The translations under genes were made by a program, and so were the position numbers. A stretch of DNA of 53,441 nucleotides, taken from the NCBI GenBank assembly GCA_035706765.1, contig DASSUS010000093.1:1-53441 (forward strand), read 5' to 3'. Position 1 is the first letter of the stretch, and each line of letters opens with the position of its first letter. Source of the stretch: Gemmatimonadales bacterium (lineage in GTDB: Bacteria > Gemmatimonadota > Gemmatimonadetes > Gemmatimonadales > GWC2-71-9). The notes below the pieces were generated by a model that was not told the origin of the DNA, did no database searches, and saw only the letters and a list, made by a program, of their open reading frames with translations. Of this stretch, positions 1 through 53,441 are shown piece after piece.

Positions 1-550
1 TCGTGCCCAGAATCGCGCCGATGTGCATGAATGCCGCTCGGCCGGAGAACAGATCGCAGGCGAGCCACGTCACGCCGGTGAGGAGCAGGAGCGACACGGC
101 TGTCGCGGCCGCGGGCCGCCGCGACAAGGCCGAGCGCCAGAGACCGTCGTAGATCGGCCAGCTGAAGATCACGAGACCGACGCCGAGCGCGATCGCGGCA
201 CCGCGGCTGATGCGCGACGCATCAGCGTCGAGCAGGTACGCGCTGCTGAGATAGAAGACCAGAACGAGCAGCGCGATCACGCTGATCCAGGTCAGCATCG
301 CTTCCCACTTGAACCAGTGGAGAACGGGCGGGATTTCCCCGGGCCCGGGCCGGCGCTTCTCGACCTGATAAAACCCGCCGCTGTGCACCATCCACAGGTC
401 ACCCTCGACCCCGGCGCGGGGCGAGGACGGTTTGGCCAGGGCCCGGTCCAACCAGATGAAATAGAAGGAGCTGCCGATCCATGCGATGCCGGCGATGAAA
501 TGCGCCCAGCGCAGCAAGAGATTCGCCCAATCGCCCAGCCAACCGGTCAT
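1..550 (-). CDS. puuD: PuuD-like (urate hydroxylase-type) integral membrane protein, N-terminal part; gene runs off the window start
   Basis: Not in the ORF track because there is no stop in the window. The reverse-strand ATG at 550-548 opens a stop-free frame to position 1: MTGWLGDWANLLLRWAHFIAGIAWIGSSFYFIWLD...GDLWMVHSGGFYQVEK...LHWFKWEAMLTW. The AGIxWIGxSFYFxWLD / HxGGFY / LHWFKWEA pattern matches my recollection of PuuD-type proteins. Several hydrophobic helices are present. Confidence 0.6.
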   Translation of the reverse strand, partial: MTGWLGDWANLLLRWAHFIAGIAWIGSSFYFIWLDRALAKPSSPRAGVEGDLWMVHSGGFYQVEKRRPGPGEIPPVLHWFKWEAMLTWISVIALLVLVFYLSSAYLLDADASRISRGAAIALGVGLVIFSWPIYDGLWRSALSRRPAAATAVSLLLLTGVTWLACDLFSGRAAFMHIGAILGT

Positions 551-657
551 GGGGGCTGTAATTTCACCGTGAAACCGGGCCCGGCCAGCCCCCGTCGGGG
601 CTAGCGGTTCGCAGGCTCGCGCCTGTGCTCGGCGACTGCCCTAACAGGGGTTCCCTC

Positions 658-1782
658 ATGAATCGTCTGCTGGTCCTCGCCGCCGTATCCTGTGTTCCGC
701 TTGCCGCCTGCAGTAAAGCCGATGCCGATGATGGCTCGAGCCGGCCGTACAAGGTCGGTGTCGTCGATCGCGGTGAAGTCCGCGTGATCGTGGAAGAAAC
801 CGGCGTCGTCGCTCCCGAGCGCAGCATCGTGGTCAAATCGCCCATTTCCGGCGTGGTGGAGCGCCTCTACGCGCGCGAGGGGGACCGCGTGGAAACAGGC
901 CAGGTGCTCGCGCGCATCAAGCCCGACATCGCGCAGGCCAACAGCCTCGCGCAGCTGCGCAGCGAGATCGCCAAGGCCCGCATCGCGCGCGACAACGCGA
1001 AGCGCGACTACGATCGCGCGCAGGCACTCTCCGGAATCGGCGGGATCACGCAGGCCGATCTCGACGCGAAGCGCGTGGCGTACGAGCAGGCCGAAAACCA
1101 GTGGCGTACCGCCGAGGATCAGCTGCAGCTCGTGCAGCGCTCGGGGGTGACGGCGGGCGATTCGACCGGCGCCACGGCGCAGTGGGCCCGCATTACGGCG
1201 CCGGCCAGCGGCGTGATCATCGGGCGGGGAGTCGAGGAGGGCGAAACGGTTGTAGGCGGCACCAGTGCGTTCGGCGGCGGCACCGAGTTGTTCACGATGG
1301 CCGATCTGTCGACGCTGCTGGTGAAGGCGGCGATCAACGAAGTCGATATCGGCAAGGTGAAGCGCGGCGACCGCGTCGCGCTCACGGTGGACGCCTTCCC
1401 GGGCGATACCGCGCAAGGCGTCGTGCGGCTCGTACCGCCGGCGGCGCGCCTGCAGGAGCGGGTGCGGGTGTTCGACGTCGAAATCGAGGTCACCGGCGGT
1501 CCGCGCGTACTTCGTCCGGGGATGACGGCAAACGTCCGCATCTCGGGTCCTGTGCGCTCCGAGACGCTCCGGGTCCCGGTGGAAGCCGTCCTCTTACAGG
1601 AAGGGAAGTCGGTCGTCTACAAACTCGGAGGCAGCGGGCCGCAGCCGGTGCCGGTCACGCTGGGATTGTCGGACCTCTACTACGTGGAAGTGCTGAGCGG
1701 GCTCGCGGCCGGTGATTCGATCGCGCTCGAGGATCCCGGCGTCGCGCTCGAGCGCGCCCGAAACCCGGCTCGCCGCCGCTGA
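658..1782 (+). CDS. efflux transporter periplasmic adaptor subunit (HlyD/MacA-type membrane fusion protein)
   Basis: ORF 625..1782. The internal ATG at 658 gives a lipoprotein-like signal, MNRLLVLAAVSCVPLAAC. The central part is coiled-coil-like (QLRSEIAKARIARDNAKRDYDRAQ...). ARITAPASGVI and GDRVALTVDAFPG are barrel-sandwich-type motifs. It is the first gene of an ABC exporter operon. Confidence 0.85.
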   Translation: MNRLLVLAAVSCVPLAACSKADADDGSSRPYKVGVVDRGEVRVIVEETGVVAPERSIVVKSPISGVVERLYAREGDRVETGQVLARIKPDIAQANSLAQLRSEIAKARIARDNAKRDYDRAQALSGIGGITQADLDAKRVAYEQAENQWRTAEDQLQLVQRSGVTAGDSTGATAQWARITAPASGVIIGRGVEEGETVVGGTSAFGGGTELFTMADLSTLLVKAAINEVDIGKVKRGDRVALTVDAFPGDTAQGVVRLVPPAARLQERVRVFDVEIEVTGGPRVLRPGMTANVRISGPVRSETLRVPVEAVLLQEGKSVVYKLGGSGPQPVPVTLGLSDLYYVEVLSGLAAGDSIALEDPGVALERARNPARRR

Positions 1783-1790
1783 CCGGGGCG

Positions 1791-2465
1791 ATGCCGATGG
1801 GACTGATTCGCGCAGAGAAGCTCGAGAAAACCTATCGTCTGGGCCAGGTGGATGTGCAGGCGTTGCGCGGCGTCGACGTGGAGATCGGCGCCGGCGAGTA
1901 CGTCGCCATCACAGGGCCGTCCGGCTCCGGCAAGAGCACGCTGATGCACATCCTCGGTTGTCTCGATTCGCCGAGTGCGGGGAGCTATCGGCTGGACGGC
2001 GAGGACGTGGCGAAGTTGTCGGGCAAGCGTCTCGCGCAGGTCCGCAATCGCAAAGTCGGGTTCGTGTTTCAGACGTTCAATCTCATGCCGCGCCTCACGG
2101 TCGAAGAGAACGTCGCGCTGCCGCTCAAGTACCGGGGTGGCGTCGCGCGAGGCGAGCGGCGCGCCCGCGCGCTGCAGCTGCTCGAGCGCCTCGGGCTGCG
2201 GCACCGGATCGGCCATCGTCCCGACGAGCTGTCGGGCGGCGAGCGCCAGCGGGTCGCGATCGCGCGCGCGCTCGTGGGCGGTCCCGCGATCCTGATGGCC
2301 GATGAGCCCACCGGCAATCTCGACTCCAAAGCGGGCAGTGAGGTCATGGCGACGTTCGCCGAGCTGCATGCCGCCGGCAACACCATCGTGCTGGTAACGC
2401 ACGACCCCGGCGTGGCGGCGCGGGCGCAGCGCGTGATTCAGATGAGCGACGGGCAGGTGGTGTGA
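1791..2465 (+). CDS. ABC transporter ATP-binding protein (MacB/LolD-type)
   Basis: Walker A GPSGSGKST, signature LSGGERQRVAIARAL, Walker B ILMADEPTGNLD and an H-loop (VTHD). Confidence 0.95.
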   Translation: MPMGLIRAEKLEKTYRLGQVDVQALRGVDVEIGAGEYVAITGPSGSGKSTLMHILGCLDSPSAGSYRLDGEDVAKLSGKRLAQVRNRKVGFVFQTFNLMPRLTVEENVALPLKYRGGVARGERRARALQLLERLGLRHRIGHRPDELSGGERQRVAIARALVGGPAILMADEPTGNLDSKAGSEVMATFAELHAAGNTIVLVTHDPGVAARAQRVIQMSDGQVV

Positions 2466-3688
2466 ACTTCGTCGAGTCGCTGCTGACCGGGCTCGACGAA
2501 GCGCGCCGCCACTGGGGACAGACGCTGCTGTCGCTGCTCGGCCTCATTCTCGGCACGGGCAGCATCGTCACGGTGCTCGCGTTGTTCGGCGGGCAAACGG
2601 CCCTCACCGAGCAATTCCTCAATGAAGTCGGCGGCCGCGGCACGATCATCGTTTCGGATCGTGAGCGCTCCGCCCATCCCGACGCGCGCGAGCTCGCCTC
2701 CAAGCGCCTCACGTTCCACGACGCGCAATACCTGCGGAATCGCGCGACGTCGCTGAGCGCCGTGAGCCCGGGCTGGGCGCGCGAGCTCGATTATCGTGCC
2801 GGCAACGTCAGCTTCACGGGCCAGGTGCTCGGCACCGTCCCGGACTACATGGTCATTAACGACATCAAGCCGCTCGCCGGGCGCTATCTGAGCGATCTCG
2901 ACGTGCAGCATCAGGCCCGGGTCGTGGTGCTGGGGTGGAAGTATGCCGATTCGTTGTTCGGCGCGGCCACGTCGGCGCTCGGCAAGGTCGTCGCCATCGG
3001 CGCCAAGAGCTATCGCGTGGTCGGCGTGATGGAGCGCGAGGAGTTCTACTTTGCCGCGTGGGAAGACAATGCGCTCGAGTACCGGAACGAGCGCGCCTAC
3101 ATCCCGATCTCGACCGCCATCTCGCAGTACAGCGCCAGCGACAATCTCGATTTCCTCACGCTCAAGGCGCGGCCCGCGGTGGGCGGCGCCGCGGCGCAGG
3201 CGCAGGTGCGCAGCCTGCTGTTCGCGCGCCACGGGGTGGAGGATTTCGACATTCGCGCGTCCGGGCAGGGGGCGGGCGGAGAATCGGGTCAGTTTCTGCT
3301 GCTGTTCAATTTCATCTTTCTGGTCGTCGGGGTCGTCTCGCTGATCACGGGCGGCATCGTGATCGCGAACATCCTGCTCGCGTCGGTCGTCGAGCGCGTG
3401 CGCGAATTCGGCACCCGCATGGCGCTCGGCGCGACGGCGGGCGGCATCTTCCTGCACGTACTCGCCGAAGTGCTCGTCGTGACGGTGATCGGCGGATTGC
3501 TCGGCCTGGGCCTGGGCACCGCGCTGACCGGCGTGGTCGCGTACTTCATGCAGATGCCGGCCGTCGTGAGTCCCTTCATCGCGACCATCGCGCTCGGCAC
3601 CGCGCTGGCCGTCGGCCTGATCGCCGGGCTGTTCCCGGCGTTGCGGGCCGCACGGCTCTCGCCCGTGGAGGCGCTGCGCTATGCGTGA
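2462..3688 (+). CDS. ABC transporter permease, FtsX/MacB-type (N-terminal TM, periplasmic domain, C-terminal FtsX 3-TM bundle)
   Basis: The GTG start at 2462 overlaps the ATPase stop (GTGA). The C-terminal part has the FtsX-like pattern ...RVREFGTRMALGATAGGIF...GLFPALRAARLSPVEALRY. Confidence 0.9.
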   Translation: MNFVESLLTGLDEARRHWGQTLLSLLGLILGTGSIVTVLALFGGQTALTEQFLNEVGGRGTIIVSDRERSAHPDARELASKRLTFHDAQYLRNRATSLSAVSPGWARELDYRAGNVSFTGQVLGTVPDYMVINDIKPLAGRYLSDLDVQHQARVVVLGWKYADSLFGAATSALGKVVAIGAKSYRVVGVMEREEFYFAAWEDNALEYRNERAYIPISTAISQYSASDNLDFLTLKARPAVGGAAAQAQVRSLLFARHGVEDFDIRASGQGAGGESGQFLLLFNFIFLVVGVVSLITGGIVIANILLASVVERVREFGTRMALGATAGGIFLHVLAEVLVVTVIGGLLGLGLGTALTGVVAYFMQMPAVVSPFIATIALGTALAVGLIAGLFPALRAARLSPVEALRYA

Positions 3689-4925
3689 GTGGGGCGAGCT
3701 GATTCTGGACGCGCTGCGCGAGATCCGCGGGCACAAGCTGCGCTCGCTGCTGACGTTGTCCGGGATCGTCTTCGGCGCCGCCTCCGTGGTCTCGATGACG
3801 TCGCTCGCGTCGGCGATGAAGACCCTCGTCTACGAGGACATGATGGCGATGGGGTTGTCGCGCAGCTATTTCCTGCGCGACGAGGGGCCCCGCTCGGACG
3901 CGAAGGGGGCGATCGCCGTCCGCCACACGGGGCTACGGCTCACCGATCTCGACGCGTTGCGCCGGCTTCCGGGTGTCGCGAGCGTGCACGGGCGGAACTG
4001 GGGGTCGCAGCAGATCGTGAACGCGCCGGCCGATCGGCGCAGCGTGCGCATCGACGGCGTCGACGCCGGCTACCTGGAGCTGCGCAACTGGCGCATTGTC
4101 GCGGGACGCAGCATTCGCCCGCTCGACATCGCAAACCGCGCTCGCGTGGCGGTCGTCGGGGAGGAAGTGAGCGCGAATCTGTTCGGCAACACGCCGCCCG
4201 TCGGGAAGACGATCACGATCGACGGCGTGCGCTTTCTGGTCATCGGCGTCGTCGCGCCGATCGAGTTCGACATCATTCCGGCCGACTTCAGCTACATCGG
4301 ACGACGCATCTATATCCCCTACTCGTTCATGACCCGCTACGCGAAGGGCGAAGGCCGTCTGGACGAGGCGCTCGTCACGGCGCGTGCCGGCGCGGAGTTC
4401 GGTGATGTGCTGCGCCGGGGGATTTCGCTCATCAAGCAGCGCCACGGCGGGACGCAGGACTTCACGATCGAGAACGAAGCCGCCGACGTGCTCTCGAATC
4501 TCGCGATGGCCGACAACATTCTGGGCGGATGGAACGCGGTGATGTTCACGATCGCCGGCGTCACGCTGGTGGTCGGCGGGATCGGCCTGTTCAGCGTGCT
4601 GCTCATCTCGGTGCGCGAGCGCGTGCACGAGATCGGCATCCGCAAGGCGCTGGGCGCCGACGACGGCGCGATCATGCGTTTATTCCTCGCCGAGTCGCTG
4701 ACGCTCGCGGCGCTCGGCGCGGTGCTCGGCATCGCCGGAGGCGCGGGGCTCACCGTCGTGACGGAGCTGATCGGCCGGCAGTTCGGCAAGCCGTTCGTGA
4801 TTCCCGTGAACGTGCCCGGCGTGGTGCTCGCGGTGCTGTTCGCGTTGCTGGTGGGGTTTCTCTTCGGCTGGTATCCCGCTCGGCGGGCGGCGCGACTCGA
4901 TCCGATCGAGGCTATTATAGGCTGA
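3681..4925 (+). CDS. ABC transporter permease, FtsX/MacB-type (second paralogue)
   Basis: It overlaps the previous permease by 8 nt. The C-terminus RERVHEIGIRKALGADDGAI...GWYPARRAARLDPIEAI is typical of the FtsX domain. Confidence 0.9.
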   Translation: MREWGELILDALREIRGHKLRSLLTLSGIVFGAASVVSMTSLASAMKTLVYEDMMAMGLSRSYFLRDEGPRSDAKGAIAVRHTGLRLTDLDALRRLPGVASVHGRNWGSQQIVNAPADRRSVRIDGVDAGYLELRNWRIVAGRSIRPLDIANRARVAVVGEEVSANLFGNTPPVGKTITIDGVRFLVIGVVAPIEFDIIPADFSYIGRRIYIPYSFMTRYAKGEGRLDEALVTARAGAEFGDVLRRGISLIKQRHGGTQDFTIENEAADVLSNLAMADNILGGWNAVMFTIAGVTLVVGGIGLFSVLLISVRERVHEIGIRKALGADDGAIMRLFLAESLTLAALGAVLGIAGGAGLTVVTELIGRQFGKPFVIPVNVPGVVLAVLFALLVGFLFGWYPARRAARLDPIEAIIG

Positions 4926-7018
4926 TGCTCCTCGCGCTGCTGCTCCTCGCTCAAACTCCCGACACCGTCGTCCTGCAACCGATCACCGTCACCGCGACAC
5001 GACAATCCTCGAGCCTGTTTGCGGTCCCGCTCGCGGTCACGCAGGTGAAGAAACAGGATCTGTTCGGGGTCAAGGGTTCCGGGCTGGATGAGGCGCTCAC
5101 GCTCGTGCCGGGCGTCGTCGCTCAGTCGCGCTACGGCAACCAGGACGTGCGGATCGCCATTCGCGGCTACGGGGCGCGCGGCGCGGGCGATCGTTCCAAC
5201 GCTGGAACCACGCGCGGGATCCGGGTCCTGCTGGACGGCTTCCCCGAGACCGAGCCCGACGGCCGGACGTCGCTGGACGGCATCGATCTCGCCGCGGCGC
5301 ACGCGATCGAGATCGTGCGCTCGAATGCGTCCGCGGTCTGGGGAAATGCGGCCGGCGGGGTCGTGTCTGTGTCGACCCTGCCGTCGGTGAGCGACCCGCG
5401 GATCTCGCTCGAGCCGATGACGGGCGCGTTCGGACTGCGGCGCTATACGGCGGCGGGAAGCGCGCTCGTCGGGTCGGGGGTTCTGGGCGCGAGCTTCGTG
5501 CGCAGCGACGCCGACGGCTGGCGCGCGCATTCGGCGAGCAGCCGATCGCTGCTCAACATCTCGATGCGGGCGCCGGTCGGCGAGCAGACGCAGCTCGGCG
5601 TGTACGCGGTGGGCTCGCATACCGTCTTCAGAATCCCGGGGCCGCTGACGGCCGCGCAGGTCGCGGCCGATTCACGCCAGGCGAATGCCACGTATCAGGC
5701 GCGAGACGAACGGCGCGACAACAAGGTCGCGCGTCTCGGGCTCACGCTCGAGCACCAGGCGAGCGACGCCGTCGCCGTGACCGCGCTGCTGTACGCGAAT
5801 CCCAAGGCGCTGCAGCGCTCCGAGCGCGGCACGTTCCGTGATTTCACCCGCTATCATGTGGGCGGCAACGGGACGGTGCGCGTCAGGACGCCGTTGGGCC
5901 GCGGGGTGCGGGGCGCCTTGCTCGTCGGGGCCGACTACGCGCTGCAGGACGGCGCGATCCTGTTCTACAATCTCTCGCCGCAGCAGACACGCGGGGATAC
6001 GCTGCGCGACAACAAGGGGGAGGGCGCGCGCAATACCGGCCTGTTCGTGACCGAGGAGCTGTCATTCGGCGCGGCGGAGCGCTGGACGGTGTCCGCGGGC
6101 GCGCGCTACGACGACATCACCTACGACTATCGCAGCCACATCGATCCGTCGCTCGACGCGCGGCGCTCGTTTACCGGGCTGACGCCCAAGGTGGGCGTGT
6201 CGTACCGCCTGACGCCGTCACACAGTGTGTACGCATCGGTGGGCGGCGGCATCGAAGCGCCCGCCGGGAACGAAACCGATCCCGCCGGCACCTTCGGGCA
6301 GGACACCGTCACGGCGATCAATCCGCTGCTCGACCCGATTCGCTCCACCACGTACGAGGTGGGCACCAAACGCCAATGGACGCTCGACGCGGGGTCGTTC
6401 CTGCGCGAGCTCGGCTACGATGTCGCGTTTTACCAGACCGCGGTCCGGAATGAGATCGTCCCCTATCGCGGCGGCCGGTTCTACTTCACCGCCGGCCGGG
6501 TGCGCCGGCGAGGCGCGGAAATCGCTCTGCGCGCCGCGACGCGCGTGGGGGTCACCGTGCAGGCGGCCCTGACCTGGAACGCGCACCGCTATACCGAGTA
6601 CACCGTCGACTCGGTGCACTACGGCGTGCCCGGAGCGAGCGCCGATTACAGCGGGAATCGGGTGGTGGGCGTCCCCGCGTTCATCGGCGCGGTCGCGCTC
6701 GATGTCGTCCCCGCCGCGCTGCGGCCGCTCCATGCGCGACTCAGCGTCGAGAGCATGGGGTCCTTCTTTGCGGACGACGCGAATCGGGTGAAGGTGCCAT
6801 CCTACCGGATCGCGAACCTGTCACTCGGAACCGAATCGGCCCTGTCGTTGGGCGGCGGGCTCGGCGTGAACGCATTCGTGACGGTGAACAACCTCTTCGA
6901 TCGGCGCTACATCGCGTCGGCGTTCCTGAATCCCGACGTCGTCGGCGGCGAACCGGTGGCGTTCGAGCCGGGGTTTCCGCGACATGTGGTGGTGGGAGTG
7001 CAGCTCGTCGCGCACTAG
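4925..7018 (+). CDS. TonB-dependent receptor (697 aa)
   Basis: The ATG at 4925 shares its A with the permease stop (TGATG at 4923-4927). The ORF-track entry 4529..7018 is an upstream extension in the same frame. A signal (MLLALLLLAQ) is followed by the plug-type start DTVVLQPITVTATRQ...GLDEALTLVPGV...VRIAIRGYG, then a long beta-barrel-like region rich in alternating Y/R/G/D. Confidence 0.85.
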   Translation: MLLALLLLAQTPDTVVLQPITVTATRQSSSLFAVPLAVTQVKKQDLFGVKGSGLDEALTLVPGVVAQSRYGNQDVRIAIRGYGARGAGDRSNAGTTRGIRVLLDGFPETEPDGRTSLDGIDLAAAHAIEIVRSNASAVWGNAAGGVVSVSTLPSVSDPRISLEPMTGAFGLRRYTAAGSALVGSGVLGASFVRSDADGWRAHSASSRSLLNISMRAPVGEQTQLGVYAVGSHTVFRIPGPLTAAQVAADSRQANATYQARDERRDNKVARLGLTLEHQASDAVAVTALLYANPKALQRSERGTFRDFTRYHVGGNGTVRVRTPLGRGVRGALLVGADYALQDGAILFYNLSPQQTRGDTLRDNKGEGARNTGLFVTEELSFGAAERWTVSAGARYDDITYDYRSHIDPSLDARRSFTGLTPKVGVSYRLTPSHSVYASVGGGIEAPAGNETDPAGTFGQDTVTAINPLLDPIRSTTYEVGTKRQWTLDAGSFLRELGYDVAFYQTAVRNEIVPYRGGRFYFTAGRVRRRGAEIALRAATRVGVTVQAALTWNAHRYTEYTVDSVHYGVPGASADYSGNRVVGVPAFIGAVALDVVPAALRPLHARLSVESMGSFFADDANRVKVPSYRIANLSLGTESALSLGGGLGVNAFVTVNNLFDRRYIASAFLNPDVVGGEPVAFEPGFPRHVVVGVQLVAH

Positions 7019-8268
7019 CGCTTGACGCCGGCAGCCTCCGTAGCCTGGTCCAAAATCCGCCAGATCCGGTCCGTCCATTCGCGGTGCTCCGGCTTCATCA
7101 GGACCGAGCGCAGGCAGATGATGGTGTCGCGGTCGCGCTGCATCGGTCCAAGGTCGAGCAGGTGGAGCGGCAGCGACACGAGCGCGAGATGGAGCTGGCG
7201 GCTCGCCGCTTCGGCGAAGATCCGTTGCGACAGCGTCGAGGCCTCCGTCACGCTCGACGCGCGGGGCGCCCAGACAAGCATGTCGAGCTCGGGCGGACTT
7301 CCGGTACGGAATCGATCCTCCTGCCGGAGGCGCTGGTACAGATCGAGTGCGGCGGCGCGCCCGGACTCCAGCCCTTTGGCGAATGCGCCGCCCCGCACGA
7401 GCGGGAACAGGCGCTGCGTCGCCCACAGCGCGACGGCGGCGGCCCCCGGACGCGAGCACTCGAGCGCGATCTCACCGAGGTGCATGTCGGTCGAGGTGTA
7501 GTAGGTGTACGGGGAATCGTGGCGGTAGAGCCGGCCGACCGCGGGATCGCGGAACAGCACGCAACCGCATCCATACGGCTGCAAGCCGTGCTTGTGCGGA
7601 TCGATCACCACGGACGCCGTTTCGCGAACCGACTCGAGCGCCCGCTTCGTCTCGTCCTCGAGATTGTCCGCGAGGAGGAAATACCCGCCGTAGGCCGCGT
7701 CGGCGTGAATGCGAAAGTCGAACCGGCGCCGCAGCTCGACGATCGCGGCGAGTGGATCGACCGCCCCGGTCGCGGTCGTGCCCATCGTCGCGACGACCGT
7801 GCCGACGCCGCCCGCCGACAGCCGGCGTTCCAGGGCGGGGATGTCCATGCGGCCGCGCTTATCGCACGGGATCGACTCGAACGGAATGCGCAGCACGCCG
7901 GCGATCCGCTGGTGCGTGTAGTGCGCCTGCGACGAGGCGACGATCGTCTTGTCCGGATGGAGCTGGCTCGCGATCCACAACGCCTCGAGGTTCGCCATCG
8001 TGCCGCCGCCGCACAGATGGCCGAGGTGCGTATCCCACCCGATCATCTGCGCGAGCTCGGCGACCGCTTCCTTCTCCATGGCGGAGCTGGCGCGGCCGCC
8101 GTCGAGCGCGTGGTTATTGGGATTGATCCTGAGCGCCATCTCGTAGGCGCGCCGCGCGACGTCGTGCGGCGGCTTCAGCATCTGGCCGGCGTACAGCGGA
8201 TCGCCGTACGGATAATTGTCCTTGAGGCGCTCCGCGACTTCCTTCAGGACCGCGCTAAGACCCTTCAA
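7015..8268 (-). CDS. pyridoxal-phosphate-dependent decarboxylase (group II, MfnA/GAD-like)
   Basis: Contains GGTMANLEAL, HADAAYGG and DPHKHGLQPYGCG (PLP-lysine HK motif). It is the last gene of the minus-strand operon. Confidence 0.8.
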   Translation of the reverse strand: MKGLSAVLKEVAERLKDNYPYGDPLYAGQMLKPPHDVARRAYEMALRINPNNHALDGGRASSAMEKEAVAELAQMIGWDTHLGHLCGGGTMANLEALWIASQLHPDKTIVASSQAHYTHQRIAGVLRIPFESIPCDKRGRMDIPALERRLSAGGVGTVVATMGTTATGAVDPLAAIVELRRRFDFRIHADAAYGGYFLLADNLEDETKRALESVRETASVVIDPHKHGLQPYGCGCVLFRDPAVGRLYRHDSPYTYYTSTDMHLGEIALECSRPGAAAVALWATQRLFPLVRGGAFAKGLESGRAAALDLYQRLRQEDRFRTGSPPELDMLVWAPRASSVTEASTLSQRIFAEAASRQLHLALVSLPLHLLDLGPMQRDRDTIICLRSVLMKPEHREWTDRIWRILDQATEAAGVKR

Positions 8269-9370
8269 ATGCCCTCAGGTAGGTGCGATCCCAGGCGGCG
8301 GGAATACTCTCGCGCGGCGAGTAGGGGCCGGGCGCGTACACGCGCGAGCCGACGCCGAGCTGGCTCTGCTCGCAGATGTGCCAGTCCTGCCGGTTGGTCC
8401 GGTCCCAGAATTCTTCCGCATCCTCGATGTTGTAGCCGGCGGCGCGCGGCGCGTCGGGGTGCACCATCCATTCGCAGATCACGCGCGAGTGCGCGGGGCC
8501 GAGCGGCCAGACCGTGTAGAACACCGCGTAGTCGGGATGCAGGCTCAGCATCATCGACGGGAACAGCGCGTAGTAGAACGCGCGACGCCGATCGTCGGCC
8601 GAGAACTCCCCGAGCGGCAGCGCGCAGGCGCGGCCCGTCATCGTCGCGCTTTCGTTCGGCGCCTTGATTTCCATGTAACCGCCGAGGAACGGCCCCTCGA
8701 TCAGATCGTTGGCGCCGCTCGTGTACGGCAGCTTGGTCGAGAGCTCGGGGTGAATCGTGGGGCAGTGCAGGCATTCGTTGTAATTCTGGAGAATCAGCTT
8801 CCAGTTGGCCTTCACGTCGTACTCGATGTGCCGCACCGCCCGCAGCTTCGGCAGATTGTAGCGCGCGAACCGGCCTTCGAGCGGCGCGAACCACTCTGCC
8901 GCATTGGCCTCTGCCCCGAGATTCACGAACAGGAATCCCTCCCACTCGGCGAGCGCCACCCGATGCAGCGGGTATTGCTTCTTGTCGAACCCCTCTACCT
9001 CGTTCATGTGGGGCGCGCCGATCAAGCGACCATCGAGCGCGTACGTCCATGCGTGATAGGGGCACTGAAGCGTTTCGGAGAGCTTGCCGCTCGCCGCTTC
9101 GCACAGCCGCGTGCCGCGGTGGCGGCACACGTTGTAATAGGCGCGCCGTGTGCCTGACTGATCGCGCAGCACGATGACCGACTCGCCCGCGAACTCGACC
9201 ACGAAGTAATCGCCCGGCGCGGCAAGAGAGGCGTCGCGTCCCACGCAGATCCAGTGGCGCGCGAAGATCCGCTCCTGCTCCTCGACGAACACGTCGGGGC
9301 TCGTGTAGTAGCGGCCCGGCAGCGTCCGCGCACCCTGGCGATAGCTCTCGATGGTTTTGACGAAGGTCAT
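8255..9370 (-). CDS. Rieske [2Fe-2S] non-haem-iron oxygenase alpha subunit (GbcA/choline-monooxygenase-like subgroup)
   Basis: Rieske motif CRHRG-x17-CPYHAW. Iron-site region NYNECLHCPTIHP. I chose the start at MTFVKT (ATG 9370) because it overlaps the upstream stop by 4 nt (ATGA). The ORF track extends to 9481. Confidence 0.85.
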   Translation of the reverse strand: MTFVKTIESYRQGARTLPGRYYTSPDVFVEEQERIFARHWICVGRDASLAAPGDYFVVEFAGESVIVLRDQSGTRRAYYNVCRHRGTRLCEAASGKLSETLQCPYHAWTYALDGRLIGAPHMNEVEGFDKKQYPLHRVALAEWEGFLFVNLGAEANAAEWFAPLEGRFARYNLPKLRAVRHIEYDVKANWKLILQNYNECLHCPTIHPELSTKLPYTSGANDLIEGPFLGGYMEIKAPNESATMTGRACALPLGEFSADDRRRAFYYALFPSMMLSLHPDYAVFYTVWPLGPAHSRVICEWMVHPDAPRAAGYNIEDAEEFWDRTNRQDWHICEQSQLGVGSRVYAPGPYSPRESIPAAWDRTYLRAFEGS

Positions 9371-10713
9371 ACGATCTCCCGCGCCGCGTTGCGCCCCGCC
9401 GCTCCCGGGATCCCGCCTCCAGGATGCGTGCCCGAGCCGCACAAATACAAGCCCTCGATCGGGGTCCGGTAGCGACTCCACCCCGGCACCGGCCGCATGA
9501 ACAAAATCTGGTCGAGGGTCAGCTCGCCGTGGTAGAGGCTCTCGTCGGCGGGCTGGAGCGTGATCTGGTCCGGCCGGGCGTTCAGCACGCGAGCGACCGC
9601 CTCCGTGAGCCCCTGATGCGCGCCCGGAGCGACGTATTGCACATGCAGCTCGACGCGCCCATTGGTGCGCTGCACCTCGACATATGGCGCGCCGGAGTCG
9701 CGCCCGTACTTCACCGCGTCGTAGGCGCGCTCGAGATAATCGAGCGAGGGCGCAAAGCAGAGGTTCCAGAAGTCCGGTGGCGTCCCGATAGCGTACGTGC
9801 CGCGCGCCACGACGCCGCGCGCCTTGATGTTGCGCACCGCCCAGGCGAACTCGGGATCGAGCTCCATCGCGATCGGCTCCAGTGTCGAGCGGGGCGGAGC
9901 GCTCGACACCACCAGCGGGGCGAGCACGGCGTCACCGCTCCCGTCCAGGACGACGCCCGTCGCGCGTCCGTTCCTGGCGAGCACGGTGGCACGTTGACCG
10001 CGGCGCAGCTCGACGCCGTTCAGCTCGGACAGCGCCTGAGTCGAGTTCGAGCGCGGAGGGCGGAAGACCCCTGCGGGACTGCCGACGTGGTGATGCAGGA
10101 AGTTGAATGCCGTGCCGCCCGAGCGCGGCCCCTGCTTGAGATGCCAGATGCCGAGCGCGCCGAGCGCGCCCTTCAACGCGTCGCTCTCGAACCAGTCGTC
10201 CAGCAGCTCCGCGATCGACATCGGGAGCACGCGCGCGAGGTCGATGACCGCCTGTTTGCCGAGCCGGCGCACGTACAGGCCCAGGCCGCCGATGCGCGCC
10301 AGCTCACGCGGGTCGCGCGTTTCGATGTCGGGCGGCGGCGCGAGATACAGTCGCTCCAGCACGCTCGCGAGCGTGTGCATCCGCGCGCTGAACTCCGCCC
10401 ACTTGCCCGCGTCCGCGGGACTGACGCGCCGAATCGCCTCGACCGATTTCCCCATGTCGCGCGAGAGCTCGAGGGTGCCGCCCGCCGGGAGCGGCACGGT
10501 CAGCCAGGGATCGGGCTCTTCGATGCGCAGACCCGGTACGCGCAGGTCTTTCAACACCTGCGGCGGGATCCATCCCATATCGGCAGCGGGATCGGGGACC
10601 TCACGCTGTTCTACGACCAGCACGCGCTTGCCCGCGCGCGCCAGATAGTGCGCCGCGACGAGACCGTTGGTGCCCGCGCCGATCACGATCGCGTCGTACC
10701 GAGCGTCGCTCAC
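9367..10713 (-). CDS. NAD(P)/FAD-dependent oxidoreductase, phytoene-desaturase (CrtI)/amine-oxidase superfamily
   Basis: The N-terminal dinucleotide fold is YDAIVIGAGTNGLVAAHYLARAGKRVLVVEQ. The C-terminal part has GLYLCGSGTHPGGGIPG. Confidence 0.8.
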   Translation of the reverse strand: MSDARYDAIVIGAGTNGLVAAHYLARAGKRVLVVEQREVPDPAADMGWIPPQVLKDLRVPGLRIEEPDPWLTVPLPAGGTLELSRDMGKSVEAIRRVSPADAGKWAEFSARMHTLASVLERLYLAPPPDIETRDPRELARIGGLGLYVRRLGKQAVIDLARVLPMSIAELLDDWFESDALKGALGALGIWHLKQGPRSGGTAFNFLHHHVGSPAGVFRPPRSNSTQALSELNGVELRRGQRATVLARNGRATGVVLDGSGDAVLAPLVVSSAPPRSTLEPIAMELDPEFAWAVRNIKARGVVARGTYAIGTPPDFWNLCFAPSLDYLERAYDAVKYGRDSGAPYVEVQRTNGRVELHVQYVAPGAHQGLTEAVARVLNARPDQITLQPADESLYHGELTLDQILFMRPVPGWSRYRTPIEGLYLCGSGTHPGGGIPGAAGRNAAREIV

Positions 10714-12299
10714 GTGCCGTCCTTCAGGATGCGCAGCGCGGCGAGTCGTCCCGATGCGCCCATGATCCCGCCGCCCGGGTGCGTCCCCGAGCCGGCCTGG
10801 TAATAGCCGCGCACCGGCGTCGTGAACTTCGCCCAGCCCGGCGCTGGACGGAGGAAAAACAGCTGGTGCAGCGCCAGCTCGCCGGCGAAGATGTTGCCCT
10901 CGGACAAGCCCGTGATGCGCTCGATGTCGAGCGGCGTGATCACCTGCCGGTGCAGGATCTTCGATTTGAACCCGGGCGCGAAGCCTTCGAGCGTGTTCAC
11001 GACGGCGTCGCCGAACGCCTCGCGCTTCGCGTCGGTCCAGCCGCCGTTCAGGTTGTACGGCGCGTACTGCACGAAGATCGACATCACGTGCTTGCCGGGC
11101 GGCGCCATCCCGGGATCGATCATCGACGGGAACACGATGTCCATGTAGGGCCGGCGCGAGAACTCGCCGTACTTCGCGTCGTCGTAGGCGCGCTCGACGT
11201 AGTCGAGGCTCGGACTGATCGACACCGCGCCGCGATGCAAGCGTCCGCCGGGACCGCCGTCCGGCATGCAGGTGAACGTCGGCAACGAGTCGAGCGCGAT
11301 GTTCACCTTGCCCGACGAGCCGCGGAACTTGAAGCGCTTGATGTCGGAGACGAACTCGTCCGGGAGCTGGCTCGGCTCGAGCAGCTGGAGGAACGTCCGG
11401 CGCGGATCGAGACTCGACACCACCGTCCCGGCCAAGAGCTCATCGCCGTTCTCGAGCACGACGCCGGTCGCTTTGCCGCCCTTCACCAGCACCTTCGACA
11501 CACCGGCGTCACACCGGATCTCAGCACCGAAAGAGCGCGCGGCCGACGCAATCGCTTCGCTGACCGCCCCGGTGCCGCCCTTGGCGAAGCCCCAGGCCCT
11601 GAACACGCCGTCCAGCTCACCCATGTAATGATGAAGGAGGACGTACGCCGTTCCGGGTGAGCGGGGACCGAGAAACGTGCCGATGATCCCGCTGGCCGAC
11701 TTCGTTGCCTTGAGCACGTCGGTCTCGAACCACTCATCGAGAAAGTCGGCCGAGCTCATCGTCATCAGCTTCACGAGCGCGTGCAGCCGCTCGGCGCCCA
11801 GGCCGCGGAAATGCTTGCCGAGCTTGAGCAGGGCGGCGAGGTCGCCCGGGGCGAACGACGTCGGATCGGGCGGCACCATGCTGAGGATCGGCTTCACAGC
11901 CTGGGCCATGAAGTGCATCAGGCGGCCGTATTCGTCATACGCCTCGGCGTCGCGCGGCGAATGCCGGTAGAGCTCGCGACGAGTCTCGTCGTGATCGGCC
12001 CAGGCGGCGAGATAGTCGCCGTTCTCCATCGGCGTCACCGTGCTCTCGAGCGGCAGGATGTGCAGCCCGTGCCCGGGGAGATCGAGATCGCGAATGATCT
12101 CGGGCCGCAGCAGACTCACCACGTAGGAGAACATCGAGAACTTGAAGCCCGGGAAAATTTCTTCCGTCACGGCCGCTCCACCGACGCGCGGCCGCTTCTC
12201 GAGCACGAGCACGCGTTTCTCGGCGCGCGCGAGATAGGCGGCCGTGACGAGCCCGTTGTGCCCGCCGCCGATGACGATGACGTCGTAGCGCTTGGCCAT
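10710..12299 (-). CDS. NAD(P)/FAD-dependent oxidoreductase, CrtI/RetSat-like (second paralogue)
   Basis: I chose the start at MAKRYDVIVIGGGHNGLVTAAYLARAEKRVLVLEKR (ATG 12299), which abuts the upstream stop at 12299-12301. The 720-aa ORF-track version is an Arg/Pro-rich upstream extension. The C-terminal part has GYYQAGSGTHPGGGIMG. Confidence 0.8.
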   Translation of the reverse strand: MAKRYDVIVIGGGHNGLVTAAYLARAEKRVLVLEKRPRVGGAAVTEEIFPGFKFSMFSYVVSLLRPEIIRDLDLPGHGLHILPLESTVTPMENGDYLAAWADHDETRRELYRHSPRDAEAYDEYGRLMHFMAQAVKPILSMVPPDPTSFAPGDLAALLKLGKHFRGLGAERLHALVKLMTMSSADFLDEWFETDVLKATKSASGIIGTFLGPRSPGTAYVLLHHYMGELDGVFRAWGFAKGGTGAVSEAIASAARSFGAEIRCDAGVSKVLVKGGKATGVVLENGDELLAGTVVSSLDPRRTFLQLLEPSQLPDEFVSDIKRFKFRGSSGKVNIALDSLPTFTCMPDGGPGGRLHRGAVSISPSLDYVERAYDDAKYGEFSRRPYMDIVFPSMIDPGMAPPGKHVMSIFVQYAPYNLNGGWTDAKREAFGDAVVNTLEGFAPGFKSKILHRQVITPLDIERITGLSEGNIFAGELALHQLFFLRPAPGWAKFTTPVRGYYQAGSGTHPGGGIMGASGRLAALRILKDGT

Positions 12300-13492
12300 C
12301 AGGCGCGCTTCCGTTCGGGATTGAAGAAGGGCAGGGGCGTCACCCGGGCACGCGCCGCTTTGCGGCGATGCTCGACGGTGATCTCCATGAACAATTCGGT
12401 TCCGGGCCGGGCGAACTGCGACTCGAGGTGGACGAGCGCCATGTACTGCTTGAGCAGCGGCGACCAGCCGCCGCTCGTCGCGTAGCCCACCTGTCGGCCG
12501 CCGCCGTCGTAGACGGGGACGCTCGTGCGCCATGCCTGGGACGGCAGTCGCGGTGGCAGGCCGACAGCCGCATACAGACTCTCCAGCGAATCCCAATCGA
12601 CGGTCAAACCGGTGAACTGCCAGCTGGACCCTTGCTTCTTCTCGCGCAGCAGTGCGTCCTTGCCGTTGAACTGTTCCTTGTCGGTCGCCACGGTCCAGCC
12701 AAGGCCCAGCTCGTACGGGGACGACTTCTGTGATTCGATCAGCGCGTGCCGGGAGGAGAAGTAATCGACTTCGATGAGCAGCAGTCCCGCTTCGATGCGG
12801 GCGACGTCGAGCGCCAACATGCCGGCGGGCGTGATGCCGTAGGGCGTGCCGGTTTCGACGATCGCATCCCATAGCGGGACGGCCTGCGCCGCGTCGACCC
12901 AGACCTCGAAGCCGAGGTCCCCGGTGTAGCCGGTACGCGAAATCGTTACTGGAATGCCGCGGATCCTTGCCGGGGTGAGCCGGAAGTACTTGAGGGACGT
13001 CAGGTCTTGCTGTGCCGCGAGCTGGAGGATCTCACGCGAGCGAGGACCCTGCAACGACACCGCGGCCGTCTTTTCCGAGACGTCCTCGATTTTCACGTCG
13101 AGCCCGGAAGCGTTGAGGTGCAGCCAGCGCAGCGTGGGATCGGCCGACGTCATCCGATACGTCTGCTCGTTCAGGACGGAGATTGTGCCGTCGTCGATCT
13201 GCTTGCCGGCATTGTCGCACCAGGGCGTGTACAGCACCTGGCCGACCTTGGCCTTCGCGACGTGGCGCGTGACGACCTTGTCGAGCAGCTGCGCCGCGTC
13301 TCTACCGGTGATCAAGTACTTATATAGAGGAGAGACGTCGAACAACGCGGCCGAATTGCGAATCGCGTGGTACTCGCGATCGTGCGACAGCTCGTACGAG
13401 CTGGCGACCACATATCCCGCCCAGCGGCGCCAGGCTTGTCCCTCGGACAGCGGGGCGGTCCGGGGATGAAACGGCGTGGTGCGCAGGCTCAC
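12299..13492 (-). CDS. aminomethyltransferase (GcvT) family protein, folate-dependent demethylase-like
   Basis: Contains AIRNSAALFDVSPLYKYLITGRDAAQLLDKVVT (GcvT-type N-terminal motif). The length and C-terminal barrel region are typical of the family. Confidence 0.8.
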   Translation of the reverse strand: MSLRTTPFHPRTAPLSEGQAWRRWAGYVVASSYELSHDREYHAIRNSAALFDVSPLYKYLITGRDAAQLLDKVVTRHVAKAKVGQVLYTPWCDNAGKQIDDGTISVLNEQTYRMTSADPTLRWLHLNASGLDVKIEDVSEKTAAVSLQGPRSREILQLAAQQDLTSLKYFRLTPARIRGIPVTISRTGYTGDLGFEVWVDAAQAVPLWDAIVETGTPYGITPAGMLALDVARIEAGLLLIEVDYFSSRHALIESQKSSPYELGLGWTVATDKEQFNGKDALLREKKQGSSWQFTGLTVDWDSLESLYAAVGLPPRLPSQAWRTSVPVYDGGGRQVGYATSGGWSPLLKQYMALVHLESQFARPGTELFMEITVEHRRKAARARVTPLPFFNPERKRA

Positions 13493-13860
13493 GACGGAAC
13501 CGTCGTGGCTGTTTCGGCCGGCGCGAAGACGACCAGGACCTGGAGCTCTGCCTGGATCGAGTGGAAATGATGCTCGACGCCGGCGGGAACGAAGATCGCG
13601 GTACCCGGGACCGCGGGGCGGTCTTCGCTGCCCACGCGAATCGTCGCCCGCCCGCCGACGACGTAGTACAGCTCATCTTCGCGGTGCGGGGCCTGCCGGT
13701 CCGGCTCGCCGGGCTGGAGCACGTACAGGCCCGCCGACATGGCGGGCACGCGGATCAGCTCGAAGTAGTTGTGGCCGGCCGGGCGATCGGCGAACAGGCG
13801 TGGCAGCTCGAAATTCTCCATGCGGGCGCGAAATCTCACTTGGCCGGGCCGTTCGTGCAA
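13489..13860 (-). CDS. cupin domain protein
   Basis: Contains PHREDELYYVVGGRATI...GTAIFVPAGVEHHF (cupin motifs 1 and 2). An alternative start at MENFEL (13821) is possible. It is the first gene of the operon and overlaps the next gene by 4 nt. Confidence 0.75.
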   Translation of the reverse strand: MHERPGQVRFRARMENFELPRLFADRPAGHNYFELIRVPAMSAGLYVLQPGEPDRQAPHREDELYYVVGGRATIRVGSEDRPAVPGTAIFVPAGVEHHFHSIQAELQVLVVFAPAETATTVPS

Positions 13861-13868
13861 ATTTCGGC

Positions 13869-14615
13869 GTGCGCCTGCACCTCGTGGAGATTCATGACTT
13901 GCCGTGGTGTCCGCCCTCGCTGCGCGACGGGCTGACCGATTTTCTCGCCTTTTCGCTCAATCTCGCCCGGGCTTATGAGCCCGCCGGTCCGCTGCTGCGC
14001 CGCGCCGTCGCCCGAACCGGGGCGCGCCGCATCGTCGATCTGTGTGCGGGGGCGGGTGGGCCATGGTCGTGGTTGGGGAGCGAAGTCGGCGTCCCAGTGA
14101 TCCTCACCGACCTTTATCCTCATGCCGGGGCGGTCCATCCCGGGCCGGTGGACGCTCGCTCGGTGCCCGAAAGTCTCGACGGATTTCGGACCGTCTTTAC
14201 CGCCTTCCATCATTTCCGGCCCGCGGAGGCCCGCGCGATCCTGGCGGACGCGGTCCAGAAGGGCCAGGGCATCGCCGTGTTCGAGGCCGCGCGCCGCGCC
14301 CCCTGGGAGATTCTGGTCGTCGCGCTGACCTGGTTGGGGGTGCTGCTCGCTGCGCCATTCATCAAGCCATGGCGCTGGTCCCGCCTGTTCTGGACCTACC
14401 TGCCGCCGCTGCTGCCGCTCGTCGGCACATTCGACGGCATCGTGTCGTGCCTTCGCGCCTATTCGTCCGCCGAGCTCGAAACCCTGGTCTCCGGACTCGA
14501 CAGCTACGACTGGGAGATCGGCGACCTGCGTGGCGGGTGGTCGCCGTTGCGGGGGACTTACATGATCGGGATCCCGAAGGTCTCTTTGAGGGACGCTGCG
14601 TCGTCACCCCGCTAG
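13869..14615 (+). CDS. class I SAM-dependent methyltransferase-like protein with a hydrophobic C-terminal segment
   Basis: The frame of ORF 13476..14615 was trimmed to the GTG at 13869 (VRLHLVEIHDLPWCP...). RRIVDLCAGAGGPW resembles SAM motif I. WEILVVALTWLGVLLAAPF is hydrophobic. The start is uncertain. Confidence 0.5.
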   Translation: MRLHLVEIHDLPWCPPSLRDGLTDFLAFSLNLARAYEPAGPLLRRAVARTGARRIVDLCAGAGGPWSWLGSEVGVPVILTDLYPHAGAVHPGPVDARSVPESLDGFRTVFTAFHHFRPAEARAILADAVQKGQGIAVFEAARRAPWEILVVALTWLGVLLAAPFIKPWRWSRLFWTYLPPLLPLVGTFDGIVSCLRAYSSAELETLVSGLDSYDWEIGDLRGGWSPLRGTYMIGIPKVSLRDAASSPR

Positions 14616-14623
14616 GAGGATTC

Positions 14624-16684
14624 ATGCGTTCCCTCATTGTGGCCACGCTACTCGTCGTCCCCGCGCTGGCCGCCGCACAAGAAACCGCATCCGATACGCT
14701 GTTGACCGTCAATCATTATCTCGACTGGGAGCAGGTCGCCGACCCGCAGGTCTCGCCTGATGGCTCGCAGATCATCTACACCCGGCGCTGGGTGAACAAG
14801 ATCGAAGACCGCTGGGACGCCGGGCTGTGGATCATGAATGCGAACGGCTCCCGTAACCGCTTTCTCGTGAAGGGCTCGAATGCGCGCTGGTCACCTGACG
14901 GCACCCGCATCGCCTATTTCGCCGAGGGAGAGCCGAAGGGGACGCAAGTTTTCGTACGCTGGATGGATGCCGAGGGCGCGACCTCGCAGATCACCCGCGT
15001 CAGCGAGAATCCTTCCAACCTCAGCTGGTCGCCGGATGGCCGTTCGGTCGCCTTCACGATGCTCGTAAAGAGCGAAACGCCGTGGAAGATCAGCATGCCG
15101 GCAGCCCCGGAAGGCTCGAAGTGGACGGCGGCGCCGCGCGTCGTCGATCGGATGCATTACCGCCGCGACCGCATCGGGTACATCACGCAGGGGACGAACC
15201 AGATTTTTCTGGTACCGGCTGAAGGCGGCACGCCCCGGCAGCTGACGGACGGCGATTTCGGGACCAGCGAGCTGGGCTCGGGGCTCAACTACGACTGGAC
15301 TCCGGACGGACGCACGATCGTATTCGACGGGCTGCGCGAGTCGGACGCCGATTATCGCTATCGTGAGTCGTATCTATACGCGGTCGACGTGAAGAGCGGC
15401 GCGGTCCGCACGCTGGTGAGCAAGAAGGGCGGCTGGTCCAATCCGGCCGTCTCGCCCGACGGCCGGACCGTTGCATTCCTCGGCAGCGAAGCCGGTGACT
15501 ACTCCTATCGAGCGGACGAGATCTGGACGGTCGGCATCGACGGCTCCGGCATGCGCGCGCTGACGACGTACGACCGCGATCCATCGGCGCCGCGCTGGAG
15601 CCCCGACGGCAGCGGCGTCTTTTTCTCCTTGAACGACCAGGGTACCTCGAACGTGCACTTCGCCGGGCTGCGCGGCGGTAACCGGAAGGTGACCGACGGC
15701 GTGCAGATGCTCTCGCTCACGTCGGTGTCCCGCGACTTCACCGGCGTCGGCGTGCGCAGCGATCCTGACGAAGCGCCCGACATCGCGCGCTACAGCCTGC
15801 GCGGCAAGCCGCAGCCGATCACGCGCCTGACGAACGTGAACGCCGACGTGCTCGATGGCGTGCGGCTCGGCAAGGTCGAGGAGGTGTGGTACACGTCGAC
15901 CAGCGGCGCGCGGGTCCAGGGCTGGATCATCAAGCCCCCCGGCTTCGACCCGGGCAAGAAGTATCCGTTGATCCTGGAGATTCACGGCGGGCCGCACGCG
16001 ATGTACAACGTGTCGTTCAGCTACGCGCACCAGAACTTCGCCGCGAACGGATTCGTGGTGCTGTACACGAATCCGCGGGGCAGCACGGGGTACGGGAGCG
16101 CGTTCGGCAACGCGATCATGCGCGCGTATCCCAGCGTGGACTACGACGACCTGATGGCCGGCGTCGATACGGTCGTCGGACGCGGCTACATCGATACGCA
16201 GCGGATGTACGTGGGCGGGTGCTCGGGCGGCGGCGTGCTGTCGAGCTGGGTGATCGGCCACACGACGCGGTTCGCGGCGGCGGCGGTGCGCTGTCCCGTG
16301 ATCAACTGGATGAGCATGGCGGGGCAGACCGATATCCCGCTGTTTACCTACAGCTTCTTCGACGCGCCGTTCTGGGAGAAGCCCGAGCAGTGGATCAAGC
16401 AGTCCTCGCTCGCCTATGTCGGCAACGTGAAGACGCCGACGCTGCTCATGACGGGCGAGCTCGATCTGCGCACGCCGATGCCGCAGACCGAGGAGTACTA
16501 CGCCGCGCTGAAGTACATGAAGGTGCCCGTCGTGATGCTGCGCTTCAACGGCGAGTACCACGGCACGAGCTCCAAGCCGTCGAACTTCCTGCGGACCCAG
16601 CTCTACATGATGAGCTGGTACCAGAAGCACCGGCTCGGCGGCGAGACAGCCGCCAGCAGCGGAGGCGACACGCCGAACCGCTAA
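14624..16684 (+). CDS. S9 family serine peptidase (prolyl oligopeptidase/acylaminoacyl-peptidase type) with N-terminal PD40/TolB-like beta-propeller
   Basis: The ATG at 14624 is preceded by GGAGGA and gives the signal MRSLIVATLLVVPALAAAQ. WSPDG repeats occur several times. The catalytic region has GGCSGGG ... GELDLRTP ... GEYHG. Confidence 0.9.
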   Translation: MRSLIVATLLVVPALAAAQETASDTLLTVNHYLDWEQVADPQVSPDGSQIIYTRRWVNKIEDRWDAGLWIMNANGSRNRFLVKGSNARWSPDGTRIAYFAEGEPKGTQVFVRWMDAEGATSQITRVSENPSNLSWSPDGRSVAFTMLVKSETPWKISMPAAPEGSKWTAAPRVVDRMHYRRDRIGYITQGTNQIFLVPAEGGTPRQLTDGDFGTSELGSGLNYDWTPDGRTIVFDGLRESDADYRYRESYLYAVDVKSGAVRTLVSKKGGWSNPAVSPDGRTVAFLGSEAGDYSYRADEIWTVGIDGSGMRALTTYDRDPSAPRWSPDGSGVFFSLNDQGTSNVHFAGLRGGNRKVTDGVQMLSLTSVSRDFTGVGVRSDPDEAPDIARYSLRGKPQPITRLTNVNADVLDGVRLGKVEEVWYTSTSGARVQGWIIKPPGFDPGKKYPLILEIHGGPHAMYNVSFSYAHQNFAANGFVVLYTNPRGSTGYGSAFGNAIMRAYPSVDYDDLMAGVDTVVGRGYIDTQRMYVGGCSGGGVLSSWVIGHTTRFAAAAVRCPVINWMSMAGQTDIPLFTYSFFDAPFWEKPEQWIKQSSLAYVGNVKTPTLLMTGELDLRTPMPQTEEYYAALKYMKVPVVMLRFNGEYHGTSSKPSNFLRTQLYMMSWYQKHRLGGETAASSGGDTPNR

Positions 16685-19600
16685 GGCCGGCGCAGCGTCT
16701 GGTCGAAGACCTGTTGCGCGCGGGGGTCGTCGCTCTCCGCCAGCCGGCGCAGCGCGTCCGCCCGAACCTCGCGGTTCGGATGTGAGCGCGCTGCGTCGAT
16801 GAGGACGGGGATCCCCGCGCCGCCTTCCAGCTCCTCGAGCGTCTCGAGCACTTCGTCGTAGATGTCTTCCGGCGCCTCGCTCGCGAGGATGCCCTTGAGC
16901 AGCGCGACGGCCGAATCGGCCGGCGCGTGTTCGCCGTATTTCTCGATCGCGGCGCGCCGCACGTCGACGCTCCCGCTGCTGCGCCGCGCGATCCGGGCGA
17001 CGCGCGCGAGGGCGCGTGGATCGTCCAGCTCGGCCAGCGTTTCGATCGCCTCGCGTGCCACGTCCTCGTCGTCCGAGCCGCCGGCCACGACGTCCAGAAT
17101 CGCGATCACGCTGTCGGTGCGTCCCGTTTCACCGAGCGTCTCGACGGCCTCGCGCCGGACATCGCTGACCGGATGCGTGCGCGCGAATTCCACGAGCAGC
17201 GTGTAGGCGCGGCCGTCCTGCAGCTCGCCCAGGGTCTCGACCGCTTCGCGCTGGACATCGGCATCGGGATCGCGGCGCGCAATCTGCGCCAGCAGCTCGA
17301 GCGCCTGCGCGGGCGGCAGGTGCTCCGCGGCCGTTGCGACCGCGGCGCGCCGGATGTCGGTCGACCGATGCGTGCGGGCGATGTCGACGACCGCCGGCAG
17401 GCCCAACTCGCCGATCTCCGCCAGGGTCTCGATCGCTTCGCGCTGGGCGTCTTCATCCCCGTCATCTTTCGCGATCGACGTCAGGAACTGAACCGTCTCC
17501 GCCGTCGGCGCGATCTCGCCGAGCGTCTCGATCGCCTCGCGGCGCACGTCGGAGTCAGGATCACTGCTGGCGATCGGCTTGAGGGCAGCGATGGCCTCGG
17601 CCGACGGCAGGTTCTCGCCGAGCGTTTCCACCGCTTCCCGGCGCACATCGGCGCGCGGGTGATTGCGGGCGATATCGCGCAGCGCGTTCATTCCGCGCCC
17701 GCCCGGCACCTCGCCCAGCGACTCGACTGCCTCGCGCTGCACGTCTTCGTCCCGGTCGGTCCGCGCCACCGATACCAGCGTCGAGAGCGCGCGATCCTCG
17801 GACTTCTCGCCCAGCCCTTCGATCGCCTCGCGACGCGCGTCGGGATCCGGCGCGCCGGTCGCAATGGCGATCGTCGAGTCGAGCGCGGCGGGGAGCTGGT
17901 TCTCGGAGAGCGCCTCGGCGGCCTCGCGGCGCACGTCCGCCGCCTGATCGGTCCGCGCGGCCCGGCTCAACGCCGCGACGGCCGCGGACACCGGATGAAA
18001 TCCCAGCCATTCCGCGGCCTGGGCGCGGATGTCGGTCGGCTCGCGGCCGTTCATGAACCGGATCAGGATCGGAACGACGAGATTGCTCGACCCGTGGATG
18101 CCGATCGCCGAGACGATGTCCTCGCGCAAGTCGGCCGGCGGGGATCCGCTCAACAGTCCTTCGACGAGCGGAATGCTCTGCGCGTCCGAACCGCGCCCCA
18201 GCCACACGAGCGTACGCCCGCGAAAGTCCATCGGCAGGTAGATGCTCGCGACGTGCACGTGCGTGAGGACGGGATTCCCGCTGCGATCGAGGCTGAATCC
18301 GAACAGCACCGCGATGTCGTCGGAATCGGTGGTCCCGGTGAGCGGGGCCAGCCGCACGCCGCGGAACATGAGGCCCTGGAAGTCGCCGAACATGCGGCCG
18401 CTCATGCGGATGTTCTCGCCCAGGACTTCACTGCCGCGATCGATGAACACCGAATGCTCGAGCCATTCGGGACGCGGCACCTGGTAACCGATCCAGTACG
18501 CGCGCTTGCCGAGCCGGCGAGCCTGCCCGCGGGCCCAATCCCAGCGCTGCGCGAGCGCTTGCGAAGGATCGGGGTGGCGGAGCACCGTGTCGGGCGCGGC
18601 GCGCGTCGTGTCGGTGATCACGACCTGCTGCGCGGGCTGGCCCGACAACCGATCGCCCCCGGCCGCCAGCAGCGCGATGGTTACGGCCACTACACCGGCG
18701 AGCCCCGCCGGCCAGCGCGGCAACGGCTCTCGGCGCAGCGCTTCGGGGGCGACCAGGCGCCGAACGCGGGACAGCAGCGATCCGCCGGTTGCCGCGAGCG
18801 CGAGCCGGGGCGCCGCCGGACGCAGCCGCTCCATCTCCACGAGCGCGGAGGCGTACAACCGCCGGTCGCCGCACAGCTGCACCACCAGGTCGTCGCAGCA
18901 GTTCTCGCGCTCCTCACGCGCGCGGCGCGAGACCCACCAGACCGCTGGGTGATAGAAGAGCAGCGTCTCGATGACGCACTGGATCATGTTGACGATGTAG
19001 TCGTAGCGGCGGACGTGAGCCAGCTCGTGAGCGAGCAGCACCTCGAGCTGTTGGGGCGTGAGACCGCTCAGCGCGCTGGCGGGCACGAGGATCACCGGAC
19101 GCAGCCACCCGATCACCGCCGGCACTTCGACCAGCATCGATTCGAGCAGCTGCACCGGACGGCTGACACGCATGCGCGCGGCAAGCCGCTGCAGCACGCG
19201 CTGGAGCGTTTCCGCCGTGGAGCGCGTGCCGGTGGTGCGCAGGCGGCGCGCGTTCAGCCAGCCATGCGCGAAACGGAGTGACAACAGCACGACGCCGGCA
19301 ACCCATGCGAGCACGAGCCACGGCACGAGCGGTGTGACGACGTCGCGAAGCGAAGGAGCGTGGCTGCTGAAGGTCGCAACGGGCGACGGGGCAGGGGAGG
19401 ATGAGATCGACGCGGCAGGGGAGATCGACGTACTCGCCGCTGACGGCGAACCGAGCGATGCTTCCATCTGGCCGGCACGGACCGGTGCGACGCGATCATA
19501 CAACCCGATACCGGTGGCCAGCGGCAGAATGAGCATGGCGACGAGCGTGACCAGCGACAGCGCATAACGCGTCTGCGCGGACGCGCGGCGCGTCAGCGCG

Positions 19601-19686
19601 AATCCGGCGGCGAGAAGCAGTGCGAGCGCGGTAGCCTGCCAGAGAAAATGAAGCAGAGCCCAGCCCAGCGCGTGCGTGGCGTTCAT
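16681..19686 (-). CDS. BlaR1/MecR1-type M56 membrane metalloprotease fused to a 14-unit HEAT-like repeat array
   Basis: The N-terminal TM region is MNATHALGWALLHFLWQATALALLL. HELAHVRRYDY is the HExxH motif of M56. The C-terminal ~440 aa consist of repeated xDVRREAVETLGE units. The start overlaps the blaI-like stop by 4 nt. Confidence 0.9.
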   Translation of the reverse strand: MNATHALGWALLHFLWQATALALLLAAGFALTRRASAQTRYALSLVTLVAMLILPLATGIGLYDRVAPVRAGQMEASLGSPSAASTSISPAASISSSPAPSPVATFSSHAPSLRDVVTPLVPWLVLAWVAGVVLLSLRFAHGWLNARRLRTTGTRSTAETLQRVLQRLAARMRVSRPVQLLESMLVEVPAVIGWLRPVILVPASALSGLTPQQLEVLLAHELAHVRRYDYIVNMIQCVIETLLFYHPAVWWVSRRAREERENCCDDLVVQLCGDRRLYASALVEMERLRPAAPRLALAATGGSLLSRVRRLVAPEALRREPLPRWPAGLAGVVAVTIALLAAGGDRLSGQPAQQVVITDTTRAAPDTVLRHPDPSQALAQRWDWARGQARRLGKRAYWIGYQVPRPEWLEHSVFIDRGSEVLGENIRMSGRMFGDFQGLMFRGVRLAPLTGTTDSDDIAVLFGFSLDRSGNPVLTHVHVASIYLPMDFRGRTLVWLGRGSDAQSIPLVEGLLSGSPPADLREDIVSAIGIHGSSNLVVPILIRFMNGREPTDIRAQAAEWLGFHPVSAAVAALSRAARTDQAADVRREAAEALSENQLPAALDSTIAIATGAPDPDARREAIEGLGEKSEDRALSTLVSVARTDRDEDVQREAVESLGEVPGGRGMNALRDIARNHPRADVRREAVETLGENLPSAEAIAALKPIASSDPDSDVRREAIETLGEIAPTAETVQFLTSIAKDDGDEDAQREAIETLAEIGELGLPAVVDIARTHRSTDIRRAAVATAAEHLPPAQALELLAQIARRDPDADVQREAVETLGELQDGRAYTLLVEFARTHPVSDVRREAVETLGETGRTDSVIAILDVVAGGSDDEDVAREAIETLAELDDPRALARVARIARRSSGSVDVRRAAIEKYGEHAPADSAVALLKGILASEAPEDIYDEVLETLEELEGGAGIPVLIDAARSHPNREVRADALRRLAESDDPRAQQVFDQTLRRP

Positions 19687-20063
19687 CGGGAGTCTCCAGT
19701 CCTCTCGTCGAGGAGTCGTCGGATTTGCTCGAGCTCGTCGGGTGTGGCGCGAGTGGTCGAGAGTGCCTGGAGGACGAGCGCCAGCGACGACCCTCCGAAC
19801 GCCCGATCCACCAGATCAGACAGCAGCTGATTGCGCGTGGTTGCTTCCGACGCTCGGGCGGCGTACACGTGGGTACGCGAGCGCGTGTCGCGCTTTACCA
19901 ATTTCTTGTCGGTCATGATTTGCAGCAGCTTCAGGACGGTGGTGTATCCGACGGCGTCCTCACGGGTCGCGCGCAGCGCGTCGTGCACTTCGCGCACCGT
20001 GCTCGGGCCACGCTGCCACAGCACTCGCAGAATCGACAACTCGGCGTTGGTCGGACGCGTCAC
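19683..20063 (-). CDS. BlaI/MecI/CopY family transcriptional repressor
   Basis: Contains LSILRVLWQRGPSTVREVHDAL...GYTTVLKLLQIMTDKKLVKR (winged helix of the family). GTG start, with no Shine-Dalgarno visible. Confidence 0.9.
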   Translation of the reverse strand: MTRPTNAELSILRVLWQRGPSTVREVHDALRATREDAVGYTTVLKLLQIMTDKKLVKRDTRSRTHVYAARASEATTRNQLLSDLVDRAFGGSSLALVLQALSTTRATPDELEQIRRLLDERTGDSR

Positions 20064-20069
20064 CCCGGG

Positions 20070-20113
20070 AAAATACGAAGAGCTTCGTAGTTGTCAATAC
20101 GAAGTCCTTCGTA
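20070..20113 (-). promoter_or_regulatory. candidate promoter plus two tandem operator palindromes TACGAAG-N2-CTTCGTA upstream of the first blaI-like gene
   Basis: Perfect 16-bp palindromes lie at 20074-20089 and 20098-20113. Read on the minus strand, a TTGACA (20097-20092) lies between them. It is followed after 16 nt by TATTTT (20075-20070), then 6 nt, then the GTG start. Confidence 0.65.
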
Positions 20114-20123
20114 GGAGCACCGG

Positions 20124-20561
20124 TCAGGGGACGATGTCGACCGGTTTCAGGTCGCTGCCCAGCGGGATCCCGGCCCGGACGTAGCCGATCGCGTTGGGAT
20201 AGCGGCGAATGTACGCGAGGACGTCGCTATCGCTGGCGCGCTCCGGGGGCGCCACGGCGACGCCGGCGAAGGTCTGTTGCTGCCACCATGTCTGCACCGC
20301 GGCAATCGTGCGCTGATGAATCTGTTTAGTGAAGCTGCGGCGCACCGGGGAGTCGGGACTCTGATCGACCGGCAGTACCGGCTGGCGGTCGTCCCACTGC
20401 GTGATCTTGCGCAGAAAGATCTTGGACACCTGATCGCGCGACAGTCGCGAGATCGCGTTGGAGCGATGCACGACGAGGCGGTACGGAACGTCTTGACCCC
20501 GCAGCGCGACGGGGACGATGTTCAGCGCGAGGCCGATGAGGACGAGGCCGGGGCGGAGCAT
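20124..20561 (-). CDS. small secreted PstS/PBP-like substrate-binding domain protein
   Basis: Signal MLRPGLVLIGLALNIVPVAL. LSRDQVSKIFLRKITQWDD...YPNAIGYV resembles the phosphate-binding-protein-like fold (PBP_like_2-type). Confidence 0.6.
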   Translation of the reverse strand: MLRPGLVLIGLALNIVPVALRGQDVPYRLVVHRSNAISRLSRDQVSKIFLRKITQWDDRQPVLPVDQSPDSPVRRSFTKQIHQRTIAAVQTWWQQQTFAGVAVAPPERASDSDVLAYIRRYPNAIGYVRAGIPLGSDLKPVDIVP

Positions 20562-20718
20562 GGGGCGCCCAATATAAAACCGACCCGCTCGGGCAAGGGC
20601 GCTCGTGCACCTGGGAAAACTACGGGGCTGACGCCGACAGTGTCGCTGCCCGTTGCACGTCGGGCCGCGCGATCACCGCGCCATGTCCTTCGCCGCGGCG
20701 TCAAGAAGGAGAGCAGGG

Positions 20719-21279
20719 ATGAACGCCGAAACGCAGGCGATGCTCGATCAGCTCGAAGCGATCAAACAGGAGGGTGCGAGCATCGCGGCCGGCTTGAGCG
20801 ATGCGCAGTTCAACTGGCGCCCCGGACCCGAGCGCTGGTCGATCGGGCAAAACCTGAATCACTTGAACGTCGGCGATCTGCAGGTGCTGCCCGCGTTCGA
20901 TCGTGCCATCGCCGAAGGTCGTGCGAAGGGCAAGACCGCTTCCGGGCCGTTCCGCTACGGCTGGTTTTCGCGATTCATGATTCGTGAGATGGAGCCGCCG
21001 CCCCGGCGCCGGATCAAAACCCCTCTGAAGGGCTCTGCCGGCGCGGACCACCGACCCGACGCCGTGCTGGTGGAGTTCGCGCGCGTCCGCGACGAGCTGG
21101 CTCGGCGCGTGCGCGATTCGGACGGGCTCGATCTGGCCGGGATTCGCACGATCTCCCCGGTGAACCGCCTGATTCGCCTGCCTTTAGGCGCCTACTTCGC
21201 CTTCATCCTGGCGCACGATCGCCGCCACCTCTGGCAGGCGCGTCAGGTTCGCGTCAGCCCCGACTTTCCCGCGCGCTGA
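20719..21279 (+). CDS. DinB-superfamily (DinB_2-like) protein
   Basis: The ATG at 20719 follows AGGAGAG. LSDAQFNWRPGPERWSIGQNLNHL and ILAHDRRHLWQARQV are typical four-helix DinB metal-site segments. Confidence 0.75.
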   Translation: MNAETQAMLDQLEAIKQEGASIAAGLSDAQFNWRPGPERWSIGQNLNHLNVGDLQVLPAFDRAIAEGRAKGKTASGPFRYGWFSRFMIREMEPPPRRRIKTPLKGSAGADHRPDAVLVEFARVRDELARRVRDSDGLDLAGIRTISPVNRLIRLPLGAYFAFILAHDRRHLWQARQVRVSPDFPAR

Positions 21280-21283
21280 GCGC

Positions 21284-21340
21284 TTGACAGCTTGGGTCCC
21301 AATGCTAGTTTCTTAGCACCTAATGCTAAATTTTTAGCAT
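21284..21340 (+). promoter_or_regulatory. candidate promoter plus two operator-like palindromes (TGCTA-N6-TAGCA; ATGCTAAAT/TTTTAGCAT) upstream of the second blaI-like gene
   Basis: TTGACA lies at 21284-21289, followed by a 16-nt spacer and TAGTTT at 21306-21311. Palindrome 1 is at 21303-21318 and palindrome 2 (18 nt, one central mismatch) at 21323-21340. GGGAG lies 6 nt before the ATG at 21363. Confidence 0.6.
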
Positions 21341-21362
21341 CCAACCGTGGCGGGAGCCTGAG

Positions 21363-21752
21363 ATGTCCAAAGAAACGAATACGCAGCTCAGCCGTCGGGA
21401 GCGGGAGATCATGGATGTGATCTACCGCGCCGGCCGCGCAACCGCGGCCGAAGTCCTCGATCAGCTGTCCGATCCGCCGAGCTATTCCGCCGTCCGCGCG
21501 CTGCTGCGCGTGCTCGAGGAGAAAGGTCATTTACGGCACGAGGAAGACGGTCCGCGCTATGTGTTCCTGCCCACGGTTCCGCGCGAGCGCGCGCGCCAGT
21601 CGGCGCTGCGGCAGTTGCTCAACACCTTTTTCGACGGTTCCACCGAACAGGCCGTGGCCGCGCTGCTCGATCTCTCGTCCACCCGGTTGTCGGATGACGA
21701 GCTCGAGCGTCTCAGCCGGATGATCGCCGACGCGCGGCAGGAGGGCCGCTGA
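21363..21752 (+). CDS. BlaI/MecI/CopY family transcriptional repressor (second copy)
   Basis: Contains LSRREREIMDVIYRAGRATAAEVLDQL...YSAVRALLRVLEEKGHLRHE. Confidence 0.9.
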   Translation: MSKETNTQLSRREREIMDVIYRAGRATAAEVLDQLSDPPSYSAVRALLRVLEEKGHLRHEEDGPRYVFLPTVPRERARQSALRQLLNTFFDGSTEQAVAALLDLSSTRLSDDELERLSRMIADARQEGR

Positions 21753-21753
21753 G

Positions 21754-24231
21754 ATGATCGCCATTCTCGCCGATGCATTCGTGAAAGCGACCATAGTACT
21801 GCTCCTCGCCGCGGGCGTCGCGCTGCTGCTGCGCCGTTCATCCGCGGCGATGCGGCATCACGTCTGGGCTTTGGCGTGCGCGGGCGTGCTGGTCCTGCCG
21901 CTCGCCACCGCGCTGCTGCCCAACTGGCGTGTGAATGTCTGGCCCAAAATCGACGTACCGGTCGCGTTCAACGTGAAGCAGATCGCTGGCGAGCCGCTGG
22001 ACCGTCAGCCGACCGCAATCCGGCGCGCCGACGTTCAACCCCTCGCGCCGGCTACGACACGCACCGAGACGCCGCGAACAACGGTCACGGCGATTCCGGA
22101 AGGCGTCGCGCGGTTCGAGATCACTCCCGATTGGACGAGCTTCATCGTGCCCGTGTGGCTCGGCGGCGTCGCCATCATGCTGGCGCTCGTCGGGATCGGC
22201 ATGGCGCGCGTCTGGTGGCTCAGTCGAGTCACGCAACCGGCGCGGGATGACGCGTGGCCGATGCTCGTCGAAGAGCTGTCGCGGGAGCTGGGCCTGACGC
22301 GCTACGTGCGCGTGCTGCAGGCCCAGGCGCCCGCGATGCCGATGACGTGGGGCATCCGCCGCCCGGCGATTCTGCTCCCCGCCGAGGCCGACGAGTGGCC
22401 GGCCGAGCGGCGGCGCGACGTCCTGTTGCACGAGCTGGCGCATGTGAAGCGGCACGACTTCCTGATTCAGCTCCTCGCGCGCTTGGCGTGCGCGGTCTAC
22501 TGGTTCCATCCGCTCGTCTGGCTCGCCGCCACGCGGCTCCGCGAAGAGCGCGAGCGCGCCTGCGACGATCAGGTGCTGCGGGCGGGAGCGACGCCTTCCT
22601 CCTATGCCACGCACCTGCTCGAGATCGCGCGCGGCCTGCGGGCCGCGCCCGCGACGTCCCTCGCCAGCGTGGCGATGGCGCGTCCCGCGCAGCTGGCCAC
22701 GCGCTTGATCGATGTCCTCGATGCGCGTCGCTGCCGCGACACGCTGACGCCGCGCTCGGTGGTGCCCGCCTGGATCGCCGCGATCGCGGTCGTGGTTCCC
22801 CTCGCGACGATCGCGCCGAGCGTCGCCGAGCCGTCCGAAGCTGCATCGATCGACACCACCCCTCTTCTGCCGGGGCCGCGCTCCAGGCCCATGAGCCCGC
22901 GGCTCAGCGCCGCGATCCGGACGCCCGCCTCGAAGCCGGCGGCGCGCGACACGCTCAAGGGCTGCGCCACCAATACGAAGCACAACAGCTCGAGCACGAG
23001 CCAGGAAAACGACGATCTCATGATCTTCGTGAACCTCGGCGGCTGCAGTATCCGGCTCGCCGCGTCGGGCAAGTTCACGTTTACCGGCGACTTCAGCGAC
23101 ATCGCCACGGTGGCGCGCGGGGGATACGTCACGCTGACCGTCGACTACGGCGAGCACGACCGCCGCGTCACGATTCGGCCCAACGGCGAGCGTCTGTTCA
23201 AAGTCGACGGGAGCGAGCGTCCGTACGATGCCGAGGCCAAAGCGTGGCTCAGCGAAACGCTCACCTACCTGCTGCGGCGTACCGGGTACATGGCGGAGGA
23301 GCGCGCGCGCTGGATTCTCGACACGAAGGGGATTCAGGGGCTCGTGGACGAATTCGGCCAGCTGCAGGGCGACTACACGCGCCGGATCTACTATCAGGCC
23401 GCGATCGAAAGCGGAAAGCTCGACGTCGCGGGTTACGAGCGGCTGATCGGGCTCGCGGCGCAGACGATCGCCAGCGATTACGAGCTGGCGGAGCTGCTGA
23501 TCGCGGTTTCCAAGGCGCAGCCGCTGACCGAGCGGATGCAGGCCGGCTTTGCCGCGGCCGCAAGATCGATCGGCTCCGACTACGAGCGCCATCGCGTGCT
23601 CAGCGCGGCGCTGTCGCGGCCCGGGCTCACGCCGGCGGTGCAGGCGGCGATGCTCGACGCGGCCGCCGAAATCGGATCCGATTATGAGCTGGCGACGCTG
23701 TTGATCGAGCTGAACGAAGCGCGCCCCATCGACGAGCAGGTGCGGCCCGCGTACTTCAAGGCGGCGAGCTCGGTCGGGTCGGATTACGAGCACCGGCGCG
23801 TGCTCAGTGCCGTGGTGGAGCGCGAAGGGACGAGCCGGGCGATTCTCGCCGACGTCCTGACCTCCGCCAGGAACATCGACTCCGACTACGAGCTCGCCGA
23901 GCTGCTGATCGAGGTCGGCGGCAGTTACGCCCTCGATGCGGCGCTGCGGCCGCCGTTCTTCGCGGCTGCCGCGTCGCTCAACTCCGACTACGAGCATGCG
24001 CGGGCGCTCGGCAGCCTGCTGCGGGGCCAGGTGCCGCGCGAAATCGCGCTCGCGATCCTCGAGTCGGCCAAAGGGATTTCATCCGATCACGAGATGTCGG
24101 AGCTGCTGATCGCCGTCATGCAGCACGTCGCGTTGGATGACGACATCCGCGCGGCGATCCGCGCCGATGCGCAGCTGATCGGCTCGCAGTACGACCGCGG
24201 CCGGGTGTTCGAGGCGTTGTCGCAAGAGTGA
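21754..24231 (+). CDS. BlaR1/MecR1-type M56 membrane metalloprotease with a C-terminal array of nine 34-residue SDYE repeats
   Basis: HELAHVKRHD at residues 226-235. There are TM segments at the N-terminus and at ~335-355. The C-terminal repeats are spaced 34 aa apart (see findings). Confidence 0.9.
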   Translation: MIAILADAFVKATIVLLLAAGVALLLRRSSAAMRHHVWALACAGVLVLPLATALLPNWRVNVWPKIDVPVAFNVKQIAGEPLDRQPTAIRRADVQPLAPATTRTETPRTTVTAIPEGVARFEITPDWTSFIVPVWLGGVAIMLALVGIGMARVWWLSRVTQPARDDAWPMLVEELSRELGLTRYVRVLQAQAPAMPMTWGIRRPAILLPAEADEWPAERRRDVLLHELAHVKRHDFLIQLLARLACAVYWFHPLVWLAATRLREERERACDDQVLRAGATPSSYATHLLEIARGLRAAPATSLASVAMARPAQLATRLIDVLDARRCRDTLTPRSVVPAWIAAIAVVVPLATIAPSVAEPSEAASIDTTPLLPGPRSRPMSPRLSAAIRTPASKPAARDTLKGCATNTKHNSSSTSQENDDLMIFVNLGGCSIRLAASGKFTFTGDFSDIATVARGGYVTLTVDYGEHDRRVTIRPNGERLFKVDGSERPYDAEAKAWLSETLTYLLRRTGYMAEERARWILDTKGIQGLVDEFGQLQGDYTRRIYYQAAIESGKLDVAGYERLIGLAAQTIASDYELAELLIAVSKAQPLTERMQAGFAAAARSIGSDYERHRVLSAALSRPGLTPAVQAAMLDAAAEIGSDYELATLLIELNEARPIDEQVRPAYFKAASSVGSDYEHRRVLSAVVEREGTSRAILADVLTSARNIDSDYELAELLIEVGGSYALDAALRPPFFAAAASLNSDYEHARALGSLLRGQVPREIALAILESAKGISSDHEMSELLIAVMQHVALDDDIRAAIRADAQLIGSQYDRGRVFEALSQE

Positions 24232-26867
24232 GCCCGGGACTGTTGGCGTTCACCACGGCGCTCGCGGCGCTCGCGCAGGACGGCGCCGCGCAGTCGCGCG
24301 ATCCGGTCGCGCCGGCCCCGGCCAAGCAATTGCGCGCGGTGCGGCTGCAGGGAACGGGAGGCTCGATTCAGCTCGACGGGCGGCTCGACGACGCCGTCTG
24401 GTCGGGCGCGGTCTGGATCAAGGACTTCATCCAGAAGATCCCGAACGAGGGCGCGCCGCCCAGCGACACGATGCAGCTCGCCATCTTCTACGATGACGAC
24501 GCGCTCTACGTCGGCGCGCGCATGTACAGCCGGGATCCTTCCAGGATTCAGGCGCCGCTCTCGCGGCGCGATAACACCTCCCAGGCCGATCATCTGTGGG
24601 TGTCGTTCGACAGCTACCACGACCGGCGCACCGCATACTCGTTCGGCGTCACCGCGTCGGGCGTGCGGATGGACTGGTATCACGCCACCGACAGCGAGTT
24701 CGATCTCCACATGGGCTTCGACCCCGTGTGGGACGCGAAGGCCAACATCGACGCGCTCGGGTGGACCGCCGAGATGCGCATTCCCTTTTCGCAGCTTCGC
24801 TTCAACGACACCCCGGTGCAGGTCTGGGGCTTCAACGCCGATCACTGGAATCCCGCCACGAGCGAGGACGTGTTCTGGATTCCGGTCCCCAAAGACCGGA
24901 ACGGCTGGTCGTCGTTCATGGGCGAGCTGGTCGGCATCGAGGGAATCAAGCCGTCGCGGCGCCTCGAGGTGATGCCGTACGGGGCAGTCGATTCGCGCGT
25001 CCTGGGTGAAGTCGACGCCGCCGACCCCTTCAACGACAAGGCCAATTTCTCCGGCCGCGTCGGCGCCGACCTGAAGATGGGGCTCGGGCCGAATATCACG
25101 CTCGACGCCACGGTAAACCCCGACTTCGGGCAGGTGGAAGCCGATCCGGCAATCGTCAATCTGTCCGGGTTCGAGTTTTTCTTCGACGAGCGCCGTCCCT
25201 TCTTCACCGAAGGCAGCCGGCTGCTGCAGGGCAGCGGCCCGAGCTACTACTACTCCCGCCGGATCGGCGCGCGTCCGGGCTGCAATGCGAGCGGCGACTA
25301 CGTCGACTGCCCGCCAAGCGCGACGATTCTGGGCGCGGCAAAGGTGACGGGCCGGCTCGCGGGTGGAATGTCGCTGGGCGCGCTCGCCGCGGTGACGTCG
25401 CGGGAGTCGGCGCGGACCTACGATGCGGCGAGCGGCACGTTCGGGCGCACCGAGCTCGTACCGCCTGCCGGGTACGGCGTGATGCGCGTACAGCAGGAGT
25501 TCGGCGCGTCCAAATCGGTGATCGGCGTGACGCTGACGACGGTGCAGCGCGATCTCGACAGTCTCATGGGCCTTCGCTACACCCGGCGCGCGTACAGCGG
25601 CGGCGCCGACTGGGTCCTGCGCTGGGATCGCGGTGCATACGAGCTCCGCGGCTACGCGGGACTGACACACCTGCGCGGCGACTCGAGCGCGATCGATCGC
25701 GTGCAACGCTCGCCCGTCCACTACTTCCAGCGTCCCGACGCGGACTACATCACCTACGACCCGTCACGCACCTCGTTCACCGGCTCGGTCGGGTCGATGT
25801 GGTTCAGAAAGACCAAGGGCAGCTGGCTCTACGATCTGCAGTACTCCTGGGAATCGCCGGCGTACGATCCCAATGATGCCGGGCGGCTCGGCAACGCGGA
25901 CGGCTATAACTTCTTCGGCGGCCTGATCTACCGCCACACGAAGCCCGGGCGCTGGTTCCAGAGCTACAACGCCAACACCAGCACCTTCACCGAATACGAT
26001 TTCGGCGGCACACGCCAGGTATGGGTCACCGAGGTCTACGGGCAAGTCATCTTCAAGAACTTCTGGGACTTGAGCTCCTACGTGGATTTTCAGCCGCGCT
26101 CGTTCGACCACTCGGCCACGCGCGGCGGGCCGCAGATCGCGACGGCGCAGACCTGGAACTGGGTGGTGCGGCTCGCGAGCGCGTTCGGCGCCAAGACCGG
26201 ATGGGTCGCCCGCGTCTACTACGGCGGCGACGAGCTCGGCAGCGAGACCTATCGGATCAGCGGTGAGCTGTCGATCCGGCCCTCGTCCCGGTTCCAGTTC
26301 AGCGCCACGCCCAACTACCTGCGCGACATCCAGGCGCGGCAGTACGTCATGACGGTCGACACCGGCGGCGCCCCCGCGACCTACGACAAACGTTATGTGT
26401 TCGGCGCGATCGATCAGAGCACGTTCTTGGTCGACCTGCGCGCGAATTACACCATCGGCCCCGACTTGACGGTCGAGCTCTGGGGCGAGCCGTTCGCCGC
26501 GAACGGGCGCTATTACGGCCTGGGCGAGCTCGCCGCCCCGCGTACGTTCAATCTCCGCGGCTACGGTACGAGTGGGACGACGATTGCCCGCGACCCGAGC
26601 AGCGGCGACTACACCGTCACCGACGGGCCGAGCCACACGGTGACGATTCCCAATCCCGACTTCAATTTCGTGTCGTTCCGCAGCAACGCGGTGCTGCGCT
26701 GGGAGTGGCGGCCCGGCAGCACGCTCTACGTGGTGTGGGCCCAGGACCGCGGCAACTCGCAGGCGAGAATCCGCGGCGTCGGGTTCCGCGACCTCGTGAA
26801 CTCGTTCGGCGCGGCGGGCGACAACTTCTTCGCGGTGAAGGTCAGCTACTGGATTCCGGTGAACTAG
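24228..26867 (+). CDS. DUF5916 / CBM9-like domain protein (predicted outer-membrane or secreted)
   Basis: The GTG at 24228 overlaps the blaR1-like stop. The N-terminal part IQLDGRLDDAVWSGAVWIKDFIQKIPNEGAPPSDTMQLAIFYDDDALYVGARM matches my recollection of the CBM9-like head of DUF5916 proteins. A long beta-rich C-terminal region follows. Confidence 0.7.
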   Translation: MSPGLLAFTTALAALAQDGAAQSRDPVAPAPAKQLRAVRLQGTGGSIQLDGRLDDAVWSGAVWIKDFIQKIPNEGAPPSDTMQLAIFYDDDALYVGARMYSRDPSRIQAPLSRRDNTSQADHLWVSFDSYHDRRTAYSFGVTASGVRMDWYHATDSEFDLHMGFDPVWDAKANIDALGWTAEMRIPFSQLRFNDTPVQVWGFNADHWNPATSEDVFWIPVPKDRNGWSSFMGELVGIEGIKPSRRLEVMPYGAVDSRVLGEVDAADPFNDKANFSGRVGADLKMGLGPNITLDATVNPDFGQVEADPAIVNLSGFEFFFDERRPFFTEGSRLLQGSGPSYYYSRRIGARPGCNASGDYVDCPPSATILGAAKVTGRLAGGMSLGALAAVTSRESARTYDAASGTFGRTELVPPAGYGVMRVQQEFGASKSVIGVTLTTVQRDLDSLMGLRYTRRAYSGGADWVLRWDRGAYELRGYAGLTHLRGDSSAIDRVQRSPVHYFQRPDADYITYDPSRTSFTGSVGSMWFRKTKGSWLYDLQYSWESPAYDPNDAGRLGNADGYNFFGGLIYRHTKPGRWFQSYNANTSTFTEYDFGGTRQVWVTEVYGQVIFKNFWDLSSYVDFQPRSFDHSATRGGPQIATAQTWNWVVRLASAFGAKTGWVARVYYGGDELGSETYRISGELSIRPSSRFQFSATPNYLRDIQARQYVMTVDTGGAPATYDKRYVFGAIDQSTFLVDLRANYTIGPDLTVELWGEPFAANGRYYGLGELAAPRTFNLRGYGTSGTTIARDPSSGDYTVTDGPSHTVTIPNPDFNFVSFRSNAVLRWEWRPGSTLYVVWAQDRGNSQARIRGVGFRDLVNSFGAAGDNFFAVKVSYWIPVN

Positions 26868-27909
26868 CGCCCTCCCGCTTCAGCAGCGCCTCTTTCCGCT
26901 CCACGCCCCAGCGATAGCCGCCGAGCGCGCCGTCCTCACGGACGACGCGATGGCAGGGTATGACGAGCGCGACCGGATTGGTGGCGCACGCCCGCGCCAC
27001 GGCGCGCCGGGCGTTGGGATCGCCGATTGCCTTCGCGATTTCAGTGTAGGTCCGCGTCTCACCGAACGGAATCCGCAGCAGCTCCCGCCACACGCGGTGC
27101 TGGAACGCCGTCGCGCGAATGTCGAGCGGCAGCTCGATGGCCGGCTCGCGCCCTTCCAGATGGGAGAGGATCGCGTCGACGAACTTCTCGAGCTTGCCGC
27201 CCCTGTCCTGGCGCACGCGCGCGGCGTCGAACTCGAGCCGCAGGTCTGCCTCGAGCGCCGCGGCGCTGTCGCCCAGCGTCACGCGACACACGCCGCGCTC
27301 CGTCGCCGCAACCAGCATCCTGCCCAGCGCGGTCGGAACGGTGACGAAGACGATGTCGACGCCCGCGCCGCCGCGGGCGTAGGTGGCGGGCGTCATGCCC
27401 AGCCGGGCATGGGTGCGCTCGTACACTCGGCTGGTGGAGCCGTAGCCGGCTTCATAGAGTGCGGGACTCACCTGTTTCCTCCTCCGTAATTCCTGCTTGA
27501 ACCGGGTCGTGCGCCGGGCGTCGGCGTATTGGCGCGGCGTGATGCCGAGGACCCGCTTGAAGGCGCGCGCCAGCCGGTGCGCCGCGCCGGCGGGCTTCCT
27601 TCCGGCGTCCAGCGCACGACACGCCTCGCGGACCGCAGCCACCATCGGATCGGTGCCGGGCGCGTCGCCGGGATGACAGCGCTTGCACGCCCGGAAGCCC
27701 GCCTGTTCGGCCGCCTCGGGGATGGGAAAGAACGTGACCTGTTCGCGCCGTGGCCTCCGGCTCGCGCACGACGGGCGGCAATAGATCCCGGTCGAGCGCA
27801 CCGCATAGACGAACGCGCCATCGTAGCGGCGATCGTGCGCCTGCACGGCGCGCCAGCGCTCGTCCGAGCTCAGGGGCGAAGGGGTCGACAGCGTGGCGGT
27901 AGCAGTCAC
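26842..27909 (-). CDS. ada: bifunctional Ada: methylphosphotriester-DNA methyltransferase/AraC-type regulator plus O6-methylguanine-DNA methyltransferase
   Basis: N-terminal Zn-Cys region YCRPSCASRRP...CKRCHP. AraC-type HTH segment LGITPRQYADARR. C-terminal active site IPCHRVV. Confidence 0.9.
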   Translation of the reverse strand: MTATATLSTPSPLSSDERWRAVQAHDRRYDGAFVYAVRSTGIYCRPSCASRRPRREQVTFFPIPEAAEQAGFRACKRCHPGDAPGTDPMVAAVREACRALDAGRKPAGAAHRLARAFKRVLGITPRQYADARRTTRFKQELRRRKQVSPALYEAGYGSTSRVYERTHARLGMTPATYARGGAGVDIVFVTVPTALGRMLVAATERGVCRVTLGDSAAALEADLRLEFDAARVRQDRGGKLEKFVDAILSHLEGREPAIELPLDIRATAFQHRVWRELLRIPFGETRTYTEIAKAIGDPNARRAVARACATNPVALVIPCHRVVREDGALGGYRWGVERKEALLKREGASSPESSS

Positions 27910-27964
27910 GGAATGAACATACCGGCCGCTGCCGTTGCGATCTATCCGTTTTTGAATGGCGAAC

Positions 27965-28456
27965 TCAGTTCCATTTCTCGTCCGCGGACGGCCCGTAAAT
28001 CGCCGGTACCTTACCGCCCGCCATGCGCAGGTACACCGAGAACTGTCCGCGATGGTGGATCTGATCGTTCAGCATGTACCACAGCACGTCCATGCGGCGC
28101 AGATCGCTCATCTGTCTTGGGCCGGTGACGAACTTGACCGTCGTATTGAGGTGGTTCTCGTCCGCGCTCTGCACCCGCTCGCTCATCAGCTTCAGCGCCT
28201 TTTCGACTTCAGAGACCATGTCTTTCCAGCGCGCCGGTTTCTGCGGCAGGCCGGGGGGTGGAAACTTGATCTCGCCCTGAGCGGCTTGTGACCCTCCGAC
28301 ACCTTCGAACACGAAGGTCCAGGCGAGGTCGTTGGCGCTGCGGCTGTTCGGATGGGGCTTGAGATCGGTTTTGTCTTCTGGAAATGCACGCAACACCTTG
28401 AGCGTCGTTGCGGTCTCACGGTTCCACGCGTCGAGAAAAGCCTGTTTTTCGCTCAT
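27965..28456 (-). CDS. DinB family protein
   Basis: The ATG at 28456 follows AGGAGA. Contains MSEKQAFLDAWNRETATTLKVLRAFPE... and LNDQIHHRGQFSVYLR. Confidence 0.8.
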   Translation of the reverse strand: MSEKQAFLDAWNRETATTLKVLRAFPEDKTDLKPHPNSRSANDLAWTFVFEGVGGSQAAQGEIKFPPPGLPQKPARWKDMVSEVEKALKLMSERVQSADENHLNTTVKFVTGPRQMSDLRRMDVLWYMLNDQIHHRGQFSVYLRMAGGKVPAIYGPSADEKWN

Positions 28457-28536
28457 GTTTTCTCCTGTTGAATTCGTAAGGTACCCGCTCCCGGACGCCA
28501 ATGGCCACCACAGGGGCACGGTCGTAGCTTTCCGCC

Positions 28537-29118
28537 ATGCTCAGCCAGTGCGCCCCGCTCGTGGTTCTCGCTTTGGCCGCCATCGGTGCCTTGACCTGGG
28601 CTGTGTTCGCCCTGCGCCGGTCGCTCGCCCGCGAGCGGCGTCTGGCGCGGATCGACGATCTGACCGGCGTGCGCAACGCGCGCGCCTTCCACGAGGCCGC
28701 CGGGGCAGAAATCGAGCGGGCGCGTCGCTACCAGCATCCCTTCACGGTCGCGGCGGTGGATCTCGGGACCCGCGTGGGCGACGAGCTGGTCCGGGCGGCG
28801 GCCGCCGAAGTGCGCAACGCCTTGCGCGCCACCGACGTGGTTGCCAGGCTGGGCCGGGACGAGTTCGTGGCATTGCTCCCCGAAACACCCGCACCGGCGG
28901 CCCGAATCGTCCTGGACAAGCTGCGGGCCGGATTGGCAGATCTTCGCACGACGGATGGACGCCCCGCCCAACCCAGTATCGGCGGCGTCACCTTCCTCAA
29001 TCCGCCCCGTGCGGTTGAAGAAATCGTGCGCGCGCTGGACGAGCGGATTACCGACGCCAAGACGACCGGCGCTCCGTCGCACATCACCTGGAACGCGGCC
29101 CCCGTCGAGGGGCGATGA
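28537..29118 (+). CDS. single-TM GGDEF-domain protein with a degenerate active site (GRDEF) and retained RxxD I-site
   Basis: TM segment [21 protein letters not shown]. Contains [12 protein letters not shown] and [18 protein letters not shown]. See the finding. Confidence 0.8.
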
Positions 29119-29507
29119 ACGCGCGGCAGAACATTTCGAGCGGCGCTCCATGGGAGCCGGTCGTCGGGTATTCACGGGCCGTTCGCACGGGACGCGTCAT
29201 TCATGTCGCCGGCACGACCGCGACGGACGCCTCGGGGAAGGTCGTGGGCGCCGGCGATCCGTACGCCCAGGCGGTCCAGGCGCTGCGCAACATCGGGCGG
29301 GCGCTCGAGCAGGCGGGCGCGCGGTTCGAGCATGTCGTCCGCACGCGCATGTACGTGACGAACATCGACCACTGGGAAGCGGTGGGACGCGCCCACGGGG
29401 AAGTATTTCGGGACATTCGACCGGCGGCGACGCTCGTGGCGGTCGCGGGGCTGGTCGATCCAACCATGCTGGTTGAAATCGAGGCTGAAGCGATCCTTCC
29501 CGAATGA
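29115..29507 (+). CDS. RidA/YjgF family protein
   Basis: Contains [11 protein letters not shown]...[35 protein letters not shown]...PAATLVAV. It has 4-nt overlaps with both neighbours. Confidence 0.85.
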
Positions 29508-30415
29508 AAATCGCCGTGAGCGGATCGACAGGCCTGATCGGCTCGCCGCTCGTCGAGGTGCTGAAGGCTCGCGGCGATGCGGTCGTCCGTCTGGTCCGAC
29601 CCCCCGCGAAAGCCGGGCCAGATTCGATCCAGTGGGACCCGGAGCGGGGCAGGATCGATCGCGCAGGTCTCGAAGCGGTGGACGCGGTCATCCACCTCGC
29701 CGGCGAGAATGTCTTCGGCCGCTGGTCCAGCGCCAAGAAGCGCCGCATTCGCGACAGTCGAGTGCAGGGCACGCGGCTGATCAGCGACACCATCGCTTCC
29801 CTCGCCAAACGGCCCGCAACTCTTCTCGCGGCGTCCGCGATCGGCTTCTATGGCAACCAGCGCGATCAGCCGCTCACGGAGCAGAGCCCCTCCGGAAGCG
29901 ATTTTCTCGCCGAAGTCGCCCGCGAGTGGGAAGCGGCGACCGCGTCTGCCGCGCGCGCCGGCGTGCGCGTCGTGAACATGCGGTTCGGCGTCGTGCTCAC
30001 CCCGAGGGGCGGCGCGCTCGGCAAGATGCTGCCGCCCTTTCGGCTGGGCGTGGGCGGGCCGGTGGGGAGCGGGAATCAGTTCGTGAGCTGGATCGCGCTC
30101 GAGGACGCGATCAACGCGATCGTGTACTTGCTCGGGAAGACGGAGGTGACCGGTCCCGTCAACATCACCGCGCCGAATCCGGTGACGAACCGCGAAATGG
30201 CGACGACGCTGGGCAGAGTTTTGCACCGGCCTTCGGTCGTGCCGGTGCCGTCGTTCGCGCTCAAGATGGCATTCGGCGCGGAAGGGGCCGACATGCTGCA
30301 GAGCGGTCAGCGTGTGTTGCCGGAGCGGCTGGTCGCGTCGGGCTTCACGTTCCGCTTTCCGGCGCTCGAGCCCGCGCTGCGGCACTTGCTTGCCCCCTCC
30401 GACACCGCCCCGTAG
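29504..30415 (+). CDS. TIGR01777-type NAD-dependent epimerase/SDR family protein (YfcH-like, DUF1731 C-terminus)
   Basis: Contains [26 protein letters not shown] and [14 protein letters not shown], with the C-terminal part [17 protein letters not shown]. Confidence 0.85.
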
Positions 30416-30423
30416 TATCGGGC

Positions 30424-30885
30424 ATGACGCTGCCCGACGTGTACGGCGACGAGCCGGAGCACGAACAGGAATCGCAGGAGCCCGAGATATCCAGGCGCTC
30501 CCGCGGCGTCGCTCTCGCGCTCTGTCTCGTAGGCGGCTGGTGCGGCCTGCACCGGTTTTATCTCGGCAAGACCAAGACCGCGCTCGCCATGATTCCGACG
30601 CTGGGAGGGATGGGCATCTGGTGGTTCTACGACCTGGTGCTGATCGCCGTCGGCGAGTTCCGGGATGCCGACGAGCTCCCGGTCCGGAACTGGGAAGTGG
30701 AGCAGTCGCAGTTTCACCGGCGCGAGCTGAAAACCCGCGCCGAGCAGCGGGTGAATGAGCTCGAGGATCAGATGACCGGACTGCGCCAGCAGGTGGACGA
30801 GCTGGCGGAACGCGTCGACTTCGCCGAACGGATGCTCGCGCAGCAGCGCGAGCCGACGGCCCCCAGACTCAACCGCGGATCCTGA
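30424..30885 (+). CDS. TM2 domain protein with a C-terminal coiled-coil tail
   Basis: The ATG at 30424 lies within the frame of ORF 29473..30885. Contains VALALCLVGGWCGLHRFYLGKTKTALAMIPTLGGMGIWWFYDLVLIAVGEFRD (TM2 signature), then RVNELEDQMTGLRQQVDELAERVDFAERML. Confidence 0.8.
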   Translation: MTLPDVYGDEPEHEQESQEPEISRRSRGVALALCLVGGWCGLHRFYLGKTKTALAMIPTLGGMGIWWFYDLVLIAVGEFRDADELPVRNWEVEQSQFHRRELKTRAEQRVNELEDQMTGLRQQVDELAERVDFAERMLAQQREPTAPRLNRGS

Positions 30886-30890
30886 CCGCC

Positions 30891-31988
30891 ATGCGCATCG
30901 GCGTGCCGAAGGAAGTCGCTCCGAACGAGCGACGTGTGGCCCTGACCCCGGACGTCGTCGGCAAGCTCGTGAAGGGCGGCCACGAGGTCGAAATCGAGCG
31001 CGGCGCGGGCGACAGTGCATTCTTCCCGGACGACGCCTACCGGGCGTCGGGCGCGAAGATCGGCGATCGATCCTCCGTTCTCGGCCGGTCCGACATCGTG
31101 GCGCAGGTTCAGGCACCCAGCCCCGCCTCGCTCGGCGAGTATCGCGAGGGGGCGGTGCTGATCGCCGCATTTCAGCCGAACGCCGAGCTGCATCGCCAGC
31201 TCGCCCAGCGCAAACTGACGGCGTTCACCCTCGTGTTACTCCCCCGCATCACGCGCGCGCAGGGAATGGACGTGCTGTCCTCGCAGGCCACCGTGGCCGG
31301 TTACAAGGCCGTCCTGCTCGCCGGCGCGACGGCACCGCGCCTGTTCCCCATGCTCGTCACCGCGGCGGGCACGCTGCCGGCCGCCCGCGTGCTGGTGCTC
31401 GGCGCCGGCGTGGCGGGACTCCAGGCGATTGCCACTGCCCGGCGGCTCGGCGCGATCGTGTCCGCGTTCGACGTGCGGCCGGCCGTCAAGGAACAGGTTC
31501 AGAGCCTCGGCGCCACGTTCCTGGAAATGAAAATCGAGGAGCACGCGGAGACGGCGGGCGGCTACGCCAAGGAATTGTCGGAGGAAACTCACCGCAAAGA
31601 GCTCGCGTTTCTCGCGGCCGCGGTGAAGGACGCCGATGTGGTGGTCACGACCGCCGCCATTCCGGGAAAGAAGGCGCCGGTGTTGATCACGGCCGCCGCG
31701 GTGGACGGCATGAAGCCCGGGTCGGTGATCGTCGATCTCGCCGCCGAGACCGGCGGCAACTGCGAGCTGACGCAGGCCGGCGCGGAAATCGTGCGACACG
31801 GCGTCAGCATTCTCGGACCGCTGAACCTTCCCAGTACCCAGCCGCTGCACGCGAGCCAGATGTACGCGCGCAACGTGCAGGCGTTTCTCGGTCATCTCGT
31901 GTCGGACGGCGCTTTGCGTCTCGATTTCGAGGATCAGATCACTCGTGACACCTGCGTGACCCACGCGGGCGAGGTGCGGAAATCATGA
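30891..31988 (+). CDS. pntAA: NAD(P) transhydrogenase subunit alpha part 1
   Basis: Contains MRIGVPKEVAPNERRVALTP and VLVLGAGVAGLQAIATARRLGA (NAD fold). Confidence 0.95.
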   Translation: MRIGVPKEVAPNERRVALTPDVVGKLVKGGHEVEIERGAGDSAFFPDDAYRASGAKIGDRSSVLGRSDIVAQVQAPSPASLGEYREGAVLIAAFQPNAELHRQLAQRKLTAFTLVLLPRITRAQGMDVLSSQATVAGYKAVLLAGATAPRLFPMLVTAAGTLPAARVLVLGAGVAGLQAIATARRLGAIVSAFDVRPAVKEQVQSLGATFLEMKIEEHAETAGGYAKELSEETHRKELAFLAAAVKDADVVVTTAAIPGKKAPVLITAAAVDGMKPGSVIVDLAAETGGNCELTQAGAEIVRHGVSILGPLNLPSTQPLHASQMYARNVQAFLGHLVSDGALRLDFEDQITRDTCVTHAGEVRKS

Positions 31989-32269
31989 TCTCCAGCGATT
32001 TCGGATCGATGTTGTTCGTGTTCGTGCTGGCGACGTTCATCGGGCTCGGCGTGATCCGCCGGGTCTCGCGCCTCTTGTACACGCCGCTGATGTCGCTGAC
32101 GAACGCGATCTCGGCGATCGCGGTCGTCGGATCGATCGTGGTCGCCGGCGCCGATCATCCGCTCACGATCCGGATTCTCGGCGCCGTCGCGCTGTTCGCG
32201 TCGATGACCAACATCGTCAGCGGCTTCATGATCACCGACCGGATGCTCAAGATGTTCAAGAAGCAGTGA
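31985..32269 (+). CDS. pntAB: NAD(P) transhydrogenase subunit alpha part 2 (membrane)
   Basis: It is 94 aa and hydrophobic, with HTPLMSLTNAISAI-type sequence (YTPLMSLTNAISAIAVVG). It has 4-nt overlaps with both neighbours. Confidence 0.9.
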   Translation: MISSDFGSMLFVFVLATFIGLGVIRRVSRLLYTPLMSLTNAISAIAVVGSIVVAGADHPLTIRILGAVALFASMTNIVSGFMITDRMLKMFKKQ

Positions 32270-33675
32270 TGAAGCTCGTCAGCGAGCTGGCGGCCGTCGT
32301 CGCGACGTCGCTGTTCATCTTCGCGCTGCATTGGATGAACGACCCCAAAACGGCGCGGCGGGGCGTCATTGCCGGCGTGACCGGCATGACGATCGCGGTC
32401 GTCGCCACCTGGATCCAGCCGGAGATCCTGCACCACGGCTGGATCGTCGCCGCGATCATCCTGGGGTTCGTGGTCGGCGTGCCGCTCTCGCGCGTCCCGC
32501 TCACCGCCGTGCCGCAGCGGACCGCGCTGTCGCACGCGTTCGGCGGGCTCGCCGCCGGCCTCGTGGGCACGGCGGAGTTCTTCCTCTGGATCAACGAGCC
32601 GGGCGACGGCCACATCACTCCGTTCCGCATGGGCGCGCTGGTGCTCGAAGTGATCCTCGGATTCCTCACGTTCACGGGCAGTCTCATGGCGGCGGGGAAG
32701 CTGCAGGAGGTCCGCTGGATCCCGCAGCGTCCGGTCACCTATCCGGGACAGAATTTCGTGAACATCGGGGTGCTGGCGATCGCGGTGGCGCTCGGGGGAG
32801 CGCTGGTCGTGAACCCGCACGCGCCGTGGGCGGGACAGGCGTTCATCGCGATCGCGGTGCTGGCGACGATCTTCGGCGTGCTGTTGATCATTCCGATCGG
32901 CGGCGCCGACATGCCGACGGTGATCTCGATTCTCAACGCGTATGCGGGGCTCGCCGCGGTGGCGATGGGATTCGTGCTGGACAGCAAGCTCCTGGTCACG
33001 GCCGGCGCGCTCGACGGCTCGAGCGGCCTGATTCTGTCGATCATCATGTGCCGCGCGATGAACCGCTCGTTCAGCAACGTGCTGTTCGGCGCGTTCGGCA
33101 AGGCGCAGCCCGCGCTCGCGGCCGGCGAGCAGAAGCCGTGGAAGCAGGAAACCGTCGAAGGCGCCGCCCAGCTGCTCGAGCAGGCGCGGAATGTCGTGAT
33201 CATTCCCGGCTACGGGATGGCCGTCGCGCAGGCGCAGCACAAAGTCCGCGAGCTGTACGACGTGCTGACCAAGCGCGGCGTGACGGTGAAGTTCGCGATC
33301 CATCCGGTGGCGGGCCGGATGCCGGGTCACATGAACGTCCTCCTCGCCGAAGCCAACATCCCTTATTCGGCGCTGGTCGAGATGGACGAGATCAATCCGG
33401 AGATGCCGCAGACCGACGTCGCGCTCGTGCTGGGCGCCAACGACGTCGTCAATCCGTCAGCGCGCTACGCGAAAAACACCCCGATCTACGGGATGCCGAT
33501 CATCGACGCCGACAAAGCGAAGACGGTGCTCGCCGTGAAGCGCAGCAAGAACCCGGGCTTTGCCGGCATCGACAACGAGCTCTACACGCTGGACAACACC
33601 TGGATGCTGTTTGGGGATGCGAAGGCGGTGCTGGCGGATTTGGTGAAGCAGTTTGGGGGCGGGGGGATACACTGA
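32266..33675 (+). CDS. pntB: NAD(P) transhydrogenase subunit beta
   Basis: The N-terminal part is polytopic. The C-terminal dIII part has PGYGMAVAQAQH...HPVAGRMPGHMNVLLAEA...GANDVVNP. Confidence 0.95.
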   Translation: MMKLVSELAAVVATSLFIFALHWMNDPKTARRGVIAGVTGMTIAVVATWIQPEILHHGWIVAAIILGFVVGVPLSRVPLTAVPQRTALSHAFGGLAAGLVGTAEFFLWINEPGDGHITPFRMGALVLEVILGFLTFTGSLMAAGKLQEVRWIPQRPVTYPGQNFVNIGVLAIAVALGGALVVNPHAPWAGQAFIAIAVLATIFGVLLIIPIGGADMPTVISILNAYAGLAAVAMGFVLDSKLLVTAGALDGSSGLILSIIMCRAMNRSFSNVLFGAFGKAQPALAAGEQKPWKQETVEGAAQLLEQARNVVIIPGYGMAVAQAQHKVRELYDVLTKRGVTVKFAIHPVAGRMPGHMNVLLAEANIPYSALVEMDEINPEMPQTDVALVLGANDVVNPSARYAKNTPIYGMPIIDADKAKTVLAVKRSKNPGFAGIDNELYTLDNTWMLFGDAKAVLADLVKQFGGGGIH

Positions 33676-33677
33676 GC

Positions 33678-33754
33678 GCTATCAGCTAGCGGCTATCAGC
33701 TATCGGAACTGCTTTTACCCGATAGCTGGTAGCCGGTAGCCGATAGCCGATAGC
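33678..33754. repeat. tandem-heptamer hairpin (GCTATCR x4 / loop / YGRTAGC x5) filling the gap between two convergent stop codons
   Basis: Left units at 33678-33705 are gctatca gctagcg gctatca gctatcg. The loop is 33707-33718. Right units at 33720-33754 are cgatagc tggtagc cggtagc cgatagc cgatagc. Arms 33678-33706 and 33719-33747 pair over 29 positions: 26 Watson-Crick pairs, 1 G:U and 2 mismatches, counted by eye. Confidence 0.9.
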
Positions 33755-33755
33755 T

Positions 33756-35633
33756 TCACTTGCCCCAACTATTGTTCCCCCGCTCCACATCCGGATAGAT
33801 CCGCTGCGGGTCGATCACCACGCCGACGATCTGCTTCGGTGGCGCTAGGCGATATCTGAATCTGTTGCCGAGATACCACATCTCCACCGGCAGCTCGCGG
33901 CGTTCCGTCGTGCCATCGTTGTAGCGCAGCTCGAGCTGGACCGGCAGCACCATCTGCCCGCGGTTGGAAAGCGTGATGAACGTGCTGTCGCCCTCGCGGC
34001 GCACTTCGTCGACAGCCTGATCGAGGCGGGCGGTGGTGTAGATCCAGTTGCGCCAGAACCAGTCGAGATCGCGGCCCGTCATGTCGGACATCGTGCGGAA
34101 GAAGTCCGCGGGCTGCGGATGCTTGCCCTTCCAGCGCCGGAAGTATTCGCGGAACGCGCGATCGAATTCGTCGCGGCCCAGGACCGCATCCCGTAGCAGC
34201 GTCAGCATCAAGGCCGGCTTCTGATAGGCGTTCCAGTACAGCTGCCGGACTTCATCCGGCTTCGTGATCATCGGCTGTTCGTTGCCCGGCGTCGCGTTGG
34301 TGTTGTAAGCCGTCAGCAGCTCGCGCCGTACGGTGTCGCCGTACGCGGTGCCCTTGAAGAACGCCTCGGCCACGTCGTAGTCCGCGAAGGTGTTGAAGCC
34401 TTCGTCCATCCACGGATAGCGGCGCTCGTCCGAGCCGGCCTGCATCGGGAACCACTGGTGACCGAGCTCGTGGGTCAGGATCCAGAACTGATCCTCGCGC
34501 TTTTGGAGCGAGGGACAGAAGATCAACATCGGGTACTCCATCCCCTCCACCAGTCCCTCGACGGCCGAGATCTGCGGCCACGGGTACTGCCCCAGCGTGT
34601 TGGAGAACTGGCGCAGCGCGAACTTGAGCATCGTGTTCGCTTCTTCCCACGGCGTCGCGTCGGGATGGTAGAACGTCTGGACCAGAATTCCTTCCCAGGT
34701 GCTCGCGTCCCAGCGCAACCCGGCGCCCGCGGCCCACGCGAAATCGCGCACGCCCGGGGCGGTGAATCGCCAGGTGCGCGTCCCCGGCACTTTTCGGGTG
34801 GCGTTCACGACCGCTTCCTGGCGCGTTACGACCAACACGACCTGACCCGGGTTGGTGAACACGCGCGCGAGCCGGGCGCGCTCCTGCGCCGTGCGGACCG
34901 CGGTCGGGTTGGCGAGCGCGCCGGTGGCGGTCACGAGAAATCCCGCGGGCACCGTGAGGCTTACGTCGAAATCGCCGAACTCGAGGTAAAACTCTCCCGC
35001 GCCAAGGAAGGGCAGCGTGTTCCAGCCACGCACGTCGTCGTACACCGCCATGCGGGGATACCATTGCCCGAGCTCGTAAAAGCGCGAGCCGACGCGTCCC
35101 ATCCGGCCGCCGCCGTACGGCGGGATCGGGAAGTGCCAGGCGACGTCGAACGTGATCCCGAGTCCCGGGGCGAGCGGCCGCGGCAGCTGCACGCGCATCA
35201 TCGTTCCGAAGACTTTCGTGCTCAGCTGCCGGCCGGCGGTCGCGAACCGGTCAATCGTGATTCCGCCGGAAAATCCCTTGCCCGTGAAATCGAAGACCAC
35301 GCCGCCGGCGAACTGCAGCGGCGGTTGATTGAGCGTGCTGGAGATCGAGCCCGGCGCGAACAGGTTTTGATCGAGCTGCACCCACACGAACGGGAGCGCG
35401 TCGGGGGAACGATTGACGTAATAGATCCGGCCGCGGCCGCGGAGCACATTGGTGCCCGTGTCGAGCGTGGCCTCGAGCGTGTAATCAGCCCGTTGCTGCC
35501 AGTAGCCCCGGCCCGGCGCGCCCGAGGCGCTGCGAACCGCCGTCGCCGGCGGCAAAGGCAGCGCGCGGAACGGCGACGAGTCGGCGACGGATTGTTGAAG
35601 ACCCAACGTTGCGACGGTCAACAGCACGAACAT
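33756..35633 (-). CDS. M1 family metallopeptidase (aminopeptidase N-like), secreted
   Basis: Contains HELGHQWF plus WMDEGFNTF (HExxH-x18-E). Signal MFVLLTVATLGL. Confidence 0.9.
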   Translation of the reverse strand: MFVLLTVATLGLQQSVADSSPFRALPLPPATAVRSASGAPGRGYWQQRADYTLEATLDTGTNVLRGRGRIYYVNRSPDALPFVWVQLDQNLFAPGSISSTLNQPPLQFAGGVVFDFTGKGFSGGITIDRFATAGRQLSTKVFGTMMRVQLPRPLAPGLGITFDVAWHFPIPPYGGGRMGRVGSRFYELGQWYPRMAVYDDVRGWNTLPFLGAGEFYLEFGDFDVSLTVPAGFLVTATGALANPTAVRTAQERARLARVFTNPGQVVLVVTRQEAVVNATRKVPGTRTWRFTAPGVRDFAWAAGAGLRWDASTWEGILVQTFYHPDATPWEEANTMLKFALRQFSNTLGQYPWPQISAVEGLVEGMEYPMLIFCPSLQKREDQFWILTHELGHQWFPMQAGSDERRYPWMDEGFNTFADYDVAEAFFKGTAYGDTVRRELLTAYNTNATPGNEQPMITKPDEVRQLYWNAYQKPALMLTLLRDAVLGRDEFDRAFREYFRRWKGKHPQPADFFRTMSDMTGRDLDWFWRNWIYTTARLDQAVDEVRREGDSTFITLSNRGQMVLPVQLELRYNDGTTERRELPVEMWYLGNRFRYRLAPPKQIVGVVIDPQRIYPDVERGNNSWGK

Positions 35634-35643
35634 GCGGTTCTCC

Positions 35644-37536
35644 TCAGAGAATCATGCGCGCCGCGCGATGCGCGATCGCCATCACTGTCAGCATGGGATT
35701 CACTCCGGACGCGCTAGGGAAGGTGCTCGCGTCCGCTACGTACAGGTTTCGTATACCCCAAACCCGGTTTTCGGCATCCACCACGGAGCTGCGCCTGTTC
35801 GCCCCCATCCGGCAGGACGACATCTGATGAAAGGTGACCAGCAGCAGCTCGTTCGGCCCCCACCCGGCGGCGTCGACGCGGCGCAGCCAGTCCGCGCGCG
35901 CATTTTCACCGGGGCGATAGCGAAGATCGCGCGCGAGCGGCACCCAGATCTGCCGCGCGTCCGCCGCTTCCATGAGCTCGGCCGCCGCGGCGAGCGCCCG
36001 GCGCAGGTGCGCGCGGTCGTAGCGTGAAAGACGGTAATCGATTACGGGCGTCCCGTCGCGGTCGACGCTCACGCGACCCCCAAAGCGGTCGCGGAGCAGA
36101 ATCCCGACCAGCGCGGTCCGGGGTAGCTGTGCCATGCGCTCGCGATGCTGTGCCGCCGATTCCCAGGGCGCCGCAAGCGCCAGCAGCGACGGATGTACCG
36201 GTGCGGTCTCGAACTTGAACCCATAGCCCTGGTGCAGGTCGGCGAATTGATCCGAGTAATGCGCCTGGACCGTGCCGGTCCACGGGCGGACGTCCTCATC
36301 CATTTCGGCCAGCACGGCGGTGGCTGGGTGGAGCGCCAGATGCCGCCCCAGCGCCGGCAGCCGCACGCCCGATCGGAGCAGGAGCGCGGGCGAGTGGATC
36401 GATCCTCCCGCCACTACCACGGTTTTGGCACGAACCGTTAGCGCAAACCGGCCCACCTGTGCTTCGACGCCGGTCGCCGTGCCGCGCTCGATCAGCACGC
36501 GTCGTACGTCGCAGTTCACCACCATGCGCGCGCCGTGGTTCGCGGCATCCTGCAGATAGGTGATCAGCGTCGACTGCTTCGCGCCGCGACGACACCCAAA
36601 TCCGCAGTAGCCGCACGAATCATCCTGCGTGCAGCCCCTGACGTCGCGCGGCAGGAGCCCGTGGTGCCAGCCGAGCTGCTCCAGACCGCGAATCAGGACG
36701 CGGTCGCGCCCGGAGGGCTTCGCGTGATCGGTGTTTACGCCGATGCGATTGCCGACCTTGTGCAGCGACACATTGAACTCTTTGCTCTCGAAGTGCGGCA
36801 GCCCGTGCTTGGTGGCCCATTCGTGCCGGACCGACGGCGGAGTGGGGAAGCTGGTGGTGTAGTTGATCACGGTGCCGCCGCCGAGCGTCGCGCCCTGAAG
36901 CACGACGAGGCCGAGGTCGCGCGTCGCGAGCAGGCCCGCGGCGTCGTACATCGATTCCAGCGCCTCACCTTCGACGTGCGTGAAATCGGCTTCGTTGCGA
37001 TAGCCGCCCTTCTCCAGCACGATGACGTCTTTGCCGCCCGCGGCGAGCTCGGCGGCGACAACGCCACCCCCGGCGCCCGAGCCGACGACGACGACGTCGC
37101 AATCGAGCAAGGTGCGGCCGGTGATGGTCAGCGGCCGAATCGATTTCGCGGTGTTGGGGGGAGGTCCCAGAGGACCGGGATACCCGATCGCGCGCGCCGT
37201 CCCCGGCGTGGTGTAGTGCGTCACGGTGGTCAGGCGCTTGAGCGCCTGAAACGCCTTGCGGCGTTGCGGCAGGCGGCTCAACGCCCAGCCGCGCAGGCAG
37301 CGCTCGCGCTGGGCCGGCGACATCCGGGTGAACGGCCGGGGCATGCCGCTGAGCAGCAGGTTCAGGACGCGCGATTCGAGCGCGCGAAGCAGCAGGTCGA
37401 GCTCGGCGCGATCGGCGGCGCGTGGCAACGACGCAACTTTCTGCGCAACGCGGTCGCCCAGCTCCGCGGGCGCGTCGGTCACGATGGTGGCCGCGACCGC
37501 CCGCAGCACGCGCAGCGCGGCGGGCGACAGGCTCAA
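35644..37536 (-). CDS. GMC family FAD oxidoreductase with an N-terminal extension
   Basis: Contains CDVVVVGSGAGGGVVAAELAAGGKDVIVLEKGG and the C-terminal part GANRRSSVVD...NLYVADASTFPSASGVNP. The proposed TTG start at 37536 overlaps the upstream stop (TTGA). The 722-aa ORF-track version would overlap the VOC gene. The start is uncertain. Confidence 0.75.
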   Translation of the reverse strand: MSLSPAALRVLRAVAATIVTDAPAELGDRVAQKVASLPRAADRAELDLLLRALESRVLNLLLSGMPRPFTRMSPAQRERCLRGWALSRLPQRRKAFQALKRLTTVTHYTTPGTARAIGYPGPLGPPPNTAKSIRPLTITGRTLLDCDVVVVGSGAGGGVVAAELAAGGKDVIVLEKGGYRNEADFTHVEGEALESMYDAAGLLATRDLGLVVLQGATLGGGTVINYTTSFPTPPSVRHEWATKHGLPHFESKEFNVSLHKVGNRIGVNTDHAKPSGRDRVLIRGLEQLGWHHGLLPRDVRGCTQDDSCGYCGFGCRRGAKQSTLITYLQDAANHGARMVVNCDVRRVLIERGTATGVEAQVGRFALTVRAKTVVVAGGSIHSPALLLRSGVRLPALGRHLALHPATAVLAEMDEDVRPWTGTVQAHYSDQFADLHQGYGFKFETAPVHPSLLALAAPWESAAQHRERMAQLPRTALVGILLRDRFGGRVSVDRDGTPVIDYRLSRYDRAHLRRALAAAAELMEAADARQIWVPLARDLRYRPGENARADWLRRVDAAGWGPNELLLVTFHQMSSCRMGANRRSSVVDAENRVWGIRNLYVADASTFPSASGVNPMLTVMAIAHRAARMIL

Positions 37537-37994
37537 CGCACCTGCGCGATCGTCAACTTGAACCCGTCGGGATCGGTGATCATGAACACCCGCTGGCCCC
37601 ACGGCATATCGGCCGGCTCCTGATCGAGTGTGCCGCCGCGCGCCTTGATCTCGGCGGCGAGCCGATCGATGTCCTGGGCCGTGGAGACGTGCAGCCGGGT
37701 GCCGATTCCCTTCTGACGATCCCGGCCCTTGGCGAAGTCGTCCTGCATGAGCATGAACAACACGGCGCCGGCGCGCATCTCGCAACCCTGCAGCACGCCG
37801 TTCTCGCGCCACTCGTCACCGACCACGAAGCCGAGCACGTCGCGATAGAACGCGATGCTGCGCTGGAGATCGGTGGCGGTGAAGGAGGGAGAGACGTCGC
37901 GCAGCCGCAACGTTTCCGGTTGACGGCGTCCGGGTGGGCGTGAGCCCCTGGATTTCGACTTGGCCGGCTTGCGCGCCTTTTTCTTGGCAGGCAT
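37533..37994 (-). CDS. VOC (glyoxalase/bleomycin-resistance) family protein with a Lys/Arg-rich N-terminal tail
   Basis: The ATG at 37994 gives MPAKKKARKPAKSKSRGSRPPGRR..., followed by SIAFYRDVLGF...GTRLHVSTAQDIDRLAAEIKARGG...PWGQRVFMITDPDGFKLTI. Confidence 0.8.
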   Translation of the reverse strand: MPAKKKARKPAKSKSRGSRPPGRRQPETLRLRDVSPSFTATDLQRSIAFYRDVLGFVVGDEWRENGVLQGCEMRAGAVLFMLMQDDFAKGRDRQKGIGTRLHVSTAQDIDRLAAEIKARGGTLDQEPADMPWGQRVFMITDPDGFKLTIAQVR

Positions 37995-38093
37995 CGGATT
38001 AGCTCCCGAAACGTTGGGGTGTGAAAGCGTAGCGAACGGCCGGGGGTCTCGCCAGATTCCCCATTCCCGAGAACCTCCAACTGAGGACTGATC

Positions 38094-38522
38094 ATGGCCA
38101 CGAGCAACGCCGTTGCGACCTGGGAAGGCAAACTCAAAGAAGGAAAGGGGACGTTCAAGGCGCAAAGTGGCGCTTTTAGCGGGGCCTTCAGCTTCGGCAC
38201 CCGATTCGAGGGGAAAAAGGGCTCGAATCCCGAGGAGCTGCTCGCAGCGGCCCATGCTGGGTGCTTCAGCATGGCGCTCTCGGCGGCGCTCGAAAAAGCC
38301 GGTCATCCCGTATCGCGAATCGAGACTCGCGCCGCCGTCACGATCGAGACGGTGGACGGCGCGCCCAAGGTGACCAAAAGCGAGCTCGACGTGCGCGGCA
38401 AAGTCGAGGGGATCGACCAGGCGGCCTTCGAGCAGGCGGCCGAGGGCGCGAAGAAAAACTGCCCGATCTCAAAGGCGATTCAAAACAACGTCAATATCAC
38501 GATGCAGGCGAAGCTTGTCTGA
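38094..38522 (+). CDS. osmC: OsmC family peroxiredoxin
   Basis: Contains NPEELLAAAHAGCFSMAL and KNCPISKA (two conserved Cys). Confidence 0.9.
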   Translation: MATSNAVATWEGKLKEGKGTFKAQSGAFSGAFSFGTRFEGKKGSNPEELLAAAHAGCFSMALSAALEKAGHPVSRIETRAAVTIETVDGAPKVTKSELDVRGKVEGIDQAAFEQAAEGAKKNCPISKAIQNNVNITMQAKLV

Positions 38523-39783
38523 TGCCACGCTGCTCGTCGACGCCGAGCAGTAGAGCGGCGCCGACGAGGAAGAAGAGCAGAATCGTCGCCACGCCGGCGC
38601 GCTGGCTGTGAAAGATTTGAGTCACGGCACCCAGTAGCGCCGGTCCCGCGAACGCCGTCAGCCGTCCCGAGAACGCGAAGAATCCGAAGAATTCGTTTTC
38701 GTTTCCGCGCGGCGCAAAACGCGCCATCAGCGAGCGGCTCGCCGACTGGTTGGGGCCGGCGAAGACGCCGATCAGCATCCCCGCCACCCAAAACCAGCCC
38801 CGGGTGGGCGCCCACACCGCGAGCGCCGTAGCGGCCGCGAGGGCAACGCAGCTCGCGAGGACGGTGCGCTTGCCGCCGATTTTGTCGTCCACGAACCCGA
38901 ACAGAAACGCGCCCGCGCCGGCGGCCACGTTGATCGCGATGCCGAATTGAATCACTTCGGCCAGGGTCATGCCGAATGTGCCGGCGGCATAGATGCCGCC
39001 GAACGCGAACACGGTGATCAGCCCGTCGTTGAACAGGAGCCGCGATACGACGAACAGCGCGGCGTCCCGGTATCGCCGCACGTTGCGCAGCGTGGTCGCC
39101 AGCTCGCGAAAGGCCGTGGTAATCCCCACCGGTCCCGCCGGTCGTCGTTCCTCGCGCAGCGTCAGAAACAGCGGTATCGAAAAGATCGCGAGCCAGCCGG
39201 CGGCGAGCAGGCACGTCGCCCGGATGTGAAAACCCGCCTCACGCGAAATGCCGAGCCATGGTGTCCTGGCCTGCACCAGACCGACGAGCGCGATGACGAG
39301 CGCCACGAGGCCACCCGCGTACCCGAGGGCCCATCCGAAGCCGGATACTCGCCCCAGCTGCCCGGGTGGTGCGACGGTGGGCAGCAGGGCGTTGTAGAAC
39401 TGCATCCCCAGCTCAAAGCCGATATCGGCCAGCACGAATAGCGTGAGCGCGAGCATCGCGGCGCTTGCGGACCCGGGCGCGACAAAGGCGAGAGCTCCCG
39501 TCGCCAGCGCGCACAGCGCCGTGGTCATGCCGAGGAAGCGCAGGCGCAGGCCGCCGCGGTCGGCGATCGCCCCCAGGGGAGGGGCGAGGAGCGCGACGCT
39601 GATGCCGGCGAGCGCGACCGCCCGTGACCACCACGCGGTTCCGGTGACGATGTCGGGCGCGAAGCTCTGGGCAAAGTACGCCGAGTAGACGAAGGTGACG
39701 ACGAGCGTGGTGTACGGCGAATTCGCCCAGTCGAACAGACACCACGCGAGAATGCGGCGGCGCTCGTGCGTCACGGGCGGCAA
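38497..39783 (-). CDS. MFS transporter, UMF1/Atg22-like family
   Basis: The N-terminal part ILAWCLFDWANSPYTTLVVTFVYSAYF is typical of UMF1. About 12 hydrophobic segments. Confidence 0.8.
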   Translation of the reverse strand: MPPVTHERRRILAWCLFDWANSPYTTLVVTFVYSAYFAQSFAPDIVTGTAWWSRAVALAGISVALLAPPLGAIADRGGLRLRFLGMTTALCALATGALAFVAPGSASAAMLALTLFVLADIGFELGMQFYNALLPTVAPPGQLGRVSGFGWALGYAGGLVALVIALVGLVQARTPWLGISREAGFHIRATCLLAAGWLAIFSIPLFLTLREERRPAGPVGITTAFRELATTLRNVRRYRDAALFVVSRLLFNDGLITVFAFGGIYAAGTFGMTLAEVIQFGIAINVAAGAGAFLFGFVDDKIGGKRTVLASCVALAAATALAVWAPTRGWFWVAGMLIGVFAGPNQSASRSLMARFAPRGNENEFFGFFAFSGRLTAFAGPALLGAVTQIFHSQRAGVATILLFFLVGAALLLGVDEQRGIRQASPAS

Positions 39784-39820
39784 AATGGCGCGCGTTTTGG
39801 GCCGCGGCTAGTTTGGAAAG

Positions 39821-40069
39821 GTGTCCTGGATGGTCTACCTCCTCCGCTGCCGTGACGGCTCGCTGTATACCGGCATCACCAACGACTTGCAGCGGCGCCT
39901 CGAGTCGCACGCGCGCGGGACGGCGAGCGCCTACACCCGCTCCCGCCGGCCTCTCATCCTGGCGTATCGGGAAGAGCAGCCCGACCGCGGTTCGGCGCTG
40001 AAACGCGAAGCGGCAATTCGTCGCCTTTCTCGAGCCGAAAAGCTGGCCCTGTGCAGCGACGCGACCTGA
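39821..40069 (+). CDS. GIY-YIG nuclease-domain protein (UPF0213-type, 82 aa)
   Basis: Contains WMVYLLRCRDGSLYTGITNDLQRRLESH and ALKREAAIRRLSRAEKLAL. Confidence 0.85.
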   Translation: MSWMVYLLRCRDGSLYTGITNDLQRRLESHARGTASAYTRSRRPLILAYREEQPDRGSALKREAAIRRLSRAEKLALCSDAT

Positions 40070-40674
40070 CCCTCGCCGCAGTGGCGGTGCTCGTCGCCTC
40101 GATCTGCGTCGCCGCGGGGATCTGGCAGCTGAGTCGGCTGCGGCAGCGGCGAGCCCACAATGCCGCCCTGGCGGAGCGACTCGCCCGCCCGCCGCTCGAG
40201 CTGCGAGCCGGGATCTCGGCCGACAGCGCGCGGCAGCGGAGGGTCGTGGGACAGGGGGTCTACGATTTTTCGCGCGAGCGCACCTGGCCCGGGAGAAGCT
40301 TCGAGGGGACTCCGGGGGTGGCGCTGATCACGCCGTTCCGTCTGGCTGATGGCGCGGTGGTGCTCGTCGATCGCGGCTGGGCGCCCTCGCCTGACGCGTA
40401 TCACGTGGACCACGACGCGTTCCGGGAAGCGGACAGCGCGCGAATCGAGGGCCTGGCCCTGGTGCCCCCGCGCGGCCGCGGTGACGTCGATCCCACGGGG
40501 TTCCTTCCGTTCGTCGTCCAGCTGCAGTCACCCGAGCCGCCGCGCGGGCTGCCGCGACGCTGGCCGCCGCCCGCGTTCGACGACGGACCGCACCTGTCGT
40601 ATGTGATTCAGTGGTTCAGCTTCGCGCTGATCGCTCTGGTGGGGACGGCCGTATTGATTCGTAAAGGTCGTTGA
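40051..40674 (+). CDS. SURF1 family protein
   Basis: N-terminal TM plus GIWQLSRLRQRRAHNA. The C-terminal part has GPHLSYVIQWFSFALIALVG. Confidence 0.85.
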   Translation: MQRRDLTLAAVAVLVASICVAAGIWQLSRLRQRRAHNAALAERLARPPLELRAGISADSARQRRVVGQGVYDFSRERTWPGRSFEGTPGVALITPFRLADGAVVLVDRGWAPSPDAYHVDHDAFREADSARIEGLALVPPRGRGDVDPTGFLPFVVQLQSPEPPRGLPRRWPPPAFDDGPHLSYVIQWFSFALIALVGTAVLIRKGR

Positions 40675-41515
40675 GCAGCTCGGCGCCGCGCTCGAGCCGC
40701 GCGGCATCACGCGTGTTGCGCTTCACGAGGCCGTCGATCAGACGCGCGAATCCTGCCGTTTCTTCGCGACCGAACTTCTCGTCCTTCACGTCGACGTCGT
40801 GCACCATTTCTCCGATGGCCCGGAGCGCGTCGTCCTGCTCCAACCCAAAGCGCTGGAGCAGCGTCTCGAAGGTGCAGCGATCGCCTTCGTGCGTGTAATC
40901 GCCATCGAACATGTCGAAGGAGACCGCCCCATCCCGGGCCTCACCGAAGACAAATCGGGCCTTGGGGTCGATGAAACGCTTGATCAGCCAGGCGCTGGCG
41001 ATCCGATCGACGTACACGTCGGGTCGCGTGACCCAGGTCTGACCGCGCACCTGGTTCGCGGTGCCGCGGCGCGTGCCGCGATGGGCTTTGAGTTTTGCCA
41101 CTGCTGCCTCCGCTGTCTTGCGGCCGCCGGCCCCGAAGTGGTCGAGCGCGGCGATGTCGCGCAGCCGGCGCTCGAGCCTGGACGCGTCCGCCCCCGCTTC
41201 AGTCTTTTCGGCGGCACGCGTGACTTCGGCATACTCGGCGTCGCGCGCGCCCCGGAACAACGCCTCGATCTGTGAATCGGTCAGACCATCCACGAAAGCG
41301 GCCCGGCAGACCGATGCCTCTCCGCCGCCCGCGCTGATTTCCTGGCGCAGCCACTGAAAGTCCTCCGTGGCCTGCTCGCTGAAGGGCAGGGCGTACACCG
41401 AATTCTTGATCGGAATCGCGCCGAGCGCCTGCAACCGGCGCCAGATCTTGACCCGGAAGTAATCGGGCTTGGGCGGCAGCTGGTGAATGAGGAGCAGCCA
41501 GCGGCCCTCCTTCAT
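40616..41515 (-). CDS. chrB: ChrB-domain (chromate-resistance regulator-like) protein
   Basis: The start at MKEGRW (ATG 41515) overlaps the upstream stop (ATGA). Contains WLLLIHQLPPKPDYFRVKIWRRLQALGAIPIKNSVYALP and DRIASAWLIKRFIDP. Confidence 0.8.
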   Translation of the reverse strand: MKEGRWLLLIHQLPPKPDYFRVKIWRRLQALGAIPIKNSVYALPFSEQATEDFQWLRQEISAGGGEASVCRAAFVDGLTDSQIEALFRGARDAEYAEVTRAAEKTEAGADASRLERRLRDIAALDHFGAGGRKTAEAAVAKLKAHRGTRRGTANQVRGQTWVTRPDVYVDRIASAWLIKRFIDPKARFVFGEARDGAVSFDMFDGDYTHEGDRCTFETLLQRFGLEQDDALRAIGEMVHDVDVKDEKFGREETAGFARLIDGLVKRNTRDAARLERGAELLNDLYESIRPSPPERSARS

Positions 41516-42048
41516 AGCCAGAAATTCCGCATCTGCGATCCGATCGGCGCCCCCCACGGTGCCGCATCGGCGCCGAACGCTCCCGTGACGGGGTCGTAGA
41601 AGTGTTTGCTCGCGACCACGGCCGTCACGGCGGCGATTTCGGCTTCGCTCAAGTGCTGGCGCGCCCGAGTGAGGGGCTCGAGCGGCATACCGTTTTTCTC
41701 ATGGGCATCGCTGTAGCGAGTCACCGCGTCGGTGAAACGCAGCGCGGCGCGCTCGCGATTGCTGAACAGCGCGCTCGTTTCGTAGCGCGGCAGCGCCCGA
41801 AGCGCATCGAGCGGAAGCTGCGCGTCGCGCCACAGATGACGACCGCGCTCGATGCACCAGCGGCATCCACTCCGCTCGGCGGCGAGTTGAATGACGAGCA
41901 TGCGGAGGCGCGGCTCGAGGTCGGCACTCTGGTCGCGATAACGGCCGAGGGCGGCGTATGCGGGGAGGAGCCGCGTAGTGGGGAGTGGGGCGCCGGGGTT
42001 GGGGCGCCGGAAGAAGAGTCTGAGAATGCTGCGTACAAGTGAAGCCAT
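41512..42048 (-). CDS. carboxymuconolactone decarboxylase (AhpD-like) family protein
   Basis: Contains AAERSGCRWCIERGRHL (CxxC-type AhpD-like core) and ALRFTDAVT. I prefer the ATG at 42048 (MASLVR) over the GTG at 42069, which lies inside a palindrome. Confidence 0.7.
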   Translation of the reverse strand: MASLVRSILRLFFRRPNPGAPLPTTRLLPAYAALGRYRDQSADLEPRLRMLVIQLAAERSGCRWCIERGRHLWRDAQLPLDALRALPRYETSALFSNRERAALRFTDAVTRYSDAHEKNGMPLEPLTRARQHLSEAEIAAVTAVVASKHFYDPVTGAFGADAAPWGAPIGSQMRNFWL

Positions 42049-42052
42049 TAGA

Positions 42053-42068
42053 TGATACAACTGTATCA
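42053..42068. promoter_or_regulatory. perfect 16-bp palindrome TGATACA-AC-TGTATCA in a locally AT-rich divergent intergenic region
   Basis: Read directly from the sequence. A further TGTATCA half-site lies at 42108-42114. The region 42049-42212 is visibly less GC-rich than its surroundings. Confidence 0.5.
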
Positions 42069-42212
42069 CGGCAGTAAGCCTCCTCGCAAGCCCTCACCGC
42101 TCGGCGGTGTATCAAATGTGACCGTTGGGGCGGCAGAACTACCGTTTTCACCTGCATTTAGCGATATTGCCCGACCCCTAAAAAAACGGCAACAGGCAAC
42201 AAAGGAGCCTAC

Positions 42213-42890
42213 ATGGCGGCTGCCCTCCCCCTGAAGCGTCCCGTCAAGGTTGGAGAGTTGGTTCGGCGCCGGCTGCGCGAGCTCAAGCGCACGCCGCGTG
42301 AGTTGGCGGAAGCGGTTCAGGTGTCTGAGATCTATATCGCTGACCTCGTCGCCGGACGGCGGCGTCCCCCGGCCCCGGGCCGCATGGACGTCTACGCGCC
42401 GATGACCAAGTTCCTCAAGCTGCACCGCAACGATCTTCCGACGTGCGCCAAGGCGGAGCGCGACGGCGAGACCAAGAGTAAGCGCCGGCCGCATCCCGAG
42501 ATCCGGCAGCAGTTCCTGGCGCTGCATCTCGATCCGGCGCGGGGCCGGGCGCTCGCCCGCCGCCTCGCCCGCAAGGATGGCGTGATGTTGGAGCGCATCA
42601 TCGTGGGCCGGCTGCTCGAGGTGGCTCAGGGCTTTGTGCGGCGCCAGCTCGACGACGATGTGGGCATCCGCATCGCGGCGAGCCGCGACGGATGCACCTA
42701 CCTCGAGATGCGCATGAAGCTGATGGAATTCCTCGACGCGACGCCCGAAGGGCTCACGCCAGAAGATGGTGAGGAATTTGTCAGGCCTCGCATCGCGGGT
42801 TGGGACATCGATCTCGACACGCATGCGATGCGAATCGTGCTCCGCTCGCAGGATCCTGCGCCGAGACAGGTGAGGGCCTTGAGTATTTGA
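42213..42890 (+). CDS. hypothetical protein with an N-terminal XRE-like helix-turn-helix
   Basis: The ATG follows AAGGAG by 6 nt. VGELVRRRLRELKRTPRELAEAVQVSEIYIADLVAGRR looks like an HTH_3/XRE motif. I do not recognise the C-terminal ~160 aa. Confidence 0.6.
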   Translation: MAAALPLKRPVKVGELVRRRLRELKRTPRELAEAVQVSEIYIADLVAGRRRPPAPGRMDVYAPMTKFLKLHRNDLPTCAKAERDGETKSKRRPHPEIRQQFLALHLDPARGRALARRLARKDGVMLERIIVGRLLEVAQGFVRRQLDDDVGIRIAASRDGCTYLEMRMKLMEFLDATPEGLTPEDGEEFVRPRIAGWDIDLDTHAMRIVLRSQDPAPRQVRALSI

Positions 42891-43004
42891 CGGTGAGGAA
42901 AAGACGGTAGGAGACGGTAGAAGACGGTAAAGGGAAAACCCTTTACCGTCTTTTTCTTACCGTCCCCTACCGTCCCTTACCGTCTCTTACCGTCCCCTAC
43001 CGCC
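42889..43004. repeat. GACGGTA-unit inverted array (4 left units, 6 right units, 10-nt spacing)
   Basis: Left units: gacggtg 42889-95 (overlaps the stop TGA at 42888-90) and gacggta at 42903, 42913 and 42923. Right units: taccgtc at 42944, 42958, 42968, 42978 and 42988, and taccgcc at 42998. Confidence 0.9.
42921..42958 (+). terminator. intrinsic-terminator-like core of the array: 14-bp perfect stem, AAAA loop, U-rich tail
   Basis: aagacggtaaaggg (42921-34) pairs with ccctttaccgtctt (42939-52). The loop is aaaa, followed by tttctt. Confidence 0.65.
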
Positions 43005-43058
43005 CTCTTTAGTTTCAACCCCGTTCCAGCACGCCGTCGTTCCTCATCCGGAGATCCC

Positions 43059-46000
43059 ATGGTTTCATTGCTTGTCGCTGTGCTGTTGAGCGCTCAACAG
43101 CCACCGCCGCCGCCTCCGCAGGACACCACCAAACGCGATACCACGAAGGTCAAGCTCGATTCGTTGCCGTTGAGAACGGCGCGCACCGTGAGCTTCGAGA
43201 CGTCCGAGGGCACCTGGATGTCGCTCGACGTCTCACCGGATGGGCGGACCATCGTGTTCGAGCTGCTCGGCGACATCTACACGATGCCGATCAGCGGCGG
43301 AACCGCGACGCGGCTCACGTCCGGGCCGGGATTCGATTCCCAGCCGCGCTGGTCTCCCGACGGCAAGCGCATCGTCTTTCTCTCCGACCGGAGCGGCGCC
43401 GAGAACGTGTGGCTGATGGACCCCGACGGCAGCAAGAGCAAGGCGCTGACCAAGGGCACCAACAATCTGTACGCGTCCCCGGAATGGACGCCGGATGGCA
43501 ACTACATCGTCGTGTCCCGCACCAGCGGCGTGCTCGGCAGCGTGTACGAGCTCTGGCTGATTCACAAGGACGGCGGATCGGGCGCGGCGATGCTGCGCGT
43601 CCAGGCCGGCCCGAACATGCCGCCGCCGATGAACACCCTCGGAGCCGCTTTCGGCAAGGATCCGCGCTATATCTGGGTCTCGCGCCACCGGGGCGGGTTC
43701 GGTTACAACCTCACCTATCCATTGTGGCAACTCGCTATCTACGACCGGCAGAACGGCCGGCTGTTTACGCAGACCGACGTGTTCGGGAGCGGGATGCGTC
43801 CGGCGTTGTCGTCGGACGGCAAGTGGCTCGTCTACGCCACGCGCTTCGACGCCGAGACCGGGCTGCGGCTGCGCGACCTGGCGAGCGGGGACGAGAAATG
43901 GCTCGTGTATCCCGTCACGCGCGACGATCAGGAGTCGCGTTTCACGCGCGACCTGTACCCGGGCTATTCGTTCACGGCGGACAATCAGGCCCTCATCGTT
44001 TCGATCGGCGGCAAGATTCAGCGAGTCGCGATCCCGTCGGGGCAGGTCACCGACATCCCGTTCACGGCGAAGGTGGACCAGCAGCTCGGGCCGATGGTGC
44101 ATGTCCCGACCCGCGTGGACACGGGCCAGGTGCTCGTGCGCCAGATCCGGAACGCGTCACCGTCTCCCGACGGCCGGCGGCTCGCCTTCAGCGCGCTCGA
44201 CCGGCTCTACGTGATGGATCTGCCGAATGGTATGCCGCGCCGTCTCACCAGCGATACGGTCAAGGAGCAGGTGCCGGCATGGTCGCCGGACGGGCAGTGG
44301 CTGGCGTATGTGACCTGGACCGATCAGGGCGGAACGCTCAACAAGATCAAGGCGAGCGGCGGCCGCCCCGTGCGGCTCACGAGCGACACCGCGTTCTACG
44401 ACACGCCGGTATGGTCCCCGGACGGCGCGCGGATCGTCGTGGTAAAAGGGCCGCGTGCGCCGAGAACTCAGGAGCACTTCGCGCCCGGCTACGAGATCGC
44501 CTGGGTGTCCGCCAACGGCGGGCCACTCACGAGGATCTCGCCGATCAACGGCTGGGGGCGGCCGCATTTCGCCCGCGATCCGAACCGGATCTACATCTAT
44601 GAGGGCCCCGAAGGGCTCGTCTCGATGCGCTACGACGGCACCGATCGCCGCGCGCACATCCGCGTCACGGGGTACACCTATCCCGGCCCGGGCGCTCAGC
44701 CCGATCCGGCCGGTGAGATCATCATCAATCCCGATTCGGACAAGGTGCTCGCGCAGGTCGGGAACTATGTGTACTCGGTCACGCTGCCGTTCATTGGCGG
44801 CGAGACGCCGACGGTCAACGTCTCCGATCCGAGCTCGTCGGCGTTTCCGGTCAAGCGGCTGACGCTGGTCGGCGGCGATTTCATCGGCTGGACACCGAGC
44901 GGGCGTCAGGCGTACTGGTCGATTGGGCGCTCGTTCCTGCGCTGGGATCCGGTGGTGTCGGATTCGATGGACCGGATCAAGCAACGCACCGATTCGATTC
45001 GCGCCGACTCGCTCAAGACCGATGCGTTCAAGGCGCTGGCCGACTCGGTGCAGAAGCGGTTGCGCGCGCGGTCCGATTCACTGGCCAAGCAGCCCGCGTA
45101 CACCCCGCAGCGCATCGATGTCGCGATCAGGGTTGCGCGCGACGTCCCGCGCGGGACGGTGGTGCTGCGCGGCGCGCGGGTCATCTCCATGAAGGGTGAT
45201 GAAATCATCGAGAATGGCGACGTGGTCGTCACCGACAATCGCATCGCCTCGGTCGGCCCACGGGGCGACGCGCCGGCGGGCGCGCGGGTGATCGACGTAT
45301 CGGGGAAAACGATCATCCCCGGCTTCGTCGACGTGCACGCGCACCCCTGGCCGACGTGGGGCATTCACGAAACCCAGGTCTGGAAGTACCTCGCGAACCT
45401 CGCCTGGGGCGTCACCACCACGCGCGATCCGCAGACCGCCACGACCGACGTGCTGACGTACGCCGATCTCGTGGAAACGGGCGAGATCCTCGGCCCGCGC
45501 GTTTATCACACCGGCCCGGGCGTGTTCTGGGACGAAGACTTCAAGAGTCTCGAGGATGCGCGCCAGGCGCTGCGCCGTTACAGCGAGTTCTACGGCGTCA
45601 ATACGATCAAGATGTACATGACCGGCAACCGGAAGCAGCGGCAGTGGGTCATCATGGCGGCCAAGGAGCTCGGTCTCATGCCGACGCTCGAAGGCGGGCT
45701 CGATTTCAAGATGAATCTCACCGCCGTGATCGACGGCTACCCGGGATCGGAGCACAGCTATCCGATCATGCCGCTGCATAAGGATGCCGTGCAGCTGATT
45801 GCGCAGTCGGGGATCACGTACACGCCGACGCTGCTCGTGGCGTACGGCGGGCCCTGGGCCGAAAACTATTTCTACCAGCACTTCGACATCCACGACAACG
45901 CGAAGGTGCGGCGCTTCATGCCGCACGACGAGATCGATCAGCGTGCCGAGCGCCGTCCGTGGGTGCGCGACAATCAGCATGTGTTCCCGCGGATCGCGGC

Positions 46001-46397
46001 CTCGGCAAACTCGATTCTGAAAGCCGGCGGGCGCATCGGCCTGGGCGGCCACGGCCAGATGGACGGCCTCGGCGATCACTGGGAGCTGTGGGCGATGCAG
46101 TCGGGCGGGATGGCGAACCACGACGTCCTCAAGGTCGCCACGATTAACGGCGCCAACGCGCTCGGCATGGAGCAGGACCTCGGCTCGCTCGAACCCGGCA
46201 AGCTGGCGGATCTGATCGTGCTCGATGCCAATCCGCTCGAGGACATCCACAACACGAATACGATCCGCTACGTGATGAAGAACGGCCGGCTGTACGAGGG
46301 CGAGACGCTGAACGAGATCTACCCTCGCCAGCGGACGCTGCCAAAGATGTGGTGGTGGAGCACTGAACCGCAGTCGCGAACTGAGACGCAACGCTAG
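43059..46397 (+). CDS. secreted PD40/TolB-like beta-propeller protein fused to a C-terminal amidohydrolase domain
   Basis: WSPDG/SPDG repeats occur several times in the N-terminal ~600 aa. The C-terminal part has PGFVDVHAHPW (HxH metal site) and LGGHGQMDG...GKLADLIVLDANPLEDI. Confidence 0.85.
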   Translation: MVSLLVAVLLSAQQPPPPPPQDTTKRDTTKVKLDSLPLRTARTVSFETSEGTWMSLDVSPDGRTIVFELLGDIYTMPISGGTATRLTSGPGFDSQPRWSPDGKRIVFLSDRSGAENVWLMDPDGSKSKALTKGTNNLYASPEWTPDGNYIVVSRTSGVLGSVYELWLIHKDGGSGAAMLRVQAGPNMPPPMNTLGAAFGKDPRYIWVSRHRGGFGYNLTYPLWQLAIYDRQNGRLFTQTDVFGSGMRPALSSDGKWLVYATRFDAETGLRLRDLASGDEKWLVYPVTRDDQESRFTRDLYPGYSFTADNQALIVSIGGKIQRVAIPSGQVTDIPFTAKVDQQLGPMVHVPTRVDTGQVLVRQIRNASPSPDGRRLAFSALDRLYVMDLPNGMPRRLTSDTVKEQVPAWSPDGQWLAYVTWTDQGGTLNKIKASGGRPVRLTSDTAFYDTPVWSPDGARIVVVKGPRAPRTQEHFAPGYEIAWVSANGGPLTRISPINGWGRPHFARDPNRIYIYEGPEGLVSMRYDGTDRRAHIRVTGYTYPGPGAQPDPAGEIIINPDSDKVLAQVGNYVYSVTLPFIGGETPTVNVSDPSSSAFPVKRLTLVGGDFIGWTPSGRQAYWSIGRSFLRWDPVVSDSMDRIKQRTDSIRADSLKTDAFKALADSVQKRLRARSDSLAKQPAYTPQRIDVAIRVARDVPRGTVVLRGARVISMKGDEIIENGDVVVTDNRIASVGPRGDAPAGARVIDVSGKTIIPGFVDVHAHPWPTWGIHETQVWKYLANLAWGVTTTRDPQTATTDVLTYADLVETGEILGPRVYHTGPGVFWDEDFKSLEDARQALRRYSEFYGVNTIKMYMTGNRKQRQWVIMAAKELGLMPTLEGGLDFKMNLTAVIDGYPGSEHSYPIMPLHKDAVQLIAQSGITYTPTLLVAYGGPWAENYFYQHFDIHDNAKVRRFMPHDEIDQRAERRPWVRDNQHVFPRIAASANSILKAGGRIGLGGHGQMDGLGDHWELWAMQSGGMANHDVLKVATINGANALGMEQDLGSLEPGKLADLIVLDANPLEDIHNTNTIRYVMKNGRLYEGETLNEIYPRQRTLPKMWWWSTEPQSRTETQR

Positions 46398-46409
46398 GAC
46401 AGGCAAAGG

Positions 46410-46504
46410 CTAGACGCACAGACGCGCAGCGGTGAACGGGTGACAGTAAGAGAGGACAACCTGTTGCCTACAGCCTGTTTACCGCTGTGCGTCTGCGCGT
46501 CTAG
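46410..46504. repeat. AGACGCRC-unit hairpin (28-nt arms, 39-nt loop)
   Basis: ctagacgcacagacgcgcagcggtgaac (46410-37) pairs with gtttaccgctgtgcgtctgcgcgtctag (46477-504). This gives 25 Watson-Crick pairs, 2 G:U and 1 A:C, counted by eye. A related gagacgca lies in the last codons of the upstream CDS (46384-46391). Confidence 0.9.
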
Positions 46505-46706
46505 TCGGTGCAGGTCCTTGGTTTTCGGGGATCGTGGCGTTAGCTTTCCCCTCGCAACGAACCGCGAGCTGGCTCCTTCCGGAAGTCCCGCTCAGGGACT
46601 CCGTCGCTGAACACACGCACGGTACTTCTCCCTCAGGTTCAAAACTGAAGCAGCGCTGAGACTCGGAGGACATTGGGTCGCCTGACGGCGCGCGTGTGTA
46701 ACTGCT

Positions 46707-46749
46707 GGACGCACAGGCGCAAGAGACGCACAGACGCGCGGTGCTCTAG
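46707..46749. repeat. third, direct copy of the AGACGCRC unit array immediately upstream of the DEAD-box helicase start
   Basis: The 16 nt agacgcacagacgcgc at 46724-46739 are identical to 46412-46427. They are preceded by the degenerate units ggacgca/caggcgca and end in CTAG, like the other two copies. Confidence 0.9.
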
Positions 46750-46760
46750 GGAAAGATTGT

Positions 46761-47972
46761 ATGCCATTTGCAGCACTGGGCCTCGCGCCCGAACTGGTTC
46801 GCGCGGTCGCCGATGAAGGCTACGCGCAGCCCACTCCCATCCAGACCGAGGCGATCCCGCTCGCGCTTGCGGGCCGCGATCTCATCGGATCGGCGCAGAC
46901 CGGCACGGGCAAAACCGCCGCGTTCGTATTGCCGATTCTGCAGCGGCTCTCGGAGGGCAAGCGCGGCATCCTGCGCGCGCTGATCCTCGTCCCGACGCGC
47001 GAGCTGGCGGAGCAGGTCGCCACCAGCATCCGTGCCTACGGACGTCACACTCATCTCAAGGGCGCCGCGGTGTACGGCGGCGTCGGGATGGACCCGCAGA
47101 CCCGCGCGCTGAAGCACGGCGTCGACATCGTCGTCGCGACGCCGGGGCGGCTGCTGGATCACATGGAGCGCGGTCACGCCGATTTCTCCGAGCTCGAGAT
47201 TCTCGTGCTCGACGAAGCGGACCGGATGCTCGACATGGGGTTCGCGCCCGACGTGAAGCGCATCCTCAACGCGCTCCCCGACGAGCGGCAGACGATGCTC
47301 TTCTCGGCGACGGTGTCGCCCGAGGTCGACGCGCTCGCCCGGCGCGCGCTCAACGGCCACGCGTCGGTGGAGATCGGCCGGCGCGCGCAGGCGGCTGAGG
47401 GGATCGAGCACGTGATCGTCGCGTGCGACAAGCTCCAGAAGCGCGGCGCACTCGCGGCGATTCTCAAGGCGAAGCCGGCCGGTCAGACGCTGATCTTCAC
47501 GCGCACCAAGTTCGGGGCCGACAAGCTGGCCACGTTCCTGAAGCGCGAGGGGATTCATGCGAATGCCCTGCACGGCGACAAGGCGCAGAGCAATCGCATC
47601 CGGACGCTGAATCAGTTCCGGGACGGCTCCGCCGAAATCCTGGTCGCGACCGACATCGCGGCGCGCGGGATCGACGTGGAAGGGATCCGGATGGTGGTGA
47701 ACTTCGACGTGCCCACCGATCCCGAGGTGTACGTGCACCGGGTCGGCCGTACCGCACGGGCCGGGGCGCGTGGGCTCGCGCTCACGCTGATCTCGCCCGA
47801 TGAGTGGCTGCTCATGGCGGACGTCGAGCGGCTGATCGGGCAGACGTTCCCGCGGGAGGTGATTCCGGGGTTCGAGCCGTCGGTGGCGCCGTTGCAGCCG
47901 CGGACGGCTGAGACAGAAGCCGCGAAGCCCGAGCGGTCGATGAGGCCGCGGAGGGGCGGTAAGAGACGGTAG
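46761..47972 (+). CDS. DEAD-box ATP-dependent RNA helicase (RhlE-like)
   Basis: Q-motif region, AQTGTGKTAAF, VLDEADRMLD, SAT and HRVGRTARAG, with a basic C-terminal tail. Confidence 0.95.
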   Translation: MPFAALGLAPELVRAVADEGYAQPTPIQTEAIPLALAGRDLIGSAQTGTGKTAAFVLPILQRLSEGKRGILRALILVPTRELAEQVATSIRAYGRHTHLKGAAVYGGVGMDPQTRALKHGVDIVVATPGRLLDHMERGHADFSELEILVLDEADRMLDMGFAPDVKRILNALPDERQTMLFSATVSPEVDALARRALNGHASVEIGRRAQAAEGIEHVIVACDKLQKRGALAAILKAKPAGQTLIFTRTKFGADKLATFLKREGIHANALHGDKAQSNRIRTLNQFRDGSAEILVATDIAARGIDVEGIRMVVNFDVPTDPEVYVHRVGRTARAGARGLALTLISPDEWLLMADVERLIGQTFPREVIPGFEPSVAPLQPRTAETEAAKPERSMRPRRGGKRR

Positions 47973-48050
47973 AGGACGGTAAAACGGTAGAGGACGGTAG
48001 GAGTCTTTACCCTTACCGTCCTCTACCGTCACCTACCGTCTTCTACCGTC
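47955..48050. repeat. GACGGTA-unit hairpin spanning both convergent stop codons
   Basis: Left units: ggcggta at 47955, gacggta at 47965 and 47975, aacggta at 47983 and gacggta at 47993. Right units: taccgtc at 48014, 48024, 48034 and 48044. The helicase stop TAG (47970-72) and the GYD stop (48049-51) lie inside the arms. Confidence 0.9.
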
Positions 48051-48342
48051 AGTCTCTGGTTTTCAGCGTCCGTATGAAATTCGCAACCGGCGTCGCGGCC
48101 AGCGTCAGCAGCCGGATACTTCCCCGCGACGCCAGCTCCACGGACACGCGCGCGATCGTTTCGTTGTCCGGGCACTCCACGATGCTGACGAAGTCGTAGG
48201 GGCCGAGCACCGCGTATTGCGAGGTGACCTTGGCCCCGTACTTCTCGATTTCCTTGTTCACTTCCTGCAGCCGCTTCGGGTTCGCCTTCAGCGATTTGGC
48301 GCCTTCGTCCGTCAGATTCGACAGCAGGATGTAGGTGGGCAT
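48049..48342 (-). CDS. GYD domain protein
   Basis: The ATG at 48342 gives MPTYILLSNLTDEGAKSLKANPKRLQEVNKEIEKYGAKV...GPYDFVSIVECPDNETIARVSVEL, typical of the GYD family. Confidence 0.85.
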   Translation of the reverse strand: MPTYILLSNLTDEGAKSLKANPKRLQEVNKEIEKYGAKVTSQYAVLGPYDFVSIVECPDNETIARVSVELASRGSIRLLTLAATPVANFIRTLKTRD

Positions 48343-48352
48343 GGGAACTCCC

Positions 48353-48475
48353 AAAAGGCGTCGAGAAAAGGCGTCGAGCAATAACGTCGAGCGAAAACGT
48401 CAAGCGACAGCGTAATGCTAGCACGTCTACACGATTTTGCTTGACGGTTCTTCCAGACGGTTTTTCGAGACGGTC

Positions 48476-48478
<3 letters not shown>
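48353..48478. repeat. 13-nt-period tandem array (5 units) and inverted 13-nt array (3 units) between the GYD start and the citrate synthase stop
   Basis: Left units at 48353-48417: aaaaggcgtcgag x2, caataacgtcgag, cgaaaacgtcaag, cgacagcgtaatg. Right units at 48440-48478: cttgacggttctt, ccagacggttttt, cgagacggtctta. The last unit contains the gltA stop at 48476-78. Confidence 0.85.
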
Positions 48479-49762
<1,284 letters not shown>

Positions 49763-49808
49763 TACGCGGATCCTGGATGTGTGGAGGCGAAAAGATAACT
49801 GGATGGAA

Positions 49809-49870
49809 GCTATCGGCCATCGGCTATCAGCTATCAGCTATCGGTTGCCCGATAGCCGATAGCCGATAGC
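49809..49870. repeat. tandem-heptamer hairpin (GCTATCR x5 / CGATAGC x3) in a divergent promoter region
   Basis: Left units at 49809-49843: gctatcg gccatcg gctatca gctatca gctatcg. Right units at 49850-49870: cgatagc x3. A 22-bp stem (49823-44 with 49849-70) contains two A:C mismatches on the plus strand, which become G:U pairs on the minus strand. Confidence 0.9.
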
Positions 49871-49886
49871 TCTCTTATCTTGCCGC

Positions 49887-50537
49887 ATGACCCAACCCCG
49901 CCCGAGCCTCTACCCCACCCGCTCCAGTGCCGGCGCGTTGCTGGGACAGCAGCTCGCCGCCCGCGGCTACCAAGCCTGTCTCCTGCTGGGAATTACGCCG
50001 GAGGGCGTCGAGATCGCGGCGCACGCGGCCAAAGCGATGGGCGCGCAGTTCGACGTGATCGTCGCGTCGTTCATCAAGCTCGGCGCCAATCTGGCGCCGG
50101 TCGGCGCGATGGCCGAATCGGCCCCCGCCGAAATGGATCCCGATTTTCAGCCGGGCATGAATCTGCTCGAGAAGCTGCAGGCGGCGATCGACGAGTCGCG
50201 CGCGCGCGTGAAGCAGGATCTCGTGCTCTATCGGACGCAGCGGCCGGTGAAGAAACTGGAAGGGCGCACCGGCGTGATCGTCGACGGGCAGATCGTGTGG
50301 CCGTGGAAAGCGCTCGCGGCCGCGAAGGCCGTCGAGGGACTCGGCGCGCGCGAAGTCGTGATCGCGACGCCCGTGGCCGCCCAGCCGGCTGCCGACCGGA
50401 TTCGCGCGCGCCAATACGCGCTGGTGTGTCCGACGGTGGTCATGGAGCAAGAAGGGCATCCTTCGCCGTATGGTGATGCCGGCGCGGATGCCCCCGAGCG
50501 GTTGAAAAGCATCATGATTGCGCACCAGGCCGCCTAG
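49887..50537 (+). CDS. phosphoribosyltransferase-like protein (PRPP loop appears degenerate)
   Basis: The overall layout resembles standalone 'putative phosphoribosyl transferase' proteins (LLGITPEGVEIAAHAAKAMGAQFDVIV...). However, the expected VDDGxATG loop reads VIVDGQIVWPW. No clear Shine-Dalgarno. Confidence 0.5.
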   Translation: MTQPRPSLYPTRSSAGALLGQQLAARGYQACLLLGITPEGVEIAAHAAKAMGAQFDVIVASFIKLGANLAPVGAMAESAPAEMDPDFQPGMNLLEKLQAAIDESRARVKQDLVLYRTQRPVKKLEGRTGVIVDGQIVWPWKALAAAKAVEGLGAREVVIATPVAAQPAADRIRARQYALVCPTVVMEQEGHPSPYGDAGADAPERLKSIMIAHQAA

Positions 50538-50543
50538 CGCGCG

Positions 50544-52415
50544 TTAGTCGGTCAGCTCGACAATATCCCTTTCGAGCCAGCGATGCTCTCCGGCCAGGAC
50601 TTCCTGGGCGAATTTGTACGTCGGCACGTCTTCATTGCGGCGTAGCCCGTTGAACTTCGAGCGGACCCGGCGCCGGGCCTGGCGACAAAACAGATCGGCC
50701 AGCTTGATCGCGCGGGCGCCCGCGGCCTCGTCCTTTGACAGGACCGCCTGCGCGCGCGAGCAGGTCGCGGCCATCGCGAACAGCTCGCCGGCGACGTCCA
50801 CCAGGCGGAACAACACCGACTGCCGCTGCTCGAGCTTCGGGCCGAAACGGACCATCGAGTGGAACACGCTGCGCGCCAGCCGGCGGGCGCTGCGCTCGAC
50901 GAACCGCACGTGCGCCGCGAGCTTGCCGAACTCGGAGTAGCGCGGCCAGCGGCCCCAACCCGCCCAGCGGGTCGGATACCACCAGCCGTAGAACGCGGCC
51001 GAGCGGATGAGACCGGCCAGACGCTGCTGCGCCGTCTTGCCCGGCATCACGACGTCGCCCGCGACCTGGAGGTGCTTGTCCACGGCCTCGCGCGCGATGA
51101 AGAGATGCATGATCTCCGAAGAGCCCTCGAAAATCAGATTGATCCGGAAATCGCGCATGATGCGCTCGACGGGAATCGCCTGCTCGCCCCGGGCCCGCAA
51201 CGAATCGGCGGTTTCGTACCCCCGTCCGCCGCGAATCTGGAGCGTGTCGTCGATGATCTGCCAGCCGGCTTCGGAGTTGTACAGCTTGGCGATCGCCGCC
51301 TCGAGCCGGATGTCGTAGCCGCCGCGCTCGGCCATCGCGCCGCACAGCTCCGCGACCGCTTCCATCGCGAAGGTGTTCGCGGCCATCGTGCCGATCTTCT
51401 GCGCGATCGCGTCATGCTGGCCGATCGGGCGGCCCCACTGCACGCGCTCCGCCGACCAGCGGCGCGCGATCTCGAGGCAGCGCTTGCCCGCGGCCACGGA
51501 TGAAATCGGCAGCGTGAGCCGGCCGGTGTTCAGCGTGATGAGCGCGAGCTTCAGCCCCTTGCCCTCACCCCAGAGCACGTTCTCCTTGGGCACGCGCACG
51601 TTGGTGAAGCGAATCACGCCGTTGTACAGCGCCTTGAGCCCCATGAAGTGGCAGCGATGCACGACCTCGACGCCCGGCCAGTCCGTCTCCACGATGAAGG
51701 CGGTGATCTGCTTCTTTTCCTTCCCGTTCACCCGCTTGGACGGCGTCCGCGCCATCACGACGAGCAGCGCCGCCTTGGTGCCGTTGGTGCACCACAGTTT
51801 CTCGCCGTTCAGGATCCACGAGTCGCCGTCGTCGCTCAGGATCGCGTTGGTTTCCATCGCGGCCGGATCGGAGCCGACGCCGTGCTCGGTCAACGCGAAC
51901 GCGGAGATCGCCCCCTTGGCGAGGCGGGGGAAATATTTCTTCTTCTGGGCCTCGGTCCCGAACATCTTGAGCGGCTGCGGCACGCCGATCGACTGGTGGG
52001 CCGAGAGCAGCGCGGTGATAGAGCCGTCGACGGACGAGACCAGCTCGATCGCTTTCATGTAGGAGAGCTGCGAGAGTCCCAGCCCGCCGTACTCGCGGGG
52101 GATCTTGATGCCGAACGCGCCGAGCTGCCTCAGGCCCTCGACGACCTTGTCGGGGATCTCCCCTTCGCGATCGATCTTATCGGAGTCGACTTCCTCGCGC
52201 AGGAACCGCTCGAGCTTATCGAGGAACGGCTTGGCGCGGGCGACTTCATCGGGATCCTGCTCGGGGTAGGGATGGATCAGATCCATCCGCAATTTGCCGA
52301 GGAACAGGTCACGCACGAAGCTGGGCGCGGCCCATTGCTCTTCCCGCGCCGCTTCGGCGACCTCGCGCGCCTCTTCGGCGCTGACTTTACGCTTGGGTTC
52401 GAGGAGGGTGGCCAT
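50544..52415 (-). CDS. long-type acyl-CoA dehydrogenase family protein (623 aa)
   Basis: Contains AFALTEHGVGSDPAAMETNA, WILNGEKLWCTNG and IRGGRGYE, plus a C-terminal helical extension as in VLCAD/ACAD9-type enzymes. Confidence 0.9.
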   Translation of the reverse strand: MATLLEPKRKVSAEEAREVAEAAREEQWAAPSFVRDLFLGKLRMDLIHPYPEQDPDEVARAKPFLDKLERFLREEVDSDKIDREGEIPDKVVEGLRQLGAFGIKIPREYGGLGLSQLSYMKAIELVSSVDGSITALLSAHQSIGVPQPLKMFGTEAQKKKYFPRLAKGAISAFALTEHGVGSDPAAMETNAILSDDGDSWILNGEKLWCTNGTKAALLVVMARTPSKRVNGKEKKQITAFIVETDWPGVEVVHRCHFMGLKALYNGVIRFTNVRVPKENVLWGEGKGLKLALITLNTGRLTLPISSVAAGKRCLEIARRWSAERVQWGRPIGQHDAIAQKIGTMAANTFAMEAVAELCGAMAERGGYDIRLEAAIAKLYNSEAGWQIIDDTLQIRGGRGYETADSLRARGEQAIPVERIMRDFRINLIFEGSSEIMHLFIAREAVDKHLQVAGDVVMPGKTAQQRLAGLIRSAAFYGWWYPTRWAGWGRWPRYSEFGKLAAHVRFVERSARRLARSVFHSMVRFGPKLEQRQSVLFRLVDVAGELFAMAATCSRAQAVLSKDEAAGARAIKLADLFCRQARRRVRSKFNGLRRNEDVPTYKFAQEVLAGEHRWLERDIVELTD

Positions 52416-52505
52416 CTCCCTTAATCTAACACCTTGCGACCCGATTCAGACCGCGGTTTCTTCAACACGTTCAGCCCGCCGTCAGCCTTCATGAAGGAGT
52501 TCCCC

Positions 52506-53441
52506 ATGTCCCGCATAGGGTTTGCTACCCTGTCGCTCGGCGTTTTAGCCGCCGGCGCGCTGCCCGCGCAACAGTCGACCCGGGCGCCCACGCGTCCCCG
52601 CGCGCAGCAGGCGGCGCGCGCCGAACCGGCCGCGGTCACGATCCCGTATCAGCGGTTCACGCTGAAGAACGGCCTGACGCTGCTGGTGCATGAAGATCAC
52701 AAGGCGCCGATCGTGGCGGTCAACATCTGGTATCACGTCGGATCCAAGAACGAGCGCCCCGGCCGGACCGGGTTCGCGCATCTGTCCGAGCATCTGATGT
52801 TCAACGGCAGCGAGCACTACAACAACGATTATTTCCAGGCGCTGGAGCCGCTCGGCGCGACCGACCTGAACGGCACCACGAACGAAGATCGTACCAATTA
52901 CTTCCAGAATGTTCCGACCAGCGCGCTCGACGTGGTCCTGTGGATGGAGTCGGACCGCATGGGGCATCTGCTGGGCGCGCTCGACCAGGCGCGGCTCGAC
53001 GAGCAGCGCGGCGTCGTGCAGAACGAAAAGCGCCAGGGAGAGAACGAGCCGTACGGGAAAGTGGACGAGCTGATGACCGCGGGCACCTATCCGGTCGGAC
53101 ACCCCTACTCGTGGTCGGTGATCGGCTCGATGGCCGACCTCGACGCCGCGAAGCTCGACGACGTGAAGGAATGGTTCCGCACTTATTACGGACCGAACAA
53201 CGCCGTCATCGTGCTGGCGGGCGACATCACGCCCGACGTCGCGCGTCAAAAGGTCGAGCAGTACTTCGGCGACATCCCCGCGGGCCCGCCGATCGCGAAA
53301 CAGGACACGTGGATCGCGCGGCGCACCGGCACGCATCGCCAGGTCATGCAGGATCGCGTGCCGCAGGCGCGGATTTACAAGGAGTGGAACATCCCCGAGT
53401 TCGGCGCGGCCGACGCCGATTATCTCGACATGGTGACCGAT
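52506..53441 (+). CDS. M16 family (pitrilysin/insulinase) zinc peptidase, N-terminal part; runs off the window end
   Basis: Not in the ORF track because there is no stop in the window. The ATG at 52506 follows AAGGAG. Signal MSRIGFATLSLGVLAAGALPAQ. FAHLSEHLMFNGSEHY carries the inverted HxxEH zinc motif, and NEKRQGENEPYG is also present. Confidence 0.85.
   Translation, partial: MSRIGFATLSLGVLAAGALPAQQSTRAPTRPRAQQAARAEPAAVTIPYQRFTLKNGLTLLVHEDHKAPIVAVNIWYHVGSKNERPGRTGFAHLSEHLMFNGSEHYNNDYFQALEPLGATDLNGTTNEDRTNYFQNVPTSALDVVLWMESDRMGHLLGALDQARLDEQRGVVQNEKRQGENEPYGKVDELMTAGTYPVGHPYSWSVIGSMADLDAAKLDDVKEWFRTYYGPNNAVIVLAGDITPDVARQKVEQYFGDIPAGPPIAKQDTWIARRTGTHRQVMQDRVPQARIYKEWNIPEFGAADADYLDMVTD

Follow-up and report, generated by a model that had tools for sequence, protein, structure and literature searches.

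The Rieske oxygenases GbcA, Stc2 and CntA hydroxylate a carbon attached to a quaternary or tertiary nitrogen. GbcA and BmoA act on glycine betaine, Stc2 (3vca) on stachydrine and CntA (6y8j) on carnitine; GbcA and CntA have FNR-type partners, GbcB and CntB. Dimethylglycine oxidase (DMGO, 1pj5), DMGDH (5l46) and heterotetrameric SoxA (1vrq/2gag) pair flavin-dependent amine oxidation with a GcvT-type folate module, the flavoprotein belonging to the DAO family and being fused to the folate domain or tightly built around it. The dimethylamine monooxygenase system DmmDABC has its GcvT domain on a protein of its own, DmmD, which is encoded next to the demethylating oxygenase and presumably conjugates formaldehyde to H4F (PMC5520151). 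The catalytic part of such systems is DmmABC or, in the TMAO demethylase Tdm, the N-terminal half, and neither is a PYROXD2-type flavoprotein. PYROXD2 is a mitochondrial protein of vertebrates. It is an orphan flavoprotein (PMC8777681), and genetic association, though not biochemistry, links the human PYROXD2 locus to trimethylamine, dimethylamine, N-methylpipecolate and N2-acetyl-N6,N6-dimethyllysine (PMC3169529; PMC13352909).

Relatives of several of these proteins meet in a six-gene operon of a soil Gemmatimonadales bacterium, contained in the 53,441-nucleotide stretch of DNA analysed here (the window). Literature searches returned no match for this combination of genes, in line with its preliminary description, which did not recognise it as a described pathway and tied it to an N-methylated amine or amino acid. 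The group to which the Rieske oxygenase belongs, the relatives of the GcvT-like protein, the linkage of three of the genes across phyla and the failure of a carotenoid alternative support that connection, and we consider it fairly likely that the operon serves a catabolic route of oxidative N-demethylation, in which tetrahydrofolate captures the one-carbon units released from a methylated amine or amino acid.

Structure of the operon

The six open reading frames are packed on the minus strand between positions 13860 and 7015 (Table 1). All six genes proposed from the sequence alone were borne out, with GC3 of 0.84-0.89 in each and Pfam backing for every family assignment, and none of the proteins attains a curated equivalog cut-off. 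The overlaps described for the five junctions can be read directly in the sequence as GTGA (4 nt), TGATG (1 nt), GTGA (4 nt), ATGA (4 nt) and a 14-nt overlap, and congeners share this way of overlapping. The cupin gene probably starts not at TTG 13860 but at ATG 13821, which would give a protein of about 110 aa, since orthologues align only from residue 11-17. The TTG of the decarboxylase gene is the first start codon in its frame and has GAGGG 3 nt upstream.

Table 1. Coordinates of the operon genes and the adjoining intergenic region in the window
Feature	Position	Strand	Start and length	Remark
Small cupin (Cupin_2)	13489..13860	-	TTG 13860, 123 aa	
GcvT-like protein	12299..13492	-	GTG, 397 aa	stand-alone
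FAD1, PYROXD2-type flavoprotein	10710..12299	-	ATG, 529 aa	CrtI/amine-oxidase fold
FAD2	9367..10713	-	GTG, 448 aa	diverged, shortened FAD1 paralogue
Rieske non-haem-iron oxygenase alpha subunit	8255..9370	-	ATG, 371 aa	GbcA/Stc2/CntA group
Group II PLP-dependent amino-acid decarboxylase	7015..8268	-	TTG, 417 aa	
Divergent intergenic region between the cupin and S9 peptidase genes	13861..14041	.		presumed operon promoter region

No promoter-like site was found inside the operon, and terminator-like sites within it number 4, against 2.8 +/- 1.6 expected from shuffles. A sigma-70 consensus was not found in the divergent intergenic region, and the operon encodes neither a transporter nor a regulator. 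Short contigs from a soil metatranscriptome match the Rieske, FAD2, FAD1, GcvT and cupin genes of the window with 0-2 letter differences, one of them (9179-9420) crossing the FAD2/Rieske junction; these contigs are a weak hint of expression, and their source may be contaminating DNA.

Conservation of the gene neighbourhood

The unit conserved across phyla is smaller than the operon and consists of the GcvT-like gene, FAD1 and FAD2. Among 80 FAD1 loci drawn from Gemmatimonadota, Acidobacteriota, Chloroflexota, Beta- and Gammaproteobacteria, Acidimicrobiia and others, 72 contain a GcvT gene, which is directly adjacent to FAD1 in 62, and 74 have a second FAD gene beside FAD1, which shows the linkage of this trio across phyla. 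Cultured carriers of the trio include Rhizobium sp. SL42, Fuscovulum ytuae and Parasedimentitalea marina. A Rieske oxygenase of the quaternary-amine type is present in 30 of the 80 loci and the cupin in 7; the decarboxylase occurs in 3, all from this genus, where further such loci were also seen. Both the cupin and the decarboxylase have been added to the trio in particular lineages. On alphaproteobacterial plasmids the trio is accompanied by genes for a TetR regulator and a class III aminotransferase, by one or two Rieske genes, and by ABC transporters of the polyamine or amino-acid type; an APC-family amino-acid permease is its next commonest neighbour. In a second module, which recurs in other Gemmatimonadota genera, a cupin of the same family is flanked by a FAD1-like gene on one side and a Rieske paralogue on the other.

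The presence of the Rieske gene at a minority of trio loci would also agree with six neighbours sharing no common pathway, the Rieske and decarboxylase genes being independent of the trio. Another genus (g6) does carry the Rieske orthologue and the decarboxylase together, near GDPD, RidA and GH38 genes, in a setting that lacks the trio. We nevertheless regard such independence as improbable. Stop and start codons overlap at all five junctions and do so in congeners as well, and the module of FAD1-like, cupin and Rieske paralogue genes returns in other genera. Furthermore, a FAD1-family gene accompanies the Rieske orthologue (E <= 1e-100) in all 59 sampled Gemmatimonadota genomes that have one (two of them, G057 and G182, unpublished), against 41 of the 142 others, although these counts overstate the support because related genomes are not independent.

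Flavoproteins of the PYROXD2 family

The two flavoproteins had been described as CrtI-like. This holds for their fold, which is that of CrtI and amine oxidases, but by sequence comparison their family is that of PYROXD2 and not generically that of CrtI. FAD1, an Amino_oxidase match in Pfam (67 bits), aligns over its full length with the gene model of a bird PYROXD2 (37% identity, E 9e-118) and, at 37-41% identity and a query coverage of 99-100%, with oomycete and Perkinsus entries named PYROXD2. It shares with vertebrate PYROXD2 long motifs such as GHNGL, PGFKFS, YVLLHH.MGE and GSG.HPG, and the Atlas clusters nearest to it bear the PYROXD2 name. FAD1 is strongly conserved, with 62-93% identity across phyla and a mean column identity of 71%. 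FAD2 is more remote from PYROXD2 (26% identity, E 6e-32) and has a mean column identity of 46% within its family; in this genus GAGTNG and the beta2 Glu are retained, but the GG segment that follows them is missing.

A complex model of FAD1 with FAD2 reached an ipSAE of 0.91, against 0.28 for the best of 3 controls, with a contact agreement of at least 95% between runs and a partner pLDDT of at least 90. Among solved complexes 58 of 80 attained this mark, and among mismatched pairs 2 of 110 did, counts that are only a rough guide here because self-made alignments were used. The model thus supports binding of the two proteins as a heterodimer but does not show it, and its score could stem from paralogues being prone to pair up in such models.

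The preliminary description had offered an alternative in which the two flavoproteins act on a carotenoid or isoprenoid. They would then be CrtI- or CrtO-like desaturases or ketolases, in an operon that tailors a lipid. The predicted structure of FAD1 (pLDDT 84.7) is indeed nearest to the carotenoid desaturases 4rep (TM 0.77-0.82) and 4dgk, followed by NicA2, putrescine oxidase and MAO, none of these being more than 19% identical, and the CrtO model is its top NCBIfam match. The overall fold is common to CrtI, CrtO and CrtD, yet these enzymes are only 17-19% identical to the flavoproteins of the operon, and the scores stay far below the cut-offs, at 294.9 of 1000 bits for FAD1 and 135.5 bits for FAD2 with CrtO (NF045689), and at 110.1 of 238.1 bits and 47.1 bits with crtI_fam (TIGR02734). 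Neither a phytoene/squalene synthase (PF00494) nor a CrtI above cut-off was found in this genome (G000, 93% complete) or in two near-complete congeners (G046, 100%; G004, 99%). Carotenoid genes never occur among the neighbours of the flavoprotein genes, whose constant partners are the folate protein, Rieske oxygenases of the amine type and transporters for amino acids or polyamines. A role in carotenoid or isoprenoid metabolism is therefore largely refuted already, and it is very hard to credit.

The Rieske oxygenase and its electron donor

The Rieske protein (Rieske 71 bits, Ring_hydroxyl_A 157 bits in Pfam) carries the CxH...CxxH cluster ligands, a two-histidine iron site and a bridging carboxylate. 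The spacing previously given for the cluster motif, CRHRG-x17-CPYHAW, was in error: the sequence reads CRHRG-x16-CPYHAW (C82-x-H84-x18-C103-x2-H106). Residues 196-208 read NYNECLHCPTIHP and include the motif N-Y-N-E-C-L-H-C-P-T-I-H, in which E200, H202 and H207 correspond, when aligned with CntA and Stc2, to the bridging Glu and the pair of iron-binding His in those enzymes. The Rieske ligands and the N-x-x-E-C-x-H-C-x-x-x-H region are common to this protein and to GbcA/BmoA, Stc2 and CntA. Its assignment to the quaternary-amine group stands: among solved structures the protein comes closest to Stc2 (3vca/4qup, E 6e-53), 3n0q and CntA (E 2e-44), against only 1e-29 for the best ring dioxygenase, and the GbcA model (NF058607) scores 239.8 bits, below its equivalog cut-off of 670 bits, against 90 bits for HcaE. 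Over the aligned N-terminal 200 residues or so, identity counted from the alignments is about 48% with CntA and about 36% with Stc2.

The operon had been noted to encode no reductase or ferredoxin partner, and the search of the genome, an assembly 93% complete, returned no canonical type either. Unlike in the GbcA and CntA systems, no FNR-type partner (NAD_binding_1 plus plant-type 2Fe-2S) is found: PF00175 (NAD_binding_1) has no match in this genome or in any of the 8 congeners, and only 13 of the 59 genomes with a Rieske orthologue have any such match. The Fer2 matches of this genome are a xanthine-dehydrogenase-type small subunit and NuoG, PF14759 was found in none of 5 genomes, and the search found no electron donor for the oxygenase. 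The FAD1/FAD2 pair might itself be the physiological donor, which we hold to be a long shot. Such a role would explain why no canonical reductase was found in these genomes, why the Rieske orthologue never occurs in our sample apart from a FAD1-family gene, and why the FAD1-like, cupin and Rieske module recurs. If so, the two electrons freed when FAD1/FAD2 oxidises a partly demethylated amine would drive the Rieske demethylation of the next quaternary substrate molecule, in a demethylation cascade that needs neither a dedicated reductase nor NAD(P)H.

The GcvT-like protein and the fate of the one-carbon unit

The GcvT-like protein (GCV_T 213 bits, GCV_T_C 44 bits in Pfam) falls below the cut-offs of true T-proteins, with 158.7 of 235.85 bits for TIGR00528 and 228.4 of 300 bits for PRK00389. 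Its closest solved relative is the folate-binding half of the TMAO demethylase (residues 409-784, E 4e-53), followed in order by T-proteins, DMGO, SoxA and DMGDH, the folate domains of the last three matching at E 1e-22 to 5e-31. This ranking upholds the earlier suggestion of one-carbon removal linked to tetrahydrofolate. The arrangement differs from that of DMGO, DMGDH and SoxA in that a paralogous pair of the CrtI/PYROXD2 family accompanies a separate folate protein; a DAO-family flavin domain joined to a GcvT-type domain does not occur in the operon, and database records resembling fusions appear to be artefacts of frameshifts or deletions. In having a stand-alone GcvT-like protein near a putative demethylating oxygenase, the operon resembles DmmDABC.

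The same genes would also fit an oxidation of amines that removes no N-methyl group, for instance the cleavage of a polyamine or of a compound bearing an aminomethyl group. The GcvT-like protein would then accept an aminomethyl or methylene unit, as happens in glycine cleavage, and the Rieske oxygenase would cut a C-N bond in the manner of CntA, a close relative that does not demethylate its substrate but releases trimethylamine from it. Polyamine and putrescine oxidases are members of the Amino_oxidase family and turn up among the fold matches, and alphaproteobacterial clusters contain polyamine-type ABC transporters and class III aminotransferases. Nevertheless, the characterised proteins nearest to the GcvT-like protein, T-protein apart, all serve N-demethylation, and the associations of PYROXD2 are with methylated amines. 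Although the data do not sharply separate the two readings, we consider an oxidation of this kind unlikely.

The decarboxylase and the cupin

The decarboxylase exceeds the gathering score of Pyridoxal_deC (PF00282; 88.2 bits, cut-off 27) and has its PLP lysine at residue 226, within a DPHK motif at 223-226, as in group II PLP decarboxylases. It lies below all equivalog cut-offs, the best being MfnA (127 bits) and the enterococcal tyrosine decarboxylase (110 bits), and its solved relatives, at E 1e-28 at best, include DesA and the DABA decarboxylase. The cupin (Cupin_2, 46 bits in Pfam) has TTHA0104, a protein of unknown function, as its best solved relative.

Group II decarboxylases often open biosynthetic routes, as two of these relatives recall, and an operon that lacks transporter and regulator genes might likewise be biosynthetic, the decarboxylase supplying an amine that hydroxylation and oxidation would turn into a specialised metabolite or compatible solute. 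We find this quite improbable, given that the decarboxylase is restricted to a single genus and that the trio elsewhere keeps company with uptake systems, TetR/LysR regulators, aminotransferases, DAO-family oxidases, and arginase-family and M20 enzymes, a setting that points to catabolism.

A putative route of N-demethylation

Under the favoured reading of oxidative N-demethylation, the Rieske oxygenase would hydroxylate a carbon bound to a quaternary or tertiary nitrogen, yielding a less methylated amine and formaldehyde. The FAD1-FAD2 heterodimer would then oxidise a remaining N-methyl C-N bond to an iminium, with FAD1 as the putative catalytic subunit, an amine dehydrogenase or oxidase of the PYROXD2 type, and FAD2 as its diverged partner. 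The stand-alone GcvT-like protein may move the one-carbon unit to tetrahydrofolate, giving 5,10-methylene-THF, a step that would mirror the folate domains of dimethylglycine oxidase, SoxA and Tdm as well as the separate subunit DmmD. In this genus alone, the PLP decarboxylase and the small cupin might act on the carbon skeleton, either ahead of demethylation or once it is complete.

Vertebrate PYROXD2 differs from FAD1 in having no known gene context with GcvT or Rieske partners. Because FAD1 is, by sequence similarity, a bacterial counterpart of PYROXD2, the gene context of the operon bears on the vertebrate protein too, and suggests a testable function for human PYROXD2.

Operon structure

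The six genes form a real operon (Table). The preliminary description had reported six genes with overlaps at all five junctions, and this was confirmed by checks of the open reading frames, their junctions and the GC content at third codon positions, which lies at 0.84-0.89 in all six genes. The sequence (GC about 67%) belongs to a metagenome-assembled genome of a soil member of Gemmatimonadales, which spans 173 contigs (2.17 Mb in total) and is 93% complete. Read from the sequence, the five junctions are, in order, GTGA, TGATG, GTGA, ATGA and a 14-nt overlap. The TTG codon of the decarboxylase gene is the earliest start possible in its frame and is preceded by GAGGG, and the residues downstream of it are kept in orthologues. 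For the cupin gene, the ATG at 13821 is a more likely start than the TTG at 13860. Consensus scans of the operon revealed no internal promoter or terminator signals above chance. At its distal end, a TonB-dependent receptor gene converges on the decarboxylase gene with a 4-nt tail-to-tail overlap; the palindrome CTAG provides both stop codons, and therefore leaves no space for a terminator between the two genes.

Coordinates of the operon genes and of the convergent gene end
Feature	Position	Strand	Description
Operon	13860-7015	-	Six co-directional ORFs
Cupin gene	13860-13489	-	Cupin
GcvT-like gene		-	GcvT-like protein
FAD1 gene	12299-10710	-	Amino_oxidase/CrtI-fold flavoprotein, 529 aa
FAD2 gene	10713-9367	-	Amino_oxidase/CrtI-fold flavoprotein, 448 aa
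Rieske gene	9370-8255	-	Rieske oxygenase alpha subunit
Decarboxylase gene	8268-7015	-	Group II PLP decarboxylase
TonB-dependent receptor gene	ends at 7018	+	Convergent with the decarboxylase gene
CTAG palindrome	7015-7018		Both stop codons

Soil and root metagenomes of twelve studies contain nearly identical DNA. Contigs of one soil metatranscriptome library (X14) lie on five of the six operon genes with 0-2 differences, and one of them crosses the FAD2/Rieske junction; the cover is patchy inside the operon and none falls on the flanks at 6500-7021 and 13808-14300. DNA may be present in this RNA library, and level, strand and transcript ends are not readable from its contigs; they give a weak hint of expression.

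Conservation of the gene neighbourhood

Gene neighbourhoods were compared at 80 FAD1 loci belonging to many phyla, a check suggested in the preliminary description. Of these loci, 72 have a GcvT gene (immediately adjacent in 62) and 74 have a second FAD paralogue, against 30 with a Rieske gene, seven with a cupin and three with a decarboxylase, all counts being lower bounds because contig ends cut several loci. The GcvT-like protein and the two flavoproteins are kept across these loci and the other genes less often, and this trio is therefore the conserved unit, with the Rieske oxygenase as a frequent partner. The next most common neighbour is an APC-family amino-acid permease. On alphaproteobacterial plasmids of cultured strains, the trio has one or two Rieske genes nearby, along with ABC transporters of the polyamine or amino-acid type, a class III aminotransferase and a regulator of the TetR family; all these neighbours carry generic annotations. 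Cultured bacteria with the trio include Rhizobium sp. SL42 (NZ_CP063398), Fuscovulum ytuae (NZ_CP124537) and Parasedimentitalea marina (NZ_CP033222). The entire operon is kept in the present genus, with the cupin variable. Literature searches yielded no described pathway with this gene set, in line with the initial statement that the combination was not recognised as one.

Other Gemmatimonadota genera carry a second module (loci L026-L033 and L040), composed of a TonB-dependent receptor, an FAD1-like protein (48% identity), a cupin of the same family and a Rieske paralogue. Its cupin has a DMSP_lyase-type Pfam match barely over the cut-off. Downstream of the module lie genes for a DAO-family oxidase and an APC permease, together with M20 or arginase-family genes, and the Rieske orthologue is found 4-8 kb away on the opposite strand. 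The cupin thus accompanies the Rieske/FAD1-like pair, and the decarboxylase at the FAD1 loci is confined to the present genus.

We found no informative relative of the cupin, and neither NCBIfam nor solved structures assign a substrate to the decarboxylase. A decarboxylase orthologue (65% identity) in another genus, g6 (locus L037, G045:C1:1700000-1719999), adjoins a glycerophosphodiester phosphodiesterase (GDPD) and Opp-type permeases. It lies 3.4 kb from a Rieske orthologue, with RidA and GH38 genes between them and no trio near either. The g6 order GDPD, decarboxylase, RidA, GH38, Rieske hints at a link to glycerophosphodiesters or choline that is too loose to use.

Affinities of the Rieske and GcvT-like proteins

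None of the six operon proteins reaches a curated equivalog cut-off. The Rieske protein finds its best solved relatives in the stachydrine demethylase Stc2 (E 6e-53), 3n0q and the carnitine oxygenase CntA (E 2e-44), against only 1e-29 for the best aromatic ring dioxygenase among solved structures, and scores 240 bits with the GbcA model against 90 bits with HcaE. In alignments with CntA and Stc2, the bridging Glu and the two iron-binding His of these enzymes are matched by its NYNECLHCPTIHP segment. By sequence, the protein is thus assigned to the quaternary-amine oxygenase group rather than to the aromatic ring dioxygenases, as the preliminary description had it; the cluster-binding motif quoted there as CRHRG-x17-CPYHAW is in fact shorter by one residue, CRHRG-x16-CPYHAW. 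The GcvT-like protein has its nearest solved relative in TMAO demethylase, in the C-terminal half that binds folate (E 4e-53); T-proteins, dimethylglycine oxidase, SoxA and DMGDH come next.

The flavoprotein pair

FAD1 has no close solved structure. The folds nearest to its predicted model (pLDDT 84.7) are the carotenoid desaturases 4rep and 4dgk, followed by nicotine oxidoreductase, putrescine oxidase and MAO, all at no more than 19% identity. An initial alternative held that the two CrtI-like enzymes act on a carotenoid or isoprenoid. The scores of both proteins are far under the CrtI and CrtO cut-offs, neither an above-cut-off CrtI nor a protein of the phytoene/squalene synthase family was found in the present assembly or in two congeners of 99-100% completeness, and no gene context examined holds a carotenoid gene; the alternative therefore fails. 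The SQS_PSY family (phytoene, squalene and hydroxysqualene synthases) was not found in the three whole genomes (G000, G046 and G004), and the genus would therefore be without C40 carotenoids or squalene-derived lipids.

The clusters closest to FAD1 in the protein Atlas bear the name PYROXD2, a protein that shares the fold of FAD1. A bird PYROXD2 gene model matches the whole length of FAD1 (37% identity, E 9e-118), and oomycete and Perkinsus entries of that name show 37-41% identity to FAD1, against only 26% between FAD2 and PYROXD2. Conservation of FAD1 across phyla is striking, with a mean column identity of 71%, and that of FAD2 is far lower, at 46%. In this genus and some Burkholderiales MAGs, FAD2 takes a short form of about 448 aa, some 75 residues below the approximately 515-520 aa of other lineages. 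The short form keeps GxGxxG and the beta2 Glu, with EQREVPDPAAD replacing the GG segment that follows this Glu in relatives; FAD2 may therefore be a non-catalytic partner.

Structure prediction supports a putative FAD1-FAD2 heterodimer: the complex model scores 0.91 against 0.28 for the best of three controls, separate runs have 95% or more of the contacts in common, and the partner pLDDT is at least 90. Among 80 solved complexes, 58 attained the mark that this score reaches, as did 2 among 110 mismatched pairs; these counts apply here only roughly, since our own alignments were used. Paralogy alone may give the pair its dimer score.

Two of 24 long proteins from a search for longer relatives were inspected as natural fusions, and neither counts as Rosetta-stone evidence. 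P0130 (GcvT and FAD1) matches GcvT residues 5-290 only, followed by an Arg/Pro-rich out-of-frame stretch before FAD1, and in P0123 (FAD1 and FAD2) the first module is truncated at its end and the second has lost its initial GxGxxG; both look like frameshift or small-deletion products of overlapping neighbour genes. Domain-fusion evidence in the PYROXD2-type family needs checking case by case. At locus L021 of a congener assembled in eight contigs (G046:C2:812000-831999), FAD1 aligns in two pieces and FAD2 in three, with an internal TGA reported by the family search, which could reflect indel errors of long-read assembly or gene decay.

Electron supply of the Rieske oxygenase

The operon encodes neither a reductase nor a ferredoxin, as was noted at the outset, and the genome was searched for the missing partner. 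Neither this genome nor any of eight congeners gave a match to NAD_binding_1, the FNR-type domain present in GbcB and CntB, and none of the five genomes tested gave one to Reductase_C, a domain of BphA4-type ferredoxin reductases; the plant-type 2Fe-2S matches of this genome correspond to NuoG and to a subunit of the xanthine-dehydrogenase type. Among sampled Gemmatimonadota, only 13 of the 59 genomes with a Rieske orthologue (E <= 1e-100; the unpublished G057 and G182 included) have an NAD_binding_1 match. A FAD1-family gene is present in all 59, against 41 of 142 other genomes, these being counts of related and not independent genomes. The flavoprotein pair might feed substrate-derived electrons to the Rieske centre, which we regard as improbable, other generic donors also being possible. 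NicA2, a fold relative of FAD1, has the amine-oxidase fold and hands its electrons to a protein acceptor, and flavoprotein-to-Rieske transfer is therefore chemically reasonable. The question raised is how the Rieske oxygenase gets reduced in organisms in which the usual reductases are not found.

Proposed function and substrate class

If it acts as GbcA, Stc2 and CntA do, the Rieske oxygenase would attack a carbon attached to a quaternary or tertiary nitrogen, the FAD1/FAD2 pair would oxidise a remaining N-methyl C-N bond, and the GcvT-like protein would hand the one-carbon unit to tetrahydrofolate. The last step would have parallels in DMGO, SoxA and Tdm, through their folate domains, and in DmmD, a separate protein to which the same kind of transfer is ascribed (PMC5520151). 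The operon probably represents a further form of folate-coupled N-demethylase system, its flavoproteins coming from an uncharacterised family.

Human PYROXD2 is a mitochondrial orphan protein that has been connected with a metabolic disorder of infancy (PMC8777681) and with methylated-amine levels in blood and urine (PMC3169529, PMC13352909). Its locus is associated with trimethylamine and dimethylamine, higher expression going with lower urinary trimethylamine (PMC3169529), and also with N-methylpipecolate and N2-acetyl-N6,N6-dimethyllysine. These genetic data, which are association and not biochemistry, agree with N-methyl amines as the substrate class. For the bacterial operon, it is reasonable to consider methylated lysines and omega-amino-acid betaines as first candidates, and no more than that.

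The findings suggest a third design for oxidative N-demethylation coupled to folate, in which a putative CrtI/PYROXD2-family heterodimer works with a free GcvT-like protein. The trio is common among bacteria of soils and the sea, environments in which methylated amines rank among the main sources of nitrogen and one-carbon units, and the bacterial module offers a concrete, testable function for PYROXD2.
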